Origin: an uncultured Actinomycetes bacterium
GTDB taxonomy: Bacteria > Actinomycetota > Acidimicrobiia > Acidimicrobiales > CAVRDY01
Direction: 5' to 3'
Length of the DNA stretch: 64,000 nt
Assembly (NCBI GenBank): GCA_963719935.1
Contig: CAVRDY010000008.1
Coordinates: 74,118 to 138,117 of the forward strand
Both the position numbers and the translations under genes were made by a program. The notes under the pieces are model-generated. The model was not told where the DNA came from. It saw only the letters and a program-made list of their open reading frames with translations, and searched no databases. This document shows positions 1 to 64,000 of this stretch, one piece after another; the stretch's first letter is position 1, and the number at the start of each line of letters is the position of its first letter.

Positions 1-375
1 GCACTCGCCCAGTGCCTGGTGGTCCACCTCGGCGAGGGGTTCCGCAGGGGAGCTCTGACACCTTCACCCCCCGAGTGGATGGTGCGCGAGAACAAGTGGC
101 TGGCGGCTCGATGGGGAATGGAGGCGCAACTCATCACCGACCGGGACGGGGCCCGCCAGCCCGTGGGCGACCTGGTCCGTGAGCTGGTCGCTGACCTGGC
201 GCCTACCGCCAACCGCCTCGGGTGCAGCGACGAGCTGGACGAGGTACTCGAGATCCTGACCCACGGGCCTGGATACGTTCGCCAGCGGGCCGTTCGTGCC
301 GCCGGGGGAACACCGGTCGACGTCGTCGACGCCCTGGTGCGGGAGCTGGCCACCGACCAGGTGACCCGGACGTGA
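1..375 (+). CDS. Glutamate--cysteine ligase / carboxylate-amine ligase (YbdK/GCS2 family), 3' part, truncated by window edge
   Basis: C-terminal motifs ENKWLAARWG, LGCSDEL and GPGYVRQR typical of the YbdK family; stop overlaps next GTG (GTGA at 372-375). Confidence 0.8.
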   Translation, partial: ALAQCLVVHLGEGFRRGALTPSPPEWMVRENKWLAARWGMEAQLITDRDGARQPVGDLVRELVADLAPTANRLGCSDELDEVLEILTHGPGYVRQRAVRAAGGTPVDVVDALVRELATDQVTRT

Positions 376-1601
376 GCAGTTCGGACGAGACCGCCCGGGA
401 CAAAGAGATGGAATCCTGGCTGGCAGCGCACCGCGACGAGCTGGTGGCAATACGGCGTCATCTGCACGCCCATCCCGAGCTGAGCGGCGAGGAGCACGCC
501 ACGACCGAGCTGGTGACGGAGCGACTGGTCGTGGCGGGCCTGGATCCCAGGGTGCTTCCCGGGGGAACCGGACTCGTCTGCGACCTCGGAGGCGCTCACG
601 CCGGGCTCCGGGTGGGGCTGCGGGCCGACCTGGACGCGCTGGCCATGGACGACGACAAGGACGTTCCGTATCGCTCTACGAGACCGGGGGTGGCCCACGC
701 CTGCGGTCACGACGTCCACACGACCATCGTCCTCGGAGCGGCTCTGGCCCTCGAGGCGCTGGCCGGGGCCGAAGGGCCACCACCGGTGCGGCTCGTGTTC
801 CAGCCGGCAGAAGAGCGCGTACCCGGAGGGGCCCGTGAGCTCGTCGACGAGGGTGTGATGGAGGGGGTCGGGGCGATCTTCGCGCTGCACTGCGATCCCC
901 GCCTGGACACGGGGAGAGTGGGACTCCGAGCCGGGGCCATCACCTCGGCCACCGACATGACCGAGATCGTGCTGCATGGACCCGGCGGGCACACCGCCCG
1001 ACCCGAACGCACCGTCGACCTGGTCGCCTTGGCCGCCGATGTGGTGCTGCGTCTCCCCATCGAGGTATCCGAGCAGATGGGGGGCCGGCCGGTCCGCATC
1101 ACCTTCGGTGCCCTGCACGCCGGGGACGCCGCCAACGTCGTGCCCGCCCGAGCAGAGCTGCGAGGAACGGTGCGAACCCCGGACCCGCTGGTCTGGGATG
1201 ACGTCGAGCCTGCCATCCGAGCATCGCTGGCCGAGGTGGTCGAGCCCCACGGCGCGCGGTTCGAGCTCCGCCACACGCGCGGCCATCCACCGGTGGTGAA
1301 CGATCCGTGGGCTACGGAACTGGTGGAGACCGCCGCTCGGGCCGAGTTGGAGGAAGGCGCGGTGGCACCCACTCCACAAAGCGTCGGCGGCGACGACTTC
1401 AGCTGGTATCTGACGCAAGCGCCCGGGTGCTACGCCCGCCTCGGGGTTCGCGACCCCGCAAGCGACGCACCCCCTCTGGACCTTCACGCCAGCTGCTTCG
1501 ACGTGGACGAGGCGTGCATCTCCGTAGGGGTGAGGCTGCTGGTGGCCACGGCCCGCCTGGCGGCAGCGGAGTTCGCAGCGAGTGGGCAGCGACCCACTTG
1601 A
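372..1601 (+). CDS. M20D amidohydrolase
   Basis: RRHLHAHPELSGEE, LRADLDAL, HACGHDVH, FQPAEE and GGHTARP motifs. Confidence 0.9.
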   Translation: MSSSDETARDKEMESWLAAHRDELVAIRRHLHAHPELSGEEHATTELVTERLVVAGLDPRVLPGGTGLVCDLGGAHAGLRVGLRADLDALAMDDDKDVPYRSTRPGVAHACGHDVHTTIVLGAALALEALAGAEGPPPVRLVFQPAEERVPGGARELVDEGVMEGVGAIFALHCDPRLDTGRVGLRAGAITSATDMTEIVLHGPGGHTARPERTVDLVALAADVVLRLPIEVSEQMGGRPVRITFGALHAGDAANVVPARAELRGTVRTPDPLVWDDVEPAIRASLAEVVEPHGARFELRHTRGHPPVVNDPWATELVETAARAELEEGAVAPTPQSVGGDDFSWYLTQAPGCYARLGVRDPASDAPPLDLHASCFDVDEACISVGVRLLVATARLAAAEFAASGQRPT

Positions 1602-1684
1602 TCTACTCTTGATCCTTATGTGAGGATTCGCTGACGTGGTGCTGCGAATGTGCGCTCTGCCCACAACGCGTCACCCGCGTGATC

Positions 1685-1747
1685 GGTTCGACGGGCCGCC
1701 CGAATCCCTCCCCAGCAAGGTTCGGCGGTCCGTCGAACCATTTTTCC
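1685..1747 (+). terminator. Long GC-rich hairpin followed by T-tract (intrinsic terminator or attenuator)
   Basis: GGTTCGACGGGCCGCCCGAA (1685-1704) pairs with TTCGGCGGTCCGTCGAACC (1721-1739), followed by ATTTTT. Confidence 0.6.
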
Positions 1748-1769
1748 ACCGAGAACCGACCAACCTCCC

Positions 1770-3251
1770 ATGACCGCTGAACGTCCGGCGCTCGTTGCGG
1801 GAGGGCATCCCGAGACCGTGTCCGCGGCCAGCCACGCCCTGGCCGCGGGGGGCAATGCCTTCGATGCTGTCGTGGCTGCCGGCTTCGCTGCTGCGGTGGC
1901 CGAACCGGGCCTGACCAGTCTCGGTGGGGGCGGGTTCCTCCTGGCCCATCCCGTGGGGCAGGAACCCGTGGTCGTCGACTTCTTCGTGGACACACCCGGG
2001 CTGGGCCGACCACCGGGCACAGCGCGTGGCGAACCGGCCATCACGCCGGTGGTGGTGCGATTCCGGGGTGCCGACCAGACCTTCCATGCGGGGCACGGGT
2101 CGGTGGCGGTACCCGGGTGTCTGGCCGGCTACCTGCACATCCATCGCCGCTTCGGCACGCTCAGCCTCGACGAGCTCATCGATCCCGCCCGTCACCTGGC
2201 ACGCCACGGCGTCGTGGTGAATGCCCAGCAGGCCGAGGTACTCGGGCTGCTGGCCAGCACCTTCGCCCTCAGCAAGGAGGGGAAGGACCTGTACCTGAGC
2301 GACGGTCGACCCCTCCAGGTGGGAGATCGCTGCACGAACCCCGCCCTGGCGGACCTGCTCGATGACCTGGCCGCCGGAGTGATCTCGGGCCTGGCCGATC
2401 CTGTTCTGGCCGGCCCGCTCGAGGCGTGCATGGCGGCAAACGGGGGGCTCGTGACCGGCGACGACCTGAGGGCCCACCAGGTGGTCGAACGCCCACCCCT
2501 GCGTCTCGAATGGGAGGGAAGCCGGTTGTTGACCAACCCCCCACCCTCCTTCGGAGGCGACCTCATCGCCAGGGCCCTGCAGCAGCTGACAGGAGCACCC
2601 GACCCCGACACGCCCGAGGGGGCCCAGGTGCTGGCCGCCGCGCTAGCGAGCATCCACGACCACCACACCGGCAACGGTCCGCGCGCGGTCCGAGGAACCA
2701 CCCACGTCAGCATCGCGGACCACGAGGGCAACTTGGCCGCCATGACGACTTCCAATGGCACCTGTTCGGGGGTGTTCGTGCCCGGTACCGGTGTTCAGCT
2801 GAACAACATCATGGGGGAAGAGGACCTTCACCCCGAGGGCCTGCACGCCGGCCCTCCCGGTGTCCGGGTGGGTTCGATGATGTCACCGACGATCCTGGAG
2901 GGCCCGGACGGTTGGGTGGTGCTCGGCTCAGGGGGCAGCGAACGGATCCGCAGCGCCATCACAACGGTGTTGGCCCGGATCCTCCTGGGTGGACAGAACC
3001 ACTCGCGGCGAGTCGACCTGGAGGAGGTGATCAAAGCACCCCGACTGCACTGGGACGGAACGACTCTGCAACTCGAGCCCGGCCTCGACGCCGAGGTCGT
3101 GGCGGGTCTCGCCTCGCAATGGCCGGTTCGGCAGTGGAGCGAACGCAACCTCTACTTCGGTGGTGTGCACGCGGTGGCCTCGACGGGCGAGGCGGCCGGT
3201 GACCCACGCCGGGGCGGCACCACGGCGGTGATCCATCCCGTCCACCGCTAA
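1770..3251 (+). CDS. ggt: Gamma-glutamyltransferase family protein
   Basis: GGNAFDAVVAA, SLGGGGF, catalytic GTTHVS, LNN, SMMSPT, GSGGSERI and DPRRGG motifs. Confidence 0.9.
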   Translation: MTAERPALVAGGHPETVSAASHALAAGGNAFDAVVAAGFAAAVAEPGLTSLGGGGFLLAHPVGQEPVVVDFFVDTPGLGRPPGTARGEPAITPVVVRFRGADQTFHAGHGSVAVPGCLAGYLHIHRRFGTLSLDELIDPARHLARHGVVVNAQQAEVLGLLASTFALSKEGKDLYLSDGRPLQVGDRCTNPALADLLDDLAAGVISGLADPVLAGPLEACMAANGGLVTGDDLRAHQVVERPPLRLEWEGSRLLTNPPPSFGGDLIARALQQLTGAPDPDTPEGAQVLAAALASIHDHHTGNGPRAVRGTTHVSIADHEGNLAAMTTSNGTCSGVFVPGTGVQLNNIMGEEDLHPEGLHAGPPGVRVGSMMSPTILEGPDGWVVLGSGGSERIRSAITTVLARILLGGQNHSRRVDLEEVIKAPRLHWDGTTLQLEPGLDAEVVAGLASQWPVRQWSERNLYFGGVHAVASTGEAAGDPRRGGTTAVIHPVHR

Positions 3252-3318
3252 CGCATCGGTGCTGGTCGGCTGGACCCCTGGTGTGTGCCCTCTCCGACGA
3301 GGTGACCATGGAGGGCCT

Positions 3319-3337
3319 AGCAGACTGAGGTTCCATG
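3319..3337 (+). repeat. Array A left boundary site (AGCAGACTGAGGTTC)
   Basis: 15 bp identical to 59555-59569. Confidence 0.65.
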
Positions 3338-3372
3338 AGCAGGTCTGCGAGAGCGCAACCGTGGCGCTGCGG

Positions 3373-3678
3373 TTAGCCGATGCGAAGGTCGAACGCGTCC
3401 CCGATGGCGCGGGCGAGCTCGGACTCCTGGTCGTCGAACAACAGACCGATGGTCCCGCCGACGGCTTCGGCCCTCACGGTCGTGATGTTGTCGCAGCTGA
3501 TCACGCAGTCTCGGTCGAGGCCGTTTCGTGGGCCAATGGGCACCTCGCTAGTGATGCCGCGGACCGTGGTGGTGATCGGGGCGACGGTGACCCACGCCAG
3601 GAGGTGGCGCTTCGACTCTCGCGTCAGGATCAGCGCCGGGCGGGCCTTGTCCAGCCGAACGGTCGCGATGGATCGCAT
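3373..3678 (-). CDS. mazF: PemK/MazF-family toxin
   Basis: KARPALILTR, VTVAPITTTVRGITSEV and VISCDNITT; 101 aa, coupled to an upstream small gene. Confidence 0.9.
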   Translation of the reverse strand: MRSIATVRLDKARPALILTRESKRHLLAWVTVAPITTTVRGITSEVPIGPRNGLDRDCVISCDNITTVRAEAVGGTIGLLFDDQESELARAIGDAFDLRIG

Positions 3679-3917
3679 CAGTCCATCTGAGGATGGGGCA
3701 GGTCGAAGATGCCGTCGAGGTCGGGGTAGAGCGACTCACCGCGACGGGCGATCTCTAGAAGGACGGCTTCCTCGCCGCGATAGCGCTGCTCCCGTCGTAG
3801 CTGGGCGATGCTCCGACGAAGGGCATCTGAGCGATTGGCAGCACGTCCCTGTGCAACCTCGGCGTCGAGGGCTTCTACTTCGGCGTCATCGAGGCGCACC
3901 GCGATCTGTGTGGTCAT
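3678..3917 (-). CDS. Ribbon-helix-helix antitoxin (MazE-like)
   Basis: MTTQIAVRLDD...ANRSDALRR RHH signature; 79 aa; stop overlaps toxin start. Confidence 0.85.
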   Translation of the reverse strand: MTTQIAVRLDDAEVEALDAEVAQGRAANRSDALRRSIAQLRREQRYRGEEAVLLEIARRGESLYPDLDGIFDLPHPQMD

Positions 3918-3958
3918 GAGCGAATCATACCGATGTGTCAACCACGTGGTATGCAACC
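3918..3958 (-). promoter_or_regulatory. Probable leaderless TA promoter with operator-like inverted repeats
   Basis: Minus-strand TATGAT 6 nt before ATG; CATACC...GGTATG inverted pair and ACCACGTGGT palindrome. Confidence 0.5.
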
Positions 3959-4103
3959 CGTCTGGTGCCCGCATTGCTCGCCGTGTTCGAACTGGCAGCA
4001 CTGGTGGCGGGCGTTCCTCGATGCTGCCGCTGACCCGTCGGTGGTCGCGCCGGGACGGTTCATCGTTGTTGGTTCTGGTGTCGCCCGTGCCGTCGCGCCG
4101 TCC

Positions 4104-4137
4104 GAAGGGACGCATTCGCGACTCGTGAGGTTCGTGA
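4104..4137 (+). repeat. Cassette junction motif A2
   Basis: GAAGGGACGCATTCGCGACTCGTGAGGTTCGTGA, similar to 60398-60431 and 61091-61125. Confidence 0.75.
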
Positions 4138-4157
4138 TGTCGGTCCGGATGGCGAGG

Positions 4158-4482
4158 TCAGCGCTCCAGGATCACCACGAGGTCGAGCTTGCGAGCGTTT
4201 TCGCCGACGTCGAAGCGATCGACCGTGCGGTACGGGGCACCCTCCGGGTCTCGGTGGCGAACCAACTCCCCGGCTTCAGGGCGCGGATCGATCAACCACA
4301 CCTCGGGCACACCCGCCTTCGCGTAGGCGACGAGCTTGGCGCCACGATCGCGGGCCTGCGTGGTGACACTAACCTCCACGATCAGCTTCACAGCGGAGAC
4401 TGGAATCGCGTCATCGGGCTCGAACTGGGCCCCGATCTCGACGACGTACACATCCGGGTCAACGATCGACATTGGACTCAGC
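4158..4482 (-). pseudogene. Uma2-family endonuclease, 5'-deleted copy
   Basis: 96 of the 107 C-terminal aa are identical to the 60452-60988 product; about 300 bp including the start codon are deleted. Confidence 0.85.
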
Positions 4483-4483
4483 G

Positions 4484-4530
4484 CGCGTCGGGCGTTGGAA
4501 GGGGATGGCAGGGCGACGGGCGAGGTTCGT
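4484..4530 (+). repeat. Cassette junction motif A3
   Basis: 4484-4509 is identical to 61077-61102, followed by ...GCGACGGGCGAGGTTCGT. Confidence 0.75.
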
Positions 4531-4572
4531 AGAGGCCGTGGGCAACCATGGCTCCGGGTTGGCTCACAAGCC

Positions 4573-6522
4573 TCAGTGATCGACCAGCTCCACCAGTTCG
4601 AGGCCGGTCCGGGCCCGGTCCAGGCGGGCCTGACCATCGGGGTCGTCAAGGTAGGCGGGCCGCAACGGAGCCGGCTTGAGGACCCGGCGACGCTGGAGCT
4701 CCTCGATGATCGGCGCGTGATCGGTGGCGATCTTGCCGATCATCAGCGTCTCGAGGTGGCCTCCGTCGGCCAGGTAGTCCAGGACCTTCTGCACGCCCCG
4801 GAGGTAGATCGAATCCTTCACGAACCCCCCACCCCGGTGCACCCGCGTGGTGATCAAGAAGGCGGGACGGGGCGCAAACCCCAACTCGTCGGTGAGGAGC
4901 CGGTAGGTGTCCACGAAGCCGGCACCCTCCAGGAGGCTCTGGGAGGCCAGCACGCGCGCGGCCAGGGTGCGCATGCGGGTCGGGGTCAGACCCCCGGCCA
5001 GGTACTCGGCGAACACGGCGAGGCCCTCCTGGAGCTCGTCGTAGTGGGCCAGGCCCACCGACAGAAGCCGGAAGGGCTGGGCCCGTCCGTTCCAGTGGGT
5101 GACGATGTGGGTACCGACCTCGTGCTGGAGCAGCGGGTCCACCCGGTTGACCGGGAACTTCATGCTCCGCCCCACGAGCAACTGGCCGCTGGAGACCATG
5201 AGCGAGGTGAGGTCGTCGCGAACCTGGACCTGGCTGTCGAAGGGCGGGAAGGCGCTTCGGTAGTTGTCCATCTCTTCGCAGGCCCGGGCCACGAACCTCT
5301 CCGAGTTCACCTGGCGGACCCGGCGCCCGCCCTCGGTCGCCTCGAGTGTGTCGAGCACGCGACGGGCCTGTGCCATCAGCTGGGGCTCGATGGTGCCGTA
5401 GAGCGCGAGCGACAGCGGCAGGAACCGCCGCCTCTCTCGCTCCACGAGCAGCGACAGCTTCAGGTCCAGATCGCCCTTCTTCTCGCGAAACAGGTTTGCC
5501 ATGGTCGGGTCCTCGACCCGGTCGACGTCGATGGCGTGCAGACGGCGCTTCAGGTCGTCGGGATCGAAGTCGCGAGGCCGGTAACTGAAGGTGGGTTCAC
5601 GGTCGCTCCCGGACCGGTTGAACTGGGTCCGTGCCGCCTCGACGTTGGTGGGCGACACGTAGAGCAGCAGGTCGAACTCGTCGGAGATGGCCGCCAGCGC
5701 CGCGTCGACCTGCCAGGCGGCCTTGGTGAAGGCACGGGTGCCCAGAGCCTGGTAGTGCCGGGGCCGCGCCATCGTCTCGCTGCGGGCGAACTCGAAGCAG
5801 GCCTGGCGGATGGCCCGCGAGAGCTGGTGAGCCAGACTGCGCTTCGCCAGCGGGTACGGCTCGCCGGTCTCGGGATTGCGGTGCACGGGACGGACTTCGA
5901 TGCCGATGGCGTCACTGTTGAGGCGAGCCAGCTCCGCCGCACTGGCCAGGGGGGCCATCCCAGCCGCCCCGATTCGACCCCCGGCCACCACGTCAACCGC
6001 GGCAGGCTGCTTGAACAGCTCGATCCGTCCCAGGGATGCGACGAGCTGGCGCACCGTGGACGACTCGGCGAAGCGGCGCGGTGTGACCACCCGGAACCCG
6101 GGTGGTGGAGGGCTACCGCTGGTGTCGGGACGGGCTCCTGCGTCGGGACCGGCCCACACCTCCACGACCAGGAAGCCACCGAAGGTGGCCGACAGCGTCT
6201 CGGCCACCACTTGGGCCAGGGCCCGCGTGCGAACACGCAGACGACGGTCGTCGGGGGCCAGGAGATAGGCGGCCTCGCTGCGCACCAGATCGCGTATCCC
6301 TGCGTCGGGACGCCCCGGAGGCCGGTAGACGACCAGAAACGGGAGCTGGCGGTCGATGTTGAGCCGCCCACCACCGGGCAGGGTGCGCCGGACGCGCTCG
6401 TTGGCTTCCAGCCGGCGGCGCACCGTGGCCAGAAGCTTGTCGTCCATGACCGGCGCCCGACTCCGGCGACCCTTTGCGCCGCTCGTGGCTCGGGCCTTCG
6501 AACGAACCGGCGGGTCAGCCAC
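4573..6522 (-). CDS. DUF1704 / MATCAP-like metallopeptidase (QEGLA-motif protein)
   Basis: HEVGTH zinc motif, downstream ELQEGLA, and RVHRGGGFVKDSIYLRG. Confidence 0.85.
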   Translation of the reverse strand: MADPPVRSKARATSGAKGRRSRAPVMDDKLLATVRRRLEANERVRRTLPGGGRLNIDRQLPFLVVYRPPGRPDAGIRDLVRSEAAYLLAPDDRRLRVRTRALAQVVAETLSATFGGFLVVEVWAGPDAGARPDTSGSPPPPGFRVVTPRRFAESSTVRQLVASLGRIELFKQPAAVDVVAGGRIGAAGMAPLASAAELARLNSDAIGIEVRPVHRNPETGEPYPLAKRSLAHQLSRAIRQACFEFARSETMARPRHYQALGTRAFTKAAWQVDAALAAISDEFDLLLYVSPTNVEAARTQFNRSGSDREPTFSYRPRDFDPDDLKRRLHAIDVDRVEDPTMANLFREKKGDLDLKLSLLVERERRRFLPLSLALYGTIEPQLMAQARRVLDTLEATEGGRRVRQVNSERFVARACEEMDNYRSAFPPFDSQVQVRDDLTSLMVSSGQLLVGRSMKFPVNRVDPLLQHEVGTHIVTHWNGRAQPFRLLSVGLAHYDELQEGLAVFAEYLAGGLTPTRMRTLAARVLASQSLLEGAGFVDTYRLLTDELGFAPRPAFLITTRVHRGGGFVKDSIYLRGVQKVLDYLADGGHLETLMIGKIATDHAPIIEELQRRRVLKPAPLRPAYLDDPDGQARLDRARTGLELVELVDH

Positions 6523-7336
6523 CGCCGACGGCCTCCAGTGCCGCTATCAGCCCATCCCGGGTGGAGGCAAGCGCGGCAGCCACAGCAGCGGACCGCTCGG
6601 CGTCGATCTCGCCGGTCCACTCGTCCATGTACACCTTCTTCACCTCGACCGCCAGGACGCACACGGTGTCGGGGTACTGCGATGCGATCCACCGGGACTG
6701 GTAGCCGCCACGGAACCGAACGTTCTCACGGACGTCGACGGCCACTCCGGCCAGGCTCTGGCTGCCCAGGTCGGCCATGAAGCGATCGATGACCCCGGCC
6801 CAACGCCCCCGGTCCAGATTGCCGGTGCCGACGTTGACCACCGGGTTGGCGACAGGATCGTCGGGAGCTGACCCGGGCCCGCCGCGGCGGTGGTTGTAGG
6901 AGTGCAGGTCGAACACGACGACCCGATCGAACCGCTCGACCAGTGTGGTGAGCACGCCGTCGAGGACCTCGTAGTAGCGGCGGTACTCGTCCAGAGATCG
7001 GGACACCAGGTCCAGGGCGGGCGGTTCAGGCCACACCGGCAGCCCCCAGCAGTCCTCGGGTCGTCGATAGACGGCCTGCTCGGGGGGGCGGTTGAGGTCG
7101 ACCTCGAAGCGTGAACGGTTGGCCACGAGGCGGGTGGCGACCACCCTGGTCCACGCCCCGGTGCCCGGATCTTCCTCGCGCCGGCGTCGCAGAACCATCG
7201 ATTCCGATCCCGGCGGCGACCTCCGGGCGTAACGCGTGACCTTCGTGGATGGCGGTGGCCACGAGAGGCTCGTCGCCGACGACGACACTCCAGAGGTCGC
7301 CCGGGTCCGGCAGGGACCATCGGGCGGTGGTGACAT
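6515..7336 (-). CDS. N-formylglutamate amidohydrolase family protein (frameshifted near 5' end)
   Basis: VATAIHEGH (alternate frame), REEDP, SRFEVDLNR, DLHSYNHRR and ENVRFRGG. Confidence 0.85.
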   Translation of the reverse strand: MSPPPDGPCRTRATSGVSSSATSLSWPPPSTKVTRYARRSPPGSESMVLRRRREEDPGTGAWTRVVATRLVANRSRFEVDLNRPPEQAVYRRPEDCWGLPVWPEPPALDLVSRSLDEYRRYYEVLDGVLTTLVERFDRVVVFDLHSYNHRRGGPGSAPDDPVANPVVNVGTGNLDRGRWAGVIDRFMADLGSQSLAGVAVDVRENVRFRGGYQSRWIASQYPDTVCVLAVEVKKVYMDEWTGEIDAERSAAVAAALASTRDGLIAALEAVGGG

Positions 7337-8386
7337 CTACAAGGTGGCCATGTCGACGTTGTCGAACCGACGGTCGTAGAAGCCCGAGTACTCGACCTTG
7401 CGCTCGAGCGCGTCGATGACCGCGTTGTTGAAGTTGACGCCCTCCATGCGCTGGGCCGACCCCAGACCCGCCCGGGCTGAACACGTTGATCTCCATCAGC
7501 TGGTCACCGACGATGTCGAGGCCCACGAGGAACATGCCGTCCTGCACGAGCTTGGGGCGCACGATGTCGGCGAGCCGGAAGGCGTCGTCGTCCAGTTCGG
7601 CCTTGCTGATGGTGCCCCCGGCGTGGATGTTGGAGCGCAGATCGCTACCCGAACGGATCCGGCGAAAGGCGGCGTAGCGGCCCCGGTGACGCAGCGGGAG
7701 GCCGTTCATCAGGAAGAGCCGGGTGTCGCCCTTCTCGGCCTTGGGCAGGTACTCCTGCACGATCACGTAGCCGTCACGGCTGACCGCGTCGATCATCTGG
7801 TTGAGGTTGGCCACGACGTCGGGGGTCACCAGGAAGACGTTCGCGCCCCCCGAACCCTGGAGCGGCTTGAGCACGCAGTGAGCCGTCCTGGTCGCGCACG
7901 AAGTTGGTGATCTCGTTGCGGTCCCGAGTGATGAGGGTGCGAGGTCGCACCTCCTCGGGGAACAGCTGGAAGTACATCTTGTTGAGGGCCTTGGCGAGCC
8001 CGTTGGGATCGTTGAGCACCACGACGCCATGACGCAGGGCCAAGCGACCGAAGTCGATGCCCGCAGTCTGGGCCCAGTTGCGGGTGCCCTTCTCGATGGA
8101 GGGATCGTTGCGAAGGAACAGCACGTCGAGATCGTCGAGGGTGATGCGGTCGACTGACCGCCCGACGTCCCTGGACGGCCCGCAGATAGGTGTCGTTGCC
8201 CTTGTACTGCCTCGCTGGGGCCCGCCGCGCCCGGGCGTTCGCCGTGCCCTCGGGGTCGTAGGCGAGATCGCCGACGCCCAGATACCACGCCTCGTGGTTG
8301 CGGTTGGTGGCGCAGAGCCCGAGCCGAACGGTGGTGTAGACGGCCTCCTCGGTCTGCACGTCGTTGACCACGAAACCGATGCGCAT
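7337..8386 (-). CDS. Glutathione synthetase-like ATP-grasp ligase (about three frameshifts)
   Basis: MRIGFVVND, LFLRNDPS, ALNKMY, VLKPLQGSGG, QEYLP...GDTRLF, RSNIHAGG and GLDIVGDQLMEINVFSPGG across frames. Confidence 0.85.
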
Positions 8387-8456
8387 CGAGCGCACCCTAG
8401 CCCGGGTCCCCGGTCCTTCAACCGTCGCTTCGGAGACCAGCGGGTAGCGTGCGGGC

Positions 8457-10709
8457 GTGCTGGACCTGAGCGGCCTATGGCAGGCCCATCCGAGCGAGCC
8501 GGGCCTACTGGCTGCCTTCGTCGAGCGTGGCTTCGACGATCGCTGTTGGGAACCCATGCCGGTGCCCAGCCACTGGCGGGGGGTCCCCGGCTTCGCCGAC
8601 TGCGACGGCCCCGTGCTGGTGCGGCGCGCGTTCGCCTCGCCACCACCGGACACAGATCCTGACGCCGCGCTGGTGGCTGGTGTTCGAAGGAGCCTGCTAC
8701 TCAACCGACGTGTGGCTCGACGGCTCATATCTGGGGGACACCGAGGGCTACTTCTTCCCTCACGAGTTCGAGGTCACCGACCCGTTGCGGGCGGCCAGCG
8801 AGCACGTCCTGGCCACGGAGGTCACCTGTGCCCCTCAGGTGGACCGGACCGCCAAACGGAACCTGACCGGCGTTCTCCAGCACTGGGACTGCATCGACCC
8901 TGACTGGAACCCAGGGGGCCTGTGGCGGCCGGTCCGCCTGCAGCGCTCGGGATCCGTCCGGATCCGCCACCTGCGGGTGCTGTGCACGTCCGCCGACGTG
9001 CGGCACGCCACCGTGTTCGTCCGCACGGTTCTGGACGCTGCGACGCCCGGCGTCGCCCAACTCGTGACACGCATCGGGGGCGACGAGCACGTCGAGTGCC
9101 GCTCTCTGGCCGCCGGGGAGAACCGCGTCGAGTGGACGCTGACGGTCACAGATCCCGACCTGTGGTGGCCCCGGGCCCTGGCCTCCCAGGAGACCGCCTC
9201 CCCCACGGCCGACACCCCCGCCCTGCATGACCTGGAGCTCACGGTCCACACCGGGAACCCCGGCGAGGAGGCAGGGACCGCGCGGGGCCGGGGGCAGGTG
9301 TCGGACCGGCGCGTCCGGCGGGTGGGCCTGCGGTCGTTGCGGCTCGACGACTGGATCCTGCACGTCAACGGCGAACGTCTCTTCCTGAAGGGAACCAACC
9401 TGGGACCGACGCGGGCCGCACTCGGTGATGCCACCCCCGAAGAGGTGCGCGCCGACATCGCCCTGGCCGCCGAGGCGGGACTGGACATGGTCCGGGTACA
9501 CGCCCACGTGGGCCGCCCCGAGCTCTACGACGCGCGGCTGACGAAGCGGGCATGCTGGTCTGGCAGGACTTCCCCATGCAGTGGGGATACGCCCGGACCG
9601 TCCGCCGCCAGGCCCGCCGCCAGGCCCGCGAGCTGGTGGACCTGCTCGGTCACCATCCCTCGGTGGCGCTGTGGTGCGGCCACAACGAACCGCTCGCCCT
9701 CGACATCGCACCGGGGGTCCTGGCCGACCCCCGCCGCCGCAGGCGCCTGGTCCTCAAGGCGGCAGCGGGCGTGCTGCTCCCGACCTGGAACAAGACGGTG
9801 CTCGACCACTCGGTGCGACGGGTGCTGTCACGCAGCGACCCCTCACGACCCGCGGTGGCGTCCTCGGGTCTCCCACCCCACCCACCCACCTTCGAGGGTG
9901 GTGACAGCCACCTCTACCTGGGGTGGTACTCCGGCGACGAGCGCAGCCTGCCCGAGGTGGCGCGCTGGTGGCCCAAGCTGGCCCGCTTCGTGTCGGAGTT
10001 CGGAGCCCAGGCCGTACCCCCCTCATCTGAGTTCATGGAACCAGAACGGTGGCCGGACCTGGACTGGGAGCGGCTGGAGCAGCACCACGCACTCCAACTC
10101 GACCGCTTCGAAACCCACGTCCCGCTGGGGGACCACGCCACCTTCGAGAGCTGGCGGGCGGCCACCCAGGCCTACCAGGCCGAGGTCATCCGCCACCATG
10201 TCGAGACGCTGCGCCGACTGAAGTACCGGCCCACCGGCGGTTTCCTGCAGTTCCTCCTGGCCGACTCCCAGCCTGCAGTCTCCTGGTCATTGCTCGACCA
10301 CCGGCGCCGACCCAAAGCCGCGTACGGGGCCCTGGCCGAGGCCTGCGCCCCTGTGATCGTGGTGGCCGACCGCCTACCCTCCCGGATCCGACCAGGTGAG
10401 AACGTGGACCTGGAGGTGCACGTGGTCTCTGACCTGCGGGTGGCGATCCCCGAGGCCCGGGTGGAGGCCAGGTTGTCTTGGCCGGGGGGGATGACCCAGC
10501 AGAGGTGGGAGGGCGCCGTGCCGGCCGACACCTGCGTGCGGGTGGGCACCGTGCACGCGTCGGTGCCAGGGCACGCCGGAGAGGCGAGCACCGATGACGG
10601 CGCCGGCGTCGGCGGCGGAGTCGGCGAGGTCACCCTCGAGCTGACCTATTCCGACCCCGACCGTCACCTGAACAACTCCCAGCGCGCCCTCCTGGCCGGA
10701 CCACGGTGA
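8457..10709 (+). CDS. Glycoside hydrolase family 2 (beta-mannosidase-like), frameshifts near 8660 and 9535
   Basis: LDLSGLW, GGLWRPV, NGERLFLKGTN, GMLVWQDFP, HPSVALWCGHNE and FVSEFGAQ. Confidence 0.8.
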
Positions 10710-10826
10710 TCACTCGTACCGATGACCCATTCAGATCGGCGATGACACCCGCGACTGGTTTCGCCTCCGCCCGTTGCGCTGGGTAGCGTTCGACCGCACT
10801 TCCGGTTCGGCATGGGAGGCCTACGC

Positions 10827-11848
10827 ATGAGCCAACTGAACCTCTCGGCACCCCCCGGCCACCGGGTCCCCAAGACCTTCCCCCGGCGACCGGGACGGCG
10901 TTCGGTGATGGCCGACCTCTCGTCCTCCGCCATCGGGCTGAAGTGGCTCATGGCCATCTCGGGCCTGGCCATGATGGGCTTCGTCCTGGCCCACATGATC
11001 GGGAACCTGCACCTCTACGAGGGACCCGAAGAGGTCAACAGCTACGCGGAGGCGCTTCGCAACCTCGGCGGCGACCTCGCCCCAGAGGGCTTCGTGCTCT
11101 GGCTGATGCGGGCCGGCCTGCTCGTGGCGGTGCTGGTCCACGCGGGGGCGGCCTACCGCCTCACCGTCGTCAACCACCGGGCCCGCCCAGTGCGCTACCA
11201 GTCCAAGCGCGACTACATAGCCGCCGACTACGCCAGCCGGGCCATGCGACTGACGGGCATCTGGGTGGCCGCCTTCATCGTCTACCACCTGGCTGATCTC
11301 ACCGGGGGCCGATCACCCTCGGCCGACAACTTCATCCACGGCGACGTCTACAACAACGTCGTGGAGAGCCTGTCCAACCCGGTGGTGGCCGCCTTCTACA
11401 TCCTCTCGGTGGCGGCCCTGTCGTTGCATCTGTACCACGGTGCCTGGAGCCTCTTCCAGACAATGGGGGCCAGCTCACCCAGCACCGACCACCTGCGTCG
11501 TGGCGTGGCATCCGGCTTCGCCCTGGTCCTGCTCGTCGGCAACCTGAGCTTCCCGGTGATGGTCCAGCTCGGGGTGATCGACCAGGATGAGCGGTGCTGG
11601 CCCACCCCCGAACAGCTCGACTTCGCAGACGAGGTGCTGGGCCTGAGCCACGACGACATCGCCCGCGACCAGGAGGCAGGGGCCTGTCCGGCCCGAGACC
11701 TGGCCGATACCGCCCGTCTCACCCTCGAACCTGCAGGATCCGACGATCCCCTGGGCGGTGACCCCCTGGGTGGCGATCCCCCGGGCGGTAACCCCGTATC
11801 CGGCGACCCGGCGGGAACGGAGCCGACGGACGACGCGGAGGTGACCGA

Positions 11849-11852
<4 letters not shown>
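10827..11852 (+). CDS. sdhC: Succinate dehydrogenase/fumarate reductase cytochrome b558 subunit with C-terminal extension
   Basis: [19 protein letters not shown] and HLYHG heme histidines; GGGAGG RBS at 10814. Confidence 0.9.
11745..11819 (+). repeat. Degenerate 15-bp tandem repeat (DPLGG-type x5) in the sdhC tail
   Basis: GATCCCCTGGGCGGT GACCCCCTGGGTGGC GATCCCCCGGGCGGT... Confidence 0.6.
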
Positions 11853-13814
<1,962 letters not shown>

Positions 13815-13822
13815 GGCCCGCC

Positions 13823-14590
13823 ATGCGCATCACCCTCGACGTCTGGCGCCAGTCCGGCCCTGACACCCCAGGCGCCTTCCAGCGCTACGAGCTGCCCGAG
13901 GTGAGCGAGGACATGTCCTTCCTCGAGATGCTCGACGTCTTGAACGAGCGCCTCGTGGGCGACGGCGAGGAGCCCGTCGCCTTCGACCACGACTGCCGTG
14001 AAGGCATCTGCGGGATGTGCGGGATCATGATCAACGGGCAGGCCCACGGCCCCCAGGCGGCCACGACCACCTGCCAGTTGCACATGCGCCAGTATTCCGA
14101 CGGCGACCACATCGTCGTCGAGCCGTGGCGGGCCGGCGCCTTCCCCGTCATCCAGGACCTGGTCGTCGACCGCAGCCCCCTCGACCACATCGTCGAGGCC
14201 GGCGGCTACATCTCGGTGAACACCGGGGCCGCCCCCGACGCCAACGAGATCCCCGTCCCCAAAGAGGCGGCCGACGCCGCCTTCGATGCTGCGGCCTGCA
14301 TCGGCTGCGGTGCCTGCGTGGCCGCCTGCCCCAACTCGGCGGCCCAACTGTTCGCGTCAGCCAAGCTGGCCCACCTCAACCTGCTGCCCCAAGGCCAGGC
14401 CGAGCGCTGGCAACGCACCGAGGCCATGGTCGAGACCATGGAAGAGTACTTCGGGTCCTGCACCAACCACGGTGAGTGTCACGAGGCGTGCCCCAAGGAG
14501 ATCCCCCTCGACTACATCGCCTACATGAACCGCGACTACCTGAAGGCGAAGTTCAAGAACCGCAAGTTGGCTGGGCAACGCTTCCCGTGA
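13823..14590 (+). CDS. sdhB: Succinate dehydrogenase/fumarate reductase iron-sulfur subunit
   Basis: [21 protein letters not shown] and [12 protein letters not shown]. Confidence 0.95.
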
Positions 14591-15528
14591 GCCGGCCCCT
14601 GGGCGAGGTCCCTTTCACCGCCGTGCGCGGTTTCTGCATGGGCGCCGCGGACGTCGTTCCCGGCGTGTCCGGGGGAACCGTGGCTCTGGTGTTCGGCATC
14701 TACCACCGCCTGGTGACCGCCATCCAGGCGGGTTCGGTCGCCCTGGGCCGGTTCGTCAAGCTCGACATCGCCGGGGGGAGCGCCAAGCTGCGCGAGGTGG
14801 AATGGACGTTCCTCGTGCCGTTGCTGGCCGGCATCGGGGTGGCGGTGGCAAGCCTGGCCCACCTGATCGAGACACTGCTGGAAGAGCGGCCTGTGGAGAT
14901 GGCCGGACTTTTCCTAGGCCTGGTGGTGGGATCGGTGCTGGTCGCCTGGGAGCTGCTCACAGTGCGCGACGCCTTGCGCCTGGGCGTGGGCGCCGTCGCA
15001 GCCGCCGCGGTCTTCGTGGCTCTGGGTCTCAGGGAAGGCACCTCCGAGGAGGCCGTTTCCCAGGCAGCCGACCCTGCCCTCTGGGCCTTCGTCGGAGCGG
15101 GGGCACTGGCCATCTGCGCCATGATCCTCCCCGGGATCAGCGGTTCGTTCATCCTGGTCATGCTGGGCATGTACGGCCCGGTGTTGGGTGCGGTCACCGA
15201 CCGTGACCTCCCCACCGTCGCCGTCTTCGGTGTGGGCTGTGTGGTGGGGCTGGCACTGTTCTCGCAGCTTCTGCACTGGGCGCTGAACGAGCACTACGAC
15301 ACCGTCATGGCAGCCCTCATCGGCCTCATGCTCGGATCCACGCGGGTGCTGTGGCCCTGGCCCGCCGGAGTCGACAGCACGGCCCTGGAGGCGCCGTCGG
15401 ACCCGGTGCTGATCCCGGTGCTCCTGGCGCTGGGAGGCGTCGCCGCGGTGGCCGGCGTAAACGAGATCGCCAAGCGCATGGAGGGCCGCACCACCACCGA
15501 CGAGGTCGACGAGCTCCGGGCCACCTGA
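14587..15528 (+). CDS. DUF368 membrane protein (undecaprenyl-phosphate translocase family)
   Basis: [17 protein letters not shown] and [11 protein letters not shown] repeats. Confidence 0.9.
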
Positions 15529-15543
15529 GGGGCGTCGGCCCGC

Positions 15544-16956
15544 TCAGGCCGACGGGTACGTAACCACGGCGTCGACTCCCCCTCCCGAGGCACCCTCGAG
15601 CGTCGCTCGCCCCCCGTCACGTCGGGCCAGCGCCGCCACGATGGCCAGACCCAGGCCCGTTCCTCCCAAGCGTCCGCCCGTCGACGCCCGCCAGAAGCGG
15701 TCGAAGGCCCGCTGCCGTTCCTGCTCGCTGAGTCCCGGGCCCTCATCGATCACGTGCACGCGAGCACAGGACCCCATTGCGGGATCGTCCTCTGGCCCCA
15801 CCAGCAGCCGGATCGTGGCCCCCCGGGGCGAGGCATCCACCGCGTTGGCCAACAGGTTGTCCAGCACCTGTGCCAGCCGATCGGCGTCCACCACGGCCCG
15901 CACCGGCACCTGGGCGCCACCGCCCTGGCCGGCTCCGCCCATCACCAGATGCACTCCGTGCTCCTCCGCCAGCGGCAACCAGGCCTCCCGGCGCTCCGCC
16001 AGCACCGCGGCCAGGTCGATGGGCGTGCCCGCGGCCGGGCCGGGCAAGCGGTCGGCCCGCGCCAGGGTCAAGAGCCCGTCCACCAGGCGTGACAGCCTGG
16101 CCACCTCACGCTCAGCCGCCTGCACGTCGGCCCGGTCACCGTCGGCGACGGTCGCCTCCAGGTTCTCCAACCGCAGCCGGAGGCCGGTGAGGGGGGTCCG
16201 CAGCTGGTGTGAGGCGTCCGCCACGAAGGCCTCTTGCGCGAGCACCAGCTCTTCCAGTCGGGAGGCCATGTCGTTGAAGGCGGCCGAGAGGTGGCGGACC
16301 TCGGGCGGACCCTCACCGACAGGGGCCCGGGCGGTGAGGTCCCCCTGCCCCAGCTCCGTCGCGGCCCCCTCCAGGCGGCGCAGCGGGCCGGTCACCGAAC
16401 GGGCCAGAAACCAGCCCACCCCCGCCGAGGCCACCAGTGACACGCCGGCGATGGCGCCCAGCCGAACCCAGTTGGCCCTGATGCGCTCGTCGACCTCGGT
16501 GCGGGGATGGGTGATGCGTAGCGCGCCGTGGACCACTCCCCCCGATGCCACCGGCACCGCCACGTAGACCAGGGGCGACCCCAACGTCTCGGAGGGCCTG
16601 GTCCCGGTGGCCACCTCACCTGCCAGCGCGGCCTGGATCTCGGGTCGGGTGCGGAAGTAGCGCTCACCCGGGAGCGGCGGCGAGGAATCCGCCCGCGCCA
16701 GCCCGGTGTGGTCGACAATGACCAGCCGGCCGCCCGTGCGGTCCTCGTAGCCGTCCGCTACGGCCTGGAGGTCCAGTCCCGCGGAGCGCTCCAGCTCGTC
16801 CTCCACGAAGGCCGCCAGGGCGAAGGCGTCCCGCTCGAGGCCAGCGGTGAGATCCTCGACCTGGCGGTCGGCGAAGGTGATCCCCAAGGGTATGACCAGG
16901 ACTGCCAGCACCAGCACGGTCAGGGCCAGCGAGCTGGCCACCAGACGGCGGATCAC
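15544..16956 (-). CDS. HAMP-domain sensor histidine kinase
   Basis: Two TM segments, H-box FVADASHQLRTPL, N-box DNLLANA and G-box GTGLGLAI. Confidence 0.95.
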   Translation of the reverse strand: MIRRLVASSLALTVLVLAVLVIPLGITFADRQVEDLTAGLERDAFALAAFVEDELERSAGLDLQAVADGYEDRTGGRLVIVDHTGLARADSSPPLPGERYFRTRPEIQAALAGEVATGTRPSETLGSPLVYVAVPVASGGVVHGALRITHPRTEVDERIRANWVRLGAIAGVSLVASAGVGWFLARSVTGPLRRLEGAATELGQGDLTARAPVGEGPPEVRHLSAAFNDMASRLEELVLAQEAFVADASHQLRTPLTGLRLRLENLEATVADGDRADVQAAEREVARLSRLVDGLLTLARADRLPGPAAGTPIDLAAVLAERREAWLPLAEEHGVHLVMGGAGQGGGAQVPVRAVVDADRLAQVLDNLLANAVDASPRGATIRLLVGPEDDPAMGSCARVHVIDEGPGLSEQERQRAFDRFWRASTGGRLGGTGLGLAIVAALARRDGGRATLEGASGGGVDAVVTYPSA

Positions 16957-17627
16957 GGTCCACCCGGCCCCGCCGTCACAAGGCGGAACCCCACCCCCCG
17001 CACCGTCTCGATCCAGGCCGGTTCTCCCAGCTTCTTGCGCAGGGAAGCCACGTGGACGTCGAGGGTCTTGGTGGGCCCGTACCAGTGGGCGTCCCAGACG
17101 CGCTCCAGGATCGTCTCCCGGGTGAAGGTGGCACCTGGGTCGCTGGCCAACAGGGCCAGCACGTCGAACTCCTTGGGGGTGAGGGCCACCTCGGTGCCCC
17201 GCACGGCCACACGGTGGGCCCGTAGGTCGACCTCCAGGTCCCCGAGCCGCACCACGGGCTCGGGGAGTGCCCCCCGATCAGTGGTCCGGCGAGCCACGGC
17301 TCGGATGCGGGCCACCAGCTCCCGCAAGCCGAAGGGCTTGACGACGTAGTCGTCGGCTCCGAGCTCCAGGCCCAGCACACGGTCGAGCTCTTCTCCCCGT
17401 GCCGTGACCACGATGATCGGCACCCGGGAGCGGGCGCGCAGACGCCGGCACACCTCGGTACCGTCCAGGTCGGGCAGGCCCAGATCGAGGAGCACGAGAT
17501 CGGGTTCGGGTGCGGACAGGGCGGCCTCGCCGGTGGCCACACGCGTGCAGTCCATGCCCTCGCGACGCAGACCTGCCTCCAGCGGCTCGGCGATGGCGTC
17601 ATCGTCCTCCACGATCAGGATCCGCAT
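16953..17627 (-). CDS. OmpR-family response regulator
   Basis: MRILIVEDD, LLDLGLP, GADDYVVKPF and DVHVASLRKKLG...ETVRGVGF. Confidence 0.95.
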   Translation of the reverse strand: MRILIVEDDDAIAEPLEAGLRREGMDCTRVATGEAALSAPEPDLVLLDLGLPDLDGTEVCRRLRARSRVPIIVVTARGEELDRVLGLELGADDYVVKPFGLRELVARIRAVARRTTDRGALPEPVVRLGDLEVDLRAHRVAVRGTEVALTPKEFDVLALLASDPGATFTRETILERVWDAHWYGPTKTLDVHVASLRKKLGEPAWIETVRGVGFRLVTAGPGGP

Positions 17628-17819
17628 GACACCACGCTGGCACGCACCGACGAGCGCCGCGCTGCCCTTGGCCAATTCTTTGCCATCCAGGGGGCGATCT
17701 TGAAGGCCCGCGTCCGTACCGTGACCAACAGGGAAGGTGCACCGGAGCCCAGCTCCGGGACGCCGAGGGCCTGATCGTGCGGAACCTCCGCCCGAGACCC
17801 ACTGGGAAGGACGAGCACC

Positions 17820-18335
17820 ATGGAACGACGCAAGGCACTGACGATCGCCGGGGTGGTGACCGCCACCCTGGCCACCGCTTCGATCGCCATGGCAGCCAAC
17901 CTGGGCCTGCTCGGTCTGGCCGGCGCCGACGACGAGGGGCCCGGTCAGCTGGATGCCGGCAACGTGGCTGACCTCGTGGACGCCGTTCCGCTGCCCTCGC
18001 CAGCTGAGGCGGTGGGCACCGGGGCCGAGCAGGACACGGAAGTGGTCGTGGTCGACGAATACGTCACCGAGCCCGCCTCCCCCGGACCTGTCGCGAATCC
18101 TGTGCCGGCGGACACCTTCACCGATCCCGCGCCCGAAGCGGCAGGTAGAGCGACACCCGAGGGCGGGATGGAGGACCACGAGCCCTGGTACGACGACGAA
18201 CACGAAGACGACGAACACGAAGACGACGAAGACGACGAACACGAAGACGACGAACACGAAGACGACGAGCACGAAGAGCACGAGGGCGATGACGACGAGC
18301 ACGAAGAGCACGAGGGCGATGACGACGACGACTGA
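17820..18335 (+). CDS. Exported or membrane-anchored protein with His/Glu/Asp-repeat tail
   Basis: N-terminal basic plus hydrophobic segment; C-terminal (DDEHE)n. Confidence 0.7.
   Translation: MERRKALTIAGVVTATLATASIAMAANLGLLGLAGADDEGPGQLDAGNVADLVDAVPLPSPAEAVGTGAEQDTEVVVVDEYVTEPASPGPVANPVPADTFTDPAPEAAGRATPEGGMEDHEPWYDDEHEDDEHEDDEDDEHEDDEHEDDEHEEHEGDDDEHEEHEGDDDDD
18192..18332 (+). repeat. GACGACGAACACGAA-type tandem repeats
   Basis: 15-bp and 30-bp units encoding DDEHE / EHEEHEGDDD. Confidence 0.85.
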
Positions 18336-18768
18336 GACCCGGGGGTCCCGGCGGAACCGACGGCCACGGCGCCACCCGGCGGCCAACGCCCGCCTCGTGG
18401 CCACCGGGGTGACGACCTCGGCGACCTTCGCAATCATGGGTGGCATCGCACTTGCCCAGGGTGGGTCCCAGGCGTCCCCGGGGGAAGCTCCGGGACAGGC
18501 CACGCCCACCGCCAGCGAGACGACTACCGTGGTTCCCCCCGAGGCGGCGGCCGTCGACAGGTCCCCACAGGTGATCGTGGTCCGCCGCATCCACGTGGTC
18601 CCCGGCGAGACGACGGACCCCGGAAGGTTGCGAGCCACGGTCTCGCCAGAGGGGCTCCAGTCAACCGCAGCGCCCGCTCCCGCGCCCACTCCGACCCGGA
18701 CCGTGGCGCCCCCCGAGCGCCACGCGCCTGCACCGTCCCACGCCACGAGCAGCGGCAGCCCCGGATGA
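18319..18768 (+). CDS. Small single-TM Pro/Thr-rich protein ending ATSSGSPG (candidate ApbE substrate)
   Basis: ATG at 18319; basic N-terminus, TM helix, low-complexity linker; ATGA overlap with apbE. Confidence 0.65.
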   Translation: MTTTTETRGSRRNRRPRRHPAANARLVATGVTTSATFAIMGGIALAQGGSQASPGEAPGQATPTASETTTVVPPEAAAVDRSPQVIVVRRIHVVPGETTDPGRLRATVSPEGLQSTAAPAPAPTPTRTVAPPERHAPAPSHATSSGSPG

Positions 18769-19730
18769 TCGAGCAGTTCGGGTGGGCCCTCGGCACGATG
18801 TTCCAGGTGCGCGTCTACGGGCAAGAGAACTCGGGGCGCCGCGGGGTGGAGATCGCGGCGTCCCGCCTCGAGCAGCTCGAGGACCTCTGGAGCCGGTTCC
18901 GGCCCACCAGCGATGTGTGCCAACTGAACCGCTCGGCCGGATCGTTGCGGTCGGTGGCGGCCGAGACCGTCCAGCTGCTCGATATGGCCGTTGCGGGGTG
19001 GCTGCGGACGGGGGGGCTCTTCGATCCGACTGTTCACGAGGCCGTGGTCGCGGCGGGCTACGACCGCACCTGGGCCCACGTCCGCTCGGATTCCGCACCT
19101 CACCCCGCCGACACCAGAGGAGCCATCCCCGCACCCGGGTGTCAGGGGATCCACCTCGACCCGACGTCCCGGCAGGTCTCGCTTCCCTCTGGTACCCGTA
19201 TCGACCTGGGGGGGATCGGAAAGGGCCGGGCCGCCGACGTGCTCACCGAAGAGCTCGGCTCCCTGGGAACGGGGCTCCTGGTCAACCTGGGAGGCGACCT
19301 GCGGGTCAGCGGAAGACCCGGGGGTGGCGAGGCCTGGCGCATCGCGGTAGCCGATCCCACCCGACCCGAACGCATCCTGGTGCACCTGGCCCTCGACGAG
19401 GGTGCCGTCGCCACCAGCAGCACCACGGCCAGAGCCTGGCCGACACCCCAGGGCCCCCACCATCACCTGATCGACCCACGCTCCGGGCGACCGTCCCGCA
19501 GTGGCCTGCGCGCAGTCACGGTGGTGGCCGCGGAAGCGGCCTGGGCCGAGATCTATGCCAAGGCGGCCCTGGTGGCCGGACCTTCACAGGGCCTGGACCT
19601 GCTCCAGGGCGCGAACCTGGCGGGACTGTTGATGACCGAAGGCGGTCGGCTGCTGGCCACCGAGTCGTTGCTCTCCTACCTGGATCCTGCCGATCGTGTC
19701 CGCTGCGAGATCCAGGCGGTGGCGGCGTGA
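18765..19730 (+). CDS. apbE: FAD:protein FMN transferase
   Basis: ALGT, WSRFRPTSD, TGGLFDPTV, IDLGGIGKG, VNLGGDL, VATSS and HHLIDPRSG. Confidence 0.95.
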   Translation: MIEQFGWALGTMFQVRVYGQENSGRRGVEIAASRLEQLEDLWSRFRPTSDVCQLNRSAGSLRSVAAETVQLLDMAVAGWLRTGGLFDPTVHEAVVAAGYDRTWAHVRSDSAPHPADTRGAIPAPGCQGIHLDPTSRQVSLPSGTRIDLGGIGKGRAADVLTEELGSLGTGLLVNLGGDLRVSGRPGGGEAWRIAVADPTRPERILVHLALDEGAVATSSTTARAWPTPQGPHHHLIDPRSGRPSRSGLRAVTVVAAEAAWAEIYAKAALVAGPSQGLDLLQGANLAGLLMTEGGRLLATESLLSYLDPADRVRCEIQAVAA

Positions 19731-20359
19731 ACCCGCAGGTGTGGTGGCACCTGGCACGCGCAACCGGACTGGTGGCCTGGGCGCTGGCCACCGCAACTGT
19801 GCTGTGGGGCCTGTTCCTGCACTCCCGCGCCCTGGGCACCAAGCCCGCCGGGCCCTGGCTCCTCGACCTGCACCGGCATCTGGCCACCCTGACCCTGGCC
19901 ACCACCGCGCTGCACCTGGTGGGCCTGGTCGCCGACAACGCGGTCAGCTTCGACCTGGTCGACCTCACCATCCCCATGGCCTCGAGCTGGCGGCCCGGTG
20001 CAGTGGCCCTGGGTGTGGTGGCCGGCTGGATCCTGGTGGCCGTACAGGTGACCTCGATGGCCATGCACCGCATCCCCCGCCGGGTCTGGCGCGGGATCCA
20101 CCTGTCGTCCTACGCCGCCTTCGCCCTCGCCACGGCACACGGGGTGGCGGCCGGAACCGACATGGGGAATCCCTTGGCGCAGTGGGGGCTGCTGGCGGGG
20201 ATCCTGGCGCTCGCCTTCTTCGCCGCCTACCGCCAGCTCGCCCCGCGCCGAGCCACGCGTGCAGCCAGGACAGGGTCCGCCCGGCGAGCCTTGATCGACG
20301 CCCCACCTGCCCGAATCGACGCCCCACCTGCCCGAGCGGGAGCCGCCGCCACGAGGTAA
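19727..20359 (+). CDS. Ferric reductase-like (MsrQ-like) heme b membrane protein
   Basis: WHLARATG, LHRHL, LHL, WRGIHLSSY and HGVAAGTD; 21-bp duplication at 20294-20335. Confidence 0.85.
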   Translation: MNPQVWWHLARATGLVAWALATATVLWGLFLHSRALGTKPAGPWLLDLHRHLATLTLATTALHLVGLVADNAVSFDLVDLTIPMASSWRPGAVALGVVAGWILVAVQVTSMAMHRIPRRVWRGIHLSSYAAFALATAHGVAAGTDMGNPLAQWGLLAGILALAFFAAYRQLAPRRATRAARTGSARRALIDAPPARIDAPPARAGAAATR

Positions 20360-20387
20360 CGGCACAAAGCACCGGTAGCCTGCGCTC

Positions 20388-22025
20388 ATGTCTTCGGGGA
20401 CGCTCGCCGAGCAGGCAGGGCCCGCATCCCCCACCGAGTCCCGGTCCGTTCCGCCCACGAACCGGGCGCGCCTGGCGGGGATGCTTGCCGCAGGGGTGGC
20501 ACTGGGGATCGCCGAACTGGTGTCCTCGTTGTTCGAGGGGTGGCAGTCCCTCGTGGTAAGCGTCGCCAACCAGGTGATCGAACTGGCCCCGGGCACGACC
20601 AGCCAGACTGCGGTCGAGACCCTGGGGCGCGCCGACAAACCCCTGCTGATCGCCGGGACGGTTCTGGTCTGCCTGGGGTCCGGCGCGCTGGTCGGGCCGG
20701 CCACCGCTCGACGACCCTGGGTTGGACCGGCAGCCTTCGCCGCCTTCGCCACCGTCGGGGCCCTGGCCGGCATCGACGACGAGCTGGCCGACGACTGGGG
20801 ATCCGTGCTCACCGCGGCCATCGCCGCTGGAGCGGGACTCACCACCCTTCTCGTGCTCCTGCACGCCGCCGTTCCGGCGCGCCCTTCACCCGATCCCGGC
20901 AGAGACGATCTGGTGGCCGCGGGTGTGTTCGAGTCCCCCACCGACCCCCATGCCACCCGCCGGGCCTTCTTCGGTTGGTCGGCGGCGGCCGGTGCGGTGG
21001 CCGCGTCCAGTGCCGGCTTGGCACGGGTCGTTCGAGGGCCGTCACCCGCGGAGGAGGCCCGGCGACAGGTGGTGCTGGGCGATGCCCCGGGAGGCTCCGG
21101 CGGGGCCGCTTCCCTTCCCACTGGGCTCGAGACCGACATCGAGGGCCTCAGCCCTCTCATCACGCCAAACGACGACTTCTACCGCATCGACACGGCCCTA
21201 TTGGTGCCCCAAGTGGTGCCCGACGGCTGGCAGCTCTCCATCACCGGCATGGTCGACCGCCCCCTCGTGATCTCCTACCAAGATCTGCTCGATCGGGCCA
21301 CCGAGACCTGGGAGGTGACGCTGTCCTGCGTCTCCAACGAGGTGGGGGGCAACCTGGTGGGTACAGCCCGGTGGCAGGGCGTTGCCCTCGCCGATCTGCT
21401 CGACGAGGCCGGAATCCAACCCGATGCCTCACAGGTCGTGGGTCGCTCCGTGGACGGCTGGACAGCCGGTTTCCCCACCGAGGTTGCCAGGGACGGCCGT
21501 CCCGCCTTCGTGGCGGTGGGCATGAACGGCGAACCGCTGCCCGTCGCCCACGGCTTCCCGGCCCGGCTGGTGGTGGCAGGGTTGTACGGGTACGTGTCGG
21601 CCACCAAGTGGCTGTCCGAGATAGAAGTGACCACCTGGGAGGCCTTCGACGGGTACTGGATCCCCCGAGGCTGGTCGAAGGAGGGCCCCATCCTCACCCA
21701 GTCCCGCATCGACGTCCCGGCGGCAGGCTCGACCTTGGAGGCCGGCCGCCAAGCCGTCGCCGGGGTGGCCTGGGCCGGAGAACGGGGGGTCAGCGCCGTC
21801 GAGGTGCAGGTAGACGACGGCGAGTGGCGCCCCGCCCGCCTGGGCGAGGAACTGGCCACCACGACCTGGCGACAGTGGGTGCTGGACTGGGACGCCGGGC
21901 CGGGAAAGCACACCTTGCGGGTGCGCTCCACCGATGGCACCGGTGACACTCAGACCGGTGAGCGCCGCCGCCCCGCGCCCTCGGGAGCGACAGGCTGGGA
22001 CGAGATCACCGTCACCGTGCGCTGA
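20388..22025 (+). CDS. Membrane-bound molybdopterin oxidoreductase, sulfite oxidase/MsrP family
   Basis: N-terminal TM helices, internal TRRAFF, ITPNDDFYRID, LSCVSNEVGG, HGFPARLVV and SATKWL. Confidence 0.9.
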   Translation: MSSGTLAEQAGPASPTESRSVPPTNRARLAGMLAAGVALGIAELVSSLFEGWQSLVVSVANQVIELAPGTTSQTAVETLGRADKPLLIAGTVLVCLGSGALVGPATARRPWVGPAAFAAFATVGALAGIDDELADDWGSVLTAAIAAGAGLTTLLVLLHAAVPARPSPDPGRDDLVAAGVFESPTDPHATRRAFFGWSAAAGAVAASSAGLARVVRGPSPAEEARRQVVLGDAPGGSGGAASLPTGLETDIEGLSPLITPNDDFYRIDTALLVPQVVPDGWQLSITGMVDRPLVISYQDLLDRATETWEVTLSCVSNEVGGNLVGTARWQGVALADLLDEAGIQPDASQVVGRSVDGWTAGFPTEVARDGRPAFVAVGMNGEPLPVAHGFPARLVVAGLYGYVSATKWLSEIEVTTWEAFDGYWIPRGWSKEGPILTQSRIDVPAAGSTLEAGRQAVAGVAWAGERGVSAVEVQVDDGEWRPARLGEELATTTWRQWVLDWDAGPGKHTLRVRSTDGTGDTQTGERRRPAPSGATGWDEITVTVR

Positions 22026-22091
22026 CCGGCGCCCGGTGCCAGCTCAGTCTCAGCGGCTCGGTCTCAACGCCAGCGGCTCAGCGCCGGCGGC

Positions 22092-23057
22092 TCAGGGCGT
22101 CAGCACGACCTTGCCGAAGACCTCGCCCGCTTCCAGGGCTGCGAAGGCGGCCTGGGCCTCGGTCAGCGGCAGCACCCGGTCGATCGCCGGTCGCACCCCG
22201 GTGGTGACGCAGAACCGGGCCAGGCGCTCGAGCTCCTGGCGGTTGCCCATGGTGGAGCCCACGACCTGGAGCTGGAGGAAGAAGATCCTGGTCAGCTCGG
22301 CGGGCGGGTTGGGTCCGCTGGTCGCCCCTGAGATGACGATGCGTCCGCCGGGGCGCAAGGCGCGCACGGAGTGCTCCCAGGTGGCGGCCCCAACCGTCTC
22401 CATTACGGCATCGACCCGGTCGGGCAGTCGGGCACCGGCCTCGAACACGGCGTCGGCTCCCAGGGCCAGGGCCCGCTCACGCCGGTCGGCACTGCGGCCC
22501 GTGACCCACATGCGGTAGCCGGCAGCGGAACCCAGAGCCACGAGGGCCGTCGCCACTCCGCCCCCCGCCCCCTGCACCAACACTGTGCTTCCCGGGGCCG
22601 CACCACTGTTGGTGAACAGCATCCGGTAGGCCGTGAGCCAGGCGGTTGGTAGGCAGGCAGCCTCCTCGAAGCTGAGCTCTGGGGGCTTGGGCACAAGGTT
22701 GCGCGCCGGGACGGCCACCCGCTCGGCCAGGGTGCCCGGATGCAGTTCGGAGAGCAGCGAACGCCTGGGGTCGAGGGTCTCCTCACCCGACCAGCCTGCC
22801 GAGGCCACCACGGAGTGGACGATCACCTCGTTTCCCTCGGGATCAAGGCCTGCCGCGTCACATCCCAGGATCATGGGCAGCCTGTCCTCGCTCATGCCCA
22901 CACCCCGCAACGTCCACAGGTCGTGATGGTTGAGCGACGCCGCCCGCACTTCCACCGTGGTCCATCCCGGCGGTACCTCGGGTTCGGGCCGCTCACCGAC
23001 CTCCAGGCCGACCAGGGGGTCGTCCGGGTGGATGGACACCACGCTCACTGCTCGCAT
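22092..23057 (-). CDS. Zinc-binding alcohol dehydrogenase / quinone oxidoreductase (MDR)
   Basis: ASLNHHDLW, GCDAAG, PTAWLTAY, GAGGGVA and FGKVVL. Confidence 0.9.
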   Translation of the reverse strand: MRAVSVVSIHPDDPLVGLEVGERPEPEVPPGWTTVEVRAASLNHHDLWTLRGVGMSEDRLPMILGCDAAGLDPEGNEVIVHSVVASAGWSGEETLDPRRSLLSELHPGTLAERVAVPARNLVPKPPELSFEEAACLPTAWLTAYRMLFTNSGAAPGSTVLVQGAGGGVATALVALGSAAGYRMWVTGRSADRRERALALGADAVFEAGARLPDRVDAVMETVGAATWEHSVRALRPGGRIVISGATSGPNPPAELTRIFFLQLQVVGSTMGNRQELERLARFCVTTGVRPAIDRVLPLTEAQAAFAALEAGEVFGKVVLTP

Positions 23058-23230
23058 GGGCTCGGAGCCTACCCGGCGTGCCGAACCGGACCGGACGGCC
23101 CCGAACCAGCCGAGCCTGTGTCGGCACGGCTCTCCGACGGCCCGGCTTGGCCACCCAGGGGCCCGGGTGCTGGACTGCCGGCAAACGCCGCCACCACTTC
23201 CGGCGAACGCCACCACCAGGGGGATCCACC

Positions 23231-24122
23231 ATGAGTGCAGCCGACGAAACCGCAGGAGCGTTGCAGGGCAAGGCGGTCGTGGTCACAGGAGGTGCTTCCG
23301 GGATCGGGCGGGCGATGGTGCGGCGCTTCCTCTCCGACGGTGCCCGGGTGGCGATGGGTGACCTGAACGGTGCCAACGCAGCGGACCTGGCCGAAGAGAT
23401 GACCGGCGCCGGTCACGGCAACCGGCTGCGCTGCCGAACCACCGACGTGGCCGACGAGGACCAGGTGGCCGCGCTGGTGGCCGACGCCGTCGAGCACTTC
23501 GGAGGCCTCGACATCATGTGCAACAACGCCGGCGTCGGCGGTGCCTTCGGCCCGATCACCGACACCGAACTGGCCGACTGGGACTACACGATGGGCATCC
23601 TGGTGACCGGGGTGTTCCTGGGCACCAAGCATGCCGCCCGGGCCATGCGAGCCCGCGGGTCGAGGGGGGTCGATCATCAACACTGCTTCGGTGGCCGGGC
23701 TCAGTGGCGGTGCCGCCCCCCACGCCTACAGCGCGGCCAAGGCGGCGGTGATCAACCTGACCCGGACCACGGCCATGGAGCTGGCCGCCGACCACATCCG
23801 CGTCAACGCCCTCTGCCCCGGTGCCATCAACACCCCGCTCATCAACCTGGGCAACCCCGACGCCATGGGTCAGGTGTTCGACACCGTCCAACCCTGGCCA
23901 CGGCACGGCACCCCCGACGACGTGGCCGGCGCGGCCGCATTCCTGGCCGGAGACGACGCCGCCTTCGTCACCGGCGCCCACCTCGTGGTGGACGGTGGAC
24001 TGGTCGCCGCAGGAGCCAACCTGCTGGAGAGCATGGGCGGCGGGGCTCTCACGGGCCTGGTGGGAGTGTCACGGGGGTCAACCGGCCAGGGCGCCGACTT
24101 CCGTCCGGTCACCGGCGATTGA
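23231..24122 (+). CDS. SDR-family oxidoreductase (frameshift near 23665)
   Basis: TGGASGIG, NNAG, YSAAK and IRVNALCPG. Confidence 0.9.
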
Positions 24123-25562
24123 CGCCTGCTCGACAACCGGTCCCGGCCGCCACCGCCGCCAGGCCGCGTCGAGTCCGACTCCCCCCAAGAGCACTTGGGC
24201 CAGGTCTATGGGGATCCGGTAGCGAGTGATGCCGATGGTGAGCGCCACCGCGATGGTGGAGGCCACCATGAGGGCCAGGAAGGGTGTGATCGGCAGCCGC
24301 CGACGGCGAAGCTCCAACAGCCCGAAGCTCGCGGGAACAAGCAGTGCCCAGAACATCAGCAGTCCGAGCAACGACGGAAGCCGGCCCCGTCCCTCGCTGT
24401 GGGTGTCGAGGTCGACACCCTGGAACGGCCGATAGACGTTCCACACCCGACCTATCCTGGCCGCGACCACGAGCGGGACGCGGTCCAGATTGGCTCGTGC
24501 GTAGTCCATGCCCTGTTCGTACCAGCGCTGGTAGGTGACAGACTCGTCCCCGGGAATGCGGAGGCAACGTTGCATGACGCACTCGAAGTCGCCTTCGGCA
24601 CAGGTGCAGGCCCGCGGACGCATGCGCTCGTAATCCAGGTCGTGGAACTCGGGGGGGAGGCACAGGAGGTTGTGGTAGCCGAGCAGGCCACCCGAGTAGA
24701 CGAGGTCGCAGTTGGCGGTCAACGTTCCGGGCCCCGGCGGCGGCCCCAGCAAGACCGGCTCCTCGAAGCGTGAGAGGTTGAAACCGGCCCAGGGCACGAG
24801 AACGAGGACCAGGGCCCCGGCCGCCAGCGAGAAGAGGTACAGCCGGCGGGTCAGCGGCACCCAGCGCATCCCCACCAGGAGTGGAACCAGGAGCCACCCG
24901 CCATAGGCCAGGCCCTCATAGCGGGTGAGGGTTGCCAGCCCCATGGCAGCACCGAGCAGGAGTGCGTGGCGCGCTGTCGGTCGGGCCCATGTGGCGTAGG
25001 CCGCAGCCAACATCCCCAGGAGGCACAGGACGTATAGCGACTCCGCCATCACAGTGCCGTCGGCGATCCACAGGCTGGGGTTGACCGCAGCCAGCGCCGC
25101 GGCCAGCAGTCCGGCGCGGTGCCCCGCCAGGCGGCGCACCAGCAGGCCGGCGCACAGGACGACGGCGGCACCGATCAGCGTCGTCACCAGACGGGCACCC
25201 AGGTAGGAGTCGGCCCCGAACAACGACCAGAACCCGAGGTAGAGGACGTACAGCGGTGGCTTCATGGCTGTCGGCTGCGAAACCCCGTACACCTCGTGGA
25301 ATACGGGTTGCACGAAGAGCTCTCCCTTGACCAGCAGTCGTGCCTCTCCCAAGAAGAGCTGCCCGTCCCCCGTGGGAAGCCGATTGCCCCGGCCGAGGAT
25401 GACGAAAAGGATCCGTAGCACCAGCGAGCCGGCGGTGAGGAGATAGAGCCGGCGCAGGAACAACCCGAAGTCGACAGGGTCCTTCGGTCGGCGCAGCCGA
25501 GCCCGGGCCTGCTGTTGAGCCGGAGAGGCCGGCCCCACCGCGAGTGCCCTCAGACTCCTCAT
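24078..25562 (-). CDS. GT-C fold (ArnT/PMT_2-like) membrane glycosyltransferase
   Basis: Multi-TM; GD, KPPLY, MAESLY, LATLTRYE and TRYRIP. Confidence 0.75.
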   Translation of the reverse strand: MRSLRALAVGPASPAQQQARARLRRPKDPVDFGLFLRRLYLLTAGSLVLRILFVILGRGNRLPTGDGQLFLGEARLLVKGELFVQPVFHEVYGVSQPTAMKPPLYVLYLGFWSLFGADSYLGARLVTTLIGAAVVLCAGLLVRRLAGHRAGLLAAALAAVNPSLWIADGTVMAESLYVLCLLGMLAAAYATWARPTARHALLLGAAMGLATLTRYEGLAYGGWLLVPLLVGMRWVPLTRRLYLFSLAAGALVLVLVPWAGFNLSRFEEPVLLGPPPGPGTLTANCDLVYSGGLLGYHNLLCLPPEFHDLDYERMRPRACTCAEGDFECVMQRCLRIPGDESVTYQRWYEQGMDYARANLDRVPLVVAARIGRVWNVYRPFQGVDLDTHSEGRGRLPSLLGLLMFWALLVPASFGLLELRRRRLPITPFLALMVASTIAVALTIGITRYRIPIDLAQVLLGGVGLDAAWRRWRPGPVVEQASIAGDRTEVGALAG

Positions 25563-27042
25563 GTGTGCACCGTCTCCGGCTCCTCCACTCTCGGAGGAAC
25601 CGTGTACCGGTCACGCCACAAGACCTCGACCCCCACCGCTGCCGCGATGACCAGCCCGACATCGATTGGGATCCGGTAACGCGTGACTCCCATGGTGGCA
25701 GCCACGGCCCAGGTAGGGACCACGAACAGTGCCACCAGCGGCGAGATGGGGATCTTGTGGCGACGGAGTGTCACCAACCCCACGATCGCCAGCGGAACCA
25801 GGGCCCAGAAGAGGACCAAACCAAGCAGGGAGGGCAACCATCCGCGCCCCTCGAGAACGTGTGTCCAGGTCGAGGCCCTGGAGGGGCCGGAAGACGTTCC
25901 AGATCCGCCCGACGCGCGCCGCCACCACCACAGGCACCTGCCGGGGGTGCTCGCGGACGTAGTCGAGTCCCTGCTCATGCATGTAGTCGAAGAGCTGAGA
26001 CTCGTCGGGCATCAGGCTCAGGCACCTGTCGACGAGACACTGCCTGTCACCCACCGGGCATGGGCAGCCCCGCACGAGAGCCGCCACCTCGTCCTCGGCG
26101 ATCGAGGCGCAGCCCAGGTCGTGGTATCCGAGCAAGGGTCCGCTGTAGGTGGTGTCGCAGTTGGCCGACATGGTGAGCGGTCCCGGCGAGGGGCCCAGCA
26201 ACACGGGCTCCTCGAAACGGCCCAGGTTGTAGGCCGACCAAGGCGCCATGCAGCCAACCACCACCAGGCTGCTCACCGTGAACAGGTACACCTTCGTGCT
26301 CGGCCGCCGCGGCAGACCGACGAACAGCGGGATGGCCAGGGGAAGGAAGGCCAGCCCCTCATAGCGGGTGAGGGCCGCCAGGCCGATGATCGCCCCGAGA
26401 ACGGCAGCTCGACCGACCTCGGGGCGATCCCAGAGCCGGTACGAGGCCCACACCGTGCCGGCCACGCACACGGCATACATGGATTCCGAGAGAAGTGAGG
26501 CATCAGCTATCCACAGGCTCGGGTTCGCCGCGGCCAGGACAGCGGCCACCAGACCGGCGCGAGAGCCGGCCAGGCGGTACACCACCCACCCGCACACGGG
26601 AACCACGGCAACACCGACAAGGGTCGACACGAGGCGCTGACCCTCGTATGAGTCGACGCCCACCAGCGACCACCCGGCCAGATAGACCGTGTACAAGGGT
26701 GCCTTCATGGCCATGGGCCAGGACAGGCCGATGGAGTCGTACAGGGTCGGGTAGATGAAGGCCTTTCCCTCCGCCAGCAGACGCGCGTCTGCCGCTGAAC
26801 AGAACCCCGTCGCCGATGGGCTCTGAGTCCCCCCGCCCGACAACGACGAAAACGACACGCCACAGCCAAGCCACCGCCGTGATCACCAGCAGCCGCCGAG
26901 CGAAGTAGGCGCGGGTCGCGACCGACGGCTCCTCCGACGCGAGCGAGGGCCGGGCGCGAACCGCTGGCTGGGTAGCATCGCTCACAGGCGCCGATGGTAC
27001 CGGTCGACCACGGCTTGACGATGTGCGGTCACCCGTCGACAC
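25559..27042 (-). CDS. Second GT-C glycosyltransferase paralog (frameshifts near 26790 and 25860)
   Basis: Same motifs (KAPLY, LSESMY, LTRYE, TRYRIP) split over three frames. Confidence 0.7.
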
Positions 27043-27098
27043 TGTCGACCGACGCGGCCTCGGGCGGTGGCCGCGGGGTGGACCACTTCGGGAGAACC

Positions 27099-28504
27099 AT
27101 GACCAGCATCGCCGCAGCCTCCACGCTCATCGATCGCCTGACCGAGATCGTCGGCGCCCAGCACGTGCTCTCCGGAGACGCCATCGGAGCCGACTACACC
27201 CACGACGAGGCCCTCACCGTGCCCCCGGGGGAACCCATGGCAGTGGCACGCCCGGCCGACACCGCCCAGGTCGCCGCCGTTCTGGGCGTGGCGGATGAGC
27301 TGGACGTCCCGGTCACCGCCCGGGGAGCAGGCACCGGGCTCTCGGGTGCGTGCCGACCCCGTGACCGGTGGCCTGGTCGTCTCGTTCGAGCGCATGGACG
27401 CCATCCTCGAGATCGACACCGACAACCACCTGGCCGTGGTTCAGCCCGGGGTACGCCTCGACCAACTCGACGAGGCCCTGGCCGCCCACGACCTCGTCTA
27501 CCCGGTGTTCCCCGGCGAGTACTCGGCCGTCGCTCGGCGGCAACGTCAACACCAACGCCGGGGGCATGCGGGCCGTGAAGTACGGCGTCACCCGCCACCA
27601 CGTGCTCGGCCTCGAGGCCGTGCTGGCCACCGGCGAGGTGATCCGTACCGGTGGCCGGGTCGTGAAGCTGTCCACCGGCTACGACCTCACCCAGCTCATC
27701 ATCGGATCCGAGGGCACCCTGGCCCTCGTCACCGAGGCCGTGCTCAAGGCTGTATCCCCGAGCACCCTTCGGGGCCACGGTGCTGGCTCCCTTCGCCACC
27801 CTCGAACGAGGTCACCGACGCCGTCCCCCGGATCGTGGCCAGCGGTATCGGGCCGCTGATGCTCGAGTACATCGACATGCTGACCATGGCTGCAGCCACC
27901 GCCTACGTCGGCCTCGACCTCGGCATCCCCCAGGACATCAAGGACACCGCACTCGCCTACCTCGTGGTCGGGATGGAGATCGAGCCACGAAGACCGGCTC
28001 GACCAGGACGTGGCCGACCGTGTCGGGCGAGCTGATTCGAGCTCGGCGCCATCGACGTCTACGTCCTGCCCCCCGCGTCGGCCAGCGTCGCTCATCGACG
28101 CCCGCGAGAAGGCCTTCTGGGTGGCCAAGGCCAACGGCGCCGACGACATCGTCGACGTCGTGGTGCCCCGAGCGTCGATCCCCGACGTTCATGGCCCGGG
28201 TGGCCGAGATCGCCTCCGAGCACGGATCGTGGATCGCCGGGTGCGGTCACGCCGGTGACGGCAACGTCCACCTGGCCGTCTTCCAGCAGGATCCCGAGGT
28301 GCGGTCGCCAGGTCATGACCGAGCTGTTCCGTGCCGGTATGGATCTGGGCGGCGCCATCTCGTGGCGAGCACGGTCTCGGTACCGAGAAGAAGCGCGTAC
28401 TTCCTCGAGCCTTCGAGGACCCGGCCAAGATCGAGCTGATGCGACGCATCAAGGCCGCCTTCGACCCCAACGGCATCCTCAACCCCGGCAAGGTCTTCGA
28501 CTGA
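27099..28504 (+). CDS. FAD-linked oxidase (GlcD/D-lactate dehydrogenase-like), many frameshifts
   Basis: [20 protein letters not shown]...[20 protein letters not shown] and [11 protein letters not shown]. Confidence 0.85.
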
Positions 28505-28544
28505 AGCCGCACCACAGCCCCAACTCCCACGAGAGGACGACACG

Positions 28545-30113
28545 ATGACCATGAACGGCGCACAGGCACTCATCCGCACGCTCGTCGACTGCGGCGTCGA
28601 CGTGTGCTTCATGAACCCCGGTACCTCCGAGATGCACTTCGTCGCCGCGCTCGACGACGTGCCCGAGATGCGCGGCGTGCTGGGCCTCTTCGAGGGCGTG
28701 GCCACCGGCGCCGCCGACGGCTACGCCCGCATGGCGGACCGGCCCGCCGCGGTGCTGCTGCACCTCGGTCCCGGGCTCGGCAACGGCCTGGCCAACCTGC
28801 ACAACGCCCGCAAGGGCAAGGTCCCCGTCGTCAACATCGTCGGCGACCACGCCACCTACCACCAGCAGTACGACGCTCAGCTCCAGTCCGACATCGAGAC
28901 CGTGGCCCGCAACGTGTCGTCCTGGATCCGCGTGTCGGCCCGACCCGAGGACGTCGCTGCCGATGCCGCCGACGCCGTGGTCGCGGCCATGGGACCTCCC
29001 GGTCAGGTGGCCACCTTGATCCTGCCGGCGGACGCGAGTTGGTTGCCCGGCGGTGAGCCCGCCAGCCGCCAAGCCACTGGCCGAACGCGCCCCGGTCGGG
29101 TCCGACACCGTCGACGACCTCGCCGAGCATCCTGCGACGGGGCGAACCCGCTGCCCTCCTGGTGGGTGGTTCGGCGTGCCGGACTCCGGCCCTGGTGGCC
29201 GCCAGCCGTGTGGCGACCACCACGGGAGCCAAGCTGTTGTGCGAGACGTTCCCCGCCCGTCTCGAGCGAGGCGCGGGCCGGCCACCGGTCGAGCGCCTCG
29301 CCTACCTGGCCGAGTTCGCCACTGTCGCAGCTCGCAGGGGCTGACGTCACCTGGTCCTGGTCGACGCCAAGGCACCCGTCTCGTTCTTCGCCTACCCCGG
29401 CAAGGCGTCGTACCTGGTTCCCGACGGGTGCGAGGTGCACGTGCTGGCCGACACCGGAGACGACGCCGTCGGCGCGCTCGAGGCGCTGGCCGACGCGGTC
29501 GGCGCGCCGGCCGGCGCGGCACAGCTCCAGGCCGACTCACGCCCCGAGCGGCCCACCGGCGCCCTGACCGCCGAGGCCGTGTGCTCCGCTCTCGGTGCCC
29601 TACTCCCCGAGAGAGCCATCGTCGCCGACGAGGGCAACACCGCGGGCCTGTGGGCTCCCATGTTCACCGCCGGGGCGCCCGCGCCACGACTGGCTGACCC
29701 TGACCGGCGGCGCGATCGGCCAGGGCCTTCCCGCCGCCACCGGTGCGGCGGTGGCCTGTCCGGACCGCCCGGTCGTCTGCCTCCAGGCCGACGGGTCGGC
29801 GCTGTACACGTTCCAGGCGCTGTGGACCCAGGCACGCGAAGGCCTCGACGTCACCACCGTGCTGCTCAACAACGGCTCCTACGCCGTGCTGAACATGGAG
29901 TTGAGCCGGGTCGGAGCCGACGCACCGGGACCCAGGGCCAAGGAGATGCTCGACCTCCACCGGCCCGACCTCGACTTCGTGTCATTGGCCCAGGGCATGG
30001 GCGTACCGGCCAGCCGGGCCACCACCGCCGACGAACTGGTCACCCAACTGGAGCGAGCGCTGACCGAGGACGGCCCCCACCTGGTCGAGGCCATGGTGCC
30101 TCCCCTGATGTGA
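28545..30113 (+). CDS. Thiamine-diphosphate enzyme, acetolactate synthase large subunit-like (frameshifted)
   Basis: [29 protein letters not shown] and QADGS...NNGSY. Confidence 0.85.
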
Positions 30114-31477
30114 AGCTCCGACGGCAACTCCTGAGCGGCGTCGTGGGCGCGGCGCTGCTGGTCGGCACTGTGGCCGTCGGCGCGGCCGGAGCCGCCGACC
30201 CGCCCTGGCACGTGCGACGCCTGCCTCTCGGTGGCATCTCCGGCAGCCCGGCCCCCGGGTCGACGCTGATCCCCTGCAACCAGCCCGGCCCCAAGGTGGT
30301 CCTGACCGCGTCGGCGCACCTGGAGACGGGCTGCATCTACCGGGTTCCCTTCGAGATCAGAGCATCTGACGTGACCCTGGACTGCCAGGGGGCACGCCTG
30401 TACGGCCAGGGATCCCGGGGGATCCTGGTGGCCGCACCCACCACCGAGGCCCTGCACGACGTCACCGTACGCAACTGCAACGTCGAGGGCTGGCTCAACA
30501 ACGTCCGTATCACCCGCGACGGCTTCAAGACGCTACCGGAGGGCGGCGAGTACGAACACGGCTTCGAACGGATCACAGTGGAGAACTCGAGGCTGCTGCG
30601 TTCACGCGGCAGCGGGATCTTCGTGGACGGCTTCGTGACGGGGGTGACCCTGCAAGACCTGGAAGTCGGACTGGCCGGCAGCGTGGGCATCTACCTCGAG
30701 GCGGGCTCTGTGGGCACCGTCGTGCAACGCAGCTGGATACACGACAACGGTTACGGCGACGTGAAGCCCGAGGGCGTCCCTTTCACACTGGGCGGAAAGG
30801 AGTTCCGCTACCTGAGCACTGGGCGGGAAGGAATCGCCGTGGACGGCTCACGCGACAACGTGATCACCGGCAACCGCCTTGACCGCAACTCTGCCGGAGG
30901 CATCTTCGTCTACAAGAACTGCGGCGAGAACGTCTCCGAGCCCGGGTGGTGGACCCGACGGTACGGCTCCACCGGCAACCTCATCGAAGGCAACGTGCTG
31001 CGCTTCCACAGCACCGGCATCTGGCTGGCCAGCCGCCAGTCCGAGAACCAGATGTTCATGGACTGCTCCGACACCCCCTTCCACACGGGGCCCTTCCGGC
31101 GCGTGTTCCACGACCCGGCGACCGACAACGTCGTGCGGGCCAACACCATCAGGTACGCGACCTGGGGAGTACGGGTGGAGGACGACCGCAACCGCATCGA
31201 GGCCAACCGCTTCGAGGGCACCGACCCGTCGGCATGGGCCGTCCTGGTGGGCACCAAGGAGCGCACGCTGCGCCTGGGCCAGCCCGTGAACGGCGTGGAA
31301 CTGATCGGCAATCGCTCCCTGCTACCCCGGACACAGCCCTACGGCTGGATCCACGGCCACACCGGCACCCTCGACACGGGCAACACGGCGATGGGAGCAC
31401 CCGTAGGGCTCGTGGAGGGTGAACAGCCCACCATCAACCCCTTCCTGTTCGTGATCTCGGCCTGGCCAGCGCCCTGA
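30110..31477 (+). CDS. Secreted right-handed parallel beta-helix protein
   Basis: GTG start overlapping upstream stop; signal peptide with RR; repeated GI-x-V/N beta-helix rungs. Confidence 0.75.
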
Positions 31478-31507
31478 GCCTCGCGTCAGGAGTACCGGCC
31501 CAACCTC

Positions 31508-33157
31508 TCACGCGTCGGGTTCGGGATCGGAAGTGAACAAACGGTCCGCCACTGACGACGACTCCGGTTCGGGATCGGAAGTGAACAAACGGTCCGCCAC
31601 CGACGACGACTCCGGTTCGGGATCGGAAGTGAACAAGCGGTCCGCAACCGACGACGACTCCGGTTCGGGATCGGAAGTGAACAAGCGGTCCGCAACCGAC
31701 GACGACTCCGGTTCGGGATCGGAAGTGAACAAGCGGTCCGCAACGGCGGCCTCCTGCCCACCCGTGGTCTCGACAGGTGGGCCCGCCGGGAGCTGTGCCT
31801 CGCGAGCGGCTATCTCACCCGAGAACTCTTCACGCTCGAAGACGTCCCCGCTCAGCTTGATGCCCAGGTCGGCAAGCTTCTCGGCGAACTTGGGCCGAAC
31901 CCCGGTGGCCTTCAGTCGGCCCCGGTGCTTACCCTGGTCGTCGGTGCCCATCCCGAAGTCGAAGAGGAAGACGTCCTGGGTGGTTATCTCGTCGCCCTCC
32001 ATCGACTGGACCTCGGTGATGTGGGTGATCCGGCGGCTTCCGTCCCGTAGCCGGTTCATGTGGACCACAAGGTCCAGTGCCGAGGCGAGCTGCTCTCGGA
32101 TGGCCCGCACCGGCAGGTCGTAGCCGGCCATGAGCACGAGCGTCTCGAGCCGGGCCAGAGCGTCGCGAGGGGCGTTGGCGTGGAGCGTCGTCAGTGAACC
32201 GTCATGGCCGGTGTTCATGGCCTGGAGCATGTCGAGTGCCTCCGAACCACGGCACTCGCCGACCACGATGCGATCCGGGCGCATCCGGAGCGTGTTCTTG
32301 ACCAGCATGCGGATGGTGATCTCACCCTGGTTCTCGACATTGGGTGGCCGGGACTCGAGGCACAGCACATGGTCCTGGTGAAGCTGTAGCTCCTTGGCAT
32401 CCTCGACGGTGATGATCCGCTCTACCGGCGGGATGAAGCTGGACAACACGTTGAGAGTGGTCGTCTTGCCCGAAGAGGAGCCCCCCGAGACCGCGATGTT
32501 CAACCGGCCCACCACGCAGGCCTGGAGGAACCGTGCCGCCTTGGCGTTGACCGTGTCGAAACGGATGAGGTCGTCGACGGTGAGGCGCTCCTCGGCGAAC
32601 TTGCGGATCGTCAAGAACGGCCCATCGAGTGCCACCGGGTGGATCACCGCGTTGACGCGCGACCCGTCGGGAAGCCGGGCGTCGCACAACGGGCTGGACT
32701 CGTCGATACGCCGGCCGATCTCACCCACGATCTTGTCGATGATGCGCCGCAGGTGGGTCTCATCGACGAAGGTGACGTCGGTCTTCTCCAGCTTGGAACC
32801 CCGCTCGACGTACACCGAGTCGGGTCCGTTCACCAGGATGTCGGTCACGGCGGGATCGCGGAGGAAGGTGTCGATGGGCCCGTAGCCCATGATGTCGTCG
32901 GTGATCTCGTCGATCATCCGGGACCGGTCCGAAGCCGACAGGGGCACCGACGAGCGGGCGATGACCATCTGGAGGGTGTCCCGCACCCGGCGGCGCAGCT
33001 CATCGGGCTCGATGGTGCGGTCGAAGAGGATGGGGCCCAGTTCGTCGATCAGCTGACCGTGAACCGTGGCCCGCAGCTCGGCCACGGGCTCGGACAGCTT
33101 GCTCAGGCCCTTCTCGGGTGCAGCCTTGGCACCTTGCAGGCGCTGGTAGAGCGACAC
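31508..33157 (-). CDS. cpaF: CpaF/TadA-family pilus assembly ATPase with repeat tail
   Basis: GGSSSGKTT Walker A, TVEDAKEL, LRMRPDRIVVGECRG and AMNTGHDGS. Confidence 0.9.
   Translation of the reverse strand: MSLYQRLQGAKAAPEKGLSKLSEPVAELRATVHGQLIDELGPILFDRTIEPDELRRRVRDTLQMVIARSSVPLSASDRSRMIDEITDDIMGYGPIDTFLRDPAVTDILVNGPDSVYVERGSKLEKTDVTFVDETHLRRIIDKIVGEIGRRIDESSPLCDARLPDGSRVNAVIHPVALDGPFLTIRKFAEERLTVDDLIRFDTVNAKAARFLQACVVGRLNIAVSGGSSSGKTTTLNVLSSFIPPVERIITVEDAKELQLHQDHVLCLESRPPNVENQGEITIRMLVKNTLRMRPDRIVVGECRGSEALDMLQAMNTGHDGSLTTLHANAPRDALARLETLVLMAGYDLPVRAIREQLASALDLVVHMNRLRDGSRRITHITEVQSMEGDEITTQDVFLFDFGMGTDDQGKHRGRLKATGVRPKFAEKLADLGIKLSGDVFEREEFSGEIAAREAQLPAGPPVETTGGQEAAVADRLFTSDPEPESSSVADRLFTSDPEPESSSVADRLFTSDPEPESSSVADRLFTSDPEPESSSVADRLFTSDPEPDA
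31518..31744. repeat. 48-bp tandem repeat, about 4.7 copies
   Basis: Unit GGTTCGGGATCGGAAGTGAACAARCGGTCCGCMACYGACGACGACTCC starting at 31518, 31566, 31614, 31662 and 31710. Confidence 0.95.
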
Positions 33158-33372
33158 CGGTAACCGCCCCCGTCCTGGACTCGTCTCGGCATTGGCCTCT
33201 GCGGAGCCCCACAATAGGCGTAGCCGGACCGATTCCGCACCGCCACCAGATCGGATCGACGGGCTCAGCTCGCCTGAGTGGCCGGGCCGGCCACGGCGCA
33301 GATCATCTGGCTCCAGGGCATGGGCAGTGCCGCCGCTTGTGGTGGGCCCGGCGGTCGGGGCATGGTGGCAGG

Positions 33373-34308
33373 ATGAGCGACGCCTACGAGCGGATCGACG
33401 TGGAACTGGCCGGCCACGGTGGCACCCCCCTGCGGGGCTGGCTGTACCGACCCCCCGGGGGGGAAGCCCGCCCGGGGGTGGTCATGGCCCACGGCTTCTC
33501 GGCGGTCAAGGAGATGCGCCTCGACCGTTTCGCCGAGGTGTTCGCCGCGGCCGGCCTGGTGGTATTGGTCTACGACCACGCCAACTTCGGTGCATCGGGG
33601 GGCGAGCCCCGCCAAGAGATCAACCCGTGGGCCCAGGCCCGCGACTACCGCGAGGCCCTCGGCTGGCTGGCCGCGCGGCCCGAGGTCGACCAGGACCGGC
33701 TGGGGATCTGGGGGTCGAGCTTCAGTGGGGGCGAGGCGCTGGTTGTGGCGGCCTGCGACGATCGGGTGCGGGCGGTGGTGGCCAACGTTCCCTTCGCAGG
33801 CCTTCCCGGAGTGGCATACGACGATCCTGCCGACTGCGACGCCCGCTTCGAGCGTCTCCGCGCCGCGCTCACCGACGTCAGCGGCGCAGGTCCGGCTGAC
33901 CGCCGTGACCTGCCCATGGGACCCATGGCAGTGGTGGTCGAACCGGGCGACGACCGGCCGGCCTTCCTCCCCCAACCCGAGTCCGCCCAGTACTTCCTGC
34001 CCTTCGCTGCGGGTGGGGACGAGCCCACGGCGTGGCGCAACGACGTCACGGTGGTGTCGCTGCTCTCGGACCCGCCGTGGGATCCCGGGGTGTGCGCGAC
34101 CCACATCAGCCCCGCCGCGCTCTTGATGGTGGTGGCATCACAAGACAACCTGGCCGACACCGCGGTGGCCCTGGCCACATTCGACCGGGCGGCCGAGCCC
34201 AAGCGCCTCGAGGTGCTGGAGGGTCACCACTTCGTGGCCTACGAGGGCGAGGCTTTCGAACAGGCCTGCCGAGCCGCTACCGAGCACTTCCTCCAGTACC
34301 TGGCCTGA
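33373..34308 (+). CDS. Alpha/beta hydrolase (peptidase S15/AXE-like)
   Basis: VVMAHGFSAVKE, FGASGGEPRQE, WGSSFSGG and GHHF. Confidence 0.85.
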   Translation: MSDAYERIDVELAGHGGTPLRGWLYRPPGGEARPGVVMAHGFSAVKEMRLDRFAEVFAAAGLVVLVYDHANFGASGGEPRQEINPWAQARDYREALGWLAARPEVDQDRLGIWGSSFSGGEALVVAACDDRVRAVVANVPFAGLPGVAYDDPADCDARFERLRAALTDVSGAGPADRRDLPMGPMAVVVEPGDDRPAFLPQPESAQYFLPFAAGGDEPTAWRNDVTVVSLLSDPPWDPGVCATHISPAALLMVVASQDNLADTAVALATFDRAAEPKRLEVLEGHHFVAYEGEAFEQACRAATEHFLQYLA

Positions 34309-34361
34309 ACCACCGGGACACTCAGGCCGCCTACATCACCGGTACATGGTGGCTGGCCAGG

Positions 34362-35291
34362 TTAGTACCACGGGATCGACGACCAGTCCGGGGCCCGCTT
34401 CTCCAGGAATGCGTCACGCCCTTCGGATGCCTCGTCGGTCATGTAGGCCAGGCGGGTGGCCTCACCGGCGAACACCTGTTGGCCGACCAGGCCGTCGTCG
34501 ATCAGGTTGAACGAGAACTTGAGCATGCGTTGGGCGGTGGGGCTCTTGGCACAGACCTCCTCCGCCCACTCCAGTGCCGTCCGTTCCAGGTCCGGGTGGT
34601 CCACCACGGCGTTCACCATGCCCATACGGGCGGCATCCTCGGCGCGGTACTCGCGGCCGAGGAAGAAGATCTCCCGGGCGAACTTCTGACCGACCTGGCG
34701 GGCCAGGTAGGCCGAGCCGAAGCCACCGTCGAAGCTGGCCACATCCGCGTCGGTCTGCTTGAAGCGGGCGTGCTGGCGGCTGGCCAGGGTCAGGTCGCAC
34801 ACCACGTGCAGGCTGTGCCCACCGCCCGCCGCCCAGCCCGGAACCACGCAGATCACCACCTTGCCCATGAACCGGATGAGCCGCTGCACCTCGAGGATGT
34901 GCAGCCTGCCCGCCCGGGCCGGATCGATGGTCTCGGCCGTCTCGCCTCCGGCGTAGCGGTAGCCATCGCGGCCCCGGATTCGCTGGTCGCCTCCCGAGCA
35001 GAAGGCCCAGCCGCCGTCCTTGGGTGAGGGGCCGTTCCCGGTGAGCAGTACGCAGCCCACGTCGCCGCTGAGGCGGGCGTGGTCGAGGGCCTGGTAGAGC
35101 TCGTCCACGGTGTGGGGCCGGAAGGCGTTGCGCACCTCGGGGCGGTCGAATGCCACCCGGACGATGCGTCCATGATCTGTCTGGTGGTAGGTGATGTCGG
35201 TGAAGTCGAAGCCCTCTACTGGCTCCCACCGCTCGGGCTCGAACAGCGCCGACACCGGCGGAGCCGGATCGGGGCCGGCGGGATCGCTCAC
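34362..35291 (-). CDS. menB: 1,4-dihydroxy-2-naphthoyl-CoA synthase
   Basis: RPEVRNAFRPHTVDEL, FCSGGDQRIRG, GWAAGGGHSL and SFDGGFGS. Confidence 0.95.
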   Translation of the reverse strand: MSDPAGPDPAPPVSALFEPERWEPVEGFDFTDITYHQTDHGRIVRVAFDRPEVRNAFRPHTVDELYQALDHARLSGDVGCVLLTGNGPSPKDGGWAFCSGGDQRIRGRDGYRYAGGETAETIDPARAGRLHILEVQRLIRFMGKVVICVVPGWAAGGGHSLHVVCDLTLASRQHARFKQTDADVASFDGGFGSAYLARQVGQKFAREIFFLGREYRAEDAARMGMVNAVVDHPDLERTALEWAEEVCAKSPTAQRMLKFSFNLIDDGLVGQQVFAGEATRLAYMTDEASEGRDAFLEKRAPDWSSIPWY

Positions 35292-36268
35292 GGAGCCGAG
35301 CCTCCTGCGAAGGCGGGCAGGACCGTGGCGGCGAAGTGCTCCAAACCGTCGAGGTCGAAGGGGCTGCGCAACGCCAGGATGACCCAGGCGGCACCGGCCT
35401 CGACGTAGCGGCCGACCCGGTCGACCAACTCGTCGCCCTGTCCGGTGAGCACACCAGGACGGACGAACTCGGCGATGGCGCCGAACTGGGCCCGCAGGTC
35501 CGCTTCGTCGGCCGCCAGACCGACGTTGACAGTGCGGGTGACCTCGCCCCGGTCACGTCCGGCGTCGGCGCAGTGCCCGTCGAGCACCGCCGACTTGCGG
35601 GCCCACTCCTCTGGGGCCACGAAGGGCAGATTCCAGCCGTCGGCGTGCTGCGCCGCCAGTTTCAGGGTGACCCGCTCGCCACCCCCTCCAACCCAGATGG
35701 GCAGGTGTGCCTGGACCGGTTTGGGTTCGCAGCGCGCACCGGAAAGAGTGAAGAACTCACCGTCGAAGTCGGTGGTGTCCTGGGTGAGCAGCCCCCGGAC
35801 GCACTGGATCGCCTCTCCGAGCATGCGCAGCCGCCGGCCCGCGGTGCCGAAGGGGATGCCGTAGTCGTCGTACTCCTGCTGGAGCCACCCGCCGCCCAGG
35901 CCCAGGGTGACCCGGCCGGCCGAGAGCAGGTCGATGGTGGCCATGGCGTTCGCCAACACGGCGGGATGGCGGTAGCCCGCCGAGTACACCAGGCTGCCGC
36001 AACGGACGCGCTCTGTGGTGGCTGCGAGCGCGGCGTGGCTGGCCACCGCCTCCAGGCAGTCGGGGTCACCGGTGCCATCCGCCGCGTAGAAGTGGTCCCA
36101 GATCGAGATCCACTCGAAGCCCAGCGCCTCGATGCGCGCCCAGAGCTCCTTGAGCTCGGCGGGAGTGGTGCGCTGCAGTCCCGTGTGCACTCCGAAGCGG
36201 ACCGTCGCCGGGCCCACCTGGGACCCGGTGGTGTCGCCGGTCATGGGGCCAGTGGTGTCGCCGGTCAT
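35288..36268 (-). CDS. LLM-class (probably F420-dependent) oxidoreductase
   Basis: WDHFY, YRHPAVLA, GRVTLGLGGGW, PKPVQ...IWVGGGGE and ADGWN. Confidence 0.9.
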   Translation of the reverse strand: MTGDTTGPMTGDTTGSQVGPATVRFGVHTGLQRTTPAELKELWARIEALGFEWISIWDHFYAADGTGDPDCLEAVASHAALAATTERVRCGSLVYSAGYRHPAVLANAMATIDLLSAGRVTLGLGGGWLQQEYDDYGIPFGTAGRRLRMLGEAIQCVRGLLTQDTTDFDGEFFTLSGARCEPKPVQAHLPIWVGGGGERVTLKLAAQHADGWNLPFVAPEEWARKSAVLDGHCADAGRDRGEVTRTVNVGLAADEADLRAQFGAIAEFVRPGVLTGQGDELVDRVGRYVEAGAAWVILALRSPFDLDGLEHFAATVLPAFAGGSAP

Positions 36269-36288
36269 GATCGACAGTCTGGCCCGGA

Positions 36289-38553
36289 TCAGAGGCGGGC
36301 GGCGAAGGCGTCGGGGGGTTCGGGCACCGACAGCAGGAACCCCTGGGCCCGGGTGCAACCCAGGTCGAGCAGTGCCTGACGTTGCTCGGGGCGCTCGACC
36401 CCCTCGCCGGTCACCGTGAAGTCCATCGTCTCGGCCAGCGACACCACGGTGCGGACGATCGCCTGGTCGGTGGCGTCCTCGGGCAGTCCGGCGACGAAGG
36501 CCCGGTCGATCTTGAGCGAGGTGACCGGCAGGTGCTTGAGGTAGGCCAGCGATGAGTAGCCGGTCCCGAAGTCGTCGATGGCCAGGCCCACGCCCAGGGA
36601 GCGCAACCCGTGGAGCACCGCCACCGACCTTGCGGGGTCGCGCAACAGGGCGCTCTCGGTGAGCTCCAGGCACAACCGGTGAGATTCCAGGCCTCCGGCC
36701 TCCAGGGCCGATCTGACAACGGCCACCAGGTCACCGGCCAGCAGCTGGCGAGGGGCGAGGTTGACCCGCAGGATGAGGTGCGCCGGCCAGCCGGCAGCCA
36801 GACGGCAGGCGCTCCGCAGCACCGACGTACCCAGCTCGACGATAACCCCGCACTCCTCGGCCACCGGAATGAACTCGCTGGCGGCCAGCAACCCGGCGCG
36901 GGGGTGGGGCCAGCGGGCCAGCGCCTCAGCCCCGACCAGCGTGCCGGTCCCCAAGTCCCACTCCCCTTGGAAGTACACCTCCAGCTCGCCGGCGGCCACG
37001 CTGGCACGCAACTCGACCTCGCGCTCGAAGCGTGCGGTGACCTGCTCGTGCAGGGCTTCGCTCTCCACCGCCACCCGGCCCGCACCCAGCACGCGGGCGT
37101 CCTGCATCACCAGGTCGGCCCGCCGGAGCAGCTCGGGTCCCTCCACGTCGGGGTCGTCCACCACCACCACCCCTGCACTGACGTCCAGGCGCACGGGGCG
37201 GCCGTCCAGGTCGAAGGGCGGGGTCAGGGCGTCGACGACCACCTCGGTGAGCGACGCCGCCTCGGCCGTCGCGTCCACCGCGGGGTGCAGCACCAGGAAC
37301 TCGTCGGCGTGCAGGCGGGCCACCAGCGTCCCCCCCGGCGCGGCCCGTCGCATCCGGTCGGCGGCGGCCACCAGCAACTGGTCACCGGCGTCGTGCCCGT
37401 AGGCATCGTTGAGCAGGGTGAAGCGGTCGAAATCCACGAGAGCCACCGCGAACGCGCCGACACGGCCGTCCTTCAGGGCCCGCTGGGCCACCGCCACCTC
37501 GTCCAGGAAGGCCCAGCGGTTGGCCAACCCGGTGAGCACGTCGGTGTGGGCCCGGCGCGCCAGCTCGACCTCGGCCTCGTGGCGAACCAGGGCCGCCGCC
37601 AGGATGGCCGCCGACGAGCGCAGCGTGGCCAGCGCGCTGGCGTCGAAAGCCAACTCGCTGAGGGTCACCTCGACCATCACGAATCCGAGGAAGTGTCCGG
37701 TGTCGGTCATGGGTACGGCGACCAGCGAGCGGACCCCGGCCTCGGTCAACTCGGACCGCTCGACCGCCCAGTCTTGGGGGAGGTGCTGCACGGAGCGGAT
37801 GTGCACCTCCTCACCGACCTCGAGGCGGCGAAGCACGCGGTTGGCGTTGCGGGGGGCGCGTTCGGGCAGCGCCCGGGTAGGCGCGTTGGCCCGGGCCGCC
37901 CACACCGACCGGCAGACCACCTCCTCGGTGTCCACCACCCACACCGACGCCCGGGTCACCCACTCCAGACCGGCCAGCTCGGCCATGGCCTCGTCGAGGC
38001 CGGCGCCGAAGTCGTCGATGCCGTGACGTAGGAAGGTGGAGGCCAGCCTGACCAGGCGGTCCTCGTTGAGCACCCGTTGGAGCAGATCACGGCGGGTGGG
38101 GTCGTGGTCGGCGGCGGGGCGCAGGGTGAGCACGATCCCGCCCAGAGGGAGGGCTCCGTCGCCCACCACCACCTCGTAGTGCATGGAAAGCCACTGGCCG
38201 TCAGCGGTGGCGATCTCGTGACCCTGGCCCCGGGGCGTGCCCGATCGGCCCTCCCATCGCAACAAGCTCTCCGCCGCCTCGTCCTGCTCGTCGGGATGCA
38301 CGAACTCCACGAGGTTGCGACCCAGGACCTGGTCGGGGTGGTGACCCAGCACCAGGCGGGTGGCGGCGTTGGCGAAGGTGATCGTGCCTTCTGGGGTGCA
38401 GCACAGCACCACCTCGTCGAGGTGGTCCATCAGGGCGTGCAGGAGATCTCCGTCGAGGGGAGGCGACTCCTGAGACGGCGACTCGACAGGAGGCGACACT
38501 TGAGGAGACGCCACGGTGGGGCTCGGGGTGCCCGCAGCTCCACCTTCGGACAT
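36289..38553 (-). CDS. PAS-GAF-GGDEF-EAL c-di-GMP protein (degenerate cyclase motif)
   Basis: PAS (FVHPDE), HADEF at the GGDEF position, AEALARW, IDDFGTGYSSL and EGVE. Confidence 0.9.
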   Translation of the reverse strand: MSEGGAAGTPSPTVASPQVSPPVESPSQESPPLDGDLLHALMDHLDEVVLCCTPEGTITFANAATRLVLGHHPDQVLGRNLVEFVHPDEQDEAAESLLRWEGRSGTPRGQGHEIATADGQWLSMHYEVVVGDGALPLGGIVLTLRPAADHDPTRRDLLQRVLNEDRLVRLASTFLRHGIDDFGAGLDEAMAELAGLEWVTRASVWVVDTEEVVCRSVWAARANAPTRALPERAPRNANRVLRRLEVGEEVHIRSVQHLPQDWAVERSELTEAGVRSLVAVPMTDTGHFLGFVMVEVTLSELAFDASALATLRSSAAILAAALVRHEAEVELARRAHTDVLTGLANRWAFLDEVAVAQRALKDGRVGAFAVALVDFDRFTLLNDAYGHDAGDQLLVAAADRMRRAAPGGTLVARLHADEFLVLHPAVDATAEAASLTEVVVDALTPPFDLDGRPVRLDVSAGVVVVDDPDVEGPELLRRADLVMQDARVLGAGRVAVESEALHEQVTARFEREVELRASVAAGELEVYFQGEWDLGTGTLVGAEALARWPHPRAGLLAASEFIPVAEECGVIVELGTSVLRSACRLAAGWPAHLILRVNLAPRQLLAGDLVAVVRSALEAGGLESHRLCLELTESALLRDPARSVAVLHGLRSLGVGLAIDDFGTGYSSLAYLKHLPVTSLKIDRAFVAGLPEDATDQAIVRTVVSLAETMDFTVTGEGVERPEQRQALLDLGCTRAQGFLLSVPEPPDAFAARL

Positions 38554-38701
38554 ATCTCTCCCTTCGCCTCGGGAGCCATGGTAGGACTCGGCACGACCGG
38601 CTGCTCGGTGAACCAGGCCGCCGATCCACACCCATGCCCACCTCGGGGCAGGAGGGCCCTGTTGGCGGTAACCTCCACGACTCGGCCCCGAGGAGGACAT
38701 C

Positions 38702-40264
38702 GTGATCCACACCAGCCCGCTCGACGACGTCGAGCTGCCCGACCACCGCGCTCGACGCCGTACGTGCTGCGCCACGCCGCCGCCCGGGCCGACGAGCCCG
38801 CTCTGATCGACGGCCCCTCGGGCGGACGCTGACCTACGGCAGAGCTGATGGGCGGCGTGCAGGCCTTCGCCGGCGGCCTGGTGGCCCGGGGCTTCGCGCC
38901 AGGGCGACGTGCTGGCGGTCATGGCGCCCAACGTGCCCGAGTACGCCGTCGCTCTTCCACGGCACGGCCTGGGCGGGTGGCACGGTCACCACGGTCAACC
39001 CCACCTACACCGCCGAGGAGGTGCACCACCAGCTCAACGACTCCGGGGCCACGACTGCTGGTCACGGTCTCGATGTTCCTGGAGATCGCCCGAGAGGGAG
39101 CCGAGGGCACCGCAGGTCGAGCGAGATCTTCACCCTCGATCCCTCCGACGCCCCCTCGGCCTTGTCGACTGGTTGGGCGAGCCCTTGGCCGAGCAGGTGC
39201 CGGTCGATCCCGATCGACGTCGTCGCCCTCCCCTACTCGAGCGGCACGACCGGGCTGTCGAAGGGCGTCATGCTCACCCACGCACAACCTGGTGGCCAAC
39301 CTCGCCCAGTGCGAACCCGTGCTGCCCATCGGCGAGGGCGAGGCCGTGCTCGTCGGTGCTGCCCTTCTTCCACATCTACGGCATGCAGGTGCTGATGAAC
39401 GGCACGCTGGTCGCCGGTGGCGTGGTGGTGACCATGCCCCGCTTCGACCTCGAGCAGTTCCTCGACCCTTGCCCAGGAGCACAAGGCGTCAAGCAGGCCT
39501 TCGTGGTTCCGCCCATCGTCCTGGCGCTGGCCAAGCACCCGTTGGTCGACAACTACGACCTGTCCGGCGCTGAAGCAGGTCTTCTCCGGTGCGGCGCCGC
39601 TGGGAGCCGAGTCTGGCGCGTCGAGGCCGGCACCGGCTCGGACTGCGAGGTCGTCCAGGGCTACGGCATGACCGAGACGTCACCCGGTCACCCACGCCAC
39701 CCCCCAGGGGATGGGCCGCGCCCGGCACCATCGGTGTGCTCGTGCCCAACACCGAGTGCCGCGTCGTCGACCCCGACACCGGCGACGGACCTGGGTGTCG
39801 GCGGCGACGGCGAGATCTGGGTCCGCGGGCCGCAGGTCATGACGGGCTACCTCAACAACGACGGACGCCACCGCCGCCACCATCGACACCGACGGCTGGC
39901 TCCACACCGGCGACATCGGCCACGTCGACGACGACGGCCACTTCACGATCGTCGACCGCCTCAAGGAGCTCATCAAGTACAAGGGCTTCCAGGTGCCACC
40001 CGCCGAGCTGGAGGCACTGCTGCTCACCCACCCCGCCGTCGCCGACGTGGCGGTGATCGGCGTGCCCGACGAAGAGGCCGGCGAGATGCCCAAGGCGTTC
40101 GTGGTCCTCAAGCCCGGCGCCGAGGCTACCGACCAGCCGACATCCAGGAGTTCGTCGCCGGCGAGGTCGCCCACTACAAGCAGGTGCGCATCGTCGAGTT
40201 CGTCGACGAGATCCCCAAGTCGGCGTCGGGCAAGATCCTGCGCCGCCTGCTCCGCGACCGCTGA
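38702..40264 (+). CDS. 4-coumarate--CoA ligase-like AMP-binding enzyme (many frameshifts)
   Basis: [34 protein letters not shown] and [11 protein letters not shown]. Confidence 0.85.
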
Positions 40265-40308
40265 ACACCCCGACACGGGCGCCGAACCTGCCGTCCTAGG
40301 GTGGGGTG

Positions 40309-43180
40309 ATGCCGGCGATCGCCTGTGGGTGCTGTGGGGGAACCCACCAGTCGGTCGCCGCAGTACGCGCCTGCTGTGGTGGCCGAGACGACCGTAGGGG
40401 CCCGGACGAGCGTGCCATCGCTGCGACGCCCGACCCGGACGACGAGAACGTGCCGATCACCTCGGGGCCGCCTCCGCCGCGCTTCCCCCTGGAGGCACTG
40501 GAACCCCTGCTCGGCCGCTCCGTGGTCGTCACCCCGGGCCAACCCACGCCACACGGCTGGGCGGACTGTGACCGCCTGCGGATCGACGATGCCGTGCTCC
40601 GCCAGCCCGACGATGTGGTGGCCGAGCTCCAGGTTCGCTGGCAGGCCCGGCGACCCACGGTCTTCGACGTGGCCACCGAGGCGCTCGACGAGGTGCCCGC
40701 CGACGCCGTCGGGGGACCCGGCCACACCCTGTACCCCGAGTTGACCTTCCCGGCCGAACGCCTGCACCACCTGGTGTGGAGCCACACCGTCGACGGCCGG
40801 CGCCCCGACGCCCCTGGCTTCTGGGGCCTGCCCGGCTGGGTGCCCGGGCCCGACGGGGACCGCCTCGGCGCCCCCGATCTGCCCGTGTGGATCGACGGCG
40901 GCCCGCTCACCCCCGAACCGGTGCCGGTCCTGGCCCGGGTGGCCGCCGAGAGGGGTCGCACCGCGCCGCTACGCCCGGCGGCCAGCACCGCCGAGCTGGC
41001 TCCCGACCAGCTGGCCGCCGTCGAGCACCGGGGGGCGCGGCCCGCATCATCGCGCCGGCCGGTTCGGGCAAGACCCGGGTGCTCACCGAACGCGCCCGCC
41101 TGCTGGTGGCGGGCTGGGCCTGCCCGCCGGAGCGGTCACCCTCGTGGCCTTCAACACGCGGGCCGCCGCCGAGATGCGGGACCGCCTCGGAGACCTGCCC
41201 ACCCTGGTGCCCCGCACGCTCAACAGCCTGGGTCTGGCCATCGTGGCCGGCACCGGCCCCTTCGCGGTACCGGGACCCCACCAGCGCCGAGTCGAGGTCC
41301 TCGACGAGCGGGGGCAGCGGGCCCTGCTGGGCACCCTGGTCGAGGTGCCCAGGAAGGCCAACACCGACCCGCTCGCCCCGTGGCTGGAAGCGCTCACCCA
41401 GGTCCGTCTCGGCCTGCGGGACCCGGCGGAGGTGGAGGCCGAAGCCCAGGGCGACCTCGAGGGCTTCGCCGAGGTCTACCCCCGCTACCGCCAGGCACTG
41501 GCCGACAAGGCCCTGGTCGACTTCGACGAGCAGATCCACCGGGCCATCGAGCTGTTGGCCGGCGTCCCCGCCCTGCGGGCCCGGGCCCAGCGCGCCGCCC
41601 GGGTGCTGCTCGTCGACGAGTTCCAGGATCTGACCCCCGCCCACCTGCTGCTGGTCCGGCTGCTGGCCTCGCCCCGCTTCGACGTGTTCGGGGTCGGCGA
41701 CGACGACCAGACCATCTACGGGTACACCGGGGCCGATCCCGACTGGCTGATCCGCTTCGACCAGTGGTTCCCCGGAGCCGCCGACCATCCCCTGCACGTC
41801 AACTACCGGTGCCCTCCTGCCGTGGTGACCGCCGCCGGACACCTGCTCTCCCACAACCGCCGCCGCGTGCCCAAGACCGTCACCGCCGCCCCGATCCGGG
41901 CCGCCGACCCCGGCGCACTCCAGGTGGGTGAGGCCACCGACGTCGAAGCGGCCGCACTGGAGTGGGTGCGCGAGCACCTGTCGGCGGGAGCGACCCCTGA
42001 CAGGCTGGCCGTGCTCACCCGGGTCAACTCGGCGCTGGCACCGCTGCAGGTGGCGCTGGTGGAGGCGGGGATCCCCTGCACGACACCGGTCGACACCCGC
42101 TTCTGTGACCGCACCGGGGTGCGGGCTGCCCTGGGTTGGCTGGCCGTCGCGGAGGGTTCCTGGTCGGGGACCGGACCGGTGCGGGAGACGGCCCGGCGTC
42201 CCGGCCGCGGCCTGGCCCCCAAGGTCATCGACTGGATGACCGAGCAGCGCGATCTGGCCGGCATCGAACGCCTGGCGGGCCGGCTCAAGGCCGAGCGGGA
42301 CCAGGACAAGGTGCTCGGCTGGCTGGCCGACGCCCGGCTGCTGGCCCGGCAGCTCTCCCGCGGCGCCACCACCGACGCCCTGGTGACCCTGATACGTGAC
42401 CGGATAGGCCTGGACCGGGCCACCGACACCCTCGACCGGTCCCGGCGCACGGTGGACCGCAGCAGCCACCACGACGACCTGGACGCCTTGGTGGCCCTGG
42501 GTCGCCTGCATCCCGACCCGACCACGTTCGCCGGATGGCTGGCCGACCGTCTCCGGGCGGCTCCCGCCCCGGGCGCCGCGGCGGCCGGTGACGATCAGCC
42601 TGCGGCCGTGCTGCTGTCGACCATCCACCGGGTCAAGGGCCAGGAGTGGGACCACGTGCTGGTGCACAACGTGGCCGACGGCCTGCTGCCCCACCGCCTG
42701 GCCGAGGACCGCGAGGAAGAGCGACGCCTGCTGCACGTGGCCGTCACCCGGGCCACCACCACCGCCCGGGTGCTCGCCCCCGCGGACCGGCCCTCGCCGT
42801 TCATGGAGGAGCTGACCCGCGACCGGCCCCCCGGTCCCGCCCGGTCCGAGCCCCCCGAGCGGCCTGCGTCCGGTCACTCGGCCCGCCGAGCCACGACCCC
42901 GGCGGCACCGCCCCGGCGCACCGCCGACCAGGACGAGCTGTGGGAGCGCCTGCGGGCCTGGCGGCGGGAGCGGGCCCACCAGGACGGCGTGCCCGCATTC
43001 GTGGTCTTCTCCGACGCCACCATCGACGACCTGGTGGCCCGCCGGCCGGCCTCGCTCGAGGACTTCCTGGCCTGCCGGGGCATCGGGCCCACCAAGCTCG
43101 AGCGCTACGGTGACGAGGTCCTTGCTGTGCTCGGGGGCTTCGGGTGCGAGCCCGGATCCGGGATCAGTCCGCAAGGGTGA
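40309..43180 (+). CDS. UvrD/PcrA-like SF1 helicase with C-terminal HRDC domain (frameshifts near 41035-41130)
   Basis: [51 protein letters not shown] and HRDC ([11 protein letters not shown]...[11 protein letters not shown]). Confidence 0.9.
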
Positions 43181-43757
43181 CGGTCACCTCGCGACGGCAG
43201 GCGCCGGTGTGATACATCGTGCAGTGAGCCACGTCGGGCTCGATGCGGTGGGCGATGCCCAGGCCTTCCAGCCAGCCGGTGACCCGTTCGTAGATGCCGC
43301 ACTCGTAGGTGTCGGCCACGCCGAGCACGCTGACGCCCTCGAAGGCGAAGCAGCGCTGCACCTCGAAGGTCACGGACCGTCCGTCGGGTGCCCAGTGCAT
43401 CGTGAAGTCGATGACGTCGGGGATCACCACGGCGACCGCGGTGTCGAAGAAGCGCCGCAACTCGGCCGGGGTGCGCACGACGTCGACGCCCATGAGCTTG
43501 CGGAGCCGGCCCGCCTCAACCGCGGCCATGGAACGCACCGCGGCGCGATTCAACTCGTTGGCCGTCTCGATGCCCAGACGGTCCACGCTGTGGGCAAACC
43601 ACATGGCGTCGTGGGTGAGCCACTGGCGCTGCACGAGGCGCATGCGCACGGCCGCATCGATGACCACCGGCGTCTCGGAGGTCCCGGCGCTTGTGGCTGT
43701 GGTGGTGGTGGGGGTGGTGGGGGTGGGGGTGGTGGGGGTGGGGGTGGGGGTGGTCAT
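43164..43757 (-). CDS. DUF6125 / V4R-like small-molecule-binding protein with Thr/Pro N-terminus
   Basis: WLTHDAMWF plus conserved cysteines; coupled to the TetR gene. Confidence 0.6.
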   Translation of the reverse strand: MTTPTPTPTTPTPTTPTTTTATSAGTSETPVVIDAAVRMRLVQRQWLTHDAMWFAHSVDRLGIETANELNRAAVRSMAAVEAGRLRKLMGVDVVRTPAELRRFFDTAVAVVIPDVIDFTMHWAPDGRSVTFEVQRCFAFEGVSVLGVADTYECGIYERVTGWLEGLGIAHRIEPDVAHCTMYHTGACRREVTVTLAD

Positions 43758-44365
43758 GATCGACTCCTCTCGTCATCGGGATGGGCCAGGGAGCGGATGA
43801 CGCCGTCGACGGCGTCGAGGTCGAGAGTGCCGGGTGGGTGCAGGCCTAGTAGGTCGCGCACTGTGAAGCCGACGCCCATGCCGTCGAGCAGCCAGGATGC
43901 GGTGGTGGCGTCGATCTCGGGGCGGATCACGCCTTCGGCCTGGCCCCGGCGGACGAGGTCCTCGAAGAAGGTGGCGTAGCGCTCGTGGTTGGTGCGCAGT
44001 ACCCCGACGATGTCGGGGTCGGCGCACTCGGCCAGGGCCTGGAATTGGAGGCGGGCCTCGGCGGGGTGGCAGGCCAGGTTCTCCAGGTAGCGTCTCCCGG
44101 CCACGGCCAGGGCGTCGAGGGCGTCGGGGCTGGCCGCCGTGTCCTGCTCCCAGACCTCCAAGATGCGGCGCCCGATGCGGTCCAGCAACTCGCAGAACAG
44201 CGCCTTCTTGGAAGGGAAGTGGCGGTAGAGCAGCGGCTCGCTGACGCCCGCCTCGGCCGCGATGTCGGCGATGCGCGCCGCCCGGTAGTTGGTGCGGGCG
44301 AACACCGCGGTGGCTGCCTTCAGGAGTTGGACCCGCCGGTCGGCCGCTGGGAGCCTGGTGGCCAT
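43754..44365 (-). CDS. TetR-family regulator
   Basis: IADIAAEAGVSEPLLYRHFPSK helix-turn-helix. Confidence 0.95.
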   Translation of the reverse strand: MATRLPAADRRVQLLKAATAVFARTNYRAARIADIAAEAGVSEPLLYRHFPSKKALFCELLDRIGRRILEVWEQDTAASPDALDALAVAGRRYLENLACHPAEARLQFQALAECADPDIVGVLRTNHERYATFFEDLVRRGQAEGVIRPEIDATTASWLLDGMGVGFTVRDLLGLHPPGTLDLDAVDGVIRSLAHPDDERSRS

Positions 44366-44411
44366 CGTGCCTCCTGGACCCGGCAGCACAGTGGCACCGG
44401 GCCAGTAGATT

Positions 44412-44453
44412 AGTTAGTGCTCACTAACTTACGCCTATCGGCGGAGATGTCAA
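44412..44453 (-). promoter_or_regulatory. Promoter (TTGACA-16bp-TAAGTT) overlapping a TetR-type operator
   Basis: Perfect palindrome AGTTAGTG-CT-CACTAACT at 44412-44429; minus-strand TTGACA at 44453-44448. Confidence 0.8.
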
Positions 44454-44531
44454 CCGGCCGTCATCCTTCTGGCCGGGACGCTCCCGAGGCGGTTCCCCCG
44501 AACGTCCCCCCCGCCCAGGCGCCCCTTGGCC

Positions 44532-45895
44532 TCAGACCCACTTGCCCGGGTTGAGGATCCCGGCGGGGTCCAGCGCCTCCTTTATCCGCCCGGTCACCTC
44601 CATGACGTCGGAGCCGAGCTGGGCAGCCAGATGGCGGGCCTTGAGCACCCCCACGCCGTGCTCGCCGGTCACCGTCCCCCCCAAGGCGAGGGCGGCGTCC
44701 ATGACGGCGTCGAAGGCGTTCGCGGCGCGGGCGGTGGCTTCGGCGTCGGTGGCGTCAAATGTGACCAGTGGGTGGAAGTTGCCGTCGCCGGCGTGGCCGA
44801 TCACGGGTATGGCAGTGTCGTGGTCGGTGGCGATGCGCTCGACGGCCGCCAGCAGATCAGGAACGGCAGTGATCGGGACGCCCACGTCTTCGATGAGCAC
44901 CGTGCCCTGCCGTTCCACGCAGGGGATGGCCATGCGGCGCGCTCCCATCAAGAGCTCACCCTCGTCGGTATCGTCGCTGTGGATCACCTCGCTGGCACCG
45001 GCCCCGGTGCACGCGGCCGCGATCGTGGCGGCCTCGGAGGTCGGGCCGTCGGTGCGGGCCAGCAACAGCGCGGCGTCCGTGTCCAGGCCCATCGGGTCGC
45101 ACCGCCTCCACCGCGGCCACCGCGGCCCGGTCCATCAGCTCCAGGACGGCGGGGCGCAGCGCGGCCACGATTGCGGCGACGGCCCGGCCGGCGTCGACGA
45201 CCGAGGCGAAGGTGGCCACCACCGTGGAGGCCGGCGGGGGCGGGGGACGAAGCCGCAGGGTCGCCTCGGTGATGATGCCGAGGGTGCCCTCGGAACCGAC
45301 GAAGAGCCGCTTCAGGTCGTAGCCGGCAACGTCCTTGATGCTGCGACCTCCCAGGCGCAGAGCTCTACCGTCGGCCAGCACCACCTCAAGGCCCAGCACG
45401 TAGTCGGTGGTCACGCCGTACTTGACGCAACACAGCCCGCCGGCGTTGGTGGCCACGTTGCCGCCTATCGAACAGATCTCGAAGGATGAGGGATCGGGTG
45501 GGTACCACAGACCCTGCTCGCGGGCTGCCTCCTTCACCTCGCCGTTGCGCACCCCGGCTCCGACGACCGCCACCGCGGCGGCGGGGTCGATCTCGAGGTG
45601 GCGCAGCGCCTCGGTGGACAAGACGATGCAGCCGTCGAGCGCGCTCGCCCCGCCGGAGAGACCCGAACCCAGTCCCGCGGGGCACCACGGGAACCCCGAG
45701 CCGGCTGGCCACCCGCAACGTGGCCTGGACCTCGGCGGTGTCCCTGGCCCGGACCAGCGCGCTCGGCCTACCGGGAGAAACGGCGCTGGCCCGGTCAGCC
45801 CGGTAGGCCTCGAGGACATCGGGATCGGTGACCAGCGCAACGGGGCTGATCTCGACCCTGAGGGCCTCGGCGACGGTGGCGGGCTCGGATGCCAT
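44532..45895 (-). CDS. Second FAD-linked oxidase (GlcD-like), frameshifted
   Basis: YPPDPSS, GGNVATNAGG...KYGVT, GSEGTLG, GHAGDGNFH, GEHGVG and DPAGILNPGK. Confidence 0.9.
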
Positions 45896-45978
45896 GCCAC
45901 ATTCCACCAGATGGAAGGCGCCGGGCGCCCCATGTGCAGGCGGCTCCCGGGGTGCTCACCTGTTCCAGGTGAGACTCC

Positions 45979-46209
45979 TCACTGATCCCTGGTGAGAACC
46001 AGGGTTCCGAGGGAGTGCACGGCGGGAACCCAGAGCCCGACGAAGAGGCCTTCTTCGCGGTAGCCCGAGAACCACAGCGTCACCGACAGCACGAGGGAGA
46101 GAAGTCCAGCCAACAAGAACATGGACTTGATGCGACGGGTGGAGGCTTCGGCACCGAGGGCGTCGAGAACAGAGCGGGATCGATCGGTGGTGTTGGTGAC
46201 GGCAGTCAT
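45979..46209 (-). CDS. Small two-TM membrane protein
   Basis: 76 aa, hydrophobic, GLFVGLWVP; ATGA-coupled to upstream ORF. Confidence 0.7.
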   Translation of the reverse strand: MTAVTNTTDRSRSVLDALGAEASTRRIKSMFLLAGLLSLVLSVTLWFSGYREEGLFVGLWVPAVHSLGTLVLTRDQ

Positions 46210-46418
46210 GACCCCACCCCCCGCACTACGCGCAGTCCTGCATCGGCCCGTTCCTGGTCCCAGCCTGGTCGGTGCCTATCCGGGTTGCGGTCTTCTGCGG
46301 GAATCCGTTCATGGGAACGTATCTCCTCGTGGCGTTCCATCAGGATGGCGGCGACGGTTGCCGCACTCGAGATGGCGAACACCACGAAGCCGAAAGCGAA
46401 CAGAAGGATCTGGTCCAT
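46206..46418 (-). CDS. Small single-TM protein
   Basis: 70 aa; AGGGGG RBS; N-terminal hydrophobic helix. Confidence 0.6.
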   Translation of the reverse strand: MDQILLFAFGFVVFAISSAATVAAILMERHEEIRSHERIPAEDRNPDRHRPGWDQERADAGLRVVRGVGS

Positions 46419-46587
46419 GTTGCCCCCTTGCTTGGTGAATAGGATTATTGCTAATTAATCCCAACACCCGTCCTCCCTGGATATTCCCGGAGGGACTGCT
46501 CGCCGGGGACCTGTCAACCAGAGCTCGCCAGGCCGTTGACGGCCCATGCGGCTGCCCCGGCGGTGGAACCGGCTCGAGCGGAGCTGA

Positions 46588-48220
46588 TCAGCTTGGGGCG
46601 CCCACGATGGAGCTGGCGTAGCGACCGGCCAGCTCCGAGCGGGCATCCACCCCTCCAACGGTGGAGGCACAGGCCACACCGCCGGCCATCGAACCGGCGA
46701 TGCCGTGGCCGGTCATCGTGGAGGCACCCACCACGTACAGACCGGGCAGCGGTGTGACGAAGCCCGGACGGTTGCCCATCATCTGGTCGGGGGTGCACTT
46801 GGCCCCATAGGAAGTGCCTCCTGTGGAGCGCACGTAGCGCTCGTGGGTGATGGGCGTAGCCGTCTCCTCGTAGAGGATCGACGCCTCCAGGTCGGGGATC
46901 AACCGAGCCGCCGCCGTCACCGCCAGGTCACGCAGCTCGGCCTTGCGTGCCAGGTAGTCGTCGTTGCGCCGGTAGCGCTCGCCCGCTGCCGGCCCACCAT
47001 CTCCCACCCCCCAGAAGCCGTGGTCACGGGGAGCGAGAGTCATGACCTGAAGGTTGGTCTGGCCCGGCCGACACAGGCGCGTGTTGGTCGGGTCCTTCAG
47101 GCTGGAGAGGGTCACGTACACCATGGCCTGGTCGTCGACGCGACCGGCTTCCAGGTTGGCGTAGGCCGCTTCCAGGTCGTCTGTCTCGCAGACGAACATG
47201 TTGCCGTTCGAGAATCCCTCGGCTGCCAGGTCGCGGTCGAGCACCAGGTAGACGACGAAGATGGGCAGCGCCATCTCCAACTCGTCGACCCGGGCCACAT
47301 AGTCGGCGGACAGGTGCTCGGGGCCCACCAGTTCGTGCACGGTGCGCTTGAGGTCCGCGTTGGAGACCACGATCGGCGCCCGGATCTCGTCGGGCACCCC
47401 CTTGGCCTTCTCCGGGGAGGGAGCATGCACCGCAACGCCGGCCACCCGGCCCTCCTCCACAAGGATGTGGCGCACCGAGGTGCGCAACACGACGTCGCCG
47501 CCGTGGGCACGGATCTTCTCGCACAGCGCGTCGGCGATCACCTGGCCGCCGCCCTGGGGGTAGTAGGCGCCCTTGAAGTAGTGCATCACCACCAGGGCGT
47601 GCATGACCAGGGAAGCGTCGTCGGGAGGCAGGGCGTAGACGCCGTGCTGGGCGGCCAGCACGGTGCGCAACCTGGGTGAGGGAGCGAAGGGAGCCAGGAA
47701 GCTGCCCAGAGTGTCGCCCATGTGCTCGAGGAGGTACCTGGGGGCGGCGCCGGCGGTTATCTCGGCATCGAGGCCGGTCACGGTGTCGACATATGCAGTC
47801 GATGCAGGCCGCCTCGTCGGGGAACGTCTCGTGGAGACGACGACGGAAACGCTCTATGTCCTTGGGGATGCGGAACACCATCCCGTCGGGGAAGTGAAGG
47901 TTGTCGTATCCGTCGGGGTCGAGCTCGTTCCACTCGAGGTGGATGCCCAGGGGACCCAGCATCGAGTCGAATGTTCCGCCGGGTCCGCAGTCGCCCAGGT
48001 AGTGGACCCCCACGTCGAACTCGTAGCCCTCGTGGTTGAACACCGTGGCGTTGCCACCCGCCAGGGAGTGCTGGTCGACGACCACCACGCGCCGGCCGAG
48101 CTCGGCCAGGTAGGCGGCACAGGTGAGGCCTCCAATCCCGGCACCGACCACCACCACGTCGGCGTGGGTGAGGTCGCCATAGCTGTCCTGGGGCTTGCTG
48201 GGTCCGTCGATTCCGGGCAT
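46588..48220 (-). CDS. Phytoene desaturase-family FAD oxidoreductase (frameshift near 47790)
   Basis: VVGAGIGGL, GYEFDVGVHY, YPQGGGQ, VVSNAD, ATPIT and GHGIAG. Confidence 0.85.
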
Positions 48221-48315
48221 GGCCGGCACGCGAGCACCGCTCGAACCCGCCAGATAGGGACCAAAGTCCCGAACTGAGAGCAGTGACGGAGTGTCGTGAC
48301 GGGAGCAGAAGCCGC

Positions 48316-49614
48316 TCAGGGTGCCACGAAGGTGTCGTCCCAGCGGCGATCCAGCCGGCGGTACGCCTCGGCTGGCGAAACGGCGGTATAGGCGGGGTCG
48401 CCCCCCTCGGCCAGTTCGAAGGCCACCAGCTTGGCCACCGCGTCATCCTCCTCGAAGTCGATCTCGGTGCCGAAGCGCCGGGTGAACCAGGACTCGGCGG
48501 CGCCGTCGATCCCCTCCACGTCGAGCGGCGCGCCGCTGGCCAGCAACATGGCGTAGGCCACCAACAGCTCCTTGGTCTCCTCCTCCTCGGCCACGTCGAC
48601 CAGGTGGTGCAAAACCCCGGCTCCGTTGTCCAGGTTCTTGAAGTAGAGGTGCTCGGAGAGCCGTTGCAGGAAGGCCAGGCGCCGGTTGCGGAACTTGGAG
48701 ACCTGGCGCCAGAGGAACCCCCCGAAGCTGGTGAGACCGACACCCAGGGCCACCAGCTCGCCCTGGGAGATCTCGGGTTCCGCAGAGCGCAGGCCCAACC
48801 AGGCGGCCAGCACCAGGGCCACCAGGCCCAGAGAGGTCAACAGCTTGGTGAACAGGATCGCCAGTCCTCCCACCACGGCGGGTACGCCGATGAGGACGTG
48901 ATCCACGGGCCGCATACGCACTTCGGAGTTTGGGAACAGGGTCTCGAGGTCGGCACGCGGAACGTCCTTGAAGAGCTTGATGAAGGTCGACCCAGGCTCG
49001 AAGGGCAGATCCTCGAGCTGTTCGGGGCCGAAGTGGTCGGCCTCGTGCACCTTGGCGTAGATGAGTACCCGCTCGTAGCTGGTGAAACGAACCGAGCGGC
49101 GACGCAGCCCTCCCCAAGCCGCCATCTCCTCGGTGCGATTCTCGGCGCCGCGGGCATAGAAGAGGACCTCTTCGAAGTCCTCGAAGCCCACCTGCACCCG
49201 CACCTCGAGCAAGGTCTCCTCCGCGAGAGCCCGATCCAGCTCGGCACGGTCCACGGGCTCGAAGTTGGCATCATCCATCAGCTCGGCCAGACCTGCCACA
49301 AGGTCCTGCTGCGCCCGGCTGCGCAGGTCGCTGGGCCCACGGCGCGTCTCGTCATCGGGATCGAAGGGGGCGAAAGCCTCCTTCAGGTGCTCGAGGCGGG
49401 CGTGGAACTGATGGTGGACAAGGGCGGTGGCCAGCTCGGCCACCGCAGCGAAACCCCTTGCGACCTGTGGGCCTGCGGTGGCCTCGAGGTGCTCGGTCAG
49501 TGCCGCCACCAAGAGGCGCCGGGGCACGGGGATGTGACGCTGGCCGGCATGGCGGTCCGGCGGCGGAGTGTGGTCCCTCGGGGAACCGGGGGCGTCGTCG
49601 ACCATCGCCGGCAT
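48316..49614 (-). CDS. DUF3754 / TMEM143-family membrane protein
   Basis: IKLFKDVPRADLETLFP, LYFKNLDNGAGV and AEEEETKELLVAY. Confidence 0.8.
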   Translation of the reverse strand: MPAMVDDAPGSPRDHTPPPDRHAGQRHIPVPRRLLVAALTEHLEATAGPQVARGFAAVAELATALVHHQFHARLEHLKEAFAPFDPDDETRRGPSDLRSRAQQDLVAGLAELMDDANFEPVDRAELDRALAEETLLEVRVQVGFEDFEEVLFYARGAENRTEEMAAWGGLRRRSVRFTSYERVLIYAKVHEADHFGPEQLEDLPFEPGSTFIKLFKDVPRADLETLFPNSEVRMRPVDHVLIGVPAVVGGLAILFTKLLTSLGLVALVLAAWLGLRSAEPEISQGELVALGVGLTSFGGFLWRQVSKFRNRRLAFLQRLSEHLYFKNLDNGAGVLHHLVDVAEEEETKELLVAYAMLLASGAPLDVEGIDGAAESWFTRRFGTEIDFEEDDAVAKLVAFELAEGGDPAYTAVSPAEAYRRLDRRWDDTFVAP

Positions 49615-49616
49615 TG

Positions 49617-49693
49617 CTACTACACCCGGAGGCGGTCACTCGCGGTCACTCGCGGCCACTCGCGGTCACTCGCGGTCACTCGCGGTGTAGTAG
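49617..49693. repeat. 10-bp tandem repeat (GCGGTCACTC x5) bracketed by a perfect 10-bp inverted repeat
   Basis: CTACTACACC (49617-26) and GGTGTAGTAG (49684-93) flank the array. Confidence 0.9.
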
Positions 49694-49724
49694 ACCCGCG
49701 ACGAGCCTGGACCGGGAGGTCGCC

Positions 49725-52154
49725 GTGCCCCAGCCCCACCCCCACCCCTTCACCGCACACTGGCGCGCCCGCTGGATCTGGGCCACCCCCCCGGCCATCC
49801 ACCCCGAGGTGGCCACCCGGCCCGTGCTCAGCGACCCCCGCGACCGGATCGTGTTGTTGCGCCGCACCCTCGAGCTCGACACCGTGCCCGACCAGGTGCC
49901 CTGCCGGCTCTGGGTAGACGGGCGGTACCGCATGAGCGTGAACGGCGTGGAGGTGGCCCGGGGGCCGGTGCGCGCCGACCCCCGCCGGGCCCGCTACGAC
50001 CTGGTGGACCTGGCCCCCCACCTGGCCCCTGGCGCCAACGTGGTGGCGGTCACGGCCCGGCACTACGGAACGGCCACCTCCTGGTGGATACCGGTACCTC
50101 CCACCTACTCGCTGGGTGCCGGCTCGTTGGTCTGGGAAGCGCTCGTGGGTGACACGTGGGTGGTCAGTGACTCCCGGTGGCGGGCCCGGGTCGGTGACGC
50201 GTGGACGCCACTGGCTCGGGGGGGCGAGCTGGCCAGCCTGCCTCTCGAGTCCTTCGATTCCCGCGTCCATCCCCACGGCTGGGACCGGCCGGGCTTCGAC
50301 GACAGCGCCTGGGAAACCGCAACCGAGATCGTCCCCTTCCACACCGGTGCGCACGGCGACCCGCACCCGCCCAGCGAACCGTACGGGCTGCTACGCCCGC
50401 CGGTGCGCACGGCCTTCCCGGCCGGAGCGCATCATCGTGCCTCGGAGGTGCGGCGCCGCTGGGTGGCCGGTACGGCCACCCAGCCCGACCCGGTGGACCA
50501 GGTCCTGGCCGACGAGACCAGCGGCGAGGTCAGCGGCGCAGACACGGCCGGCACGCCCGCCGGGACCGTCCAGGTGTGGGATCTGGATCTGGGCCGGGTC
50601 GCAGCCGGAACCGTGGAGCTGGCCGTGGCGGACGCGCCCGCCGGCACCACCATCGACGTGGCCGCCGGCGAGCACCTGGGGTCCGACGGTCGGCTGGTCC
50701 CCCTGGGTCAGCACGCCGGCCTGCGCTACGTGTGCGCCGGCGGGTCCGAGTCCTTCTCCTCCTTCGACGTGATCGGGGCCCGGCACCTGCACCTCTCTGT
50801 GCGCTCCCCCCACGGTCTCCCCGACGCGGGCGCCGCCGGGGCGGTACATCTGGATGTGGGCATCACAGACCGGTACCGCCCCCGGCCGCCGGGGGCGGGC
50901 TTCGCCTGCTCTGATCCCGTGCTCGAGCGGATCTACGAGGTGGGGCTGCGCACCGTCGACCTGTGCGCCCTCGATGCCTACGTGGACTGCCCGACCAGGG
51001 AACAGCGGGCCTGGACCGGCGATGCGGTGGTGCACCAGCAGGTGGACCTGGTGACCAACCCGGACTGGTCGATGGCCCGCTGGCATCCACAGCTTGCGGC
51101 CACCCCCCGACCCGACGGGATGCTGCCGATGTGCGCGGCCGCGGACTTCACCGCGGACGACCGCACCTTCATCCCCGACTGGGCTCTGCACTGGGTGCGG
51201 TCGGTGCGCAACCTGGCTCGCTACACCGGCGACTGGGACCTGGTGGCCGAGCTCCTACCGGTGGCCGAGCGGGTCCTCCGCTGGTTCGAGGCCTACCGAG
51301 GTGCCGACGGCCTGCTCCATGAGGTCACGGGATGGGTGCTCATCGACTGGTCGAGCGTCTACACCGCGGGCTGCTCGTCTGCTCTGAACGCGTTGTGGGC
51401 CCGGGGGCTGGAGGACCTGGCCGACCTGGCCGGGGCCCTGGGCAACGCCGGAACCCAGGCCTGGGCCCGGTCGCGGTTCGAAGGGGTGCGGGGGGGGTTC
51501 GAGGTGTTCTGGGATCCCAGCCGGGATCTGTACGTGGACCACACCCTCGACGGGGTACCCCAGCGGGTCGCCGCCCAGCACGGCGGCGCGGCCGCGCTTG
51601 CTGCAGGCCTGGTCCCTCCCGAGCGGGTCGGCGCCGTGGTGGACCGCCTGGTGGACCGGAGCCGGCTGATCCGCCACTCCTGGGTCATGGACAGCGTCAC
51701 GCCAACGGGAGGCTCGGCCGGCTTCATACACCTGGTGACCGGCTACCCGCCACCCATCTGGGACGTCGAGGACCAGATGGTGGAAGCCCAGCCCTTCTTC
51801 CGTTCCGTGCTCCACGAGGGCCTGGCCCGGGCCGGGCGGTCCGACCTGATCGCCGGGCTGTGCCGCGACTGGTCGGTGTTCCTCGATGCCGGCGAGACCA
51901 CCTGGCCCGAGTGCTGGGTGGGTGGCACCCGCTGCCACGGCTGGTCCTCCACTCCCAGCCACGACCTGGTGGTGCACACGGTGGGGATCTCCCCAGCCGA
52001 GGCGGGCTACGCACGCGTGCGGGTGGCTCCGGCCCTGGGTGACCTGGAGTGGGCGCGGGCCACGGTGCCCACCCCCCACGGGCCCGTCACCGTCGAAGCC
52101 CACTCCGACGGTCGTGTCGAGGTGGACAGCCCCGTGCCGGTGGTGCGGGTCTGA
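49725..52154 (+). CDS. Alpha-L-rhamnosidase (GH78)-like glycosidase
   Basis: VDCPTREQRAWTGD, IDW, GETTWPECW and CHGWSSTP. Confidence 0.85.
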   Translation: MPQPHPHPFTAHWRARWIWATPPAIHPEVATRPVLSDPRDRIVLLRRTLELDTVPDQVPCRLWVDGRYRMSVNGVEVARGPVRADPRRARYDLVDLAPHLAPGANVVAVTARHYGTATSWWIPVPPTYSLGAGSLVWEALVGDTWVVSDSRWRARVGDAWTPLARGGELASLPLESFDSRVHPHGWDRPGFDDSAWETATEIVPFHTGAHGDPHPPSEPYGLLRPPVRTAFPAGAHHRASEVRRRWVAGTATQPDPVDQVLADETSGEVSGADTAGTPAGTVQVWDLDLGRVAAGTVELAVADAPAGTTIDVAAGEHLGSDGRLVPLGQHAGLRYVCAGGSESFSSFDVIGARHLHLSVRSPHGLPDAGAAGAVHLDVGITDRYRPRPPGAGFACSDPVLERIYEVGLRTVDLCALDAYVDCPTREQRAWTGDAVVHQQVDLVTNPDWSMARWHPQLAATPRPDGMLPMCAAADFTADDRTFIPDWALHWVRSVRNLARYTGDWDLVAELLPVAERVLRWFEAYRGADGLLHEVTGWVLIDWSSVYTAGCSSALNALWARGLEDLADLAGALGNAGTQAWARSRFEGVRGGFEVFWDPSRDLYVDHTLDGVPQRVAAQHGGAAALAAGLVPPERVGAVVDRLVDRSRLIRHSWVMDSVTPTGGSAGFIHLVTGYPPPIWDVEDQMVEAQPFFRSVLHEGLARAGRSDLIAGLCRDWSVFLDAGETTWPECWVGGTRCHGWSSTPSHDLVVHTVGISPAEAGYARVRVAPALGDLEWARATVPTPHGPVTVEAHSDGRVEVDSPVPVVRV

Positions 52155-52221
52155 GCGAGCGTCGGACCGCTCACTGCGCACCGCGGCCGGGCGCCTGGTG
52201 GGCCCCAGGGTCGGGTGCAGG

Positions 52222-53925
52222 TCAGGGCATCGCCAGAGGCGGAACCTTCGAGGCCCTGTAGACGAACCAGTTCTGGTCGTCGTCGTCGACGGCGAGACGC
52301 CACACGACCTCGGCTGCGTCTGTGCCCTCGGGAACCGCCTCGACCACCCAGGGACGACCCTGGCGGCGGCCGCCGTGGGCCACCAGGACGTTGCCGTTGG
52401 CCAGCAGGTCGGCGTCGCCCACGAAGGGGCCGAACACAGGGTTCCCGTCGTCGTCAGGGGTGACCCACTCCCAGGCCAGGGAGAACTCGGGAACGCTGCC
52501 AGAGCGGTCGATGTCGTAGCGGACCGCCCGGCTGGCGGGGCCGGGTGGCGCGGGGCCGTCGAGGGGCTCGGGGCGGTTGTTGCCGTTGTCGTAGACCAGC
52601 AGCGAACCGTCGTCCTCCCACTCGGGGGCGTGTTGTCCGTATGTCCACGCCGAGGGGTCGGCGCCGACCAGTGCTGCGGTACCCGACGGTCCCGTCGACC
52701 ACAGGACCTCCCCGGAAGGACCGGCCTCGTCGGCGCGGTAGCGGAACGCCAGCAACATGTCGAGGTGGCGGATGGATACGACCACCTCGTTGGTGGACTC
52801 GTCGACCAGCACGGCGTTGGCGTGGCTCCAGTCGCCGGCGTCGGGCGCCTCGGGGAAGAAGGGATCGGGGACCACGGCCTCACAGAAGGCCCAGCCGGGA
52901 AGCTCGCGGGGGTCCACCATGTCGGCCAGGGCCCAGCGATCCTCGACAGCCCCGGTGGCTCGGTCGAAGATCACGATCTCGTCGCTGACGAGCTGGTAGC
53001 GGCCCTCGAAGGTCGCCGGGTCTTCCTCGCACTGAGGCGAGGTGAACCCGTCCACCTCGACCAACTCGGGAACCAGGGTCACGATGCGCCCGTCCCCGAG
53101 GTCGGTCAGCTCGTGGTGGAACTGGTGCACCTCAACGGGTACGACCAGCTCGGGATCGTCGCCCACGAGAGGTCGACCGAAGCCGTCGGTGCTGCGCTCG
53201 GCCACCCGGTCGGTGACGTACTCGCGCACGGTGCGGCCCATCAGGTCGACCTCGCGGCCGCCTCCGGCCCGGAAGAGCATCAAGACGGTGCCTTCGGTGG
53301 TCATCGAGACCTGGTCGATGGTCTGGGTCGAGTCGTAGTACCAGACCACCTCGCCCGCCTCGTCCAACGCGAGCGCGAAGGACTCTCGGTCGTGGGCGAC
53401 CGGAGGTGGGGGCTCTTGGCCTTCTTCCGGGAACGAACCGAGGCGTCCCACGTTCAGGAGGATGACCCCCGGCTGGACGCTGTCCGGGTCGCTCTCCACC
53501 GCCAGGGGCGGGGCGTCGGGCGGCAGAGGTCCGGCTACCACCTCGACAGTGGTGGTAGCCGCGGCACCCGAGTCGCTACCCGAGGTGGTCGGGTCGGGCG
53601 GCAGGGCGGTGAGGGTGGCGGTGTAGGTGCGGTCGGGACGCATGCCCACGACAGCAAGCTCGTGATCGGTGCCAGGTTCGGTGGGCGGCACCTCCACGCG
53701 ATGGTCGCCGCTGACCAGTTCGGCTGACACCACGGCCGGTTCTTCGGTCGACACCTGGATCCAGGCGCTGAGCGGGCTGTTGTCGTTGGCCACGACACTG
53801 GCTGCACCCATGGTCACCCGGTCCGGCGTCGGATCGGCGTCTTCGCCGGAACCAGCGCTGGTGCAGGCGGAGAAGACCACCGTCAGTGCAACCAGAGCCC
53901 CGCACGGGATTCGACGGTCGCGCAT
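52222..53925 (-). CDS. Aryl-sulfate sulfotransferase (ASST) family lipoprotein
   Basis: Lipobox VFSAC; FHHEL, DWSHANAV, YGQH, YDNGN and YRA motifs. Confidence 0.85.
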   Translation of the reverse strand: MRDRRIPCGALVALTVVFSACTSAGSGEDADPTPDRVTMGAASVVANDNSPLSAWIQVSTEEPAVVSAELVSGDHRVEVPPTEPGTDHELAVVGMRPDRTYTATLTALPPDPTTSGSDSGAAATTTVEVVAGPLPPDAPPLAVESDPDSVQPGVILLNVGRLGSFPEEGQEPPPPVAHDRESFALALDEAGEVVWYYDSTQTIDQVSMTTEGTVLMLFRAGGGREVDLMGRTVREYVTDRVAERSTDGFGRPLVGDDPELVVPVEVHQFHHELTDLGDGRIVTLVPELVEVDGFTSPQCEEDPATFEGRYQLVSDEIVIFDRATGAVEDRWALADMVDPRELPGWAFCEAVVPDPFFPEAPDAGDWSHANAVLVDESTNEVVVSIRHLDMLLAFRYRADEAGPSGEVLWSTGPSGTAALVGADPSAWTYGQHAPEWEDDGSLLVYDNGNNRPEPLDGPAPPGPASRAVRYDIDRSGSVPEFSLAWEWVTPDDDGNPVFGPFVGDADLLANGNVLVAHGGRRQGRPWVVEAVPEGTDAAEVVWRLAVDDDDQNWFVYRASKVPPLAMP

Positions 53926-53989
53926 GTGCCATCCTCGCACGTCGGGGCCATCACCTAGGCTCATCCCATCACGCCCACGGAGGTCCGTC

Positions 53990-54457
53990 ATGCCCGCCCT
54001 ACATCTCGGAGAGCTGCAACTCACCAGCCCGGCCTTCACCCACGGGTCCCGCATCCCCGACCGGCACACCTGCAACGGCGAGGACGTCTCGCCCGAACTG
54101 TCATGGACCGGCACGCCTGACGGTACGGTCGAGTTCGCTCTCGTCTGCCACGATCCGGACGCACCGCTCACCGACGGGTTCACCCACTGGGTCGTCTCGG
54201 GTATCCCCGCGGACTCCATCGGGATACCCGAGGGCGGAGGTGGCGCCTGGAACCAGGGCACAACCGACTTCGGGGCCCAGCAGTACAACGGCCCCGCACC
54301 ACCTCCGGGGCACGGCCTGCACCACTACTTCTTCCACCTCTACGCCCTGAGCGGTCGGGTCGAGGCCGACGCCGTTACCACCCGGGCCGACCTCTTGGCC
54401 CGTATCGACCCGCTGATCCTGGTGCAGGCTCGCCTGGTGGGCACCTACGACCGCTGA
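53990..54457 (+). CDS. YbhB/YbcL (PEBP) family protein
   Basis: VSPELSW, HDPDAP...FTHWV and GPAPPPGHGLHHY. Confidence 0.9.
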   Translation: MPALHLGELQLTSPAFTHGSRIPDRHTCNGEDVSPELSWTGTPDGTVEFALVCHDPDAPLTDGFTHWVVSGIPADSIGIPEGGGGAWNQGTTDFGAQQYNGPAPPPGHGLHHYFFHLYALSGRVEADAVTTRADLLARIDPLILVQARLVGTYDR

Positions 54458-54488
54458 CCGGATCCGGGGTCACTCTGGCCTCGACGGC

Positions 54489-55637
54489 TCAGGCCGTAGG
54501 TTCCTCGTTCCCTTCCATGCCGGCCCTGTCGGCAGCAGTCGGTTCGGCGGTCGGCAAGGCGTTCGCCCCGTCCGGCGCTGCGGCCCGGTCCGGCGTGGCG
54601 GGCACGACGAGGCCGGCCGCGTCCAGAGTGCGGACCGCCAGAGTGTGTCCCAGTTCGATCATGTCCGACGCCCGGTGAAAATCGAGGCTTCGACAGGCGT
54701 CCTTGGGAATGGAGACCAGCACGTCGGGGGGATAGCCGGCCAGGCGGTAGCGGGTCAGCACCGCCTGCATGGCGTCGATGGACTGGGTCATCACGTCCAG
54801 CTTGCCGAGACCCTCGGGTAGGGCGTGCAGGCCCCCTTCGACAACCACCGCTGGCTCTGGGTCCGCTCCCTCGTCGCCGACCTCGCCGTCACGACGACCC
54901 GAACCAGCATCGACGTCCTCACCACCACCGAAGCGACCCAGGACCGAGCGGATCATGTCGCGGTCGAGCAGACTGGCTGCGCTGCGCCGGAACCGGTCAC
55001 CCCACTCCTCCACCGGCCGCTCCTCTGCGGTGGCCTGCTCGGGGGGCCCGTCACCCACTTGGGCGTCCTGGGGCTCTCCGGCCAGGGACACGGCCACGGT
55101 CAGGTCGGCATGAACGGCTGAGGTCGGCGCGATGGGCACCGGGTTGGTGAGCCCGCCGTCAGCCAGCAGGCGGCCGTTGAGCATGATCGGCGTGACGATG
55201 GTGGGGATGGCGATCGAGGCGCGCAGGGCCATGTCCAGGGGACCTCGCTGGAACCAAACCTCACGCCGGGTGAGCAGGTCGGTGGCCACCGCGGTGAAGG
55301 CCACGGGGAGGTCCTCGATCTGGGCTCCGGCCACCAGTTCCCTCACACGGCTGAAGATCTTCTCGGCCCGGATGGCGCCGGGAGCGGAAAGGGAGAGGTC
55401 CAGGAGCCGCAGGACGTCGAGTTGGTGCAGGTCCACGGCCCAGTCGCGGAACTCGTCGAGCGCGCCGGCGGCGTGGACACCCCCGACCAGAGCTCCCATG
55501 GACGAGCCGGCGATGGCGACCAGCTCGACGCCCCGCTCGGTCAGTGCGTCGATGACCCCGATGTGGGCGTAGCCCCGCGCGCCGCCGCTCCCCAAGGCCA
55601 GGGCCACCCGCAGGGGTCGCCTGATGCGCGACTCCAT
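54489..55637 (-). CDS. Patatin-like phospholipase (RssA-like)
   Basis: GSGGARG, GSSMG and DGG. Confidence 0.9.
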   Translation of the reverse strand: MESRIRRPLRVALALGSGGARGYAHIGVIDALTERGVELVAIAGSSMGALVGGVHAAGALDEFRDWAVDLHQLDVLRLLDLSLSAPGAIRAEKIFSRVRELVAGAQIEDLPVAFTAVATDLLTRREVWFQRGPLDMALRASIAIPTIVTPIMLNGRLLADGGLTNPVPIAPTSAVHADLTVAVSLAGEPQDAQVGDGPPEQATAEERPVEEWGDRFRRSAASLLDRDMIRSVLGRFGGGEDVDAGSGRRDGEVGDEGADPEPAVVVEGGLHALPEGLGKLDVMTQSIDAMQAVLTRYRLAGYPPDVLVSIPKDACRSLDFHRASDMIELGHTLAVRTLDAAGLVVPATPDRAAAPDGANALPTAEPTAADRAGMEGNEEPTA

Positions 55638-55724
55638 TCCACGATGGTAGGGAACCCGGGGGCCCGTCTCGGACCGGGCCGCTGTTCCGTGTTGGATAGC
55701 GTGAGGCGACCCCGAGGAGGACCC

Positions 55725-56135
55725 GTGGCGAAGACGACCGATTCCCGACCCCCCAACCTGCTGGCCCGCCTGGCCATGGGCTCACTGCTGAACGTTGTGG
55801 GCACCGCGCACTTCGTTTCCCCCGCCAAGTTCGACGCCCTCATCCCCGAGGAGCTACCGGCCCCCAGGTTCTGGACCTACGCGTCGGGGGTCACCGAGGT
55901 CGGCCTGGGATCCGCACTCCTGCTGCGTCCCACCCGCCCGGTCGGCTGGCTGGTGGTGGTACTCCTGTTGGCCATCTTCCCGGCCAACATCAACCAGGCC
56001 GTTCGCCAGGTCGAGATCCCCGGCACACCCACGCCGCCCCGTTGGGCGCTGTGGGCCCGCCTCCCCCTCCAGGCGGTGATGATCTGGGCGGCGCTGGCGG
56101 CTACCCGGCCCCCGATCTCCCCCGCATCCCGCTGA
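55725..56135 (+). CDS. DoxX-like membrane protein
   Basis: GTAHF, ASGVTE, IFPANI and RLPLQ. Confidence 0.8.
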   Translation: MAKTTDSRPPNLLARLAMGSLLNVVGTAHFVSPAKFDALIPEELPAPRFWTYASGVTEVGLGSALLLRPTRPVGWLVVVLLLAIFPANINQAVRQVEIPGTPTPPRWALWARLPLQAVMIWAALAATRPPISPASR

Positions 56136-56218
56136 GGTATCCACGAGGGGTTCACATTTCGCTCACATCACCGGGGCATGCTCGTCGGGTGCAGCGCAGC
56201 CGCAGTACCCGCTTGGCG

Positions 56219-57334
56219 GTGAACCCATCCTCTCCACGTGTCGCGGCGCGGGCCGTGGTGCTCGCCCTGTCACTGATGGCTGCCGGCTGTGCAAGCCAGA
56301 GCGGCGGTTCAGGGGCGGTTCCCGACGCGATCGCAGCACCGACCACCTCGCCTCCGACCACCTCGCCTCCGACCACCTCGCCGCCGACCACCTCCGATTC
56401 GCCCGCTGACCCGGGGTGCTCCACTGACGGGGCCGGTGCGGCAGGCTCCACAGGCGCAACAGAGGTGGATCTCCACCGAGACCTGGTCTATGCCGCACTT
56501 CCCGAGGTCGACCCCGAGCTGTTGTCACTCGACCTGGCCGTCCCCCGACCGGCGGGGGGTTGCGGCCCCGTACCGCTGGTGGTCTTCGTCCACGGAGGGG
56601 GGTTCCGGCGCGGTGACAAGGCCCGCGCCGTCGACGGCCCCCACCACGTGGGCTCCTCGGACACGACAGTGTCGGACAAGGTGGCGTGGGCGACCGGTCA
56701 CGGGTGGGCGTTCGCGTCGGTGAACTACCGGCTGATGGGTGATCCTCGTAGCGGGTCGTTGCCTTCCGCCTGGCCCGGAGAAGCCGAGGACGTGGCCGCG
56801 GCTCTGGCCTGGTTGACCGGCCACGCCGGGGACTACGGCATCGATCCCGACCGCGTGGCGGTGATGGGGCACTCGGCGGGGGCGTTCCTGGCAGCCCAGG
56901 TCGGTGCCGACGAGAGCCTGATGACCCGAGCCGGTGGTGACCCCACGAGCCTGGTGTGCGTGGTCCCGATCGACATCGGGGGGTACGACCTCACCACTCT
57001 CGTCGACCAGGACACGACCGGACTGTGGCCGGCGATGTTCCCCGATCCCGAGCACTGGGCACAGGCCAGCCCCCAGTTGCGCATAGCCGAGCGCTCCCCG
57101 GCCAACGACTGGCTCATCGTGACCCGGGGCCTACCGGCCCGCCAGGCGATGGCGGCGGCAATGGCCGACGCCGTGGTGGCCGCGGGTGGCACGGCCGAGG
57201 TGCTCGCCGCCGATCCGCTGACCCACAACGAGGCCAACGCGGTCATCGGGAGCACCGACGACCGCGTCGTCACGCCCACCCTCACCCCGTTCCTCGCCGA
57301 GTGCTTCGCCGACCCGTCGCAACCCGACCCTTGA
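56219..57334 (+). CDS. Alpha/beta hydrolase lipoprotein (BD-FAE-like) with PTTSP linker repeats
   Basis: Lipobox AAGC, HGGGF, SVNYRL and GHSAG. Confidence 0.85.
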   Translation: MNPSSPRVAARAVVLALSLMAAGCASQSGGSGAVPDAIAAPTTSPPTTSPPTTSPPTTSDSPADPGCSTDGAGAAGSTGATEVDLHRDLVYAALPEVDPELLSLDLAVPRPAGGCGPVPLVVFVHGGGFRRGDKARAVDGPHHVGSSDTTVSDKVAWATGHGWAFASVNYRLMGDPRSGSLPSAWPGEAEDVAAALAWLTGHAGDYGIDPDRVAVMGHSAGAFLAAQVGADESLMTRAGGDPTSLVCVVPIDIGGYDLTTLVDQDTTGLWPAMFPDPEHWAQASPQLRIAERSPANDWLIVTRGLPARQAMAAAMADAVVAAGGTAEVLAADPLTHNEANAVIGSTDDRVVTPTLTPFLAECFADPSQPDP

Positions 57335-57346
57335 CGGACCGTGCCT

Positions 57347-58990
57347 TCAGCGCCGGCCGGCGTGGCGGCGCACCCGCACGAGCATGCGGACCATCTCCTC
57401 GGCCAGCTCGGGCGGTGCCGCCAGGGGGTTGTTGTAGAGCACGTACTCCTTGGCCACCAGCGTGGCCAGGTAGTCCAGCAGTGCCCGCTCGTCCTCTTTG
57501 ACCAGCAGGTAGTCGCCGTGACGGTCGTTGAAGAGCACCACACCTCGGTCGGCGTCGAAGCGGCTGCGATCCTCGCCAGGCGTGGGATCCGCCTCCAGGG
57601 ACGGAAGATCCCCGCTGCGGCGTCGGCGGGCATCGGGCTGCGCAGGCTCGGGATCCGTCGGCGGGGGGGTTTCGCCCAGAGGTTGGCTGTCACCCAAGCC
57701 GGCCAGCGGTGGTGGTTCCCGTTCGGGGATCCCGGGGCCCGCTCCCTCGGGTGACTCGCCCGCTCCGGGGGGCCACTCAGGATCCTCCTCCCCGCCGCCG
57801 GCCTCGCCCCGATCGGCGTCAAGCAAGCCTCCTTCGCCGGGGTTGTCGCCCACCGGGGCCCGCATGGGGTTGTCCAGGTCGGCCAGCTCCTTCAGTACGC
57901 GGCTGAAGATGCGCCGTACGGCGTCGTTGAGCCGGTCGGCGGTCTGCTCGTCCAGCTCGCGGTCCAGCCTCTCCAGGGTTCGGGTGACCGCAGGTTCCAC
58001 GGCGGCCAGCGCGTCGAGGAAGACGGGGAAGGCCTCCCGGTCCCGGAGGATGGCCCGGCGTCCGGCTGACTGCTGGAGCGCGGCGAAGGCCACCTGACCA
58101 CTGACCCGGTCGGTGCTCCAGGGAGGTCCGTCCAGCTCCTCCAGCTCGGCAAGGTCGTCGATGATGGTGGTACCGGCGCGGCCCACGACCGACACCCGGC
58201 GCCTACCACCACCGGGAGGTGCCACGTAGAGGGAGAACTCGATGCGTCCCCACAGCGTGTGACGCGCGGGCAGGTGCAGCTTGATTCCCTCAGGCTTCTC
58301 GGGCGTGACCAGCTCAGAGCGCTTGCCTTCGACCACCTCGAGCTCGTAGTCGCCGTTGGCCAGTGCCGCACCCCGGCGCACGCGCAGGTAGTCCACGACC
58401 TTGCGTTGGGTGAGCATCCGCAGCACCTCGGGGTCGAGGTCGCCGAGGTACACGGTCGTGCCCGGCACCTGACGGGCCCGTGAACTGCGGCGCTCCCGCC
58501 CCAGCGCCGCGGTGGCCTCGCCCCGACGCAGCGTCAGTGTCCAGGTCTCGTCACTGTCCTCGGCCCGGGAGACCACCTCGCAGCGTCCGCCGAGCTGCTG
58601 GAACGCCAGGATGCCGATGGCCTTCTCACCCAAGGTGCGATCGTCACCGGCCTTGGACGACTCGAAGAGGCTGCGGGCAACCTCGCGCAACCGGTCAGGA
58701 GACATGCCCCGGCCCGTGTCGTCCACCGCGATGAGCGGGTGGGCCCCGCGTCGGCGCAGCACGACCCGGATGCGACCGCCCCGACGGTCCAGCTCCGCGT
58801 ACTCGTCGGCTGCGTTCGACACGAACTCGTTGAGGGCGTCCTTGGGGTCCTGGTAGGCCTGGCCGGTGACGAGGACCGCCTTGGCCAGGTTGCCGATGCG
58901 TAGGCGCACCGTCTCAGCTCCCGAGGCCCGGCCCTTCTTGCGGCGCGGGCGGCTGGTGCGGGAAGACCCGGTCGACCCTGCAGTGGGCAT
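57347..58990 (-). CDS. GHKL (MORC/HSP90-like) ATPase; start may be GTG 58909
   Basis: ALNEFVSNAAD, DDTGRGM, GEKAIGILAF and GTTV motifs. Confidence 0.8.
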   Translation of the reverse strand: MPTAGSTGSSRTSRPRRKKGRASGAETVRLRIGNLAKAVLVTGQAYQDPKDALNEFVSNAADEYAELDRRGGRIRVVLRRRGAHPLIAVDDTGRGMSPDRLREVARSLFESSKAGDDRTLGEKAIGILAFQQLGGRCEVVSRAEDSDETWTLTLRRGEATAALGRERRSSRARQVPGTTVYLGDLDPEVLRMLTQRKVVDYLRVRRGAALANGDYELEVVEGKRSELVTPEKPEGIKLHLPARHTLWGRIEFSLYVAPPGGGRRRVSVVGRAGTTIIDDLAELEELDGPPWSTDRVSGQVAFAALQQSAGRRAILRDREAFPVFLDALAAVEPAVTRTLERLDRELDEQTADRLNDAVRRIFSRVLKELADLDNPMRAPVGDNPGEGGLLDADRGEAGGGEEDPEWPPGAGESPEGAGPGIPEREPPPLAGLGDSQPLGETPPPTDPEPAQPDARRRRSGDLPSLEADPTPGEDRSRFDADRGVVLFNDRHGDYLLVKEDERALLDYLATLVAKEYVLYNNPLAAPPELAEEMVRMLVRVRRHAGRR

Positions 58991-59099
58991 GGTCGACGAT
59001 GCTAGGCCTGTCTCGCTCTCGCCATGGACCGACAGATCGAGTCATGGCGGGTGGGCGCGGAACGGGCGATGGCGGGCCATGATGGGGCCCGGAGCAAGC

Positions 59100-59564
59100 A
59101 TGGCCGAGATCCCCGCCGACGTCGCCCAGCCCTTCGTGGAGCTGCCATGGGTTCGATTCCTGGGAATCGAGATGATCTCGGCGGAGCCCGGACGGGTCAC
59201 CTTGGGGATCGATCCACGACCCGAGCACCACAACCAGAACGGCACCGTCAACGCACCGGTGATGTTCGGCCTGGCCGAGGCCGCAGGAGCAGCCGCCTTG
59301 GTCATGGGGTTCCTCGACCTGCTGGGTACGACCTACAGCGTTGTGCGCCACGCGGAGATGCACTTCCTCGCTGCCGCCCGAGGACCGATCACCGCCACAG
59401 GCACCGTCGACCCCCAGGAAGTGGACAGGGTTCGTTCCCTGGTGGAGTCGGGTGAGGCGGTGGATCTCCCGATCCCCGTGGAGGTGCACGACCGGGAGTC
59501 ACGCACCGTCGCCCGGATCGACATGGTCATGGCAGTCCGGGCGCTGCGTGACACAGCAGACTGA
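59100..59564 (+). CDS. PaaI/DUF4442 hotdog-fold thioesterase
   Basis: HHNQNGTVNAPVMFGLAE; stop TGA lies inside the junction motif. Confidence 0.8.
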   Translation: MAEIPADVAQPFVELPWVRFLGIEMISAEPGRVTLGIDPRPEHHNQNGTVNAPVMFGLAEAAGAAALVMGFLDLLGTTYSVVRHAEMHFLAAARGPITATGTVDPQEVDRVRSLVESGEAVDLPIPVEVHDRESRTVARIDMVMAVRALRDTAD

Positions 59565-59593
59565 GGTTCGTGACGGTGCGTGTCATCTGGTCC
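59555..59593 (+). repeat. Array B left boundary site B1
   Basis: 59555-59569 equals 3319-3333; 59561-59593 matches 61113-61145 at 32 of 33 bp. Confidence 0.8.
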
Positions 59594-59731
59594 CAGGCAA
59601 GCCGCGTGCGTTCACCCTGAGCCGCCGCTGGCAGTGGTGCGAGTGGGACCCCGGAGACACGGAGTTGTGCCGATGGCCGACCCGACACCTCTGTTGGCAC
59701 CGCGCTTCCAACGGACAGCCCCATCCAGGGG

Positions 59732-60112
59732 TCAGATCGTCTCCACCCGGACGTGGTCGGCGTGCGTCGCGAGTGCGCGGAGATCTCCAGGATCACCGGT
59801 GAGCACGCGTCCGGCCGGTTCGGCGAACGCGATCACGAGTGCGTCCACAGCCGAGCCCCGCTTCGCGCGGAATCGCAACAGGGCGGCGCGACGTGCTGTC
59901 TTCTCCGGGAACTCGGTGATCAGATCGCAGGTCTTGAGAAGACGGTTCGTGTTCGCGTCCCGCCCCGGACGTCCGGTAACCGATTCGACGACCACGACCG
60001 ATGGAACGGCCGGAGGCCAGAGTCCATCGCGGCGGAGGACGCTGATGATGGCGGCCGTCTGTCGATCTCGGCGCGCGAGTCTCGTGACAGCGCCACTGTC
60101 GAGCACCAACAC
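59732..60112 (-). CDS. vapC: PIN-domain toxin (VapC-like)
   Basis: MLVLDSGAV, VVVE, SAVDALV and LTGDPGDL. Confidence 0.85.
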   Translation of the reverse strand: MLVLDSGAVTRLARRDRQTAAIISVLRRDGLWPPAVPSVVVVESVTGRPGRDANTNRLLKTCDLITEFPEKTARRAALLRFRAKRGSAVDALVIAFAEPAGRVLTGDPGDLRALATHADHVRVETI

Positions 60113-60115
60113 GGC

Positions 60116-60364
60116 TCAGCTGGCGCGATCGGTCGCGTGGGCAGCGAGCTGCCGTGCGATGGCCTCAGCCCGAGCGATCTCGTCTGGTGTCGGTTCGCCC
60201 ACCTCGTCGATCAACTCGGTCAGGTAGGCGTCGGTCTCATCGAGAAGCGACTGGCGGCGCAACTCTGCACGTACCGCCTCCTGCAGGAGCTCCGACGCTG
60301 GAAGGCCGCGCTCCTTCAATTCGTCGTACAGGTCGTCGGGCAGGTACACCTGCATCCGCGGCAT
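60116..60364 (-). CDS. RHH antitoxin (VapB/CcdA-like)
   Basis: MPRMQVYLPDDLY...SELLQEAVRAEL; TATAGT 7 nt upstream suggests a leaderless transcript. Confidence 0.85.
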   Translation of the reverse strand: MPRMQVYLPDDLYDELKERGLPASELLQEAVRAELRRQSLLDETDAYLTELIDEVGEPTPDEIARAEAIARQLAAHATDRAS

Positions 60365-60397
60365 ACGCCTAACTATACACACTGCGCTCGATCGCGT

Positions 60398-60431
60398 AAG
60401 GGGATGGCTTTCCGACTCGTGAGGTTTGAGA
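60398..60431 (+). repeat. Cassette junction motif B2
   Basis: AAGGGGATGGCTTTCCGACTCGTGAGGTTTGAGA. Confidence 0.75.
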
Positions 60432-60451
60432 TGTCGGTCCGGATGGCGAGG

Positions 60452-60988
60452 TCAGCGGTCCAGAATCACCGCGAGGTCGAGCTCGCGAGCGTTCTCACCG
60501 ACATCGAAGCGATCGAGGGTGCGGTACGAGGCACCCTCTGGGTCTCGGTGGCGAACCAACTCCCCGGCTTCAGGGCGCGGATCGATCAACCACACCTCGG
60601 GCACACCCGCCTTCGCATAGGCGATGAGCTTGGCGCCACGATCGTGGGCCTGCGTGGTGACACTCACCTCCACGATCAGCTTCACAGCGGAGACCGGAAT
60701 CGCGTCATCGGGCTCGAAATGGGCCCCGACCTCGACCACGTACACATCCGGGTCGACCATCGACACCGGACTCAGCCGTACGCTCCCGGCGTTGAACGTC
60801 GTCTCGTCCGGGAACAGCGCGTCCAGCTGGCGAAACACACGCATCACGGTGCTCGTATGGCGGTTGAACTCTGGTGTCACGTCGTACACCACTCCCTCGA
60901 TGAGCTCGGTTGATTGCCAACCGAGTTCACGAACGATGCGGATGTACTCGTCGACGGTCACACGGTGGATGTCTGCTGCGACGGTCAC
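60452..60988 (-). CDS. Uma2-family PD-(D/E)XK endonuclease, intact (alternative start 60997)
   Basis: ELIEGVV, H, DPDVYV, LIVEVS, DRGAKLIAYAKAGVPEVWLID. Confidence 0.9.
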   Translation of the reverse strand: MTVAADIHRVTVDEYIRIVRELGWQSTELIEGVVYDVTPEFNRHTSTVMRVFRQLDALFPDETTFNAGSVRLSPVSMVDPDVYVVEVGAHFEPDDAIPVSAVKLIVEVSVTTQAHDRGAKLIAYAKAGVPEVWLIDPRPEAGELVRHRDPEGASYRTLDRFDVGENARELDLAVILDR

Positions 60989-61090
60989 GGGCCTCACCTC
61001 GTTCGAATGAATGTGCTCGGGGAAGCAAGCTCATCGTCCCACGGAACCAGACGAAGACACAATCGTTCCGGCGCCACGCGTCGGGCGTTG

Positions 61091-61145
61091 GAAGGGGATG
61101 GCTTCGCGACTGCTGAGGTTCGTGACGGTGCGCGTCATCTGGTCC
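61091..61145 (+). repeat. Cassette junction motif B3
   Basis: GAAGGGGATGGCTTCGCGACTGCTGAGGTTCGTGACGGTGCGCGTCATCTGGTCC. Confidence 0.8.
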
Positions 61146-61163
61146 GCACCCAGCCCCCCTTCC

Positions 61164-61271
61164 CACGCCGTGCAGTACATGTTGATCGGGGGTGTCGCAG
61201 CGCTGCTCCACGGCGCTCGACGGCCGACGCTCGATCCCGACCTCCTTCCAGGCTCGGATCACGAGAACCTC
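61164..61271 (+). pseudogene. N-terminal fragment of a nucleotidyltransferase-like (TA-associated) gene
   Basis: HAVQYMLIGGVAALLHGARRPTLDPDLLP...ENL resembles the GG...H...T-x-D-x-D NTase motif. Confidence 0.55.
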
Positions 61272-61282
61272 AACCCCCGTCC

Positions 61283-61304
61283 TCCCGATTTGTGAAGTTC
61301 GTGA
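61283..61304 (+). repeat. Cassette junction motif B4 (degenerate)
   Basis: TCCCGATTTGTGAAGTTCGTGA. Confidence 0.6.
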
Positions 61305-61324
61305 CGTCGATCCGCGAACGCTGT

Positions 61325-61404
61325 CCGCGCTTGAAGATCGCCACTACATCGAGCTCGCGTGCGTTCGCGTCGACGGTCATGCGATGGATCTCTTGTGCGA
61401 CGGC
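61325..61404 (-). pseudogene. Mini-Uma2: N- and C-termini fused by an internal deletion
   Basis: Reads VAQEIHRMTVD-ANARELDVVAIFKR versus intact VAADIHRVTVD...ENARELDLAVILDR. Confidence 0.75.
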
Positions 61405-61434
61405 AGCGACGCTGAGTGAGCTCTTCCGCGAGGG

Positions 61435-62597
61435 TCAGGTGCCCTTGTAGTTGAGGACCTGGTGCAGGGTGTGCACCACCTCCACCAGGTCGGCCTGGTC
61501 GGCCATCACCTGGTCGATGTCCTTGTAGGCGGAGGGGATCTCGTCGAGCAATGCCTGGGCGCGGTCGGCCTGCCAGACCGTACCGGCCATCCGATCGGCC
61601 AGCTCGGTGGCGGTGAACAGCTTCTTGGCCTGGGTCCGGCTGTGGCGACGGCCGGCACCGTGCGAGCACGAGTGCCAGGACGCGGCGCTGCCCCTGCCGG
61701 CCACGATGTAGCTGCGGGTCCCCATCGACCCCGGGATCACCCCGAGATCGCCGGTGTCGGCCTTGATGGCCCCCTTGCGGGTGATCCACAACTCGACGCC
61801 GTCGTGGACCTCGCGCTGGGTGAAGTTGTGGTGGCAGTTGATCCTCCGGGTCTGGCGCCCCGCTCCGACGAAGGCCACGACCTCCCGCAACGCGGCGTCC
61901 ATCATCTGGTCGCGGTTGGCCCAGCGCGTAGTCCTGGGCCCAGAGCATGTCGGTTATGTAGGCCTCGAACTCGGGGGTGCCTTCGGTGAAGTAGGCCAGA
62001 TCGGGGTCCTCGAGGCGCAGCGCCAGGTGCTTGGCCAGGCTGCGGGCCCGGGCGATGTGCTGTTGGGCCAACTGGTTGCCGATGCCCCGGCTGCCCGAGT
62101 GCAACACGATCCAGACCCGGTCGCGCTCGTCGAGGCAGATCTCCACGAAGTGGTTGCCCGAACCCAGCGTGCCGAACTGGCGGGCCGCGGTCACCACCTG
62201 CTTGCCAGCCAGGTCGGTGGCAGGCCGGTTGGCGCGGAGCCAGCGGTCAGCTGGCCGGCGTACCCGGTCGTGACCCTGGCCGACGCCCGCGGGGATGACC
62301 GACTCGAGGCGCGACGAGCAGTGGCCCCAGGTCGTCGGGCAGCCGGGACGCGACCAGGTCGAGCTCGGTGGCGATCATGCCGCAGCCGATGTCGACGCCC
62401 ACCGCAGCGGGGATCACCGCCTCGCGGGTCGGGATGACCGATCCCACGGTGGCGCCCAACCCCACGTGGGCGTCAGGCATGAGGGCCACGTGGCCCGCCA
62501 CGATGGGCAGGCGCGCCGTCTTCTCGGCCTGGCGGACGGTGCCGGCGTCGATGTCGCTGGCCCAGGAGATGAGCTTGTCGTTGATCGCGGTGGGCAT
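61435..62597 (-). CDS. rtcB: RNA ligase RtcB (frameshifted)
   Basis: LMPDAHVG, VGVDIGCG, GTLGSGNHFVE, LHSGSRG, CHHN, IPGSMG, HGAGR and DEIPSAYK. Confidence 0.92.
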
Positions 62598-62702
62598 GGC
62601 CCTGATCCTTGGGGCGTGGAACGGACCCACCGGTCTACCCGCCGGTGAGTCCCTGCCCACAAGGGGTTTGCGTCGTGCGCCGTCGCGCGCCGGCGTGCGG
62701 GC

Positions 62703-63389
62703 TCAGGCCCCGGTGGCACCCACCGCCGTCTCCTCCTCCCGCAACAGGGGCGGAGTGAAGCGGCTGGGGCAGACGCCCCCCTTGTCGGCGTAGAAGGCCC
62801 GGACCAGGTCCATGTCGGCCACCACGTCTTCGGTGGGGTGGAAGGAAGGTCCGAACCCGCCGGTGCGGGTGGGGCCGTCGAGGAAGGTCAACACGATGGG
62901 GATACCGGCGTCGGCCGCGATCCGTCGGAAGCCCGACTTCCAGTAGGTCCGCTTGGACCGTGTCGCCTCGGGGGGGATGACGATGGCGCTGACCGAACCG
63001 GTGGTGGCCATGGCAGCGACCGTGTCGGCCAGACCGGCCGGGTTCTCGCGATCCACCGCGATGCCGCCGATACGGCGGTACAGGGGCGCCAGGGGACCCC
63101 AGAACATCTCTTTCTTTCCCAACCAGACCGGCCGGAGCCCGCTGTGCCAGGCCATGGCCAGCATGAGGGGGAAGTCCCAGTTGGAGGTGTGGGGCGCGGC
63201 CACCAGCACGCAAATCGGATCTGACGGCGGCTCGCCGACGATCCGGTAGCGGGAGATCCGAAGGACCATCCGGGCGAGGAAGCGTCTGATCGGCCAGACC
63301 CTAGCGCCCCACGGCTGCCTCCGTGAACACCGAGCGTGGTGAAACAGCCACCGCTGGTGCGTGATGATGTCGCGGTGTCCCGGACCCAC
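62703..63389 (-). CDS. PlsC-type acyltransferase (start uncertain; ATG 63269 possible)
   Basis: APHTSNWD, IAVDR, PPEATR and WKSGF. Confidence 0.85.
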   Translation of the reverse strand: MGPGHRDIITHQRWLFHHARCSRRQPWGARVWPIRRFLARMVLRISRYRIVGEPPSDPICVLVAAPHTSNWDFPLMLAMAWHSGLRPVWLGKKEMFWGPLAPLYRRIGGIAVDRENPAGLADTVAAMATTGSVSAIVIPPEATRSKRTYWKSGFRRIAADAGIPIVLTFLDGPTRTGGFGPSFHPTEDVVADMDLVRAFYADKGGVCPSRFTPPLLREEETAVGATGA

Positions 63390-63413
63390 GACCGGCTACC
63401 CCTCACCGCCCGG

Positions 63414-64000
63414 ATGGCCCGCGCCGCGCTCGGCCACCCCACGCCGTTCCTGGCGGTCCTGGGTGCGGGAGGGGAGGTCTGGTGCGACGGTCGCCGGTTG
63501 CACCCGGCCATGCAGCTTCTGTGCGCCCTGGCCGAACGCACCGAGCGGGGCGGAGACGACCCCGAGGCCCGCCGCCGCGAGATGCGGAACCTGGTCCGGC
63601 TGTCCTCGCCGGTGATCGGCGGTGTTCGGGTCGTCGACCGCACCATCGCCGGTCGGAGCGGGCCCATCCCCGTTCGGATCTACCGCCCCTACGGCGCCGG
63701 TGACGACCTGCCCGCCCTGCTCTACGCGCACGGAGGGGGCTTCGTGGTGGGTGATCTCGACACCCACGACCCCACCTGCCGCCTCCTGGCCCGCCGGGCC
63801 CGGGCCGTGGTGGTGGCCGTCCACTACCGCCTGGCGCCCGAGCATCCCTTCCCGGCCGCGGTCGATGACGTGGTCGACGCCTACATCTGGGTCCGGGATC
63901 ACCCCACCGAGCTGGGAGCGATCCAGGGGGTGGTGGGCGCCATGGGCGACTCGGCCGGGGGCACCCTCGCCGCCGTGCTGTGCCTGGAGGCCCGCCGCTT
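63414..64000 (+). CDS. HSL-family esterase/lipase, runs off window end
   Basis: HGGGFVVGDLDTHD, YRLAPEHPFPAA and GDSAGG. Confidence 0.9.
   Translation, partial: MARAALGHPTPFLAVLGAGGEVWCDGRRLHPAMQLLCALAERTERGGDDPEARRREMRNLVRLSSPVIGGVRVVDRTIAGRSGPIPVRIYRPYGAGDDLPALLYAHGGGFVVGDLDTHDPTCRLLARRARAVVVAVHYRLAPEHPFPAAVDDVVDAYIWVRDHPTELGAIQGVVGAMGDSAGGTLAAVLCLEARR

Follow-up and report, generated by a model that had tools for sequence, protein, structure and literature searches.

A Uma2 gene copy that has lost its 5′ part, but still lies between the repeated ends of its module, raises the question of whether such a unit moves from motif to motif or was left behind by something larger. The first-pass annotation took the former view and regarded the deleted copy as a non-autonomous derivative of a mobile element. 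We analyzed the surrounding 64,000 nt of contig CAVRDY010000008.1 (GCA_963719935.1), hereafter the window, together with the source genome (G000, 74% complete), other Acidimicrobiia-type genomes (G008, G401, G004, and G201) and metagenome loci (L076, L106, and L108, the last two being one locus that is counted once, which leaves two independent loci). Contigs of the source genome are given as C-numbers, and coordinates with no contig label are window positions. The deleted Uma2 copy is probably a passenger between direct repeats that match the attR of a large serine recombinase (LSR) whose target is an asparagine codon of DUF222/HNH genes, and would have been stranded by excision of the element core and decayed in place. 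This degree of confidence applies to the reading as a whole, all recombination steps of which are deduced from sequence.

Two cassette arrays in the window

Sites in G000 were located with a weight matrix built from the first motif copies, using the reversed genome as a control, in which no motif score exceeded 14 bits. Thirteen attR-type sites were found, and all those of a given locus point the same way. Five lie in the window (TT cores at 4131, 4526, 60425, 61119, and 61298), and eight are in tandem on C1, spaced 717–1343 bp apart in a single orientation. The conserved motif reads GGGG-N5-TT-NN-CGACT-N-GTGAGG, followed by TT; it is 28 positions long, and 18 of these are conserved at a level of at least 75% across 31 sites. 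As the site-picking patterns contain TT, the presence of TT in 31 of 31 sites is circular. Cargo between the sites, which can face either way, comprises RHH-PIN and RHH-MazF pairs, DUF6036/AbiEii-like nucleotidyltransferases, Uma2 genes, and an unnamed gene pair. The proposal of the first-pass annotation that the repeated motif is a true mobile-element boundary is supported.

The features of array 1 are as follows.

3316..3345, plus strand: left site with host-type (B) arm, TT core at 3331-3332 and B' arm; putative footprint (restored attB)
3373..3678, minus strand: MazF/PemK toxin, cargo (Pfam PF02452, E=1.3e-10)
3678..3917, minus strand: RHH antitoxin, cargo (Pfam PF01402, E=1.4e-5)
3975..4102, plus strand: remnant of a two-gene cassette with several internal deletions (intact twice on C1; a 91-bp block is 96% identical)
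4103..4147, plus strand: attR-type site with P arm at 4103-4130, TT core at 4131-4132, then B' arm
4158..4481, minus strand: 5′-truncated Uma2 gene of 107 codons with no stop or frameshift, lacking a start codon and RBS
4481..4482, plus strand: junction of the 299-bp deletion, from alignment to the intact copy
4498..4542, plus strand: outermost attR of the array, with damaged inner arm, TT core at 4526-4527, then host DNA

The features of array 2 are as follows.

59551..59593, plus strand: left site with B arm, TT core at 59567-59568 and the shared 25-bp B' stretch; putative footprint
59732..60112, minus strand: PIN-domain toxin, cargo (PF01850, E=0.017, a weak match under the cut-off)
60116..60382, minus strand: RHH antitoxin, cargo (PF07878, E=1.2e-4, under the cut-off)
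60397..60441, plus strand: attR-type site, TT core at 60425-60426
60452..60997, minus strand: intact Uma2 gene, 181 aa (PF05685, E=7.6e-20)
61091..61148, plus strand: attR-type site, TT core at 61119-61120, with the shared B' stretch
61170..61275, plus strand: remnant of a nucleotidyltransferase (DUF6036/AbiEii-like) cassette, reduced from ~838 bp to 179 bp
61270..61313, plus strand: degenerate attR-type site, TT core at 61298-61299, 11 of 18 conserved positions
61300..61404, minus strand: second deleted Uma2 copy, missing ~450 bp relative to the C4 copy; no site follows

The B arm at 3316..3345 is weaker than at the other three B-arm places, and that of the left site of array 2 overlaps the stop codon of a DUF4442 gene. 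On the minus strand, the B' arm of the 4103..4147 site reads HNH-like T-D-I-T codons. Array 2 has lost its last site. No recombinase ORF was found in either window array, and NCBIfam named no G000 cargo protein. Elsewhere in the window, a 649-aa gene at 4573-6522 carries a MATCAP (microtubule tyrosine carboxypeptidase-like) domain (E=2e-86), and a 48-bp tandem repeat with at least five copies occupies 31462-31749.

The deleted Uma2 copy

The first-pass annotation described a copy homologous to the intact gene up to a direct jump, with about 300 bp gone, both termini remaining, and a motif-to-motif unit of about 694 bp when intact. Alignment agrees with most of this description: 4119-4482 and 60413-60776 share 339 of 364 nt (96 of 107 aa), 4484-4509 matches 61077-61102 at all 26 nt, and a global alignment contains a single 299-nt gap, the equivalent of 60776-61074. 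The junction at 4481/4482 is ambiguous by 1 nt only. Through the deletion, Uma2 has lost 74 codons from its N-terminal end together with its GTG start and the leader that precedes it. From site to site the intact cassette measures 694 bp in the window and likewise in an unrelated metagenome contig (L106), compared with 395 bp for the deleted one. The termini survive in part: the outer half of the right arm (4498-4525) is kept, but the arm is damaged, with 14 of 18 conserved positions against 16–18 at most sites and a score of 29.6 bits, the ten best sites reaching 40–53 bits.

Assembly frameshifts are numerous (e.g., rtcB and typA are split), yet we saw no sign of a 299-bp assembly error in any of the material. 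None of the assembled public-read contigs examined crosses the deletion junction. The rtcB gene at 61435-62660 is broken into pieces, which, together with other split genes, suggests indel errors of long-read assembly.

The two Uma2 copies differ by 23 changes, 12 synonymous and 11 non-synonymous (pN/pS 0.31, p=0.005 versus neutrality), which indicates that they diverged as working genes and that the deletion came late. Most of the divergence between the deleted and intact copies presumably arose under purifying selection, before the deletion. Counting copies of the junction, as the first-pass annotation had recommended, returned one in the 74%-complete source genome and none at the other loci compared. 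This single copy, its damaged right arm, at least three other deleted cassettes in the window, and the unexpectedness of direct attR × attR exchange leave a non-autonomous motif-to-motif element unsupported; divergence that preceded the deletion and similar deletions in other cassette types likewise speak against a traveling derivative. In-place decay of a stranded cassette fits the deleted copy better than motif-to-motif mobility: the deletion is real, it is ordinary decay, and nothing indicates that the deleted copy moves. The further suggestion that the Uma2 ORF is dispensable for movement holds, since the motif bounds many cassettes that carry no Uma2 and is associated with a serine recombinase elsewhere. 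Uma2 thus appears to be cargo, and movement would not need it.

A serine recombinase and its site on C1

An intact LSR gene at C1:156808-158208 encodes 466 aa with Resolvase, Recombinase, and Zn-ribbon domains (Pfam). The adjoining stretch C1:156765-156809 consists of the B arm common to the window left sites, TT, and an inverted arm, and ends at the LSR start codon. The element site accordingly takes the form of an inverted repeat of ~28+2+28 bp around the TT core, one arm of which is the repeated motif and the other of which lies immediately upstream of the LSR start codon. Of the 15 outer conserved positions, 14 agree in the inverted arm, a value that random 28-mers reach at a frequency of 3.5e-6; genome-wide, its score of 13.3 bits lies within noise (23 control matches exceed 13), and it should count as evidence by position only. 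This site is the only attL in G000 and lies 12–19 kb left of the C1 array, with 18.7 kb between attL and the last of the eight sites. Within the island, the start of a TrwC relaxase gene follows the LSR, the relaxase gene is split by another insertion, and the cargo has a lower GC content. A second LSR in the island (742 aa) was rejected as the cassette integrase; it belongs to a separate two-copy insertion, the one that splits the relaxase gene.

Several other features of the island and genome were observed. A small reverse ORF lies just after the LSR (C1:158230-158480; L291 8231-8481, minus strand); it is common to G000 and G201 (52% over 31 aa), has no other copy in G000, and is a candidate recombination directionality factor. 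At C1:156790-156810 the LSR lacks a ribosome-binding site, and the att arm contains a −10-like hexamer, identified by eye, 7 nt upstream of the ATG, which suggests a leaderless LSR transcript starting inside the att site. A two-gene cassette encoding 137 aa and ~85 aa (L001 10237-10924 and 13267-13950) has no Pfam or NCBIfam match; C1 carries two copies and several other genomes also contain it, and it is possibly an unnamed toxin-antitoxin pair. A second element family with a primase-like gene, a Xer-like integrase, and an XRE gene occurs at C9:2000-22000, C8:7800-19400, and C13:250000-270000 beside RHS-like genes, with a ~130-bp repeat every 1.4 kb on C9, and G000 contains many TrwC modules with different integrases. 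A 19-nt motif match inside the transposase gene of ISAzo13 copies (15.5 bits) was taken as chance.

The target in DUF222/HNH genes

The anatomy of a whole element could be read from G201:C18, where an HNH 3′ half is followed by TT, the inverted arm, the LSR, the small reverse ORF, a Rep-like gene (identified by eye), cargo, the arm, TT, and an HNH 5′ half, over a total element length of 5.5 kb. The DUF222/HNH halves are in frame on both sides and the gene is split at the Asn codon, the target being the T-D-L-x-N / L-x-L-L-C coding stretch of these genes. The two arms match at 10 of 15 outer conserved positions. This whole element identifies the motif as attR and the site before the LSR as attL, and gives the window left sites the make-up of target sites. 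Its cargo is a single ~790-aa ORF with a P-loop (L322, minus strand, ~300-2700), possibly a defense protein.

The same target can be recognized in the arms of other sites. Before the same core, the left arm differs from the motif in three arrays (window 3331, window 59567, and C4:136605) and reads N-L-S-L-L-C (N-L-S-L-L-G at window 3331), the continuation of HNH; this left-arm pattern occurs at four places in G000, namely window 59551, C4, one intact HNH gene, and C1:156765. Right of the core, the minus strand reads as HNH coding sequence as far as the conserved Asn. HNH 5′ coding sequence adjoins the core at 5 of 31 sites (L076, L106, G004 twice, and G201), with long 5′ halves in L076, L106, and G004:C148 (DUF222) and a deleted 5′ half in G004:C60. 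Away from HNH halves, 23 distinct B' arms still show the signal (median of 0.9 bits versus −10.2 for 4145 control sites, p=2e-7), though common ancestry and the selection on five B' positions both reduce the weight of this test. The flanks of the G000 loci contain no HNH gene that could be rejoined. Three unrelated host loci that retain no HNH gene have a near-identical B arm over 16–17 bp, a likeness beyond chance that simple target choice does not explain; possible sources are erosion of former HNH copies or a landing pad that is carried along. On C4 (L002 11600-12915), two tandem Uma2 genes follow the footprint at the rsmE end; the pair lacks an intervening site and is followed by no more than a degenerate arm.

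Occurrence in other genomes

At this level of likeness the cassette system appears to be rare, with two true genomes besides G000 among 401. A 27-nt motif pattern (three mismatches allowed) matched 11 of 401 genomes, compared with 13 control matches, and true sites among the ten genomes besides G000 were confined to G008 and G004; a 17-nt pattern matched 63 of the 401, and the 30 loci examined contained no site outside G000. A class-wide pattern matched 2 of 301 genomes, and a pattern search of a genome collection yielded one stretch, that of G401. Three of 44 metagenome stretches with a pattern match held several sites (L076, L106, and L108); the remainder, with single matches only, were dropped. 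Searches of viral contigs for the motif site, of plasmids for the array, and of viruses for relatives of the C1 LSR found none. Among public sequencing runs, the largest share of words in any run was 0.11, a small share that is uninformative on habitat, and no run of the source strain was present; public reads and contigs contained neither a circle nor an empty site of the same strain.

Where sites do occur, cassettes are shared across families and loci. G008, which belongs to another family, carries at a different locus a nucleotidyltransferase cassette whose site-to-site identity is 85%. In G401, eight sites accompany genes of toxin-antitoxin type; G004 has three sites and one inverted, and the two independent metagenome loci have two and three. 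A contig from run X1 carries a Uma2 gene 94% like the deleted copy, joined at a site to a different cassette end, the one that closes the C1 array in G000. Homologous cassettes at 28 other loci had no site in a weight-matrix scan, indicating that the cargo also occurs outside this system. A 6.1-kb stretch of L229 (G004:C148, 1150-7270) has inverted arms at both ends and no recombinase inside; it is flanked by an HNH 5′ half on one side and on the other by a 3′ half that starts like a different paralogue, and this 3′ half lies near the contig end, where misassembly is possible.

Homologues of the LSR (E<=1e-40) are present in 36 of 381 genomes, a tally that includes the unpublished G142, on which nothing else here depends. 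Of 28 homologue loci inspected, three of which have little upstream DNA, one has a site, that of the closest relative, G201 (65%), the others being at most 51% identical. The LSR clade numbers at least 120 relatives at identities of at least 64%. With the C1 LSR as the query, no close member of the clade was found in G008 or G401, and the best match in G004 was 34% identical. Two plasmid LSRs (54–55% identical) have no HNH half at the left end, which indicates that the wider family has other targets. On a Gordonia plasmid (L334 28953-28985, NZ_CP059695.1), a 16-bit arm-plus-TT site lies 14 kb after a 55%-identical LSR and is a candidate attR with a non-HNH target.

Proposed mechanism and alternative explanations

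As the boundary site matches an LSR attR, successive integration events likely build the stacks, and excision of the core likely strands them. Once integrated, an element would possess a single attL, and accretion would provide it with several attR. If it left through attL and an inner attR, the core would be removed and a restored target would remain together with the outer cassettes, as in the window arrays and on C4; if it left through an outer attR, it would take the cassettes along. A newcomer integrating at the footprint would place its cargo leftmost in the stack, such that stacks would grow and cassettes would change neighbors. Internal deletions and homology-driven loss between repeats would erode the stacks, toxin-antitoxin cargo would resist loss, and Uma2 would play no part in movement. 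The recombinase is less likely to excise from motif to motif, the ends of the Uma2 cassette being direct-repeat attR and not a left and a right end. Serine integrases favor an antiparallel alignment of attR × attR pairs, and their attP and attB arms differ by 5 bp in the position of the zinc-domain motif (PMC3783163). Judging from the antiparallel alignment, exchange between attR sites in direct repeat with a non-palindromic TT core should be unproductive.

In other explanations, single cassettes move. In the most far-reaching of these, which we consider rather doubtful, the LSR clade docking in HNH genes would be equivalent to an integron: it would capture, stack, excise, and reorder single toxin-antitoxin and nuclease cassettes via attR-type repeats, and the cassettes would each bring a landing pad of their own and pass between Acidimicrobiia families. 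In a narrower form, the LSR and a directionality factor would excise single cassettes between neighboring repeats and reinsert them at the footprint, which implies that every motif-to-motif unit is mobile, deleted or not, and amounts to the idea of the first-pass annotation with the enzyme named. Cassette ends do coincide with sites across genomes, a single array holds up to seven cassettes, the same B' stretch opens six G000 cassettes and the G008 cassette, and ends have often, though not always, survived loss of the middle (four cassettes in the window and one in L106). However, the antiparallel alignment makes direct-repeat exchange presumably unproductive, the deleted copy occurs only once, with one of its arms damaged, and nested excision plus homologous loss would give the same shuffles. 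We regard this form as unlikely.

It is highly improbable that the repeats are relics of LSR integration in whose present shuffling and loss, due to host homologous recombination or slippage between 30–55-bp repeats, the integrase has ceased to play any part, an explanation that is in part compatible with a stranded passenger. The site arms look mosaic and diverge more than adjacent genes, and three site-bearing genomes have no close LSR. Identity of the two window Uma2 copies also extends ~7 bp left of the TGAGG block, beyond the inferred crossover, so homology-driven exchange may contribute. Yet such recombination adds no cassettes at new loci and moves none between families, and G000 retains an intact LSR and attL in the island of its longest array. 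Finally, Uma2 is the commonest cargo in G000 (tblastn matches at seven places and the short remnant at 61300), and Uma2 genes are reported to form paralogue cassettes in cyanobacteria and have been proposed as solo toxins (PMC2701414), but the view of Uma2 as a selfish nuclease able to mobilize its module and also, in trans, deleted copies is scarcely credible given that the motif bounds many Uma2-free cassettes (G008, G004, G401, and G201), that a weight-matrix scan found no motif site at the Uma2 copies on C9 and C7, and that the site geometry indicates an LSR.

Stranding of passengers by core excision, followed by decay in place, thus remains our preferred explanation of the deleted copy. 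The system offers a serine integrase with both predicted natural sites and its target codon, which is directly testable in a plasmid assay, and permits a clear test of whether cassette arrays can be driven by an LSR, i.e., nested attL × attR versus single-cassette attR × attR excision. It also shows a possible route by which toxin-antitoxin modules form ordered stacks and spread between uncultured actinobacteria in the absence of an integron.

Comparison with known systems

Integron arrays consist of small cassettes bounded by direct repeats, with cargo in either orientation and an abundance of toxin-antitoxin modules. The arrays described here resemble them in the direct-repeat-bounded, small, toxin-antitoxin-rich cassettes but differ in lacking an integron integrase and a conserved site hairpin: the best match to the IntI profile TIGR02249 reached 74 bits against a cut-off of 265 (0 of 4 genomes above it), and 29 sites folded on both strands shared no structure, with z mostly between −2 and +2. 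Tyrosine recombinases were also rejected, as no site lies near 30 tyrosine-recombinase loci. The deleted Uma2 cassette resembles a MITE-like derivative in its internal deletion and largely kept ends; here, there are no terminal inverted repeats, the ends are direct-repeat att sites, and the junction is found in one copy. A literature search, with most subscription journals outside its coverage, returned nothing on this LSR clade or on attR-bounded toxin-antitoxin arrays.

The REP13E12 repeat of Mycobacterium tuberculosis encodes DUF222/HNH proteins. The phiRv1 element of M. tuberculosis integrates inside this repeated host sequence by means of a serine recombinase (PMC9317374) and shares with the present elements a serine integrase and a repeated host target. 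In the present elements the crossover lies in the HNH Asn codon. Unlike phiRv1, their cores contain a gene for a relaxase or Rep in place of phage genes, and they stack as many as eight attR. DUF222 is enriched among LSR targets (19/1069 versus 1/908 controls), as is HNH (Durrant et al., PMC10083194); the DUF222/HNH-targeting LSR clusters of that study thus have the same target genes, and the portions compared contain no site sequence or cassette arrays.

Accretion at att sites is known from CIMEs and IMEs (ICESt1-type), in which decayed elements keep att sites and newcomers integrate at a resident att, with cis-mobilization and nested excision (PMC5704250). In those systems the integrase is mostly a tyrosine enzyme acting at the ends of genes, and attL and attR both persist; the present stacks instead involve a serine integrase whose target gene is multicopy, and their short cassettes have attR as the only kind of att boundary. 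As in CIMEs, integration and transfer genes are lost, with no recombinase ORF in the window arrays; both attL and attR are not retained, the window cassettes being bounded by attR-type sites or a target-type footprint. SCC composites and ccr-less islands are likewise LSR-driven, with internal att sites that part modules and modules that carry no recombinase (PMC13739063). SCC uses Ccr at rlmH, whereas the target here is HNH and the modules measure 0.7–1.3 kb; the C1 LSR is not a Ccr, its 60.8 bits lying far under the cut-offs (900). The parts are already known from phiRv1, CIME accretion, and SCC composites, and the system that surrounds the deleted Uma2 copy would represent a variant of LSR accretion.
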